37,191 nt of DNA, from IMG/VR virus record IMGVR_UViG_3300037047_000120, positions 1-37,191 of that record; one strand, given 5' to 3'. The position numbers and the translations under genes are program-made. The notes beneath the pieces were generated by a model that had not been told where the DNA came from, searched no databases, and saw only the letters and a list, made by a program, of their open reading frames with translations. Origin of the DNA: a virus (taxonomy: Duplodnaviria > Caudoviricetes). Below are positions 1 through 37,191 of this stretch, one piece after another. Position 1 is the first letter of the stretch, and every line of letters starts with the position of its first letter.

Positions 1-127
1 GGCGTCCCCGGAGCATTGCTCCCTGAAAACATAACACCCCCGATCACCTTCCACGTCACCATAACAAGGCGCCCCTATACCTTCCTCAAGAATTAATTTC
101 CTTCATCAACACCTTCCCATTTAAACT
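1..127 (+). repeat. Terminal direct repeat (identical to 37065-37191), probable assembly overlap
   Basis: Exact match read by eye, GGCGTCCCCGG...CCATTTAAACT; 127 is a common assembler k-mer; the integrase and peptidase ORFs run through it. Confidence 0.93.
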
Positions 128-928
128 GATGCACACCCAATGAGTCTTAATATGTGGCCCCCAAATGGATCCATCGGATCTCATAACTGCATCACCCGAA
201 AGGATGATCGTTTCTCCATTCGGGATATCCCCAACATCCATGGATTGTGTTGACGGATCCGGATATCGATCATTTACAAAATCACCAATAGGACTTAACT
301 TTGTCCCGGCCTTTGGCAATTCTTGCCCCCCTTCCTGAAGGCTGCTTGCGCTCTGGATGTTTTCTCCAGAGGGGATTGAGGGGGATTCACTTCCTTGCGC
401 CGGGTTTCCCGTGGACCCAAACACCACAATCCCATAAATTGCCTCGGCTGCTGTCTTCCCCTTCCCAAACCGTCCCAGCAATGTGACTGCCCCAGTATTC
501 TCATTCAATGGCCACGGGTCCAGGATCAGGTAATCATCTCCCGCCTGGCGCTCCAGTACAACCCAGTGATCCTGCACTCCAGACATTTCTGGATCATAAT
601 CCACCAACGCTACAACGATCCTTCCGGCGGCAATATAAGCATTGATCTTCTCGATCGGCGCGGCCACGGTCGGACAGTCTACCCGGTCAATATATTGCAT
701 TCCTGGAACTGCCGCCGATAATACGGAAAGTCCTATCCATGAGCCATAGAAACCGCCGTCCGTTGCTTTGAATTTCTCGTTTATAGTGGCTGGCGTTTCG
801 GAATAACCTTTAGCCTGGCAAGCCATCGCCAGGCATGTCAATAAACACCCGGCGCTGCCTATCGTTTCTTTTCCATGGCCAAGTAGAAAATTTTTCCAGC
901 GTGCGTCCTGCTGTGAAAACCGAATCAT
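86..928 (-). CDS. Peptidase C39-like (papain-fold) protein with probable C-terminal SH3-like cell-wall-binding region; putative endolysin
   Basis: FSQQD, TIGSAGCLLTCLAM (Cys), QDHWVVL (His), ILDPW (Asp); ATG at 928 with AAGGGAGAG RBS; last gene of the late operon. Confidence 0.7.
   Translation of the reverse strand: MIRFSQQDARWKNFLLGHGKETIGSAGCLLTCLAMACQAKGYSETPATINEKFKATDGGFYGSWIGLSVLSAAVPGMQYIDRVDCPTVAAPIEKINAYIAAGRIVVALVDYDPEMSGVQDHWVVLERQAGDDYLILDPWPLNENTGAVTLLGRFGKGKTAAEAIYGIVVFGSTGNPAQGSESPSIPSGENIQSASSLQEGGQELPKAGTKLSPIGDFVNDRYPDPSTQSMDVGDIPNGETIILSGDAVMRSDGSIWGPHIKTHWVCISLNGKVLMKEINS
326..387 (+). repeat. REP-like element, family A (C-run/G-run/G-tail) with a hairpin in its loop, in-frame in the peptidase linker
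   Basis: CCCCCCTTCCTGAAG..CTCTGGA-TGTTTTC-TCCAGAG-GGGATTGAGGGGGATT; encodes ESPSIPSGENIQSASSLQEGG. Confidence 0.7.
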
Positions 929-962
929 AATCTCTCCCTTCAGAGCCAAGGCTAGTCTCTAT

Positions 963-1661
963 TTAGAACCATATGGCTCTCGGTCTATAAGAAGGTGTAG
1001 ATGCTTCTCCATACGCAGAAGATTGTGGAGTAAAATTACCTGTCCATCTTGCTATCCCTTTACTGTATCGAAATTCATCAATCCACCCATTGAAAAACAA
1101 ATCGTTATAATCGCCATATCTACCTATTGTGAAATTACCTGTAACGTTTTTTATTGTTACGCCAGTTAAATTTGCTGTCCCGACAGATGTTCCGTCTAAA
1201 TATAGTGTTGCGGTATTTCCGTAACGGACTAATGCAATATGGTGAAAGGATGTAGTATCTGTAAGAGTAGATGAAGAAGTAATTTCATATGCACTTCCAG
1301 ATGAACGCATAATTACATATATTGCATTTCCTGACGAAAATTCAAGAGAAAAACTTACACCCGCTCCACCGTCCGACTGCATACATAACCCCATACGGGC
1401 ATTTATAGAAGCGCGTTTCACCCAAAAATCAACGGTAAAATCTCCACCTTCCGGGCACCAATCATCATTATCAGGGGTATTGATATAATCACCGTTGCCA
1501 TCAAACAACCCGGATGCTGTACCAAATTTTTTACTTGCAGTATCTAATTCAGCATTTCCGTATCTAGTCCAAGATTTACCGCTTTCGTCAGTGAACGTGG
1601 TTGAACCATCCGAACCGTCAAAATGCAATAATGATTTGGTGTAACTGTCGTCTACTGCCAT
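963..1661 (-). CDS. LamG/concanavalin A-like lectin domain virion protein
   Basis: LLHFDGSDGSTTFTD, DFTVDFWVK, HHIALVR, FNGWIDEFRYSKG motifs; AT-rich segment. Confidence 0.85.
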   Translation of the reverse strand: MAVDDSYTKSLLHFDGSDGSTTFTDESGKSWTRYGNAELDTASKKFGTASGLFDGNGDYINTPDNDDWCPEGGDFTVDFWVKRASINARMGLCMQSDGGAGVSFSLEFSSGNAIYVIMRSSGSAYEITSSSTLTDTTSFHHIALVRYGNTATLYLDGTSVGTANLTGVTIKNVTGNFTIGRYGDYNDLFFNGWIDEFRYSKGIARWTGNFTPQSSAYGEASTPSYRPRAIWF

Positions 1662-1671
1662 CTTATAATCC

Positions 1672-1938
1672 TCATGAAATTACAATATCCTTTGCAACTT
1701 TCTCTAATGCTGTTGCCCTTACTGCTTCAATCGCTTTTTGAACCTCATCATTTTTTACATCTTGTAGTATTTGCTCTGATAATTTTCGTTTTATAAAATC
1801 GATTTTCTTTTCAGGATTAGTGACTAATTCAGATGTGCCATCAAGTACAACTTGTTCTTGGTAACCTCTTTGGTTGCAAAATCCATCAATGACGCGTTTC
1901 GCTATTTCATCAGGTATAGTCAATGTAATAGATGCCAT
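1672..1938 (-). CDS. Hypothetical tail-region protein
   Basis: 88-aa ORF with GGAG RBS, tightly packed in the operon. Confidence 0.65.
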   Translation of the reverse strand: MASITLTIPDEIAKRVIDGFCNQRGYQEQVVLDGTSELVTNPEKKIDFIKRKLSEQILQDVKNDEVQKAIEAVRATALEKVAKDIVIS

Positions 1939-1947
1939 ATTTTCTCC

Positions 1948-3135
1948 TTACGGTAATTGATATTCCAAAACTGCCAATAAACCCTTCGGCTTTGTGGTTG
2001 ATTGCGCTGTTACATAAATCTTGATAAGGTCATCCGTTGCTACGTCATCGTAGGAAGTATTCACTGTTCCAGCGGTGCCGACTGTATTTCCACTTGCAAT
2101 GCTTATTGCTGTTGACAACGCGTCATTACTCGCATATTTGGTCATATTTCTGACCTGTACTGTAGTCGCGTTAGTCGTTCCGGCTGTATTTGTGAACGCC
2201 TGCGCTCTAATAAGGTTCATCCCGTTCATAGCCTGAGGAATCCGGGCAAAGTACACGCCGGATGTTGTATCAACATCCGTCGCAGGTTCGACGATTTGAA
2301 CCTCAAATCCCTTGACCCCAAAAATAAGTGATCCTGCCAGAGCATCCGGTGAAATCGCCCGCCCTGCATCTGTTCCTGTATTGATCTCAGCCGATGTCGC
2401 CAATTCAACAATACCCAATGCTGTATCGCTAGCCACCTTGGCCTGTAGTCCTGCCGGGGTCACTACCCTTCCAGTATCCGTTCCTGTAATCGTTTCAGCA
2501 CTTGTAGCCAGTTCTACAATTCCCAGGGCGGTATCACTCGCTGTTTTCGCGTGAAGCCCCGCCGGGGTGACTGCTCTGGCAGAATCTGAACCCGTTATGG
2601 TTTCGGCGCTGGTTGCCAGCTCAACCTTCCCCTTTACCGTTGTGCTGCTATCCGACACCCAGGTATCCAGTTTCCCAGACCCATCCGCGATCGGTATCTT
2701 ACTGGCAGTCGCCGTTGAGGTCGCGTTTGCGGGATCCTGAACCACTTTGGAAGATCCGTCCAGAGAAGCCAGCCCGGATGCCGCCGCTTTTCCCAAAATA
2801 GTCAATACTTCTGCCAGGGTTTTCTTTAGCCAGACACCTGAAACCTGCCCTACCAGAAAGTCGCTTACTGCGGTCGAAACGGGAATCCGTGAAAGTAAAT
2901 TCGCTGGAGTGATCGCCCTGGCTGTATCGGACCCGGTCAGCGTTTCCGCGTCCGTTGCGATTTCAATAATCCCTTTCGCTGATGTACTGGCATCAACAAT
3001 TCCAAGGGATGAAGCCAGGTTAGCCACCGTAGTTTTTTTCGTGAGTTGTGATCCACTCGGGTCGTTCTCAAAGGGGATAATATCCGTTGAAACCGGGGTA
3101 CCATCTGTCAATTGATTAAATCGGATTTCTGCCAT
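1948..3135 (-). CDS. Tail fibre protein with phage tail-fibre repeats
   Basis: Four copies of (A/S)SxTxxG(I/K)(V/I)E(L/I)ATxAExxTG; three in tandem at 36-aa (108-bp) period. Confidence 0.8.
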   Translation of the reverse strand: MAEIRFNQLTDGTPVSTDIIPFENDPSGSQLTKKTTVANLASSLGIVDASTSAKGIIEIATDAETLTGSDTARAITPANLLSRIPVSTAVSDFLVGQVSGVWLKKTLAEVLTILGKAAASGLASLDGSSKVVQDPANATSTATASKIPIADGSGKLDTWVSDSSTTVKGKVELATSAETITGSDSARAVTPAGLHAKTASDTALGIVELATSAETITGTDTGRVVTPAGLQAKVASDTALGIVELATSAEINTGTDAGRAISPDALAGSLIFGVKGFEVQIVEPATDVDTTSGVYFARIPQAMNGMNLIRAQAFTNTAGTTNATTVQVRNMTKYASNDALSTAISIASGNTVGTAGTVNTSYDDVATDDLIKIYVTAQSTTKPKGLLAVLEYQLP

Positions 3136-3146
3136 TATTTAACCTT

Positions 3147-3608
3147 TCAAGATGCTTCTATCGCCATCCAGGGTAAATCGATAATTGGAGAGTTCATAGT
3201 TGTTGCGGTCCAAGTTACCTCAACGCTTGTTTTAGTCAAAGAACTATATTGAAAATGAGAAACTCCCGCATAACTACCAGAAATCAACGTCATTCCACCA
3301 ATCAAAAAAATTGGTGCCTCTGTAAAAGCGACAGGAAACGTAATTGTGAATACTACTGGATTGACCCCACCCCAAGAAGTTCTATAAACTCCAACCTGAG
3401 TTTTACTAGAGGTCGGTGTGTAATTAGTAGTACCGCCTGTAGCATTAACCGTTGAACTCCCTCCTTGCCTTCTAAAAATCAATGGCTGTGCCAGCAGGGC
3501 ATCAATTTGTGATTTCAGCCAGATTATTGAATTGACTACTTTTATTCCAAAATTCGCACTACTGATCACCGTTCCGGTTGTTGGTACCTCGGGTTCCTGA
3601 TATGCCAT
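3147..3608 (-). CDS. Small tail fibre/baseplate protein, gp53-like C-terminal beta domain
   Basis: TITFPVAFTEAP and WMAI motifs; position after the tail tip gene. Confidence 0.6.
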   Translation of the reverse strand: MAYQEPEVPTTGTVISSANFGIKVVNSIIWLKSQIDALLAQPLIFRRQGGSSTVNATGGTTNYTPTSSKTQVGVYRTSWGGVNPVVFTITFPVAFTEAPIFLIGGMTLISGSYAGVSHFQYSSLTKTSVEVTWTATTMNSPIIDLPWMAIEAS

Positions 3609-3617
3609 AACTACCTC

Positions 3618-5252
3618 CTATAACGCCCAGATTGCGTCTACAGCATCCCACTCTGCCGTATCCCACTTTGATAAAACAAAGGTATCAAAACCTGCATTTC
3701 GTAAATGCCACGTGAAACGGATAAACCCGCCCGGACTAATCACATACTCCACCCCGTTCACAAAATAATCTGCAATTGTTCCAGATACTTCCTCACTAAT
3801 CCTCACTCTGTTACCAGGCTCAATAGACATGAAAGAATTCATTAACAAGGATGATCTGTTCGCGTAAAACGAAACCTTATCGGGGATTGTCCTGGCATCT
3901 TTTAATTGATCAAGGATGACAGTTGCAATACCAACAATTGCTGTAGGATCATCCTGATATTTCTGATCCAGAGTTAATTGGGTGGGTCCGACCAGTGCAA
4001 TGCTCGTTGAATCCTCGGCTATATAATCTACTGGATCTCCCGTAAATATCGCCCTTCCCACAGCCCGCAAATAGGTAACATAACCGATTGCTCCGTTCGC
4101 GTTTTCCAGTGTATAGGTCACCTCAGAAGCACCATAAACTGGTGTGACTGCCAAATCCGCGGTTATGTTTGTTCCTGATCCATTCCTGGCAGTGTTCATC
4201 AAGTAATCGGTCGTGGCAACTGGCGCTGCCATATCCATCCCTGCAACCTTGTCATATAAACCAGACGGATCCTTATATTTACCTGTAAAAGTTACTGATC
4301 CATTCGCTGGTATTTCAATTGGTGAAGCCAGAACAAACAGATCTGTGTCAGCATCAGCACCAACGATCCTGGGATAGGCCGTGCATTTGATCCGGTTATA
4401 GAGTAATTTCCCATATGGGGCGTTCAGATCAAACATGGAATTGTCATAAATAGCCTCAACCGTTCCATAAGAATTGGCTACCAGAAAATCCCCATCCTCC
4501 GTCACCAGCCTGTTTCCGTTTTCATCCACAAGATAATCTGTTACGGCTGCGCTTGGTAATACAGTTAGATCTGTTGTGTCTGTTCTGGTGTATCTTCCTT
4601 CCACCCGTAAGACTTCTGGCAGCACATCAGTTCTCGTTATGTAGATAAACCCTAATTCTGAAATGGCAACTTTTGCAAACTCAGACAATGCTCTCGTTGT
4701 TGACTTTACTGTGTCAAACACGGATCCGAATTCTTCAAAACCAGTCTCGTAATCTGTATTCAGTGGTTGCCGGACCATGTTTCCCAGGATCAAAGCAACC
4801 ACTTCCCCGATATCTTTATTCTGTGCAAATGCGGGAGAGATCAGTTCATGGATCATTGCCTGATACATCCAATCCATAACTTTGACTTTTGTAATTCGCC
4901 TTGAATACCTCCCCGACGTAGGCTCAATTCCATCGGCGGGAATTGTCCCCTGAAATTTAACCTTATCCAATCCGAGATAACTGACAAACAACCGGATCTC
5001 CAACCCAATATCAAAACCAGCCCTGGCATTGGAATGACCCGGCGTATAGTAACCAACCAGTCCTGCGGAGTTTGTCTCACTATTATTAAGCGTAAATTCT
5101 AATTTCCCCGGATCACCCACCCGATCCAGTGGACCGCCTCCCAGTATCCCGCCTGAGCCGTTGATTTCCCCTATGACATCTGGCGTGATATCCGTCCAGT
5201 TGGTTCCATCCAACTTGGCTTCAACGGCATACGCACAGTAAAAAGCCGTCAT
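3618..5252 (-). CDS. Tail tip/hub protein
   Basis: Directly follows tape measure; WTDIT N-terminus; IEPGNRVRI and YFVNGVEY hub-type C-terminus. Confidence 0.65.
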   Translation of the reverse strand: MTAFYCAYAVEAKLDGTNWTDITPDVIGEINGSGGILGGGPLDRVGDPGKLEFTLNNSETNSAGLVGYYTPGHSNARAGFDIGLEIRLFVSYLGLDKVKFQGTIPADGIEPTSGRYSRRITKVKVMDWMYQAMIHELISPAFAQNKDIGEVVALILGNMVRQPLNTDYETGFEEFGSVFDTVKSTTRALSEFAKVAISELGFIYITRTDVLPEVLRVEGRYTRTDTTDLTVLPSAAVTDYLVDENGNRLVTEDGDFLVANSYGTVEAIYDNSMFDLNAPYGKLLYNRIKCTAYPRIVGADADTDLFVLASPIEIPANGSVTFTGKYKDPSGLYDKVAGMDMAAPVATTDYLMNTARNGSGTNITADLAVTPVYGASEVTYTLENANGAIGYVTYLRAVGRAIFTGDPVDYIAEDSTSIALVGPTQLTLDQKYQDDPTAIVGIATVILDQLKDARTIPDKVSFYANRSSLLMNSFMSIEPGNRVRISEEVSGTIADYFVNGVEYVISPGGFIRFTWHLRNAGFDTFVLSKWDTAEWDAVDAIWAL

Positions 5253-6784
5253 CAGTTAGCCAATCCCATTTGCATGAACGCTACGGCTACCGCTTTCCCG
5301 ATCTCCGTCGCCGTTGGCCCGCTGTAATCTGTTCCAGGTACTGCTGAAGAGTTGTCGCTGGTGCTGGAGATATTCGCCGCGATAGATCCAGCTGCGCCAG
5401 GGTTTAGGTCCAATTCTGCGTTGAATTTGGGCAGCTGTGTCTTGGATAGACTGGCCATCTCCTTTGATATCCCGCGCAAACCCATTTCAAACGGTGTCGG
5501 GCTTCCAGGGGTCAACCAATCTGGCAACCGCAATCCCAAAAGTTGGTTTTGCAAATGCATAACCCAGTCCAGAGCGCCCTGCATTGCCCTGGCAATCCCG
5601 GAAAATGCGCCTCCCAGGCTATCCACCCACCAGATCGCTTTCTGAAAACCGGCCGCGATAATATCCCGTACCATTGTGATCGTGTTCACGGCACTTGCCC
5701 CAAATTTATCCCATGTGACCTTCAGTAATAAAACCGCGCCGATCAATAGCAGGAATGGTGCTCCGATGGCAGTGACGATCGCTGCAAGCGCAGGAAAGAC
5801 AGTTCCACTGAGGAAAGTGCCAACAGCCGCAAGGGCGGTTCCGCCAGCACCAGCTGCGCCGAAAAAGGTGATCAGTGTTCCAATCGCCGAAACCACTGTA
5901 CCAATAATCGTGATCAGAGGACCGATCGCGGCAAATATACCTCCAACAATTAAGATGGTTTTCTGCCCGGCTGGATCCATGTCAATAAACCCCTGGATGA
6001 TCGGCAATAAAGCCTTCATAAATTCAATCAGGATTGGCATAAGGATTACCCCAAATTCTTCGCTGAGGTTACCCAGTTGGTTTTGCATAATTGCCAGCTG
6101 TCCGGCTGTTGTCGATCCAGCTGCTTCAGCCAGACCACCAAACTCCTTATTTAGTTCAGCAATGATCACAGACTGCGCACCGGCTGTATTCCCGGTATCC
6201 ATAAGTGCTTTGATCATGGCTTGTTGTTCTTCCGAGAATGTGACACCAACCCGGCTAAGTGCTCCCACACCGGCGATCGGATCATTTAGAGCCTTGCCCA
6301 ACTGAGTACTTGCACTATCCATACTGCCAAATTTCTCGGCCATATTGAGCATCGCCGTTGAAGCTTCAGGGAAAACATCCTTTCCAATATTGGTGAAGGT
6401 TAAAAGCATTGATTGCCCGGAGAGGATGGCTTCATCATCAAACTTGGTGACCTGACTCATAGCGTTGGCGTACTCGATCAATGATTCCTTGGTGACACCA
6501 GCCGCTCCTCCGGTGGATTTCAAAACCGCCTCCACTTCAGCCATAACGGCTTCACTATCCATAGCTGCTTTGACCGCCAGTCCCATCCCGGTGACGATCG
6601 GGGTTGTTACTCCCAATGTCATCGCTCCCCCTACCTTCTGCATGGATCCACCAATTTTTGATAGACTGGCGCCCATCTGGCTAGCGGATTTGGAAGTTTT
6701 ACTCTCGGCGTCATTTAGCCCTTTGGCAAACTCTGCCGAATCCATCGCCAGTTTGATTAATAGGGACATCAACGTATTAGCCAT
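5252..6784 (-). CDS. Tape measure protein
   Basis: Ala/Gly-rich helical protein; LGKALNDPIAGVGALSRVG; hydrophobic C-terminal half; PGSPTP motif; follows the chaperone genes. Confidence 0.92.
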   Translation of the reverse strand: MANTLMSLLIKLAMDSAEFAKGLNDAESKTSKSASQMGASLSKIGGSMQKVGGAMTLGVTTPIVTGMGLAVKAAMDSEAVMAEVEAVLKSTGGAAGVTKESLIEYANAMSQVTKFDDEAILSGQSMLLTFTNIGKDVFPEASTAMLNMAEKFGSMDSASTQLGKALNDPIAGVGALSRVGVTFSEEQQAMIKALMDTGNTAGAQSVIIAELNKEFGGLAEAAGSTTAGQLAIMQNQLGNLSEEFGVILMPILIEFMKALLPIIQGFIDMDPAGQKTILIVGGIFAAIGPLITIIGTVVSAIGTLITFFGAAGAGGTALAAVGTFLSGTVFPALAAIVTAIGAPFLLLIGAVLLLKVTWDKFGASAVNTITMVRDIIAAGFQKAIWWVDSLGGAFSGIARAMQGALDWVMHLQNQLLGLRLPDWLTPGSPTPFEMGLRGISKEMASLSKTQLPKFNAELDLNPGAAGSIAANISSTSDNSSAVPGTDYSGPTATEIGKAVAVAFMQMGLAN

Positions 6785-6823
6785 AACTCACCAATTCTCT
6801 GGGTCCACTACATTGCTTCTTTG

Positions 6824-6862
6824 CCCCCCATCCGCGAAGCGGATAAGGGGGGTTGGGGGGAT
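6824..6862 (+). repeat. REP-like element, family A, intergenic
   Basis: CCCCCCA-TCCGC-GAA-GCGGA-TAAGGGGGG-TTGGGGGGAT. Confidence 0.75.
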
Positions 6863-6867
6863 AGGTT

Positions 6868-7197
6868 TCAATCATCTTCATCCTCCAGATCAGGAATGGA
6901 AGGCTCATCCGATCGCATATCCTGTCCTCCCAGACTGGCTGTAACTATGGCGGCAATTTGAACCATCTGATCAATACTCTGTTCTTTTTTCTCAAACTTA
7001 GGCATGAAATCCTCAACCTTGTATGGCTTCTGCCCTTTACCCCGGTTCACATTTGCAACCGTTGATGCCGTGATCGCGTCTCCCAGGTAATCCGCATCTC
7101 CGCCAAACGGTTCCAGATTATGGAAGGCTGCCCACTCAGTCAGTTCTGCGCTCGACATCCTTTCAAGCATTTCTGCCCGCGGTAACCCCAGCGCCAT
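6868..7197 (-). CDS. Tail assembly chaperone C-terminal part (gpT-like), probably made as a -1 frameshift fusion
   Basis: The -1 frame reads PFRRFTFRLAMALG..MSSAELTEWAAF and is open from 7260. Confidence 0.8.
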   Translation of the reverse strand: MALGLPRAEMLERMSSAELTEWAAFHNLEPFGGDADYLGDAITASTVANVNRGKGQKPYKVEDFMPKFEKKEQSIDQMVQIAAIVTASLGGQDMRSDEPSIPDLEDEDD

Positions 7198-7199
7198 GG

Positions 7200-7622
7200 C
7201 TAATCGGAAGGTGAACCTTCGAAAGGGCTTTCTTTGAGACCTTCTGCCAGCTCCTCCACATCATCGTCACCAATCCCGGAAAGGCGCTGCGCAACTGCGA
7301 AAACCTTTTGAAGTGCAGCCGCGCTTTTTTGAGACAGGGACTGCACGTCCGCTTCGGTGAAAATCCTTTTGCCGTTCTCATCGCAGACAGAAAGTGATAC
7401 CAGCTTGGCTCGAATATTGGCCATATTCACAGATTGGGTTTTACCGTTCTTCCCGGATCTTTCGATCATGGAAGATTCAAATTTGTCCCTTTCAGCCCCG
7501 GTCATCCCTTTGACATAGACATCCCCGCCCCATTCCGGAACGGAGACCAGCTCCTTTTGAATATCCGACGCCCTGAGGATATCCTCCCGTTTTAGAACCT
7601 TAATTTCACCTATTTGCGACAT
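7200..7622 (-). CDS. Tail assembly chaperone (gpG-like)
   Basis: VPEWGGDVYVKGMTGAERDKFE and DENGKRIF motifs; lies between tail tube and tape measure. Confidence 0.85.
   Translation of the reverse strand: MSQIGEIKVLKREDILRASDIQKELVSVPEWGGDVYVKGMTGAERDKFESSMIERSGKNGKTQSVNMANIRAKLVSLSVCDENGKRIFTEADVQSLSQKSAAALQKVFAVAQRLSGIGDDDVEELAEGLKESPFEGSPSD
7221..7227 (-). promoter_or_regulatory. Programmed -1 ribosomal frameshift slippery heptamer C CCU UUC
   Basis: X XXY YYZ pattern in the correct phase (agC CCT TTC), 7 codons before the gpG stop. Confidence 0.75.
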
Positions 7623-7656
7623 AATCTTCCTTTCTTTTCATCGTTCCCATTTCTTT

Positions 7657-7733
7657 TCCCCTCTACATTCGACAATGAATGGGGAGGGGTCGGGGAGGGG
7701 TTGGGGAGGGGCTAAACAAGGGCGTGCCCTTGT
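7657..7733 (+). repeat. Composite REP-like element with tandem GGGGAGGGG units plus ACAAGGGC-GT-GCCCTTGT hairpin
   Basis: Read directly; shorter paralogous copy at 8193-8245. Confidence 0.75.
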
Positions 7734-7737
7734 CGTA

Positions 7738-8148
7738 TTAAACAAGGGTCGGCTGCCCGGTTATTTTCATCTTCACGCTGGCAGTCAATGCTCCATCAAC
7801 CGGCATCGCCGGTTCAAATCCAGTCACTAGCGCATCAAATGACCAGGTAGTATGTCCCACATCTGGAAAAACAATCGAAAATGTGGTCGCGGCTCGTGCC
7901 ACCAGGTCACCAATCAAACCCGCGGCTGCGTTCTTGTGCGTGGCATTGGCCGGATCATAAACAATATCCAGGGTGATTTCACCGCTGCGCAAAATCGTAC
8001 CTACAACTTCTTCCCAGCCGCCCGTACTATCATGACTGGTTACATCTTCCGTATCCAGGCTCAAACCCGGTCCGGCGATATTTGAAACCTGTGCGATCGC
8101 TGTTGATCCTCTTTTGATCACAGTACCAAATGCTGCATTTTTTGCCAT
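7738..8148 (-). CDS. Major tail (tube) protein, short paralogue
   Basis: SNIAGPGLSLDTEDVTSHDS..GEITLDIVYDP..VKMKITGQPTLV, lambda gpV-like. Confidence 0.88.
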   Translation of the reverse strand: MAKNAAFGTVIKRGSTAIAQVSNIAGPGLSLDTEDVTSHDSTGGWEEVVGTILRSGEITLDIVYDPANATHKNAAAGLIGDLVARAATTFSIVFPDVGHTTWSFDALVTGFEPAMPVDGALTASVKMKITGQPTLV

Positions 8149-8192
8149 TTATTACCTCTCTTTCTTCTGTCCCTATCGGTGGATAATTTCTA

Positions 8193-8245
8193 CCCTCACC
8201 ATTCGATTTTGAATGGGGAGGGGCTAAACAAGGGCCTGCCCTTGT
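8193..8245 (+). repeat. Composite REP-like element, paralogue of 7657-7733
   Basis: CCCTCACCATTC-GATTTT-GAATGGGGAGGGG followed by ACAAGGGC-CT-GCCCTTGT. Confidence 0.7.
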
Positions 8246-8249
8246 TGTC

Positions 8250-9017
8250 TTAAACAAGGGTCGGCTGCCCGGATATTTTCATCTTCACTGCCGCGGTTAG
8301 AGCTCCATCAACAGGTGCACTGGGCTCGCACCCGGTGACATACGCTGCGAACGCCCATTCGGTATTTGCGGTGTCCGGAAAGATAATTTTGAAGTTTGTA
8401 AGGAGTTTGTTTTCCATCTTGAAAACCAATCCGCTGGAACTGTTATGCGTTGCGGCTACCGGATCCAAAACAACATCCAGACTGATTTCTCCGCTGCGTA
8501 AGATGGTCGGAACGACATCCTCCCAACCAGCGGTGCTGTCATGCGTGGTCACGTCTTCCGTATCCAATCCCAGAGATGGACCCCCGATATTGGTGATACT
8601 GCCAATAGCCGTGAAAACCTCCGAGGCCCCACCTGCAGTTGTATCCGCGCTGGTCGCCCCTGGGGTCAAACCTGCGCAGGTATCGTTGGTATACGCAATA
8701 TTCAAGTTGGCTATATTGGCAGCCGCGATCTTACGGGTCAACGTGACAGTCGCCCCTACGCCTCCAACGAAGAACATCGCCGCCACTGCGGCATTGGCTT
8801 CCAATGCTGCGATTGCTTTCTTTGCAACCTGCTCGGGAGTGTCATCATCCAGAACTGCAACAGAAATTGCCAGCGGACTCCCTGCCAGTCCAGTCGCAGT
8901 TATAGTGAATGTGGCATTCCCTGATGTTGTGATTGTCCCGACAATGCTTGCTGTTTCTACCTGCAGGGTTCCGTTCCCCATTTGTAGCTGAGTTCCGAAC
9001 GCGGAATCTTTTGCCAT
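8250..9017 (-). CDS. Major tail (tube) protein, long paralogue with ~120-aa inserted domain
   Basis: Same N-terminus (MAKxxAFGT) and C-terminal core as 7738-8148, plus an internal insertion. Confidence 0.85.
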   Translation of the reverse strand: MAKDSAFGTQLQMGNGTLQVETASIVGTITTSGNATFTITATGLAGSPLAISVAVLDDDTPEQVAKKAIAALEANAAVAAMFFVGGVGATVTLTRKIAAANIANLNIAYTNDTCAGLTPGATSADTTAGGASEVFTAIGSITNIGGPSLGLDTEDVTTHDSTAGWEDVVPTILRSGEISLDVVLDPVAATHNSSSGLVFKMENKLLTNFKIIFPDTANTEWAFAAYVTGCEPSAPVDGALTAAVKMKISGQPTLV

Positions 9018-9430
9018 TATTCCTCTTGCCAGATTATGAAATCGCTCTGACTGCGATACATATTGAGAGTTTCATCTTTGGTTGGGTTTTCACCATCCAC
9101 CAGAGCAGCCCTGATCGTCACGATGTTTGCCCCGCTTCCAATACTGCCCGTTTTTCCATTCAATGCCGCTCGCAGTTGATCAGTAATTGCCTTGGCTGCG
9201 GCATACGTGACTGCCCAGGCATCAAACTGAATTCGAGGGTGCGCCAGAGTACCTGTTCCACCGCTCATATCGTGGGTATGGATGCGAGGGGTGTCAACTC
9301 TTTGGAATGTCACACATGGATACGACACTCCCTGCGGTTTATCCAGCACATATACACGTGTGCTGATCAAAGCCGTCAACCCGGCATACCCGCTTAGATA
9401 ACTGACTAATCCCTCTTCAAGTGTTGGCAT
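9017..9430 (-). CDS. Tail terminator/completion protein (DUF3168-like)
   Basis: LTALISTRVY, YPCVTF, RIQFDAWA, LRAALNG; synteny. Confidence 0.82.
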   Translation of the reverse strand: MPTLEEGLVSYLSGYAGLTALISTRVYVLDKPQGVSYPCVTFQRVDTPRIHTHDMSGGTGTLAHPRIQFDAWAVTYAAAKAITDQLRAALNGKTGSIGSGANIVTIRAALVDGENPTKDETLNMYRSQSDFIIWQEE

Positions 9431-9443
9431 TATTCCTCTTCAT

Positions 9444-9481
9444 CCCTCTCCATCCATTAGGATGAGGAGGGCAGGGTGGGG
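9444..9481 (+). repeat. REP-like element, family A variant, intergenic
   Basis: CCCTCTC-CATCC-ATTA-GGATG-AGGAGGG-CAGGGTGGGG. Confidence 0.65.
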
Positions 9482-9490
9482 TTGTAGTAT

Positions 9491-9949
9491 TCATTTCGTC
9501 GCCTTCTCGATTGCATCCACCAGGTCAATTCCAACAGCCTCTCGGATCTCGTCCATATGTTCATCCACTGCCGGTTTCAAATAAGGTCTTGCCGGTATAT
9601 GAACAGACTTGGCAAAAATCCTTTTCCCTTCTTTATTTACCCAGGAAAGGAATTTCCCGGCCTTGGCATTGATCACCCCGCCAAATTCATGGATCGCGGC
9701 ATACACAACTCCAGTTCCCACCGCAACCTCTGCGGCAGTGTCACTCGAAGCCTTCGAAGGGGCTACGTCGATCGAATTGACTAGGTTGCTGGTATCGATT
9801 AACTTATTTTTCCGAATATTCAAGCGCGCCCAGTTTCTGATTACCTCGCCACCTTGCATCAATGCGTGCTGCAATTGAGGACCCGAAGCAGCTTTACGCA
9901 CAGCCTCGAAACGGTTTTCCAACACCACTACTTTGACGGTTGATTTCAT
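9491..9949 (-). CDS. HK97 gp10-like neck/virion morphogenesis protein
   Basis: DTSNLVNSI, YAAIHEFGG, IPARPYLKPA. Confidence 0.85.
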   Translation of the reverse strand: MKSTVKVVVLENRFEAVRKAASGPQLQHALMQGGEVIRNWARLNIRKNKLIDTSNLVNSIDVAPSKASSDTAAEVAVGTGVVYAAIHEFGGVINAKAGKFLSWVNKEGKRIFAKSVHIPARPYLKPAVDEHMDEIREAVGIDLVDAIEKATK

Positions 9950-10329
9950 GTCTCGATCCGTTTCAATAACAACCGTATCCCGGAAGGACCGCTCTGTATT
10001 GGGCCTACGATCTCAAAAATCAGTGCCGTGGCCAGAGTTTCACCAAACCGCTTGGTGATCTTTATCCGGTCCCGCGTGTCAATCGTCGTTGTGATCGGTA
10101 ACCGGATGGATGCATCAAAGACCAGTGTTGTGTAATTCTGTCCGTGGCGTTCGGATCCCGATCGCATATCCAACCCGCAGGGGATCTCTGTGGTTGAAGT
10201 GGTATCCCATGCCCCCACAGCCTCATTCATACTGTTGGTTGTGAATGAAAACGCCTGGCGGATGGCCACATCCTGCATGTGTCCTGTCTGGGTTGATCGC
10301 ATAAAGGTGAGCGCGGCAGAATTGAACAT
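9946..10329 (-). CDS. Putative head-closure (stopper) protein
   Basis: Size, beta-rich pattern and synteny. Confidence 0.6.
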   Translation of the reverse strand: MFNSAALTFMRSTQTGHMQDVAIRQAFSFTTNSMNEAVGAWDTTSTTEIPCGLDMRSGSERHGQNYTTLVFDASIRLPITTTIDTRDRIKITKRFGETLATALIFEIVGPIQSGPSGIRLLLKRIET

Positions 10330-10718
10330 TAGGATCCCATGATTGGAACAGATTTGGCAGATCGGCGGGAACGGTAGAACGATGCCTGCTTCATATAGTG
10401 GGCGTGTTTATCGCTTACCTGGTAATTCCCGCCGTCCGCCGCGAAAGAGTGTTCATGCGCCAGAGCAGCCGCCTTTTCTGCCCAGATATCCCCTGCAGCC
10501 GCATTAAGATCGTAAGTAGGGATCCATCCCGGTGAAACTACTTTCGTAGCCGGGGATGTTGCCTGGCTCCAGGTATACGGATCTGTCCCGAGCTCATCCA
10601 CCAATGGATAACTCTCGATGAACGTTGTCAACAATGCATCACTGTAGATGGTCGTTAGAGGCTCGGCCACCATTCGGCGCAGCGTGGCAATCTGGGCGGC
10701 TGTCACTGACGTTGTCAT
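10329..10718 (-). CDS. Putative head-tail adaptor
   Basis: LRRMVAE..YSDALL..DLNAAAGDIWAEKAA; synteny. Confidence 0.65.
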   Translation of the reverse strand: MTTSVTAAQIATLRRMVAEPLTTIYSDALLTTFIESYPLVDELGTDPYTWSQATSPATKVVSPGWIPTYDLNAAAGDIWAEKAAALAHEHSFAADGGNYQVSDKHAHYMKQASFYRSRRSAKSVPIMGS

Positions 10719-10721
10719 GGG

Positions 10722-11141
10722 TTAGTCCAGCCGGGTGAAGTCAAGGTACAAAGAAGCTTTCAACCCGGCGGAAGCCTGGGCAGCACTGGTGATGGTGAGG
10801 TAACTGTTTGCTGGCCATAACACACCCTTCGGGGTTGTGGCTGCCGCTTCAGACGCGATATCTGTCCCGACAACCTTCCACACTGTTCCATCCGTGGCGT
10901 TTACTGCCAGGGCGCTGACCAGATCGGATGCGTCCGCTCCTGGGGTAGCGGTTATTCCCATATTGAAAGTTGAGGCGGCATCCGCCCCTTCTTCGATATA
11001 CAGGTCACCACCGGTGATCTGCAGCAAATGGCCTTCTGGATTCAATACTTGTCCAACCAACCCGGCGGCAACCGCGTTTCCAACAATGTCAATTTTCAAA
11101 CGGCCGCTTTGGGCTTCATCTAGACTGATTTCTACGTTCAT
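10722..11141 (-). CDS. Hypothetical virion protein, possible capsid decoration
   Basis: Beta-rich 139-aa ORF in the head module. Confidence 0.55.
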   Translation of the reverse strand: MNVEISLDEAQSGRLKIDIVGNAVAAGLVGQVLNPEGHLLQITGGDLYIEEGADAASTFNMGITATPGADASDLVSALAVNATDGTVWKVVGTDIASEAAATTPKGVLWPANSYLTITSAAQASAGLKASLYLDFTRLD

Positions 11142-11158
11142 TGTCTTTTCTCATTTCC

Positions 11159-11192
11159 GTGGGCTAACTCTCAGTGTCGGGAGTTAGCCCAC
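11159..11192. repeat. 12-bp perfect inverted repeat, REP-like hairpin
   Basis: GTGGGCTAACTC-N10-GAGTTAGCCCAC, intergenic, no clean U-tract. Confidence 0.6.
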
Positions 11193-11202
11193 ACTGGGTG
11201 GT

Positions 11203-11421
11203 TTATTTTTTGGGGTTCCCGCTTGCTTTCTTTTGGTGCCCCCTTGCTGAAGACTGAACGGGGAAGTGAGGGGATTCGTTCTTTTCTTTTCCAATCAACC
11301 CGAGGCTTTCTAGCTCGGCAAATTCATCGGGTTCGAATTGACTATCTGGAACTGGTTCCCCTTTTTCCCAGGCAATTCCGTGCCTGGCGAAATTCTTAAG
11401 AGTCGTCGCCATGGTTTTCAC
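11203..11421 (-). CDS. Small head-module protein
   Basis: HGIAWEKGE..ELESLGLI with basic tail, typical of small post-capsid genes. Confidence 0.6.
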   Translation of the reverse strand: MKTMATTLKNFARHGIAWEKGEPVPDSQFEPDEFAELESLGLIGKEKNESPHFPVQSSARGHQKKASGNPKK

Positions 11422-11426
11422 GCTTT

Positions 11427-12368
11427 CTAGGTTTTCATCTCAACGGCAACACCGCTCAGATCGGCACCGGTTACGGCTCCCATATTGCCAAACAACACAC
11501 CCCGGTCATTCGCGTCCAGTTTGGTGGTACCCAGGATCATGCAGTCTTTCAACAGCAATTTCCGCGGGGCTCCCATTCCTGCAGGGATGACAAAACCGCT
11601 GGTCAATGCGGTTGCCGAATTATTCAAGAACAGACAATTCTTGAAAATAGTATCCCTATCAATTCCGGTTGCATCAGCCACTTCGACGAATACCGCACCA
11701 CCATTACCGGCTCGCATGCGGACCGTGCAATCCTCGAAAACATTGCGGTGTGCTTCTCCATCAAAGAGGATCCCAACCATACCGTTTCCGGCATCGATCG
11801 TATCCACCCCGATGGTGCAATTGACAAAGGTGTTTTCTTCGGCACCATCCAACTTCAGCGAAGCCCCACCATCGATTGCCTGGGTTGCGTGTCCGCCTCC
11901 CGCGAAATGCACGTTCTCGAAGTAATTTCGCCCGCCAGTCACACTAACATTGATCAAACTGGTCGCGTCATTCACGCCCTGATAGATATACAGGTTCTTG
12001 AACATACAGCCCGAGGCAGAGATTGTCAGCAACGGAGACGCGCCGACAAGAGTGGAAAGCTGGAAGATCCTTGCCCTCTGTCCAATTCTGGTAGGTGCGC
12101 AATACCCGATCAAATGGGTATAGTTTTTCGCCCAGTCAAGAGCTTCATTGAGGGTTATTGATGTTGGACCTCCCACATATAAAACAACATCATGCTGGTT
12201 GGCTACACACTTGACATACGCTGCTTCCAGGGTGGCCAGTGGCAGCAACCAGTTTGTACCGACATTACCGTCGGATCCGTTGACGGGATCAACAATGTAT
12301 ACATTGCTATTTTTCCCGCGTGGTACATCTGAGAGAAAACTCTCTACCGCTTTTGGGTACAAACCCAT
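11427..12368 (-). CDS. Right-handed beta-helix (pectin lyase-like) protein in the head module
   Basis: YIVDPVNGSDGNVG..PLATLEAAY N-terminal motif; repeated FxNC rungs. Confidence 0.75.
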   Translation of the reverse strand: MGLYPKAVESFLSDVPRGKNSNVYIVDPVNGSDGNVGTNWLLPLATLEAAYVKCVANQHDVVLYVGGPTSITLNEALDWAKNYTHLIGYCAPTRIGQRARIFQLSTLVGASPLLTISASGCMFKNLYIYQGVNDATSLINVSVTGGRNYFENVHFAGGGHATQAIDGGASLKLDGAEENTFVNCTIGVDTIDAGNGMVGILFDGEAHRNVFEDCTVRMRAGNGGAVFVEVADATGIDRDTIFKNCLFLNNSATALTSGFVIPAGMGAPRKLLLKDCMILGTTKLDANDRGVLFGNMGAVTGADLSGVAVEMKT

Positions 12369-12390
12369 CTTTTACCTTCCTTTTTCTCAT

Positions 12391-12427
12391 ATCCCCTCGT
12401 CGCGCTCACCGAGCTTGTCGAGGGGAT
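12391..12427 (+). repeat. Nested REP-like element (family B in family A stem)
   Basis: ATCCCCTCG..CACCGAGCTTGTCGAGGGGAT. Confidence 0.75.
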
Positions 12428-12449
12428 TTGGTTTTATAGTGGCAGGGAA

Positions 12450-13391
12450 CTACGCCGTCAGGTAAGCAAACGGATACCGGGTCGAACTGTCAGTATTTAC
12501 CCAGTTGACCGGGTTCGGCAGGGCAAAACCCAGCCGCATGGTCAGCATCATCGCTGCCATTCGTTGCTGCATCAGGTTGAACACAATTTTCCCGCTGGTA
12601 TCCTGGATCACACCCTCAGTGAAGATATCGAATTCGATATCCTGGCGCATGGAATAAACCAGCTGCTGCCAGTCACCGGCAATTGCCTTGTAAGTGCTGG
12701 ATCCAGATCCATTCTTGGGGAAGAAGATCGGTGCGCCATCCAATAAGTACTGCCCGGCAACGGCAGGATCCCGGGTGAAGATCGGTTGCCCATTGGCGTC
12801 TCGAGTTCCACGAAGTTTTCCCTTCATTGAAAGGTCTGCGATGGCACCGTCAACCCCAAATCCGTCAACCTCGACCAGGTTGAAGACACCATCCTCGCCA
12901 AGCAATGCGTCGTAAAGATCAGGGAAACCTGCCAGCGACACATTATGACCGGCTGCTAATGCACCTGCGACAATTGCGCTCGGCCATGCTGATGGTTTAT
13001 TCGTGCCATAGAGAAGAGCTTTATCTATGGCCGCCCCGGCTGCGGTCTTCATGATCGGCTGCACCTGGCTCCAGATCGGAATCCGCGCGTCACTCAAAAC
13101 GTTCTTGGGGATCGGCACAAGCACGGCCAGATCTTTGGCGTATACATTTACACCTTCCCAGTTGATCTCGGTGGTCTGAACCAATCCGGTATCCCCATCC
13201 GGGAAATACGCGCTGGCTAAAGCCGAGAGAACCGGCATTTCGTTCTCGTAAACAGACATATCCCGCAGCCTGCGTCCCATCCGCATCACATGACTGGACT
13301 CGGTGGCTACAGTGTTGACTAACTCAAGGCTGGTTTCAACCGGGACAATCCCGGAAACATCAGCTCGGTTGATTACGTTATCGTGTGGCAT
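12450..13391 (-). CDS. Major capsid protein (HK97 fold)
   Basis: KDLAVLVPIPKNVL, IDKALLYG, RDANGQPIF, IAGDWQ, NLMQQRMAAM. Confidence 0.93.
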   Translation of the reverse strand: MPHDNVINRADVSGIVPVETSLELVNTVATESSHVMRMGRRLRDMSVYENEMPVLSALASAYFPDGDTGLVQTTEINWEGVNVYAKDLAVLVPIPKNVLSDARIPIWSQVQPIMKTAAGAAIDKALLYGTNKPSAWPSAIVAGALAAGHNVSLAGFPDLYDALLGEDGVFNLVEVDGFGVDGAIADLSMKGKLRGTRDANGQPIFTRDPAVAGQYLLDGAPIFFPKNGSGSSTYKAIAGDWQQLVYSMRQDIEFDIFTEGVIQDTSGKIVFNLMQQRMAAMMLTMRLGFALPNPVNWVNTDSSTRYPFAYLTA

Positions 13392-13410
13392 ATCTTTCTC
13401 CTTCTTTTTG

Positions 13411-13466
13411 TCCCCCTCGCTTACGCACTGGATTTTTTCCAGGGTCGTGAAAGGGGGTTGGGGGAA
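13411..13466 (+). repeat. REP-like element, family A with a hairpin in its loop
   Basis: TCCCCCT..CTGGA-TTTT-TTCCAG..AAGGGGG-TTGGGGGAA. Confidence 0.72.
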
Positions 13467-13469
13467 TTT

Positions 13470-14108
13470 TTAGACTGTATTCCTTCCGGCTTTGATGCGG
13501 ATCAGGTCATCCATCGATTGGGTGCCTGTACCGCTATTTTGGGACCCACTTCCCGCGTTTCCATCAGGAAGGAATTTACCGAATAACTCGGGCGCCATCT
13601 TCTTGATGGCATCCCAATCAGGGTTACCGCGTTTATCAAAGAGGTCTTCCGCGTTGGCCAGTGCGAAGGCTGCCTTTGGATTACTACAACCTATCTCAGG
13701 TTTTGTCGCTTCCTCGGCAAAATTTGCGCGTTTGTCAGAAGCATTCAGCTTCGACTGCAAATCAAGCAGTGATTTTTCCAGTTCACTGCCTTTTTCTGCC
13801 TTGGGCAGCAATTCTTTGAGCTGATTAGACAGACCATCCCGTTCTTCCCGGGTGGCTTTCACGGTATTCTTCAATCCAGTTATGTGGGTGTCGTACAGCT
13901 TTTTGACTGTTTCCGGCTGTTTCTCAACCCAGGCTTCAAATGTCTCATTTGAAGCTCCGGCATCGCCTTTATTTCCGCCACCAGATCCATCGGCGGCTGA
14001 GTTTCCGGTGGCTGAGCTACCGTTGGTCGAGCTTCCGTTGGCTGAGCTTGTCGAAGCCCCGCCGCCCTCTGGTGAAAAATACCAACCTCTTTGAAATTCG
14101 TGGTTCAT
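13470..14108 (-). CDS. Capsid scaffolding protein
   Basis: Gly/Ser-rich N-terminus, coiled coil, PELF motif, SMDDLIR C-terminus; directly upstream of the capsid gene. Confidence 0.82.
   Translation of the reverse strand: MNHEFQRGWYFSPEGGGASTSSANGSSTNGSSATGNSAADGSGGGNKGDAGASNETFEAWVEKQPETVKKLYDTHITGLKNTVKATREERDGLSNQLKELLPKAEKGSELEKSLLDLQSKLNASDKRANFAEEATKPEIGCSNPKAAFALANAEDLFDKRGNPDWDAIKKMAPELFGKFLPDGNAGSGSQNSGTGTQSMDDLIRIKAGRNTV
14005..14058 (+). repeat. Family B element plus derived 15-bp tandem repeats, in-frame in scaffold
   Basis: CCGGTGGCTGAGCTA/CCGTTGGTCGAGCTT/CCGTTGGCTGAGCTTGTCGAAGCC; encodes ASTSSANGSSTNGSSATG. Confidence 0.72.
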
Positions 14109-14142
14109 TGCTTTCTCCTTTTCGGCATCCCGCCGTTTAATG

Positions 14143-14187
14143 AAAAAGCGCCACCCGGTGACGTTTGAAACGTTCCGAATGGCGCTC
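14143..14187 (-). terminator. Intrinsic terminator/attenuator upstream of the scaffold gene
   Basis: Minus strand GAGCGCCATTCGG-AACGTTTCAAACGTCA-CCGGGTGGCGCT-TTTT. Confidence 0.7.
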
Positions 14188-14277
14188 TGTAATTCGTTGC
14201 CCGATCATGTCGGGGCTGGCGCTCTGGCGCTATCTATGGCTAAATCTCTCAGCCAATTAAATATATTTTACGTCATT

Positions 14278-14484
14278 TCACGATAGTTTCAAATCCCCTC
14301 CTTTGGTTGGTAAACCAACATCCCCCTTCGAGGGGTGTCGATGGGAAGGATGATTCACGGGAATTCCTTCCAGGTCAATAATCGTCAACCGCTCCCGATT
14401 CTTTATTTCAATCAATCTGCGGGTTGGGTCATACCGAAATAATAAATGATTGGTTCCCGGTTCGCGGATATCTACATAACTCAT
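14278..14484 (-). CDS. Com-like small regulator lacking zinc-binding cysteines
   Basis: DIR....LLFR..IEIK....IIDL pattern; located between minor head and scaffold; followed by GAGCGCC repeats. Confidence 0.5.
   Translation of the reverse strand: MSYVDIREPGTNHLLFRYDPTRRLIEIKNRERLTIIDLEGIPVNHPSHRHPSKGDVGLPTKGGDLKLS
14294..14352 (+). repeat. Composite REP-like element forming the C-terminus of the Com-like ORF
   Basis: TCCCCTCCTTTGGTTGGTAAACCAACATCCCCCTTCGAGGGGTGTCGATGGGAAGGA. Confidence 0.55.
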
Positions 14485-15515
14485 CCACCACCTCCACCCA
14501 CCAATTCAGCCAACGGTTTCACCCGGATCTGTTCTCCCCATTTCTCGTCGTGCCCAATCTGGGCGATATCTTTTAATTGAAACTTTCCGCTCTTCCAGGC
14601 ATCATAATGCCCTGATCCCATAATGCTCTGCTGGATATCCTCCGGCTGTTTGGTAAACCATTCAATTCCAGTAAGAACGTTCGGAGGATTAACCCCTCGC
14701 ACGTTGGCTGTAGTGAAACACATTCCTTTTGGATGATCACCAAACTGGACAGACACCGGATAAACCCTCCCATCAGCAGCAATACAGGCCATACAGGATG
14801 TATCGGAAAAGGCGCTTCGCCTGGTGTACGTGGCAATGACGCCAGATTCTTGATATTGGGCAACATTGGCCACACGAAAAGCCCGGATCTGTTCCGTCCG
14901 TGCCACGGTCATCGCCCGTTCAAGATTCCCTCGCATATATCTGCTGATCATCACGGCAGTTTCCCGCGGACCTTTTCCCTGGGTAATTCCATCCACCAAC
15001 AATTTGCTGATATCCGTTGCAGTTTCCGCATAGTCAGTCCGCAATAAACTGCCCAGGGGTGATCCATCACCCAGAAATCCGACCATGTTTTCAATTGCCC
15101 GAAATGGCAGCATATCAAATTTGATGGCATATATCCCTGCGATTGCGTACGCATCCTGGATGTCACTCACCCCCTTGGCCAGTCCCTGGCTAATATGCCA
15201 GGCTTGTCCCTCTCGCACAGCCTCTTCGGCTTTTGTGTAGAACTTGGAAATCCGGTCCTGAGATTGTGCCAGAAGCGATTGCATCCGTTCGAGTTTCCTA
15301 ACCATGGCAGCATCCACAACCTTGCCTTCCAGGCTGGAGGAATAAATCTCGAAAGTAACAGCGTCAATAGCCATTTGGAGATCGTTTTCAACCCGATTCC
15401 ACTCCATAGCCATCCGCATGAATTCTTCCGATTCGTAATTCCTTGAAGCCAGCAAGAAGGCTTTCACCTTTGAATACACCTCTCCAACTGGTTGCGGCTG
15501 CGTAGGTAAGGTCAT
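14481..15515 (-). CDS. Minor head protein (Mu gpF/SPP1 gp7-like)
   Basis: RAMTVARTEQIRA, SCMACIAADG, HPKGMC. Confidence 0.88.
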   Translation of the reverse strand: MTLPTQPQPVGEVYSKVKAFLLASRNYESEEFMRMAMEWNRVENDLQMAIDAVTFEIYSSSLEGKVVDAAMVRKLERMQSLLAQSQDRISKFYTKAEEAVREGQAWHISQGLAKGVSDIQDAYAIAGIYAIKFDMLPFRAIENMVGFLGDGSPLGSLLRTDYAETATDISKLLVDGITQGKGPRETAVMISRYMRGNLERAMTVARTEQIRAFRVANVAQYQESGVIATYTRRSAFSDTSCMACIAADGRVYPVSVQFGDHPKGMCFTTANVRGVNPPNVLTGIEWFTKQPEDIQQSIMGSGHYDAWKSGKFQLKDIAQIGHDEKWGEQIRVKPLAELVGGGGG

Positions 15516-16897
15516 TCGGGCACCTGGTTGAAATTCTTTACCGCTTCAGCATACACATCTGCCAGGTTGGCCTTTTCTTCTGCCTTTGCTTTGGAAATAG
15601 CCTCCGTTATATTTTTGACTTCTTCCTGGCTAAACCCATGCCACAGCAAAACAAATTCCAGGGGAATGATCTTTGCCTGAATTGAGATGATCTCCCACTC
15701 GGTTTTAGGTTGGATCGTTGCCGGATTGGCAAAATTGACATTGATCATATTCGGGTCAACTTTCATCCCCATGATCTGCAAAGCGAAGGCAGCCACTTCC
15801 TTCCACACAGGTGTAAATTTATCGATCCGATCCTGCACTTTTTTATTCAAGGGTGCTTCCATCGCGATCAATGCTTCACCAGATGGCGCGTCGCTGGACG
15901 GGTCAAAATAATATTTTGGAGTACCGGTATTGTTCGAAACATAACCTACTAGGCTGTCAATACCATCGATGTAATTCTTTAATTCTGTTGATGAAAATTC
16001 GCCAACTTCAGTATCTTGTTCGCCTGCCATACCTGCCGGAAGATCGAGGATCGATCCCGGTTTGGGCTTCAGCGTTGATGTATCGCTATTGGATATGATC
16101 CAGCGCATTTTCATCGCCCCAAATTCGGCCGCGATCATCATATCCGCCAACAATTTATTGATCCCATTCTGCAGGGGTATGACGTTCCGGATATCCGATT
16201 TTACGATGCGCTTCTCAACCCGGAAATGAAAAACCGGAATCTTTCCATATGGATTTTTCGGCCAGGCAATTTCTTTGTTTTTTTCACTCACCCCTTTACG
16301 AGCGGTATCTGGTTTGAAGGAATTAGCTTCTACCCCGCCCTTCGAACCTGCATCTTTCGCATTCTGTGTTTTGTAATATTCCAGCCGGTCTGGGTAATAC
16401 AGCGTCAGATGATAAAACCCATCATCCTCCTGCCATAACTTCGCGGCATATCGCGGTTTCCGTGGATTGCCCGACTCGTAGAAAATGTGCACATTCCTCG
16501 GGTCATTGTAGAAAATCTCCGCCATGCCGCTATCTTTCCCATCAACGACATACGGCCAGACAATGACAAAACTTTCCCCAATTACACACGCTGCTTCATG
16601 TGTCTCATCAGATTCATTGACGAGATCCTGGGAAATCACCAGGGATGAAAGCATTGTGTTTATCTTCTTGTCCTCGCAGGTAAACCCTTTAAACGAAATC
16701 CGTTCCTTAACCGAGTCAATTACTACAGCGCAGATGTTCGAGGTGAAATTTTCTTCAAGGTCCCTGAAAACCTCCTTGAGTTTTTGGGTGGAGTAAACAA
16801 CCGGTTGGTTGCCATCGTAATACTGAAACAGGGTCGTATATCCATTTTGCTTCCCAATAATTGTCTCCACCGCTCGTTCAACATCAGTCTTGGCCAT
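15512..16897 (-). CDS. Portal protein (SPP1 gp6-like)
   Basis: QYYDGNQP, NICAVVID, NPYGKIPVFHF, PSGEAL; follows terminase. Confidence 0.92.
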   Translation of the reverse strand: MAKTDVERAVETIIGKQNGYTTLFQYYDGNQPVVYSTQKLKEVFRDLEENFTSNICAVVIDSVKERISFKGFTCEDKKINTMLSSLVISQDLVNESDETHEAACVIGESFVIVWPYVVDGKDSGMAEIFYNDPRNVHIFYESGNPRKPRYAAKLWQEDDGFYHLTLYYPDRLEYYKTQNAKDAGSKGGVEANSFKPDTARKGVSEKNKEIAWPKNPYGKIPVFHFRVEKRIVKSDIRNVIPLQNGINKLLADMMIAAEFGAMKMRWIISNSDTSTLKPKPGSILDLPAGMAGEQDTEVGEFSSTELKNYIDGIDSLVGYVSNNTGTPKYYFDPSSDAPSGEALIAMEAPLNKKVQDRIDKFTPVWKEVAAFALQIMGMKVDPNMINVNFANPATIQPKTEWEIISIQAKIIPLEFVLLWHGFSQEEVKNITEAISKAKAEEKANLADVYAEAVKNFNQVPE

Positions 16898-16906
16898 GTC
16901 TACTCC

Positions 16907-18490
16907 TTATCCGTCATGCTGTGATGCTTTCCGCCTGATCCTGTTAGCGCTTTCTGCGATCATCTGTGTTCCACCACTGACTGTATCAACAACGTCATCG
17001 TGCTTCCCGTTAGGAAAGGCGAGCAACTGACGGATGGCCGTAATATTCCAGGGACCGCGCACCAGTTTGAAATTCCCGCTCAACGATCGGGTTCTGACAG
17101 GCCTGGCTCGAGTCACCTTATCGCCGTCCGGTTTGACCCGCAATATTGCAATATTGGCCAATCGTGGTTGTTTTGTGAAATCCTTGAATACACGGCTTTG
17201 GAAGGCTACATCCTCCACTCCCCAGATCACACCTTTGTTTTTCTCCAGAAGCATAAGCTCGGCTACATCTTTAATAAACTCATCCAGGTCACGCACCTGA
17301 AGGAGATCCCGCCCCCACAGATCCCCATTACTGGCATCCAATGCCATAAGCATGACCGCGTTCAAGTCACTCTGTTTTGACTCACCAAGCGCCAGATCCA
17401 TATAAGCAAACCACTGCAAGAGCTCTGGTGCGCTTTCCCGAATGATGATGTTTTTTTCATCAAAAAAATTACCTGATTGTGGCCGCGGTAATTGTTGGTC
17501 CAAGGATGAAAATTCCTGGTCATCAGTATTTGCTTTTTTCCGTTCCAGATCTTCTTTTGTGAACTTCTCCGGCCAAAGGACCTCCCCCGGTTGCCGGTGC
17601 AATGGATCCTCGTAAGGGATAAATATCCCTCTCACCAGGTTTTCACGAAATTGAATCTCGTTCTGTGGGTATTCATTCTTTTCTAAGGCTATAGCGGGCA
17701 GGAATAAGACTTCCCACTGGTCTGCAAAAGGATCATCGCTGCCCATCAACTGCAACAATTGACCCACCAGATCATCCGGATGCCAGCGGGTATGCATGAT
17801 TACAATCGCCCCGCCTTTTTCTAATCGTTGGTAAGCTACTGACCGGTACCAGTTCATTACTTTTCGGCGGTAACTTTCGCTCTCGGCATCTTCCCGGGAT
17901 TTGAAAGGATCATCAATAATTAACAGGTGCGCCCCAAGTCCTGTTAGACCTCCACCAATTCCAGCCGCGTTCACTCCTCCTCGGAAGGGTGCGGCCAGGT
18001 TCCAATCTGCTTTGGAGCGGCTGTCTTCGCTTAAACCAACTGGTAAAGATAATGCTGATTTCTGACCGAAGACATTTCCAAATTCTTTACTGGTTACATA
18101 ATTGCGGATAGACCGGCTATCTTCTTCAGCCAGATCTGCCCCATACGATGCCACAATAACCCTGGAATCTGGCAGACAACCAAGCACCCAAGAAGGGAAT
18201 AATCGCGCTGCCTCTTCAGTTTTCCCCATCCGGGGCGGTTCATTGACGATTACCCTGCCAATACCCTCTGCTCCTTTGGTTGCAATGAATAATTTCACCT
18301 TTTCGAGAGTTTCCCCAACAAGAAAATGGTGTCTGGCAGGTTTGTACCAATCCGCCACGTATTGGCAGTAATGCATAAATTTCCGGCGGGCCAACTCCCG
18401 CTTCGCGCGTTCGGCTTTTGCCGCATCCGGAGTAGGGGTTCTTCTCCGTTGTCCCAGTCCGGTCGGTGAACCCATAGCTTCAATTACCAT
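16907..18490 (-). CDS. terL: Terminase large subunit
   Basis: Walker A PPRMGKT, Walker B LLIIDDPFK, TRWHPDDL, C-terminal FPNGKHDDVVD nuclease motif. Confidence 0.96.
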   Translation of the reverse strand: MVIEAMGSPTGLGQRRRTPTPDAAKAERAKRELARRKFMHYCQYVADWYKPARHHFLVGETLEKVKLFIATKGAEGIGRVIVNEPPRMGKTEEAARLFPSWVLGCLPDSRVIVASYGADLAEEDSRSIRNYVTSKEFGNVFGQKSALSLPVGLSEDSRSKADWNLAAPFRGGVNAAGIGGGLTGLGAHLLIIDDPFKSREDAESESYRRKVMNWYRSVAYQRLEKGGAIVIMHTRWHPDDLVGQLLQLMGSDDPFADQWEVLFLPAIALEKNEYPQNEIQFRENLVRGIFIPYEDPLHRQPGEVLWPEKFTKEDLERKKANTDDQEFSSLDQQLPRPQSGNFFDEKNIIIRESAPELLQWFAYMDLALGESKQSDLNAVMLMALDASNGDLWGRDLLQVRDLDEFIKDVAELMLLEKNKGVIWGVEDVAFQSRVFKDFTKQPRLANIAILRVKPDGDKVTRARPVRTRSLSGNFKLVRGPWNITAIRQLLAFPNGKHDDVVDTVSGGTQMIAESANRIRRKASQHDG

Positions 18491-19106
18491 TCTTTTTATC
18501 CGCTAATTTTGCTATTCGTTCCAATTCGGCATCAGAAAGATCAGTCTCATCTTCTACGCCCCGACGGTTGACATCGATCTTTGCGTGGGGAACATAATCC
18601 CCTGTCATCTCAAGGTAGAGCCGTCTGTCCGGATTTGACCGATGGTCGGGCGTTGAGGCAACCGCAATAAGCGCTTCAAACACATCCCGCCGGTGCTCCA
18701 TCAATGGAGCGGCTTGCAGTTTCGCGATCAGCGCGTCGATGATTTCGTTCTTTTTCCGCCAGTTTCCAATAACCCGATCGCTGGTCAAACCCAGCACCTT
18801 GCTGGCCAACTCCATCTGGGTACTTGGCCACCGACCCTTCTTTGGTGATGAAGCCCAGGCTATATAAGAGGCGATTCGCCATGAAAATCCGGCTTCCCTT
18901 AATAAAAGATATTCTTCAGCCCATGGAAAGGTATAGGCGTTGCCATCTTTCTTTGCGGCGATTTTTAATTCAAAAGCGATTCGGGCTTCATGAGAAATAA
19001 GGCGAGCCTGCTCGGGAGACATATTTCCTTCGTCTTCCTCAACGCTCTCAACCTCACCCAGGTTCAGCGCCATTTGTTCTAAATCATTCAATGATTCGCT
19101 TTGCAT
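18480..19106 (-). CDS. Putative terminase small subunit (HTH)
   Basis: TQMELASKVLGLTSDRVIGNWR HTH; DRRLYLEMTG; DLSDAEL C-terminus; overlaps the terL start. Confidence 0.72.
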   Translation of the reverse strand: MQSESLNDLEQMALNLGEVESVEEDEGNMSPEQARLISHEARIAFELKIAAKKDGNAYTFPWAEEYLLLREAGFSWRIASYIAWASSPKKGRWPSTQMELASKVLGLTSDRVIGNWRKKNEIIDALIAKLQAAPLMEHRRDVFEALIAVASTPDHRSNPDRRLYLEMTGDYVPHAKIDVNRRGVEDETDLSDAELERIAKLADKKNGN

Positions 19107-19153
19107 AAATCACCTACTCATCACTCGCGTAACGCAGTTTATCGTTATCTGGT

Positions 19154-19579
19154 TCATAAACGAATTTTCTCGACCAGTCTCAGCTGTTCATTCTCATTGC
19201 GTAAAATGTTGATCTCATATTTGAGGACCTTGATCTGCCCTTCATAGTCCAATTTGAGATTTTTGATCTGACATTCATAGTCAGATTTCATGCTTTTCAT
19301 CTCGTTTTCAAGTTCGATCTTGCTGCTTTGGAGATTTTCAATCTTCTTACTCAATGGCGAGATCAGGGCGGTAGCGGCATCTGTCAGCATTTTTGCCAGT
19401 TCCACATTCCCATTCGCCAGGTCAAGCATCGCCTTTTCGACCTCAACTTCAGAACGATCTGCCTCGACCGATGATTTTCTTGCCTCAGCCTTTTTTGCTT
19501 GTGCCGAAGTGATCGACAGATAAATACCAACTATCAAAACTGCCAGAGATACATACGAACTCAAATTTTCAAACGTCAT
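19154..19579 (-). CDS. Membrane-anchored coiled-coil protein (holin/lysis-associated candidate)
   Basis: One N-terminal TM helix followed by a long coiled coil. Confidence 0.55.
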   Translation of the reverse strand: MTFENLSSYVSLAVLIVGIYLSITSAQAKKAEARKSSVEADRSEVEVEKAMLDLANGNVELAKMLTDAATALISPLSKKIENLQSSKIELENEMKSMKSDYECQIKNLKLDYEGQIKVLKYEINILRNENEQLRLVEKIRL

Positions 19580-19597
19580 CGGCCTGTATCCTCATCT

Positions 19598-19648
19598 TCC
19601 CCCCCTTCATCGTTGGCTTTGCTACTCGAAGCCTCGATGGAGATGGGA
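19598..19648 (+). repeat. Nested REP-like element (degenerate family B in family A stem)
   Basis: GTTGGCTTTGCTACTCGAAGCC at 19612-19633 matches 14037-14058 at 18 of 22 positions. Confidence 0.6.
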
Positions 19649-19705
19649 ATTGACCCAGGCCGTGCGTATGGAGGATTACGCCCGGCCTGGATTGAATCTT
19701 CTCTC

Positions 19706-20062
19706 TTATTTGCTCAATATCTTTTCAGAGGTCCAGCCGAGCGCCTCAAACACTTTTTGAAGCAAAAGGTTGTAAATCAATGTTGCAAATCCGATGATCA
19801 CGCTAGCCACAGCGATAACAGATCCAACCCATCCCACGATCGCCCCGCCAAAAACAGCCGGATCCGCGTCCATTGGAGGCCATGCGGGCACGATAGGGGC
19901 AGCCCAAAAATATGCGATCGCAAGCGATATTGCGAAGAGAGCTATCGTCAACCATTTACGGTCAATCTTTACTCCCAGAAACGCTATGCCTAGTTTCAGC
20001 AATTGGCCCAACCCTGCCGCGATGAAACCGATGACGATGACTTGTTCAGGTGTTATTTGCAT
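19706..20062 (-). CDS. Holin-like membrane protein
   Basis: About three hydrophobic helices, charged C-terminus, first gene after the late promoter. Confidence 0.6.
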   Translation of the reverse strand: MQITPEQVIVIGFIAAGLGQLLKLGIAFLGVKIDRKWLTIALFAISLAIAYFWAAPIVPAWPPMDADPAVFGGAIVGWVGSVIAVASVIIGFATLIYNLLLQKVFEALGWTSEKILSK

Positions 20063-20078
20063 TTCCTTTACCTTTCTT

Positions 20079-20121
20079 CTCCCATCCGTTGATTAGTCCT
20101 GTCGAAGTCGCCGAGTGGGGA
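20079..20121 (+). repeat. Nested REP-like element (degenerate family B)
   Basis: CTCCCAT-CCGTTGATTAGTCCTGTCGAAGTC-GCCGAGTGGGGA, similar to 30822-30846. Confidence 0.55.
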
Positions 20122-20137
20122 ATACAACTTCGCGGTT

Positions 20138-20171
20138 AAAACAAAAACGCGCTCCCAGAATTAGGGAACGC
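20138..20171 (-). terminator. Intrinsic terminator in the late leader
   Basis: Minus strand GCGTTCCC-TAATTCT-GGGAGCGC-GTTTTTGTTTT. Confidence 0.75.
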
Positions 20172-20236
20172 AAAATACATCCTGCCGCGGGCGCCAATCT
20201 CCGCGGAGACCAGAACTACATCCGGTCGGCAATATC

Positions 20237-20265
20237 AGTTTAACAGAATTAGAAAATTAATTCAA
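20237..20265 (-). promoter_or_regulatory. Sigma70-type late promoter
   Basis: TTGAAT-17 bp-TAAACT with extended -10 TG, in an AT-rich gap between early and late genes. Confidence 0.7.
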
Positions 20266-20343
20266 GAGTCAATTTTATAATTAACCAAATATCCAGAAGG
20301 TTAGTCTGGTGTAACCACCAGATATGGGGGATGGATGGTCGAT

Positions 20344-20562
20344 TTACCTTTCATCGAATAAACGCCATCCCCGGAGCATAGCTTCAGTCAAAGTATCCCC
20401 CACGCCTTCAAACACTGTCTTGGAGGGATCCTGGGAATGCGCAACAAACCTCACCTTGTACCTCACACCTGTAATCGGAAACTCACTCGAAATATATAAA
20501 CTGACCTGCAATCGTTCAGCTTCTTTTAAAACCTTATCTACCGCGTCCCAGTTTTCATTCAT
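20344..20562 (-). CDS. Hypothetical protein
   Basis: ATGA-coupled to the upstream gene. Confidence 0.6.
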   Translation of the reverse strand: MNENWDAVDKVLKEAERLQVSLYISSEFPITGVRYKVRFVAHSQDPSKTVFEGVGDTLTEAMLRGWRLFDER

Positions 20563-20843
20563 AATCCCTTACTCCTCCCTTCGATTATACGATCAGTCAG
20601 ATGCCTAAGTGTGTCCTCATCAGGTGTCCAGGTGCGCACCTCACCGCATAGATCGCACTCAATGTCAAACGCATGCCCCTCTAATACCATCATCACATCC
20701 GGGGCTGGCATACCATCAGGGAATGTGACATCAATAGCATGCCGGTACACCAACAATCGCTGAATCTTGTTCCCGTTTCGTGTGATCACACCCATCGAAT
20801 GACCTTTTCCACATTTCCAAACTTTCATTTCATCCATGATCAT
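20559..20843 (-). CDS. Zinc-ribbon protein, candidate late regulator
   Basis: WKCGKGH ... IECDLCG; near the late promoter. Confidence 0.6.
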   Translation of the reverse strand: MIMDEMKVWKCGKGHSMGVITRNGNKIQRLLVYRHAIDVTFPDGMPAPDVMMVLEGHAFDIECDLCGEVRTWTPDEDTLRHLTDRIIEGRSKGL

Positions 20844-21076
20844 TCTCCTGATTCATCTACCCTACACACCATCCATAGATGCCACATATCAAGATCCTTT
20901 TCATACCAGGTTATTTTTCGTATATCATCCAGATTAACACCTTCTCTCTTGGCAAACTCCTCTTTCTTCCCACCGATCCACTTATCGACATCCTCAATCC
21001 CCATCGCTGCGATGTGAATCTTCCGCTCCCCTTGATGCAGCCAATTCTCGACAACCGTTTCACTTGCCATTTCCAT
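20840..21076 (-). CDS. Hypothetical protein
   Basis: ATG at 21076 with AAGGGGG RBS; the longer ORF call overlaps the upstream gene. Confidence 0.55.
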   Translation of the reverse strand: MEMASETVVENWLHQGERKIHIAAMGIEDVDKWIGGKKEEFAKREGVNLDDIRKITWYEKDLDMWHLWMVCRVDESGE

Positions 21077-21593
21077 TTGCCCCCTTTCCGTTCCCCGAGC
21101 TTGTCGAGGGGTGGCGAACTTGCCTCCAAATCCTCGCGCATTCCGCACTATGACACCTCTGCCACGGAACCCGCGGAACGAATGTGATCTTACAGCCGGG
21201 GTTCGCGCATCGACGGCTGTCAGCCAGGATCAAAGACCCTGGCTGCACATTCCCGACTGCCATCACAGTTACTTGTTCGCTCCTGGCAACATCAACAGGA
21301 GTGCTATCAATCATCGCTCCCAGCCGCATGACAGCGTCTGTCAATTTCGCGCTCGGGTCCATCTTGCCGTTCATCACATTGCGTAAATACCGCCAACCCC
21401 AAGCAGGATCCTTCTTCACCATGTAACTTAATTGATCCGCCACGTCTTGCAGATCCTTCACTGCAATCAACATCGGGTCATGTCCTAACCCCCTGATAAC
21501 GTCCTCCAGCATCCTTGCGCTGGATTGGGGCAACGATAGACCCTTTACCGCTTTTCTAGTTTCTAACATATCCCTAACATGGTTAGACGCCAT
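21060..21593 (-). CDS. Putative transcriptional regulator: HTH-like region plus C-terminal zinc finger
   Basis: LQDVADQLS..WRYLRNVMNG; RRCANPGC..F.P....QRCHSAEC. Confidence 0.55.
   Translation of the reverse strand: MASNHVRDMLETRKAVKGLSLPQSSARMLEDVIRGLGHDPMLIAVKDLQDVADQLSYMVKKDPAWGWRYLRNVMNGKMDPSAKLTDAVMRLGAMIDSTPVDVARSEQVTVMAVGNVQPGSLILADSRRCANPGCKITFVPRVPWQRCHSAECARIWRQVRHPSTSSGNGKGANGNGK
21080..21114 (+). repeat. Family B element in-frame at a gene end
   Basis: CCCCCTTTCCGTTCCCCGAGCTTGTCGAGGGGTGG; encodes HPSTSSGNGKG. Confidence 0.72.
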
Positions 21594-21594
21594 T

Positions 21595-22347
21595 TCACTC
21601 CACCTTCCTGAACTCAATCACCCATACCCACGGGTTTGTATCCCAGCCGTAGCCACGTTTGGCATTGATCTTTTCCCAGAGACTTGAATAACTCCCAATG
21701 GCATTTTTGTACCCGCTGTATTGATATGGCCAAGAATCGCTTTGTCTGTTTTCAATACCATATTTACCGTAGTCACCATGCCACAGGTAGTTTTTATATC
21801 CGTGATCTTTAGGCGCAGTTCCAATTAATCCAGCCGTGGTTAGGCAATCCTCTTTCGAGAATAGATAATCTATCCCTTCGGCAATTGCATCTTCTTCTGT
21901 AATATCCTGCACCCGTTCCACCCGGACATTGACGATTTCCAGCGTGATCCGCGAAGCCCATCGGGGCATGAAGAAAGATGGTTGCCAGCGCGGATATTCA
22001 ACACCATCCGCACGATAGCGAATTTCTTTGGGACGAATTGGCATCTCACTTGGTAGGCGTTCTTCGGTCAAAAATGGATTAATCCACGTTTCCCGCACCC
22101 ACAATCTATCGCCGGGTTGACCGTAGGGATTTTTGACAGTATGTGTCTTTGTTGATAGTGGAAAATTATCAACCCATTGGGCACATCCTAAAGATTTGTC
22201 GTTATTGGAACCAACTCCGATAATCCAACCCATCCATTTCAAATCTGGTGATAGTTGTGGTTTGATCACCCTTCTTGTCTGTGTTTTCCGTCCATCAAGT
22301 ATTGCTCTTACACTATCGGAAGTAAAAATAATCGGTCGCTCTTTCAC
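21595..22347 (-). CDS. ASCH-like domain phage protein
   Basis: ERPIIF..VRAILDGRKTQTRR, GDRLWVRETW, MPRWASRITLEI, WDTNPWVWVIEF. Confidence 0.85.
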   Translation of the reverse strand: MKERPIIFTSDSVRAILDGRKTQTRRVIKPQLSPDLKWMGWIIGVGSNNDKSLGCAQWVDNFPLSTKTHTVKNPYGQPGDRLWVRETWINPFLTEERLPSEMPIRPKEIRYRADGVEYPRWQPSFFMPRWASRITLEIVNVRVERVQDITEEDAIAEGIDYLFSKEDCLTTAGLIGTAPKDHGYKNYLWHGDYGKYGIENRQSDSWPYQYSGYKNAIGSYSSLWEKINAKRGYGWDTNPWVWVIEFRKVE

Positions 22348-22745
22348 TTCAATGCTCCTAGGTCATCTACTGGAACAAACCCCTTATCCCGCATCTTACA
22401 AACCAATGCCTCCAACGGATCTATCCCCAACTGGGAAGCAAACCGCTCCAGCATCATCAGGCAGTCAGCCACTTCACTCTCCACGTTTGGTTCCTTCTTC
22501 CGGTCATGGTTCCTTACCCACTGCTCTTCCTGGGCACTCACCCATTTGTCTGCCCGTTGGCCAATGTACTGCATATCAACCAGGATGGTCACCATCCCGG
22601 CGGGCAGCTTTCCCCGTTCTCTTGTCAGATAAGCCTCCGCCAACTCGCCGATCTCCGAGATCAAGAACATCAACGCCTGGCCAGCCATGGGAACGATGAA
22701 CTTCCGCGCCTTGTAATAATGATTGATCAACTCATGTAACGTCAT
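22344..22745 (-). CDS. MazG-like nucleotide pyrophosphohydrolase
   Basis: LISEIGELAEA ... ESEVADCL ... LGIDPLEALVCKM. Confidence 0.75.
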   Translation of the reverse strand: MTLHELINHYYKARKFIVPMAGQALMFLISEIGELAEAYLTRERGKLPAGMVTILVDMQYIGQRADKWVSAQEEQWVRNHDRKKEPNVESEVADCLMMLERFASQLGIDPLEALVCKMRDKGFVPVDDLGALK

Positions 22746-22932
22746 TTTCTTTTAATCCTTTCACCGTACAAGTTTTGCAATCTATGCGATGCTGATAAAA
22801 ATCCTTATATTCATACTCTGCCGGTTGGTTCTCCGTGATCCTGGCAATCACCTTGCTGTAGATCTCAAAACCTGCCTCGCACAAATTCACATCAAATGTT
22901 TGAGACGAATTTCCCATCTGGTTCATCTCCAT
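22732..22932 (-). CDS. Small hypothetical protein, possibly metal-binding
   Basis: LCEAG ... HRIDCKTC; overlaps its neighbours. Confidence 0.55.
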   Translation of the reverse strand: MEMNQMGNSSQTFDVNLCEAGFEIYSKVIARITENQPAEYEYKDFYQHRIDCKTCTVKGLKENDVT

Positions 22933-23018
22933 GACCGAAAATCCAAAATAAACCCGCCCACAATCAACCCGACGATCACCAGGGTGATCAGAAAAACCTT
23001 CAACGATTCTTTATCCAT
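22923..23018 (-). CDS. 31-aa single-TM peptide
   Basis: MDKESLKVFLITLVIVGLIVGGFILDFRSWR with AAGGTGG RBS. Confidence 0.45.
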   Translation of the reverse strand: MDKESLKVFLITLVIVGLIVGGFILDFRSWR

Positions 23019-23060
23019 CACCACCACCTTTCTTTGCCAACAGTCAAAGTCCCTCCAAAG

Positions 23061-23358
23061 TGTGAACTTTGAATCAGGTAAGTTCACACTAAGTTCACAC
23101 AACACTTTTTTGCCATTAGCAAATTGAGGACTCAGCCTCATATAGATACACAGAAGTACAATACAGTTCATACATAAGTAGTAGGACTGACCCGAATATC
23201 TCCTTTTTCCTTCAGTTTTGCTTATAAAATGCCCATTTTTGTCCGTGTGAACTTGTGAACTTTGTGAACACCCCTGAGGGGTTTCACATTTGCAATGCAA
23301 AAAATACAAAACAAATGCAGAAGCAGAAAGTAAGTTCACAGAGTTCACAAAGTTCATA
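23061..23358. repeat. Putative replication origin with TGTGAACT iterons
   Basis: About 10 direct and inverted copies (23061, 23081, 23092, 23165, 23246, 23254, 23263, 23333, 23342, 23351) right after the primase-helicase. Confidence 0.72.
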
Positions 23359-26185
23359 GCATCGTTTCTTGGGCTGGTGTCTTTGAATTTTGAGGTCCCA
23401 ATTCAGCCGGATTGATCCCGTACCGCATGGATAAACCTTCCAGGCGTGCCTCATCAAATCGCACCCAATACCCATCCCGCTGTCGTTTGCTCATCTGCAG
23501 TTGCATGTCATTTCGCAGTTTGTGACCGGTACCCTGGGGAGTCAGTTCGAAATCCTTTTTCTTGCGTTTCTTACCTCCGTCATCCTCCTCTTCCTCCTTG
23601 ACCCCGTTCATCTCATTAATCAACTCGTTGGCGATCCTCGTCAGATCTCCGACCTTGATCCAGGTATCCCCATTGGCATCAACTTTGGTCATGGTCTTAT
23701 GCAAATCCGGAAACTTCCATATCTTCCAAAACGCCTCGATGATCCGCGCCACGATCGTCATCGATCGCTCCAGAATCGTTTCCTGGTAATACTCACGCAA
23801 ATTCCTACGGATCTCTTCCTGTTGCTCCGGGTCTTCCTTGGCCAAAGCCAGAAGTGGACCGGCAACCTGGTTGAGACGGGCGGAAATCGCCATTTCATAG
23901 AATTCAGGATCGATCTCTATTTCCGGTTGCCAGGTTCGCAACCGCCATTGCAGCAGCAGATTGCGGATAGCCAGAGCCTGCGCTCTCATTGATGAATTGA
24001 TCTCGTTCGTTATCCCCGCCCGTTTGAGTTCAATTTGTTCTCTGGGTTGCAGTTTAAATGAAAGGCACCGGCTGCCCACCGCGTCATCCCGAAAATCCTT
24101 CCGCATACTGATCAACTTCGGGCAGAATGTCTGAAATGCTTTTTCCTCAAAATCCTTATTACCGTTGGGCCCGGTAACCTCGACAGTTCGCCAGATCGGG
24201 TTATTCTTCATCGCCCCCAGGTTCAAGAACTTCACCATGTCCGCTTCGGTGTCGGAATTATTCAGATCCGCCTCATCGATGAAGACTGTACCGCGGTATC
24301 TTTCCACCGCCCGGAATAGGCTGGATGTGGATCCGGCGCCATTGGCATTCATCGTCCTGTAGCACATCAGCCCAATACGCCGCATCATTTCAGACTTTCC
24401 GCTGCCCGCGTCACCCATGGCTCTCAGGTACATGATTGTATTGAAACTGTCATACACCCAGGTCAGCAGGACGTAATATGCCATCATCCGGGCGACCTTT
24501 TCAGAGGGAAGCAGATAAACCCGTTTGATGAACAACTCCACAATTGTTACCAGCTCGCGGATCTCTTTTTCCTCCCCCACTTTCGATGGGAAGAGCACAG
24601 CGCCGCTCCTCACGGTTTCATTGACTGGGAATGGCAGATATTTCTGCCCGTCGATCACCACGCTGAACCCGCTGCCGATTTTCCCATCAGCATCCCGCCA
24701 GGCCAGTTGGGGTTCCTCAGATTCCGGATCATAAAGATATTCGAGAAGCCACCCAGTATTTGGATCGTACCTCCCGAAGGTATAAATTGGCTCACCCAGG
24801 TCTTTTTCAGCAGCCTTGGTCGTGGCGGTCTTCAACATATGGTCATAGTCTCGGACACCAACCCCGAGAGCTTTGGCGAGTTTTGCACGGTATTGACTTT
24901 TATTCAGGTCATCCATTCGGGCGATCACCAGCAGCGCCGCCTTGGTGGCTTCATCCTTCTCAGCTCCCTGGGCTTTCCCTGCATTGATGCAGCGTTCCTC
25001 CACATAGGTTGGGGATGCCTGCATTGCCGCGTGGATGAGTGCAGTCTGTTGATCCGCATCCACACTCGCCTGAGTGAATGCCTTCAACAAATCGTTGGCA
25101 TCCTTGACCGGCATGGTCTGCCCGTCCACTCCGACGTATCCCTGGTACCGAGTGATCGCATCCCACCGCAGCAGCCTGGCCATGGGACCTACCATATCGG
25201 CGATCTTGATGGCAGCCGTGTAACCTGCTTTATCTTCATCCAGGGCAATATAAACCGCCTTGTGACTCTTGCAGAAATTCAGCGCGTCACTCCCGGCTTT
25301 GACCAGCACGTTTCCCAGAGCAACAGCCGGATACCCCATCTGACCAAGCGACACGGCATCTGCCTGCCCTTCGACCAATATCACCCGGTCGCTATCAAAC
25401 CTGTACGCCTGGTTGAAGTACAGTTGCTTCTCCCCGGCAAGCTCCCGGTGTAGGTTGTAATGGATCTTCTCAGTGATCCCGCGCCCTGCCAGGTAAACCA
25501 CCCGTCCGCTCTTGAGATGTGGATAGACCAGCCGACCGCCGCCAAGCATCCCGGTGATGTACCCCTTGTCAATCCATCCCTTGTTAGGTTCCAACCCCTG
25601 ATCACTCAACCAGGTGGCTATCTTGCCCTTGTAGCCCAGCACAGACACAGCGGCAGGCGAGCGCACATCCACCCCGCTGATCACCATCTCATCCGTGATC
25701 TCTTTCCGTTCATGCTCCGTCCCATTGCCAGAAAAACCCAACTGGCAGGCGATGATCGTCTCATCCGTCCAACCGCGCCCGTGAGCATAAGCCAACGCGG
25801 CATTATCCTTCATCAGCCAGCGGTGGAACACCCTCGCGGCCACTGCCAGCGCTTCTTCCTTTGCCCGTGCCGCCACCCTCGAAGCGTTAGACTCATGACC
25901 CCAGTTTGGTTCTGGCAGGTTGTATTGACGGCACAGCAGTTCTACAGCCCCCTTGAAATCCACCCCGCGGCGCTTCATCACCCAGTTGATCGTGTCACCG
26001 TGTTCACCGGTGCTGTTCCACCAGTAGAAACTCTCGCCCACATCCACCACCAGGCTGTCATGCTCCACACACTTTCGGCGCTTGTCATGCCCGGCGCGCA
26101 AGGTGAAGCCATCCTGCGCCATCACCTTGTCAATCGGACAGGCACGGTTTATTCGTTCTACGATGTCTTCATTTTGATCTGTCAT
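23354..26185 (-). CDS. DnaG-type primase-helicase: degenerate CHC2, Toprim, P-loop NTPase, C-terminal winged helix
   Basis: ILVEGQADAVS, IALDEDKAG, KDAND; Walker A GDAGSGKS; Walker B VFIDEAD. Confidence 0.88.
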   Translation of the reverse strand: MTDQNEDIVERINRACPIDKVMAQDGFTLRAGHDKRRKCVEHDSLVVDVGESFYWWNSTGEHGDTINWVMKRRGVDFKGAVELLCRQYNLPEPNWGHESNASRVAARAKEEALAVAARVFHRWLMKDNAALAYAHGRGWTDETIIACQLGFSGNGTEHERKEITDEMVISGVDVRSPAAVSVLGYKGKIATWLSDQGLEPNKGWIDKGYITGMLGGGRLVYPHLKSGRVVYLAGRGITEKIHYNLHRELAGEKQLYFNQAYRFDSDRVILVEGQADAVSLGQMGYPAVALGNVLVKAGSDALNFCKSHKAVYIALDEDKAGYTAAIKIADMVGPMARLLRWDAITRYQGYVGVDGQTMPVKDANDLLKAFTQASVDADQQTALIHAAMQASPTYVEERCINAGKAQGAEKDEATKAALLVIARMDDLNKSQYRAKLAKALGVGVRDYDHMLKTATTKAAEKDLGEPIYTFGRYDPNTGWLLEYLYDPESEEPQLAWRDADGKIGSGFSVVIDGQKYLPFPVNETVRSGAVLFPSKVGEEKEIRELVTIVELFIKRVYLLPSEKVARMMAYYVLLTWVYDSFNTIMYLRAMGDAGSGKSEMMRRIGLMCYRTMNANGAGSTSSLFRAVERYRGTVFIDEADLNNSDTEADMVKFLNLGAMKNNPIWRTVEVTGPNGNKDFEEKAFQTFCPKLISMRKDFRDDAVGSRCLSFKLQPREQIELKRAGITNEINSSMRAQALAIRNLLLQWRLRTWQPEIEIDPEFYEMAISARLNQVAGPLLALAKEDPEQQEEIRRNLREYYQETILERSMTIVARIIEAFWKIWKFPDLHKTMTKVDANGDTWIKVGDLTRIANELINEMNGVKEEEEDDGGKKRKKKDFELTPQGTGHKLRNDMQLQMSKRQRDGYWVRFDEARLEGLSMRYGINPAELGPQNSKTPAQETML

Positions 26186-26266
26186 TACGCCATCCCGTTA
26201 TGCGAACTGGAATTTATTCGTTATCAACCCAAAAACCATATCAAACTGCCCTGATTTATTCATTCT

Positions 26267-26294
26267 GTTTCGCATAATGGTAGTTATGCGAACT
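26267..26294. promoter_or_regulatory. Symmetric dif-like tyrosine recombinase site (11-6-11)
   Basis: GTTTCGCATAA-TGGTAG-TTATGCGAACT; extra half sites at 26198-26208 and 26362-26370. Confidence 0.68.
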
Positions 26295-26440
26295 AAAAAA
26301 AGTGCCGCAAAGACCGCGATTATCTGGGAACGCCCGCCCATGCCAGGAAATGGAGATAAAAATGCGAACTTTGTGAAGTTTTTTCACTGCTGAATTCTCT
26401 GGTAAAACAGGCGCGGGCGAAGACGGAGGCGGGCGCAATC

Positions 26441-26674
26441 TCATTGCCGCGTCCCGAGTAAGGGCAAATCTGCCTGTGCGCTGAGAATGCGGCTGACAAC
26501 TTCTTCCAGATCCTGATCTGCAGGGTCCAGAAGCCTGTGCTGATTGGTTACATTGGCTGCCAGGCGAACCCGCTCACGGGCCATCCCAATAAGTACTACG
26601 CAGTTTCCCAGTTTACCCAGGCATCGTTCCTGAACATCCCTGGTCGTATCTGCTGCCTTACAAAGTCTGCTCAT
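26441..26674 (-). CDS. Hypothetical protein
   Basis: ATGA-coupled in the early operon. Confidence 0.55.
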   Translation of the reverse strand: MSRLCKAADTTRDVQERCLGKLGNCVVLIGMARERVRLAANVTNQHRLLDPADQDLEEVVSRILSAQADLPLLGTRQ

Positions 26675-27036
26675 TCCAACTCTTCCTTTAGTATTTTCGT
26701 CTCGGCTTCGGCCATTTCCGCCCGGTTGCGTTCTGCAAGTCTGTCATCCAATAGACAAAGAACAAAAATGGTTCCCAGGTCAAGGATCCCGAAACCCCAC
26801 AGTGCCAAAACCCAGACATTTACCGCCGGTACGTTGTTATGCATCTGCCACGGGGACGGGTGAATTCCCCAATCCAAAAATAACAGGGTGAGTGGTACCA
26901 ACATCGCCATCAGATTCAGTAAATAGATCATCACCGCGGGCATCCCTTCCCTGGCCAGCGTCATAAACGGGAAGTAATGGATTGCCGTGATTAATGCCAC
27001 AGTCAGCAGGATAGCCAGGTAGAGACTCATCATCAC
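26671..27036 (-). CDS. Three-TM membrane protein
   Basis: Three hydrophobic segments and a charged C-terminus; AAGGAG RBS. Confidence 0.65.
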   Translation of the reverse strand: MMMSLYLAILLTVALITAIHYFPFMTLAREGMPAVMIYLLNLMAMLVPLTLLFLDWGIHPSPWQMHNNVPAVNVWVLALWGFGILDLGTIFVLCLLDDRLAERNRAEMAEAETKILKEELE

Positions 27037-27145
27037 ACTCCTTGAGATATTTTAAAAACTGCTTAAATCCATGCTCATACCGCCAGCGATCACCGGGCGG
27101 GCATGCCACAACGCAGATCGAAATATCGACCTGATACTTCACTGG

Positions 27146-28204
27146 CTATCCAAGTCCTTCCGGGGTGGCGTATGACCAGACCTCAACCCCTTCCACCTTG
27201 TCAGATCGCAAACAAACCCGGCCGCAAAGAATTTCAACATCCTTGTGGTTGACCGTGTCTATTTCGACCATATAAACCCCGATCACATATCCCGGACGGT
27301 ATTTGGTGATCTTTCCCTGGTAGATCAGGCTGTACCAGCCAGCCTCATCCGGAACGGAAGCAGTAGCATACACATGCCTGGTCTTGAACTCAGCCTCCGT
27401 TGCCGTCGCCGCCATCTCCATGGCTATTTCCAACTTGTAAACGGTGAACGGTTTGAATAAAGCCGCCGCCTCCATTTCCAGCCGCTTTTCCTCGCTGACA
27501 GCCAAGGCTGAATACCTTTCCTCGGCTTCTTTCTTCTTGGCAATTGAGGCGAGTTCCAGTGTTCTTCGCACAGCCGCCGCCTTCCAGCGTTCTGTATGTT
27601 CCGGGTTGGACGCGATCAACCCCCTCAGGTATTTATTCAATGTGTGCGAATCGTCGCACTCTTTGAATCCATCCTCCATGGTAAATAAAGCATTTTGTCT
27701 GACCCTTTCCTCCTGGCGTTTTTCCGCCAGTTTTCGCTTATCAATGTGGATGATCATCTTCAGCAAGAACTTGCCGATCTCCTCCTCATCGGTGGGGATT
27801 GCTTTTTCGACATATTCACCCTTGCCCGTATTCGGGATATCGCTGATCAATTTCAAATATTCGACGATCTTATTTCCATAGATGTCCAAAATTCCCAATT
27901 TGATCCAGGCTCCCGCGATCGGCCGAACCTTCCAGGCAAGCCCCCATGGCCCACTGGTGACAATTCCTTCACAGCCGTGCCACCGAAAGGACTGGCTGTA
28001 TTCAATCCCGCCATTCCAGTTGATCGTGTAGACTGGCTCGTCCATGTCTTCAATTTCGTTCACCATCGACCCCAGCCAGGTCATCACATTGGTTTCAAAT
28101 TGATTGAGCCCTGCTGTTGCAACCGCCTCTCTAACTTTGCTGATCTCATCGGCTTCGCGGTTTGCCAGATCGACATATTTCTGTACTAACGGACTATTGA
28201 GCAT
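27146..28204 (-). CDS. Hypothetical protein
   Basis: 352-aa ORF with GGAGG RBS; no motif recognised. Confidence 0.7.
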   Translation of the reverse strand: MLNSPLVQKYVDLANREADEISKVREAVATAGLNQFETNVMTWLGSMVNEIEDMDEPVYTINWNGGIEYSQSFRWHGCEGIVTSGPWGLAWKVRPIAGAWIKLGILDIYGNKIVEYLKLISDIPNTGKGEYVEKAIPTDEEEIGKFLLKMIIHIDKRKLAEKRQEERVRQNALFTMEDGFKECDDSHTLNKYLRGLIASNPEHTERWKAAAVRRTLELASIAKKKEAEERYSALAVSEEKRLEMEAAALFKPFTVYKLEIAMEMAATATEAEFKTRHVYATASVPDEAGWYSLIYQGKITKYRPGYVIGVYMVEIDTVNHKDVEILCGRVCLRSDKVEGVEVWSYATPEGLG

Positions 28205-28421
28205 GTTTCACCTCCGCATTCGTATCCACATTGAGAAAAACGTGAACTTTGTTGGGATCATCCCTGTCCTGAATTCTGTCCGACCATTCAACGACCTGCC
28301 CAAGCGCGGGCAGCACATCATTGATCATGCTTGCCGCCCTGTCTACCATTTCTGGCGTACCTTTGATCCGCACACTCAGCCGATGCCTCATCATTTCTTC
28401 GCGAGTCCTATATCTGGCCAT
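28194..28421 (-). CDS. Hypothetical protein
   Basis: GAGGAG RBS; overlaps the next gene. Confidence 0.6.
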   Translation of the reverse strand: MARYRTREEMMRHRLSVRIKGTPEMVDRAASMINDVLPALGQVVEWSDRIQDRDDPNKVHVFLNVDTNAEVKHAQ

Positions 28422-28433
28422 AAAAAACTCCTC

Positions 28434-28808
28434 TCAATTCCCCCGGTAAAAGGGTTGAAATTCCGCCGGCAGCTGATCAATATTCCCGTCTACGCTCTCG
28501 TAGATCTGGGCATACATTTCGCTCCAGTCGTCTTTGTAAATCCTGATGGCATGGCTCCAGGGATGATCTGGATGGGCAATTGCGAAAACATTGATCGCCA
28601 CCTGGTATTCGATACTCTCACTGATAAACCCATGTTTTGCATCCAGCCGGTGGCCTTCCTCATGGATACAGGTTTTCGGTGTGGTGCAAAACAGAAAATC
28701 AATGCCGGGCAGATAAAATCCGCCTCGACCCAATGTCGCGAGATTGACCACACACCCTGCGGATAAACCAATGATCAGAGAACAAAAATAAAGGGTCTTG
28801 GCGCTCAC
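28434..28808 (-). CDS. Small HEXXH zinc metallopeptidase-like protein with hydrophobic N-terminus
   Basis: CIHEEGHRLD plus downstream SEMYA; signal- or lipoprotein-like IIGLSAGC. Confidence 0.6.
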   Translation of the reverse strand: MSAKTLYFCSLIIGLSAGCVVNLATLGRGGFYLPGIDFLFCTTPKTCIHEEGHRLDAKHGFISESIEYQVAINVFAIAHPDHPWSHAIRIYKDDWSEMYAQIYESVDGNIDQLPAEFQPFYRGN

Positions 28809-29059
28809 TGTGCCTCTCTTCTATTGATGTCCCCCTTCACTAAGGGGGAAACAGGGGGGATAGGTGACTCATTGGTACATTCGATGCCTTGGATTATTTC
28901 AGCCACAGATAAAGGGATCAATTGAAGATGTAAACCCATCGCGTTGACCACATTGAAAAGCATTTGAGCATGCATAATGCAGGCGTAGGTCTCATCCTTT
29001 CCCGGCCATGTATATCGAACAGTCGCAGGTCTTCCACATGGTTTTCTATCTGTCGCCAA
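28805..29059 (-). CDS. Small Cys/His protein with REP-derived C-terminus
   Basis: PCGRPA..ACIMHA; GTGA-coupled to the next gene. Confidence 0.55.
   Translation of the reverse strand: MATDRKPCGRPATVRYTWPGKDETYACIMHAQMLFNVVNAMGLHLQLIPLSVAEIIQGIECTNESPIPPVSPLVKGDINRREAQ
28830..28861 (+). repeat. REP-like element, family A, in-frame
   Basis: TCCCCCTT-CACT-AAGGGGGA-AACAGGGGGGAT; encodes IPPVSPLVKGD. Confidence 0.8.
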
Positions 29060-29062
29060 CTC

Positions 29063-30073
29063 TCACCTTACCTTTCCTATCGCCACACCCTCAACCGCCC
29101 GTTCCAGATCGTCCCAACCCGGTTTGGCATACCCGGCAGTGGTACTGAATTTGGCGTGCCCGGCAACAAATTGCACCGCGATCGGATCCATCCCCGCGTC
29201 CAACATCCTCTTAATCGCCGTGTGGCGAAAGCGGTGGGGAGTGAGATCTTCAACCTGGGCTTCGCGGCCAACATCCCCCACAATGTTCTGTATCTGGCGT
29301 GGCGAGATCGGAAATAAATAACCTTCTGCCTTGTCCCCCTTCTCGAAGGGGGATATAGGGGGATTCAAATAGGGCTTCAATGCCTCCCTGGCTTCCAGGC
29401 TCAGCGGGACGTTGCGCAGTTTTTGTCCTTTGCCATGAACAACGGCTTTGCCTTTGCGCTCTGAGATCGTGATATCCGTGTAACGCAGGGCGACAACCTC
29501 ACCCTCGCGCAGGGCGGCAAACAGCATCAACCCCGCCATGGCCACATTACGGCGGGCATCGTCTCTTTGTTGGGCGGTGTTGGCGTGGTCCACTGCGTGT
29601 TCCATCCAGCGGATCACCCGCCCGTATTCAATGGCATCCAGCCAGCGAGGCGGGAGCGAGACCGCCTCTGCTGACTGTAACCCGCGCGTGGGGTCATGGG
29701 AGATCGCCCCGATTACGCGCGCGTATTGGCAATAAACAGACAGGCTGGCTTTGCGCCGGTTCCAGGTGGATGGCGAACGCTGTTCCCGGTTAAGCGTGTG
29801 ATCACGCCAGGTGCGCAGATCATGTGAGGTCAATTTCTCAGGGGTGAAATCTTCTCCGTAATAATTGGCAAACCACATCTCGTACTGGTGAAAATCAGAA
29901 AGATAAGCCTGGATTGTTTTGCGAGAAGAACCCTGCTCTGAAAGCCACTCACCGAACCCATCACTTCCCCCCTTTTCTATAGAGGGAATGAGGGGGAATT
30001 TTTGAAGGATAACTGTATCCCCCGAGTCGATGGCACTGGTGGGGATGGGGAGATTTTTCATTTCAGTTATCAT
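29063..30073 (-). CDS. XerC/D-like tyrosine recombinase
   Basis: N-terminal SAM-like region (TIQAYLSDF); catalytic R (ALREGE), K (GKGQK), HRFRH, GH and Y all present. Confidence 0.92.
   Translation of the reverse strand: MITEMKNLPIPTSAIDSGDTVILQKFPLIPSIEKGGSDGFGEWLSEQGSSRKTIQAYLSDFHQYEMWFANYYGEDFTPEKLTSHDLRTWRDHTLNREQRSPSTWNRRKASLSVYCQYARVIGAISHDPTRGLQSAEAVSLPPRWLDAIEYGRVIRWMEHAVDHANTAQQRDDARRNVAMAGLMLFAALREGEVVALRYTDITISERKGKAVVHGKGQKLRNVPLSLEAREALKPYLNPPISPFEKGDKAEGYLFPISPRQIQNIVGDVGREAQVEDLTPHRFRHTAIKRMLDAGMDPIAVQFVAGHAKFSTTAGYAKPGWDDLERAVEGVAIGKVR
29334..29365 (+). repeat. REP-like element, family A, in-frame within the recombinase catalytic domain
   Basis: TCCCCCTTC-TC-GAAGGGGGA-TATAGGGGGATT; encodes NPPISPFEKGD. 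Confidence 0.8.
29966..30053 (+). repeat. Two family A elements in-frame in the recombinase N-terminal extension
   Basis: TCCCCCCTTTTCTATAGAGGGAATGAGGGGGAA and TCCCCCGAGTCGATGGCACTGGTGGGGATGGGGAGA. Confidence 0.7.
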
Positions 30074-30435
30074 TTCCCCACCTCACTTTGCCCCCCTTGG
30101 GAAAGGGGGGATTCGGGGGGGATTCCCTTGGTATCAACAAATTGATTGAATATTTCCCATCGAAGGGCCTCATTTACATCAGGTGATTGGAAAAGGATCC
30201 CCGCGCGAATTAATCGCCGCGCCACAAAGATCGCCTGTCCAAACTCCATGTTCCCCATCCCTAGATGCTCACGGAAAACACTCATATCCGCGCGCTGGAT
30301 TTTTGCCAATACAAGGATCGCCTTCGCCTGGCGTTTAACCCGCAGTCCTTCATCCTGGGTGCGCCCTGCCAGTTTGCACAGGTTCAAGGCTTCATCAACC
30401 ACCTTCATGCGTTCAACCGGTGAAATGGCTTTCAT
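30070..30435 (-). CDS. Hypothetical protein
   Basis: ATGA-coupled on both sides. Confidence 0.65.
   Translation of the reverse strand: MKAISPVERMKVVDEALNLCKLAGRTQDEGLRVKRQAKAILVLAKIQRADMSVFREHLGMGNMEFGQAIFVARRLIRAGILFQSPDVNEALRWEIFNQFVDTKGIPPESPLSQGGQSEVGK
30091..30124 (+). repeat. REP-like element, family A, in-frame at a gene end
   Basis: CCCCCCTT-GGGA-AAGGGGGG-ATTCGGGGGGGATT; encodes IPPESPLSQGG. Confidence 0.8.
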
Positions 30436-30797
30436 TTCTGCCCCCCTTGAAGAAGTGGGGTTGGGGGGATTTTGTCTGAGCCATTTATTGCCCCATCCAA
30501 AATCGAAAACTGTTCGGATGTCCAGTAATATCGATACCCGTCACGTGTTCGCTGCCCTGAAAGACCCATTTCTCGCAGTAACCGTCCAACTGCCTGGGCA
30601 GAAATTACTTCACCCGTTCTGACAGTCAATGCCGATGCCAGATCTTGCACGATCACGCTGGCAACTTCATTTACGTCCATTTCCATCACATTCCGCATGC
30701 AGGCCAGCAACTCACGCGCCTCTTCCCGCACACCCGGTAATACCGGTGAGGCAGCGATCACTGCTGCCAGCGTTTGTTTATCCAATAGCTCGTTCAT
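30432..30797 (-). CDS. Stand-alone winged-helix protein resembling the primase C-terminal domain
   Basis: VIVQDL..ISAQAVGRLLREMGL..QRTRDGY versus primase IKVGDL..LTPQGTGHKLRNDMQL..KRQRDGY. Confidence 0.65.
   Translation of the reverse strand: MNELLDKQTLAAVIAASPVLPGVREEARELLACMRNVMEMDVNEVASVIVQDLASALTVRTGEVISAQAVGRLLREMGLSGQRTRDGYRYYWTSEQFSILDGAINGSDKIPPTPLLQGGQK
30441..30471 (+). repeat. REP-like element, family A, in-frame at a gene end
   Basis: CCCCCCTT-GAAG-AAGTGGGG-TTGGGGGGATT; encodes IPPTPLLQGG. Confidence 0.8.
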
Positions 30798-30819
30798 TAT
30801 TCCTCCTGATGAATGTTTG

Positions 30820-30863
30820 TCCCCGTTGACTGAGCTTGTCGAAGCCGAAGGGGGGTTGTGGAT
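30820..30863 (+). repeat. Nested REP-like element (family B in family A)
   Basis: TCCCC-GTTGACTGAGCTTGTCGAAGCC-GAAGGGGGG-TTGTGGAT. Confidence 0.72.
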
Positions 30864-30974
30864 ATAAAATTTTTGGGATATTTCGGTGTGTTGGGGATAT
30901 TACGAATTCAAAAACTCGAATCCCTCAAAATAAATACTTTGTGCTACGCTATTTCAAGAAAGGAAATAGAAAAC

Positions 30975-31361
30975 ATGAAACGCGATTGGGACTTGATCAA
31001 AAAACTGACACTGTATATCCAGGAAAATGAATCTATCGAAAAGGTCTTTGCCACATCAGAACAATCCTTTGCTGATTTTTGCAAGAATGAAAAGATTGAA
31101 GAGACCCATGCCCTGGCACACCTTGCCATCATGCACGACGAAGGATTGTTCATCGGCAAGAACCCGAAATTCCTCGGCGGTGATTCCTTCTGGATTATTG
31201 AACGCCTGACAAATTCAGGGCATGATCTCATCGAACTGTCTGCCGATAAATCCAACTGGGAAAAAGCCAAAGAGACCATCAAATCCATGGGGTCCGTCAC
31301 TATTCCTTCAATGTTGGGGGTTCTGACAGAGATTTTTTTGAAGGCAATTGGCTTGAAGTAA
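30975..31361 (+). CDS. DUF2513-family winged-helix protein, counter-oriented moron
   Basis: MKRDWDLIKKL..HLAIMHDEGL..RLTNSGHDLI..WEKAK; ATG at 30975 with AAGGA RBS. Confidence 0.8.
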   Translation: MKRDWDLIKKLTLYIQENESIEKVFATSEQSFADFCKNEKIEETHALAHLAIMHDEGLFIGKNPKFLGGDSFWIIERLTNSGHDLIELSADKSNWEKAKETIKSMGSVTIPSMLGVLTEIFLKAIGLK

Positions 31362-31557
31362 GTAATTTCTGCATCAACATATCTGCGATACTGAATGCCG
31401 CAAGAGCACCCTCGTAGTAATCATTGGAAAATTTGGATAGTTCATAATACACAGCCATTTGATCTCGCAAAATCTCAGCAACCCTCAAAGGCAGTAGATC
31501 ATCCGGGTAGTTCTCCAGCTTTTTTCTAATGTCATCTACTGAAAGGATTTCCATCAT
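31300..31557 (-). CDS. Hypothetical protein
   Basis: ATG at 31557 coupled to the RHH stop; GGAGGGGAG RBS. Confidence 0.5.
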   Translation of the reverse strand: MMEILSVDDIRKKLENYPDDLLPLRVAEILRDQMAVYYELSKFSNDYYEGALAAFSIADMLMQKLLTSSQLPSKKSLSEPPTLKE

Positions 31558-31745
31558 CTCCCCTCCGCCTCCAGTGCCTCTTCCACCGATATCGTCGTCT
31601 GGGCTGCTTCCTCCAGCGCGGCAAAACACTGGCTCACTGCGAAATCGATCGTTGCCCCCTTGCCCCGGTACGTGAGCGCCATAATCGCTTCAATCTTGCG
31701 CTCCGTCTCCTCGCTAATTCGTACATTCAATGCTGTTGTTTTCAA
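31554..31745 (-). CDS. Ribbon-helix-helix regulator in the Cro position
   Basis: ALNVRISEETERKIEAIM....GKGATIDFAV; TTG at 31745 with GGAGG RBS; divergent from the repressor. Confidence 0.7.
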   Translation of the reverse strand: MKTTALNVRISEETERKIEAIMALTYRGKGATIDFAVSQCFAALEEAAQTTISVEEALEAEGR

Positions 31746-31772
31746 TGGGACCTCCAATATCTATTAGTGAAT

Positions 31773-31815
31773 AAACTATGTATATGTGAATAGTATAAGC
31801 ACATAAGTATAGTTT
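31773..31815. promoter_or_regulatory. Candidate operator inverted repeat overlapping the lytic promoter
   Basis: AAACTATGTATATGTG and CACATAAGTATAGTTT, 13 of 16 complementary. Confidence 0.55.
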
Positions 31816-31820
31816 GTCAA
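31792..31820 (-). promoter_or_regulatory. Early lytic promoter
   Basis: TTGACA-17 bp-TATACT. Confidence 0.82.
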
Positions 31821-31825
31821 CATAT

Positions 31826-31844
31826 TGCTATAATTTGCTACAAT
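31826..31844 (+). promoter_or_regulatory. Tandem extended -10 promoters for the repressor operon
   Basis: TGCTATAAT and TGCTACAAT 10 bp apart; the second lies 6 nt before ATG 31851. Confidence 0.7.
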
Positions 31845-31850
31845 TTGCCT

Positions 31851-32498
31851 ATGGATTTCAAAGACTGGATAACTCAAAAATACTTAACCTGGCGGGGGGA
31901 TAAATTTGGAAATGAAGGCTCCCAGGTAAAATTCGCTGAAGTTTTGGGGGTCAGTCAATCTATGCTTGCCAGGTGGATGTCCGGCACGAAACGACCCGGT
32001 GTCCAGAACCTGAAGGTCATTGCCAGCGTCTTTCCTGAAGTTTATGAGATCATGGGTCTGAGCATCGACGCGGCAAATCCAGGGGTTTCCATTCCGCTCC
32101 TCGGCCGCATTGCCGCGGGAACCGCTATCTCAATGCCGCATTCAGATTTCTCGCTTTATGAGCCCGAATCTTGCATCACCATCATGCGCAGCTGGCTTCC
32201 AAATAACATCGACCCATCCAAACTTTTTGCGCTTGAAGTGGAAGGTGATTCCATGATCGGCGAGGGTATCCACGATCGCGATATGATCGTCCTCCGCCAG
32301 GTCAAAACGGCCAATAATGGTGATCTGGTCGCCGTCCGATTGGATGACGATAACGCGGTCACCCTCAAAAAGTTTTACCGACAGAATGGAACAGTCCGCT
32401 TGCAGCCAGCCAATCCAGATATGGAACCAATCCTGGTCAATGCAGACCAGGTGCATATAGAAGGAAAAATAGTTATTTCAATCCGTAAGTGGTTCTAA
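31851..32498 (+). CDS. CI/LexA-like phage repressor (HTH plus S24 autopeptidase)
   Basis: SQVKFAEVLGVSQSMLARW HTH; IAAG cleavage site; GDSM Ser; TLKK Lys. Confidence 0.93.
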   Translation: MDFKDWITQKYLTWRGDKFGNEGSQVKFAEVLGVSQSMLARWMSGTKRPGVQNLKVIASVFPEVYEIMGLSIDAANPGVSIPLLGRIAAGTAISMPHSDFSLYEPESCITIMRSWLPNNIDPSKLFALEVEGDSMIGEGIHDRDMIVLRQVKTANNGDLVAVRLDDDNAVTLKKFYRQNGTVRLQPANPDMEPILVNADQVHIEGKIVISIRKWF

Positions 32499-32524
32499 TG
32501 CCAGAGTTATAAGGAGGGAATATT

Positions 32525-33028
32525 ATGGCTATGTGTAAGTTATGCGAGAAAAAAGGTATATTTTTTGCTGTTAACTCAATTGGATTATGTTCAAAATGCT
32601 ATCCAATTTATATGATAGAAACAAACCGTCCAAAGGTAATTTTACAAGAATCTCTCCAACTTATGGCGACTTCTAATAACATCGATGTCGTATATTCAAG
32701 ATTTGATGAGGCCATTCGAAACTTGAATTTCCTTTTACCTTTCGAACTTAAGGGAATTAAAACAATTGAATTAGCTCCTTCGGCAGTGATCAACACATTG
32801 AAAGAGGATAGGTTTAATATTATTTATGACGCAGCCGAAAGAGACTGGGAAAATGTTAAGAAAAACGTAGAAACTTTGAAAACAGTCAAAGGGAAAATCG
32901 CACGTTTAGAAAAGTTCAGACAAAAGATTGAGGGGATTAAAGAAAAGTATGAATTTCCAACCTCACTTGACTACATAATAGATAAATCTAAGAAACTTGA
33001 AGACCAGATTACAAATCAAAATTCATGA
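32525..33028 (+). CDS. Hypothetical protein with N-terminal CxxC..CxxC
   Basis: CKLC..CSKC; AT-rich; AAGGAGG RBS. Confidence 0.7.
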   Translation: MAMCKLCEKKGIFFAVNSIGLCSKCYPIYMIETNRPKVILQESLQLMATSNNIDVVYSRFDEAIRNLNFLLPFELKGIKTIELAPSAVINTLKEDRFNIIYDAAERDWENVKKNVETLKTVKGKIARLEKFRQKIEGIKEKYEFPTSLDYIIDKSKKLEDQITNQNS

Positions 33029-34620
33029 CCAACACCCTCTACTACGGCGACAACCTGGAAATCCTCCGGGAATACATCAAAGACGAATCGGTTGATCTGA
33101 TCTACCTCGATCCGCCCTTCAATTCGAACGCCAACTACAACGTCCTCTTTGCCGAACATTCCGGCGGCAAATCCTCAGCCCAGATCCAGGCCTTTGAAGA
33201 CACCTGGGAATGGGGACCCGATTCAGATGCCGCCTTTCGCGAAGTCGTAGAACGCGGCGGGCAGGTCAGCCTCGCCCTGCAAGCCTTCAGGCAATTGCTC
33301 GGCAACTCCAACATGATGGCATACCTCGCCATGATGGCACCGCGCCTCGTCGAACTGCACCGCGTCCTCAAACCCACCGGCAGCCTGTATTTGCACTGCG
33401 ACCCCACAGCCAGCCACTATCTGAAAATCCTTCTCGATGCAATATTTGGTGGAATTTGTTTTACAAACGAAATTATTTGGATTAGGTCATTACCTCACGG
33501 AAATGCTTTTAAACGATTCGGAAGTTCGCATGATGTTTTACTTTTTTATAAAAAAAACCAAAACGGAACTTGGAATGGATCTTTTATCCCTCATCGTCAA
33601 CAATATTTAGAACAGTTTTATAAATATTTTGAGCCAGATGGAAGAAGATATCGATTAATATCATGCATTAACCCTAATCCGAATCGCCCAAATTTAACAT
33701 ACGAATGGAATGGTGTCACAAAAGTTTGGAAATATACGAAACATCGAATGCAAAGAATGCATGATGAAGGTTTATTAGTCTATTCAAAATCAGGTACTCC
33801 ATCTTATAAAGGATACCTAGATAACATGCAGGGAACTTCAACTCAGGATGTTTGGGTGGATATTCCGCCTTTAATGGGGTCTGCAACCGAGCGCCTTGGC
33901 TACCCTACCCAGAAACCCCAGGCACTCCTCGAACGCATCATCAATGCTTCCTCCAATCCCGGCGATATTGTTCTCGATCCCTTTTGCGGCTGCGGCACAG
34001 CCGTAGCCGCCGCTCAGGCGCTTAACCGTCAATGGCTCGGCATCGATATAACCCAGCTGGCTATCGCTCTCATCAAAGACCGCCTTGCCACCTCTGCCCC
34101 CGATGCCAAATACCAGGTCATCGGCGAACCAACCACCGAAGAAGAAGCCCGTACCCTTGCCGCCCAAGATCCCTACCAGTTCCAGTGGTGGGCGCTCTCA
34201 CTCGTTGGCGCGCGTCCTGTCGAAAAGAAAAAAGGCGCCGATCAGGGCATCGATGGCCGCTTATTCTTCCACTTCGACAACAGCGACGAAACCCACCAGG
34301 TCATCTTCTCCGTCAAAGCGGGCAACCTCAACCCCGGTTACGTCCGCGATCTGCATGGCGTTATCGACCGCGAAAACGCCGAAATGGGCGTCCTGCTCAC
34401 CTTCAACCCGCCCACAAAACCCATGCTCAACGAAGCCCTTGATGCCGGTTATTACAAAACCGCCTGGGGAGATCACCCCCGGCTGCAAATCCTCACCGTC
34501 GGAGAGCTCCTTGCCGGCAAAAAGATCGACATGCCACCCATCCATAGAACAGGCAACGCCACCCTTAAAAAAGCCCCCCGGCAAAAGCCATCAACGGGGC
34601 AGGGGAAGCTCGAATTATAA
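33025..34620 (+). CDS. Beta-class N6A/N4C DNA methyltransferase with C-terminal Mrr-like domain
   Basis: IYLDPPF precedes LDPFCGCGT; YPTQKP; C-terminal DQGIDG..SVKAG. Confidence 0.92.
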   Translation: MTNTLYYGDNLEILREYIKDESVDLIYLDPPFNSNANYNVLFAEHSGGKSSAQIQAFEDTWEWGPDSDAAFREVVERGGQVSLALQAFRQLLGNSNMMAYLAMMAPRLVELHRVLKPTGSLYLHCDPTASHYLKILLDAIFGGICFTNEIIWIRSLPHGNAFKRFGSSHDVLLFYKKNQNGTWNGSFIPHRQQYLEQFYKYFEPDGRRYRLISCINPNPNRPNLTYEWNGVTKVWKYTKHRMQRMHDEGLLVYSKSGTPSYKGYLDNMQGTSTQDVWVDIPPLMGSATERLGYPTQKPQALLERIINASSNPGDIVLDPFCGCGTAVAAAQALNRQWLGIDITQLAIALIKDRLATSAPDAKYQVIGEPTTEEEARTLAAQDPYQFQWWALSLVGARPVEKKKGADQGIDGRLFFHFDNSDETHQVIFSVKAGNLNPGYVRDLHGVIDRENAEMGVLLTFNPPTKPMLNEALDAGYYKTAWGDHPRLQILTVGELLAGKKIDMPPIHRTGNATLKKAPRQKPSTGQGKLEL

Positions 34621-34627
34621 AAACTAA

Positions 34628-35395
34628 ATGACTTTCCCATCACCCACTTCTAAGCAGCCAGGCAGAAAACTGGAAATATTTTGTGATGAAAGCCGCCAGA
34701 CAAATTCCAGATACATGGTTTTAGGTGGGGTTATTACGTTTTCTGAATTGATTGATAATCTCGAATATCAGTTTTCCGTCTATAGAGAAGCTTTAGGTAT
34801 GTTTGCTGAGTTGAAATGGACTAAAGTATCCTGGCAAAAACTGGATGAATATAAAATATTTTTAGACATTTTTTTTGAAAACAGGAAAATCATTCTTTTC
34901 AAATCAATGGTTATTGATATGGTTGAGTTTGATAAGAAACGGTTTCATAATAACAATTCAGATTTAAGTTTTTATAAAATGATGTACCAGTTTTTATTAC
35001 ATTCCTTTGGTCGGTATCTTCGGGCTGGAGACGAAGTAATAATCCATCTCGACGAGCGGGTGAATACAGGTTACAAACTATCAACATTATGTGCCATTCT
35101 CAATAATGGCCTACACAAAAAATATTCATACCTTGATCATCCAATCCGAAGTATTCAAGCCATCGATTCAAAGAAAAGCAATTTGATGCAATTGGCCGAT
35201 ATATTAATGGGCGCAATCGGATACGAATGGAATGGTAACCATAAATCATCTCATCCGAAACAATCAAAAATTGATCTTGCAAATTACATAAAACTAATGG
35301 TTGGACTCAATTCTCTTGCAAGGGATACTTCAATCACATCTAAACACTTTTCTATTTGGAAAATAGATTTTTCTAAATCCAAGAAGAATAAATAA
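34628..35395 (+). CDS. DUF3800-family protein (predicted RNase H-like fold)
   Basis: IFCDES, ELKW, IHLDE, DSKKSNLMQLADILMGA. Confidence 0.82.
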   Translation: MTFPSPTSKQPGRKLEIFCDESRQTNSRYMVLGGVITFSELIDNLEYQFSVYREALGMFAELKWTKVSWQKLDEYKIFLDIFFENRKIILFKSMVIDMVEFDKKRFHNNNSDLSFYKMMYQFLLHSFGRYLRAGDEVIIHLDERVNTGYKLSTLCAILNNGLHKKYSYLDHPIRSIQAIDSKKSNLMQLADILMGAIGYEWNGNHKSSHPKQSKIDLANYIKLMVGLNSLARDTSITSKHFSIWKIDFSKSKKNK

Positions 35396-35481
35396 AAATG
35401 CCCCATATCCTACACTCTTACGAGTTTTCCTCACAGAGGTCCGTGACATCATCACGGGTTTCGGAATATGGTGGCACTTTC
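35392..35481 (-). ncRNA. Putative structured ncRNA (four-way junction) convergent on the DUF3800 gene
   Basis: Closing stem 35399-35410 with 35463-35476; three inner hairpins, one with a GUAA tetraloop on the minus strand; upstream extended -10; U-rich 3' end. Confidence 0.68.
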
Positions 35482-35487
35482 AACAAC

Positions 35488-35496
35488 ATTGTAGCA
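35488..35496 (-). promoter_or_regulatory. Extended -10 promoter for the ncRNA
   Basis: TGCTACAAT, identical to the repressor promoter element; predicted +1 near 35481. Confidence 0.6.
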
Positions 35497-35528
35497 TATT
35501 CTGTCAACCTCATTTAGATAGCCTATAC

Positions 35529-37160
35529 ATGCCATCAAATTCATCTTCTCCCTTTTCCCCTAATACCCGCGTCGCCGCCTACCTGCGCGATTCCGGCGGC
35601 GATGAGCAAGATCTCTCCATCACCCAGCAGGAAGAGGCTGTCCGCGCCTGGTGCAAATCAAACAGCATAATCCTGACCCGCATCTTCAAAGATGAAGCGC
35701 AGCCAGGCAGCTCCACCATCGGGCGCACTGCCTTCCAGGAAATGGTCCACTACTTTCATGGCGCCAACGTGCCGGAAGCCGGACTTATCGTCTGGAAATT
35801 CAGCCGCTTTGCCCGGGATCTCAACGATTCCAATTTCTATAAAGCGGATCTTCGCCGCCTCGGTAAGATCATCCATTCCCTCAATGATTCCATCCCTGAA
35901 GGACTGGATGGCCAGCTGATCGAGATGGCTATAGACTGGATGAGCGCCAAATACCTGGATGATCTCAAAACCGACGTAAAGCGCGGAGTACATCATTTGG
36001 TCGATCAATACGGGGCTCTGGGAGGCACTCCACCAGTAGGATTTATCCGTTCAGCGCTGGATTTAGGCCGCCGTCGTGATGGAAGCCCGCATGTCGTCCA
36101 TAAATGGGTGCCGGATCCGGAGAAATGGGAGATTTGCCGTCTAGCTTGGGAAATGCGCACAAGGGGCGCTTCTTATAAACAAATTCATGATGCCACCCAT
36201 CTTTACCGTACCAACTCATCCTACAGGGATTTTTTCACCAATCGCATCTACCTCGGAGAATTGAAATTCGGAGACCAGGTCATTTTGGATTATGCGCCAG
36301 CGCTGATCACCAGAGAAATGTGGGACAAAGTTCAACAGATCGGTCAAAGCCGTTCCCACCAATCTGATGCGAATTCATCACATGGCCGCATCTCATCCTT
36401 TAGATTAAGTGGATTATTGTTTTGCGCCATTTGCGGATCCCCCATGTATGGCTCGGTCATCAAATTCAATACCCGCAAAAGAGATAGGACAAGCTTTGGT
36501 TATTATGCGTGTACATTGCAAAATAGAACATCTGGCCGTGAATGCAATGCCAAAAGTATCCCGAAGATCCTCCTCGAAGAAGCCGTAATCCAAAAGATAT
36601 TTGATTATTTTCGGCGGAAAGATGTCATCCCCATTGCCATGGAAAACCTGAACAATCAAGATGAAATCCTTGCCATCGAATTAACCGCCTCAACCAGGAT
36701 CAAAGCCCAACAAGTCGCATCTCTGAAACGCCGGATCGGGAATGTATTGAATGCCATAGAGCTGCGCGGCTTAAGCGAAACGCTATCCCTGCGCCTGGAT
36801 GAATTGGAAGCCGAAAAGAAAAAGGTTGAGATGGAATCTCCTCCACCTCAACCGATCAAGAAAGTATATAACCTGGACAAAACATTGGAATTTCTGGAAA
36901 GGTTGGAGGGCAGGGTAATGAATATGCCTCCAACAGAAGCCAATGAATTTCTACGAGGCGTCATCAAAGGTGTCAATGTTCAACGGTTTGAAAAGGAAGT
37001 CATCGGCCGGGTAGAAATTGTTAAGTTTCCATTAGAAATCTCGGCTTCTGTTATGTCTGGGCATGGCGTCCCCGGAGCATTGCTCCCTGAAAACATAACA
37101 CCCCCGATCACCTTCCACGTCACCATAACAAGGCGCCCCTATACCTTCCTCAAGAATTAA
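35529..37160 (+). CDS. int: Large serine recombinase (integrase)
   Basis: AAYLRDS catalytic Ser, SRFAR, recombinase domain (NRIYLG), zinc ribbon (CAICG..YYAC..C), coiled coil. Confidence 0.95.
   Translation: MPSNSSSPFSPNTRVAAYLRDSGGDEQDLSITQQEEAVRAWCKSNSIILTRIFKDEAQPGSSTIGRTAFQEMVHYFHGANVPEAGLIVWKFSRFARDLNDSNFYKADLRRLGKIIHSLNDSIPEGLDGQLIEMAIDWMSAKYLDDLKTDVKRGVHHLVDQYGALGGTPPVGFIRSALDLGRRRDGSPHVVHKWVPDPEKWEICRLAWEMRTRGASYKQIHDATHLYRTNSSYRDFFTNRIYLGELKFGDQVILDYAPALITREMWDKVQQIGQSRSHQSDANSSHGRISSFRLSGLLFCAICGSPMYGSVIKFNTRKRDRTSFGYYACTLQNRTSGRECNAKSIPKILLEEAVIQKIFDYFRRKDVIPIAMENLNNQDEILAIELTASTRIKAQQVASLKRRIGNVLNAIELRGLSETLSLRLDELEAEKKKVEMESPPPQPIKKVYNLDKTLEFLERLEGRVMNMPPTEANEFLRGVIKGVNVQRFEKEVIGRVEIVKFPLEISASVMSGHGVPGALLPENITPPITFHVTITRRPYTFLKN
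37049..37100. other. Predicted attP (52 bp, central dinucleotide GG at 37074-37075)
   Basis: Terminal inverted repeat TGTTATGT/ACATAACA; left arm ends in TGGCGTCCCCGG, the reverse complement of a tRNA-like 3' end CCGGGGAC-G-CCA. Confidence 0.72.
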
Positions 37161-37191
37161 TTTCCTTCATCAACACCTTCCCATTTAAACT
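37065..37191 (+). repeat. Terminal direct repeat (identical to 1-127)
   Basis: Exact match. Confidence 0.93.

Follow-up and report, generated by a model that had tools for sequence, protein, structure and literature searches.

The window, that is, the whole stretch of 37,191 nucleotides analysed here, carries a large serine integrase gene whose 3' part overlaps a candidate attachment site, which raises the question of what such an enzyme becomes on integration and whether the residues exchanged at its C-terminus matter. A preliminary description had placed attP inside the integrase gene and the target at a tRNA 3' end. Based on the sequence, metagenomic assemblies, and a survey of related loci, it is highly probable that the site lies in the gene, that the junction falls at 37075 with a tRNA T-arm beyond it, and that the prophage form of the integrase is the one obtained by translation across the junction, all taken together.

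Phage genome and integrase

The window is a whole circular phage of 37,064 bp plus a 127-bp assembly repeat, and a Pfam scan identified genes for terminase, portal, capsid, head, long-tail, repressor, and primase functions together with two recombinases. Part of the region is contained in nine public runs, eight labelled groundwater and one coal metagenome, and X1 and X2 may be the runs of origin. Two neighbouring minus-strand genes (7738-9017) each match tail-tube families, and the plus-strand region between the repressor and the integrase (32525-35395) holds cargo, namely a 531-aa DNA methylase that ends in a restriction-endonuclease-like part and a DUF3800 protein. A loose end in run X3 at 35566 and protein P0002, which differs mainly at its N-terminus, suggest that the module upstream of the integrase is exchanged. 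A C39-peptidase-like gene (86-949, minus strand), which probably encodes a lysin, is convergent with the integrase gene and on the circle overlaps its last 11 bases (37150-37160); no plus-strand terminator was found at the integrase gene end. The second recombinase, of the tyrosine type, lies in the early operon (29063-30073, minus strand) and has relatives in 42 of 76 related virus loci.

The integrase product matches PF00239, PF07508, and PF13408 above the cut-off as well as PHROG 95, and among 51 window ORFs scanned it is the only one with a Resolvase match. Its catalytic Ser22 is invariant across 104 homologs. The order typical of large serine integrases is present: behind a Resolvase domain with the nucleophilic serine come the Recombinase and zinc-ribbon domains, with a coiled coil. 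An AlphaFold2 model matches the SPbeta, Bxb1, phiC31, and LI integrases in structure comparison, and by structure alignment the canonical fold ends at about residue 500-503 (SPbeta 533-537, phiC31 586-587, LI 452); both the circle and the prophage forms therefore keep the fold whole. Beyond a low-confidence linker (507-515), the model predicts a strand at 527-532, with block pLDDT values of 84 (521-530) and 72 (531-540). Two other assignments were rejected: protein P0123 is not the tail, and the tail is not the counterpart of the SprA directionality residue F532, since F532 corresponds by alignment to about residue 500, before the swapped part.

Table 1. Positions of the integrase gene, its attachment site, and related features in the window
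Feature	Position	Strand	Basis or remark
Large serine integrase gene, circle form, 543 aa	35529..37160	+	Resolvase, Recombinase, and zinc-ribbon domains with coiled coil
attP, 52 bp, within codons 507-524	37049..37100		Sequence, junction contig, family arm motif with 30-31-bp spacer
Left (P) outer arm	37049..37056	+	Inverted repeat; best though weak family-profile match, score 6.0
Right (P') outer arm	37093..37100	-	Inverted repeat; family arm profile
Crossover dinucleotide GG	37074..37075	+	tRNA positions 66/65, T-stem/acceptor-stem junction
11-bp core common with host	37065..37075	-	tRNA positions 65-75; base 37064 adds A76 and completes CCA
Exchangeable tail, residues 517-543	37077..37160	+	Circle only; beyond canonical fold
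Predicted beta-strand of tail, residues 527-532	37107..37124	+	AlphaFold2; family hydrophobic alternation
Assembly terminal repeat	1..127	+	Identical to 37065-37191; begins at first core base

Attachment site and crossover

The coordinates, 8-bp arms, GG centre, and codon of the preliminary description all hold in the sequence: the arms are perfect reverse complements, symmetric about the GG at 37074-37075, and this dinucleotide opens codon 516 of the 543-aa ORF. By analogy with LSR site architecture (PMC11722253), the left outer arm is likely a binding motif of the second DNA-binding domain (DBD2) and zinc ribbon. Nine perfect 8-bp inverted repeats with 30-42-bp spacers occur in the window, so that the repeat by itself is at chance level, and the tRNA-end-like 10-mer occurs once in the window. 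A naive inverted-repeat scan misplaced the site in the window and, in several relatives, picked out terminators; a motif profile was therefore used instead.

It is the assembly evidence that establishes the site. Eight runs were compared, and in one of them (X4) a short contig tracks the phage to 37075 and then continues with 19 foreign bases, another contig of the same run continuing as phage; the junction strain shows 5 differences from the window in the adjacent 491 bp. A contig of run X7 stops exactly at 37075, runs X1, X2, and X3 pass through the site as attP, X5 and X6 broke at other nearby places, and X8 had no coverage of the site. The symmetry centre, the last base shared by the X4 junction contig, and the X7 contig end are thus the same position. 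The 127-bp terminal repeat starts at 37065, the first core base, for which the chance expectation is about 11 in 37,064, and the 127-bp repeat of the relative L029 likewise begins at its own core. The shared and foreign bases sum to 30 (11 + 19), which is k-1 of the 31-mer junction contig, and together with the break at 37065 this gives an 11-bp core whose left edge is deduced. With this left edge, the host gene would lack the final A and end in G-C-C, a feature of several Anaerolineae Arg genes. An attL junction or a longer tRNA end was not found among the eight runs, of which X8 does not cover the site. The junction contig, the X7 end, and the break at 37065 bear out an attP inside the integrase gene with its crossover at 37074-37075.

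The site has the form of a large serine integrase attP, which is about 50 bp with inverted outer arms and a 2-bp crossover: it measures 52 bp and its centre is the junction. Large serine integrases recombine attP with attB unidirectionally, the reaction being reversed by an RDF, and the DBD2 motifs of attB lie about 5 bp closer to the centre than those of attP. For attB of this phage, 19 bases of one half are known and by eye have no clear arm motif. A 13-bp odd palindrome (37074-37086) starts at the crossover, in the P' half.

Probable target tRNA and host

When read on the minus strand, the 19 foreign bases and the core give, in order, the end of a variable loop, T-stem, T-loop, T-stem, acceptor strand, discriminator G, and CCA. 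All six exact matches to the 19 bases in viral_contigs fall at the T-arm of an ARAGORN-called tRNA, these being unrelated phage tRNAs (Asp, Ala, and His). As in tRNA-borne islands, the element carries a tRNA 3' fragment (positions 65-76) that would restore the gene, and the crossover lies in the T-stem region. The predicted tRNA 3'-end target, whose acceptor end would be restored, is upheld by this junction, which enters the T-arm.

The type of tRNA had been given as Glu, with Arg as the second choice, and here the preference shifts to Arg. Anaerolineae Glu genes at integrase ends have T66 and A73, and one Glu gene with C66 (L299) has another variable loop and A73. All 27 listed ARAGORN-called Anaerolineae tRNAs with a C66-GGG-x-x-C-[GA] acceptor end, the pattern by which they were pre-selected, are Arg, and among 12 called tRNAs at pattern matches with a four-base variable loop ending AGC, 11 are Arg(CCG) and one is Glu. 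Judging from these bases, tRNA-Arg(CCG) is quite likely the target; another tRNA-Arg would be improbable, and tRNA-Glu more improbable still.

Searches for the 19 bases in 5 and later in 401 Anaerolineae genomes (one mismatch allowed for the 401) were negative. The nearest match is a tRNA-Arg(CCT) in genome G240, with 3 differences over 30 known bases. Most of the close genome loci are Anaerolineae; other labels are attached to three of them, at 38-43% identity. An Anaerolineae bacterium is the likely host. Searches for the junction in assembled runs and genomes, a check proposed earlier, yielded one X4 contig with a tRNA T-arm and, in the 401 genomes, no exact tRNA.

Predicted exchange of the C-terminal tail on integration

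Because the crossover lies inside the integrase frame, integration would change the C-terminus, as expected of a gene that spans its own attP. Codon 516 stays Gly, and the junction then reads E-D-R-T-P-A. In Arg(CCG) proxies, 12 of 14 sequences stop after 17 residues in that frame, and the others after 3 and 27. By translation, the prophage form would comprise about 532 aa, in which residues 517-543 are replaced by about 16 residues encoded by antisense tRNA; the earlier expectation that the last 27 residues are exchanged agrees with the codon of the crossover and with the junction read into the tRNA.

Conservation of the tail among related integrases

For the family survey, 240 loci were fetched with alignment. 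A minus-strand tRNA stands at the gene end in 41 distinct integrated loci, and the ORF enters this tRNA in 40 of them. The tRNAs are of seven types (Ala 13, Glu 12, Arg 5, Val 5, Thr 3, Met 2, and Ile 1), and the prophage tails use all three frames (13/8/20) and measure 0-28 residues, about five of these rows being mis-anchored; their last residues vary.

The arm motif was sought in 106 complete loci that score above 200 bits and have no minus-strand tRNA at the end of the gene. A profile seeded from 22 hand-picked loci, mostly of the major frame, found the motif in 58 of the 106 loci (54 distinct, window included) vs none of 106 control windows, and missed 48, among them loci such as L011 and L013 that appear to use the minor frame. 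Arm spacers are 29-32 bp, mostly 31; the odd 31-bp spacing is found in 38 of 54 sites, the window having an even one, and it makes most half-sites asymmetric by one base about the 2-bp centre. A tRNA end (positions 66-73) is present at the centre in 43 of 54 sites (26 sense, 12 antisense, and 5 both), and its orientation changes 7 times on a quick tree, at least 3 of these changes being forced by strong branches.

The reading frame runs through the centre at 47 of the 54 sites and stops before it at 7, which occupy three separate places in the quick tree. One frame is used in 42 of the 47 read-through tails, a count that is probably too high given the hand-picked major-frame seed and the 48 of 106 loci missed, and this frame persists across 22 linker lengths at a median identity of 38%. 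With a spacer of 30 or 32 bp in place of 31, the frame ahead of it is shifted and that of the tail is preserved (8 cases). Hydrophobic residues occupy positions +9, +11, and +13 at frequencies of 0.95, 0.63, and 0.73, vs 0.34, 0.27, and 0.37 at the positions between. The VIFYW share is 0.42 in circle tails vs 0.19 in open alternative frames of the same DNA, and a length of 15-32 aa is found in 36 of 42 tails vs 16 of 41 of those frames (p 1e-5, on rows that are not independent), figures that overstate certainty because the family rows are related and the profile is hand-seeded. Unlike the open alternative frames, circle tails have alternating hydrophobics, a basic end, and a narrow length, and their last residues are mostly K, S, or R. 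A degron-like shared end was found in neither the circle nor the prophage tails of the family. The window belongs to a minor frame (3 of 47), so that its tail is not homologous residue by residue to that of the family; its product nevertheless ends in a strand and basic residues, and other minority-frame members also end in a hydrophobic strand.

Reconstruction of both forms was possible in 6 clear attL/attR pairs among 17 elements, in which the rebuilt circle tail is hydrophobic and absent from the integrated form. Both element ends could be located in 3 of 8 genome cases and in 3 of 9 virus records, three more virus records being circles. L082 has 26 circle vs 10 prophage residues and L009 about 25 vs 10, and the cores in the rebuilt pairs are as short as 12-14 bp. 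No partner att site was found within up to 60 kb for L144, L148, L151, L111, and L088, and both element ends were not resolved for L005, L015, and L036 in the att-pair search of virus records. Two family integrases (L088 and L081) stand in tandem at one tRNA-Glu in G001:C2:313301-351640, where an attL-like sequence lies at 314836 and an attP-like site at 316702 is intact. In the distant tRNA-Val-targeting relatives L200, L208, and L212, a stop codon lies at the crossover itself, and the distant relatives L137, L140, L152, and L191 have terminal extensions of 60-130 residues, some of which look helix-turn-helix-like by eye.

On this comparative evidence, the circle tail that is lost on integration is under selection in relatives, and the gained antisense-tRNA peptide is not conserved. 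The emphasis of the preliminary description on two isoforms is thus kept in part: the conserved element is the lost tail, with its predominant frame, and not the gained peptide, which differs in tRNA type, frame, and orientation.

Proposed function of the tail

The tail is probably functional, and it likely tunes the timing or direction of enzyme action. In the proposed mechanism, recombination at the GG would join the integrase gene to the host tRNA 3' end, restoring the tRNA and replacing the last 27 residues of the enzyme. The tail is predicted to dock as an extra beta-strand on DBD2, where, as a guess, it may occupy the sheet edge at which RDFs add a strand. The incoming phage enzyme would then ignore an RDF from the early operon and integrate, and the tail-less prophage enzyme would accept the RDF and excise. 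By logic, an incoming circle has only the long form at its disposal and has to integrate, and a prophage has only the short form and has to excise. Occupation of the DBD2 edge by the tail, giving a circle form that would be RDF-insensitive and biased to integration, is tentatively taken as the best explanation, and the underlying competition with the RDF for this edge may be regarded as possible though somewhat short of probable.

When the tail was paired with residues 288-505 (DBD2 fragment) in a two-chain prediction, the score was 0.58, the best control reaching 0.02, which lends weak support to docking. Of 157 solved complexes 116 reach the mark, as do 2 of 215 mismatches; among those that reach it, only 18 solved complexes and both mismatches score 0.60 or below. 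The runs agree in at least 86% of contacts and the partner pLDDT is at least 61; the placement of the strand on the RDF edge is by analogy. Verified RDFs are for the most part predicted to extend the DBD2 sheet by one strand (PMC12286644), and binding of the SPbeta RDF involves DBD2 and the hinge of the coiled coil (PMC11722253). Taken with the docking score, these properties of RDFs tentatively favour blocking of the edge over a switch in activity or neutrality.

An RDF gene was not recognisable in the window, as noted earlier, no family match being found among its ORFs in Pfam or PHROG. Since RDFs have no alignable sequence in common (PMC12286644) and three small conserved early genes are candidates, this carries little weight. 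The candidates, all on the minus strand and without a Pfam or PHROG function, are 28194-28421, 26441-26674, and 30432-30797, with family matches in 19, 29, and 15 of 76 related virus loci, respectively. Blocking of the RDF edge has the difficulty that RDF-proof enzyme produced once the phage has excised could integrate it again if the promoter is not off. The tail is also dispensable in some integrases, as 7 of 54 sites are tail-less and the LI integrase ends right after the hairpin. In a more general and rather doubtful version, a detachable beta-strand may serve as directionality control, in that the tail would plug the RDF site to give a dedicated integrase and integration would delete the plug to give an excision-ready form; at the extreme, the prophage form would need no RDF at all.

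The first rival, somewhat unlikely, is that the strand of the tail makes DBD2 more stable or increases activity or half-life, leaving the prophage with a weaker or shorter-lived enzyme; direction would be set by an ordinary RDF. The evidence for selection on the family tails fits this equally well, the integrated form of the Mx8 integrase is reported as less active (PMC4701971, citing Magrini 1999), and the same idea was proposed for DsiB (PMC3146451). Less would be gained by it, because serine integrases are described as already locked on attL/attR without RDF (PMC11722253); in addition, the canonical fold is complete without the tail and neither form has a shared degron-like end.

Neutral read-through, in which attP drifted into the gene end and the tail is tolerated filler exchanged without regulatory effect, is unlikely. 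It accords with the tail-less relatives, the forced orientation flips (at least 3), and the minor frame of the window, AT-rich DNA favours F, I, and Y codons, and DsiB ends are described as divergent (PMC3146451). A single frame over 22 linker lengths and across spacer changes speaks against it, as do the alternation and narrow length missing from open alternative frames and the hydrophobic strand of minority-frame members.

That the gained antisense-tRNA peptide is itself a functional element, such as a degron or a built-in excision factor, is very unlikely: such a peptide occurs in 40 of 41 antisense-type integrated loci, but it comes from seven tRNA types in three frames with 0-28 residues, a few rows being mis-anchored, and 26 of 54 circle sites, for example L020, face the other way, so that the tail of their prophage form is encoded downstream of the tRNA. 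Cutting of the site by the tyrosine recombinase instead of the serine integrase is scarcely credible, since, although that enzyme is present here and in 42 of 76 related virus loci and tyrosine integrases are the usual tRNA-targeting enzymes (PMC4383910), the site is a palindrome of 52 bp that has outer arms and, at the core edge, a 2-bp centre, cores are as short as 12-14 bp in rebuilt pairs, and throughout the family the site goes with the end of the serine integrase gene.

Comparison with known systems

The window integrase resembles SPbeta SprA, LI/A118, Bxb1, and phiC31 in domain set, fold, and an attP of about 50 bp with outer arms. In LI/A118, Bxb1, and phiC31, attP lies outside the integrase gene. 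Phage Mx8 targets a tRNA, as does the small serine recombinase of phiRSM phages. The SPbeta attP is also outside the integrase gene (PMC8270828), unlike that of the window. Tail swapping itself is already in print for DsiB (PMC3146451), rumA integrases (PMC4701971), and Mx8.

DsiB is the ssrA-specific integrase of Dehalococcoides, whose gene always overlaps its own att site at the 3' end according to McMurdie 2011 (PMC3146451), where it is suggested that only the circle form may be fully functional. Like DsiB, the window enzyme is a large serine recombinase of about 540 aa, probably also of Chloroflexota, with an att overlap at the gene 3' end, and both target the tRNA-like 3' end of an RNA gene that is read antisense. 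In contrast, the target here is a tRNA (T-arm and Arg-type acceptor end) rather than tmRNA/ssrA, and tailed-phage head, tail, terminase, and portal genes replace the dsiA small serine recombinase, recF, parB, and mom of DsiB islands. The DsiB ends are given as divergent in that report, which describes no conserved tail, and the likeness drawn here is one of description. The window element is not a DsiB island; its gene layout works like that of the DsiB and rumA integrases.

The single serine integrases of streptococcal ICEs that target rumA have an att site inside the gene as well, integration alters the length and sequence of their C-terminus, and a functional difference between the forms was suggested (Ambroset 2016, PMC4701971). 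They differ in targeting a protein gene, with reciprocal 3'-end exchange, and in belonging to conjugative elements of Firmicutes. Myxococcus phage Mx8 likewise carries attP inside int, and its IntP/IntX swap of 112 for 13 residues gives a less active enzyme (PMC4701971, PMC4383910); unlike this tyrosine recombinase, the window integrase is altered beyond the canonical fold, with 27 residues removed. The Mx8 and SSV integrase genes are described as crossing attP (PMC4383910). In the same 2015 source, serine integrases were stated as not known to target tRNA genes, and the window differs from tRNA-targeting islands with a tyrosine integrase (Islander, site class J) in its serine integrase. No description of a tRNA-targeting serine-integrase clade with a conserved swapped tail was found in the literature consulted (including PMC12884075, PMC13626063, and PMC10083194, the main text of which does not contain the word "tRNA"), and LSR tables, TIGER/Islander, or ProBord Fig. 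3J may list such pairs.

Significance

A standard island finder assigned tRNA 3' ends to tyrosine integrases only (PMC4383910), so that prophages of this kind can be missed, and integrases cloned from prophages of this clade represent the truncated form. If the tail is neutral, the locus would be one more case of the pattern known from the DsiB and rumA integrases. The exact attP/attB pair comes with two natural integrase forms that differ by one short strand, and these two forms offer a direct probe of directionality in an enzyme class used for genome engineering.
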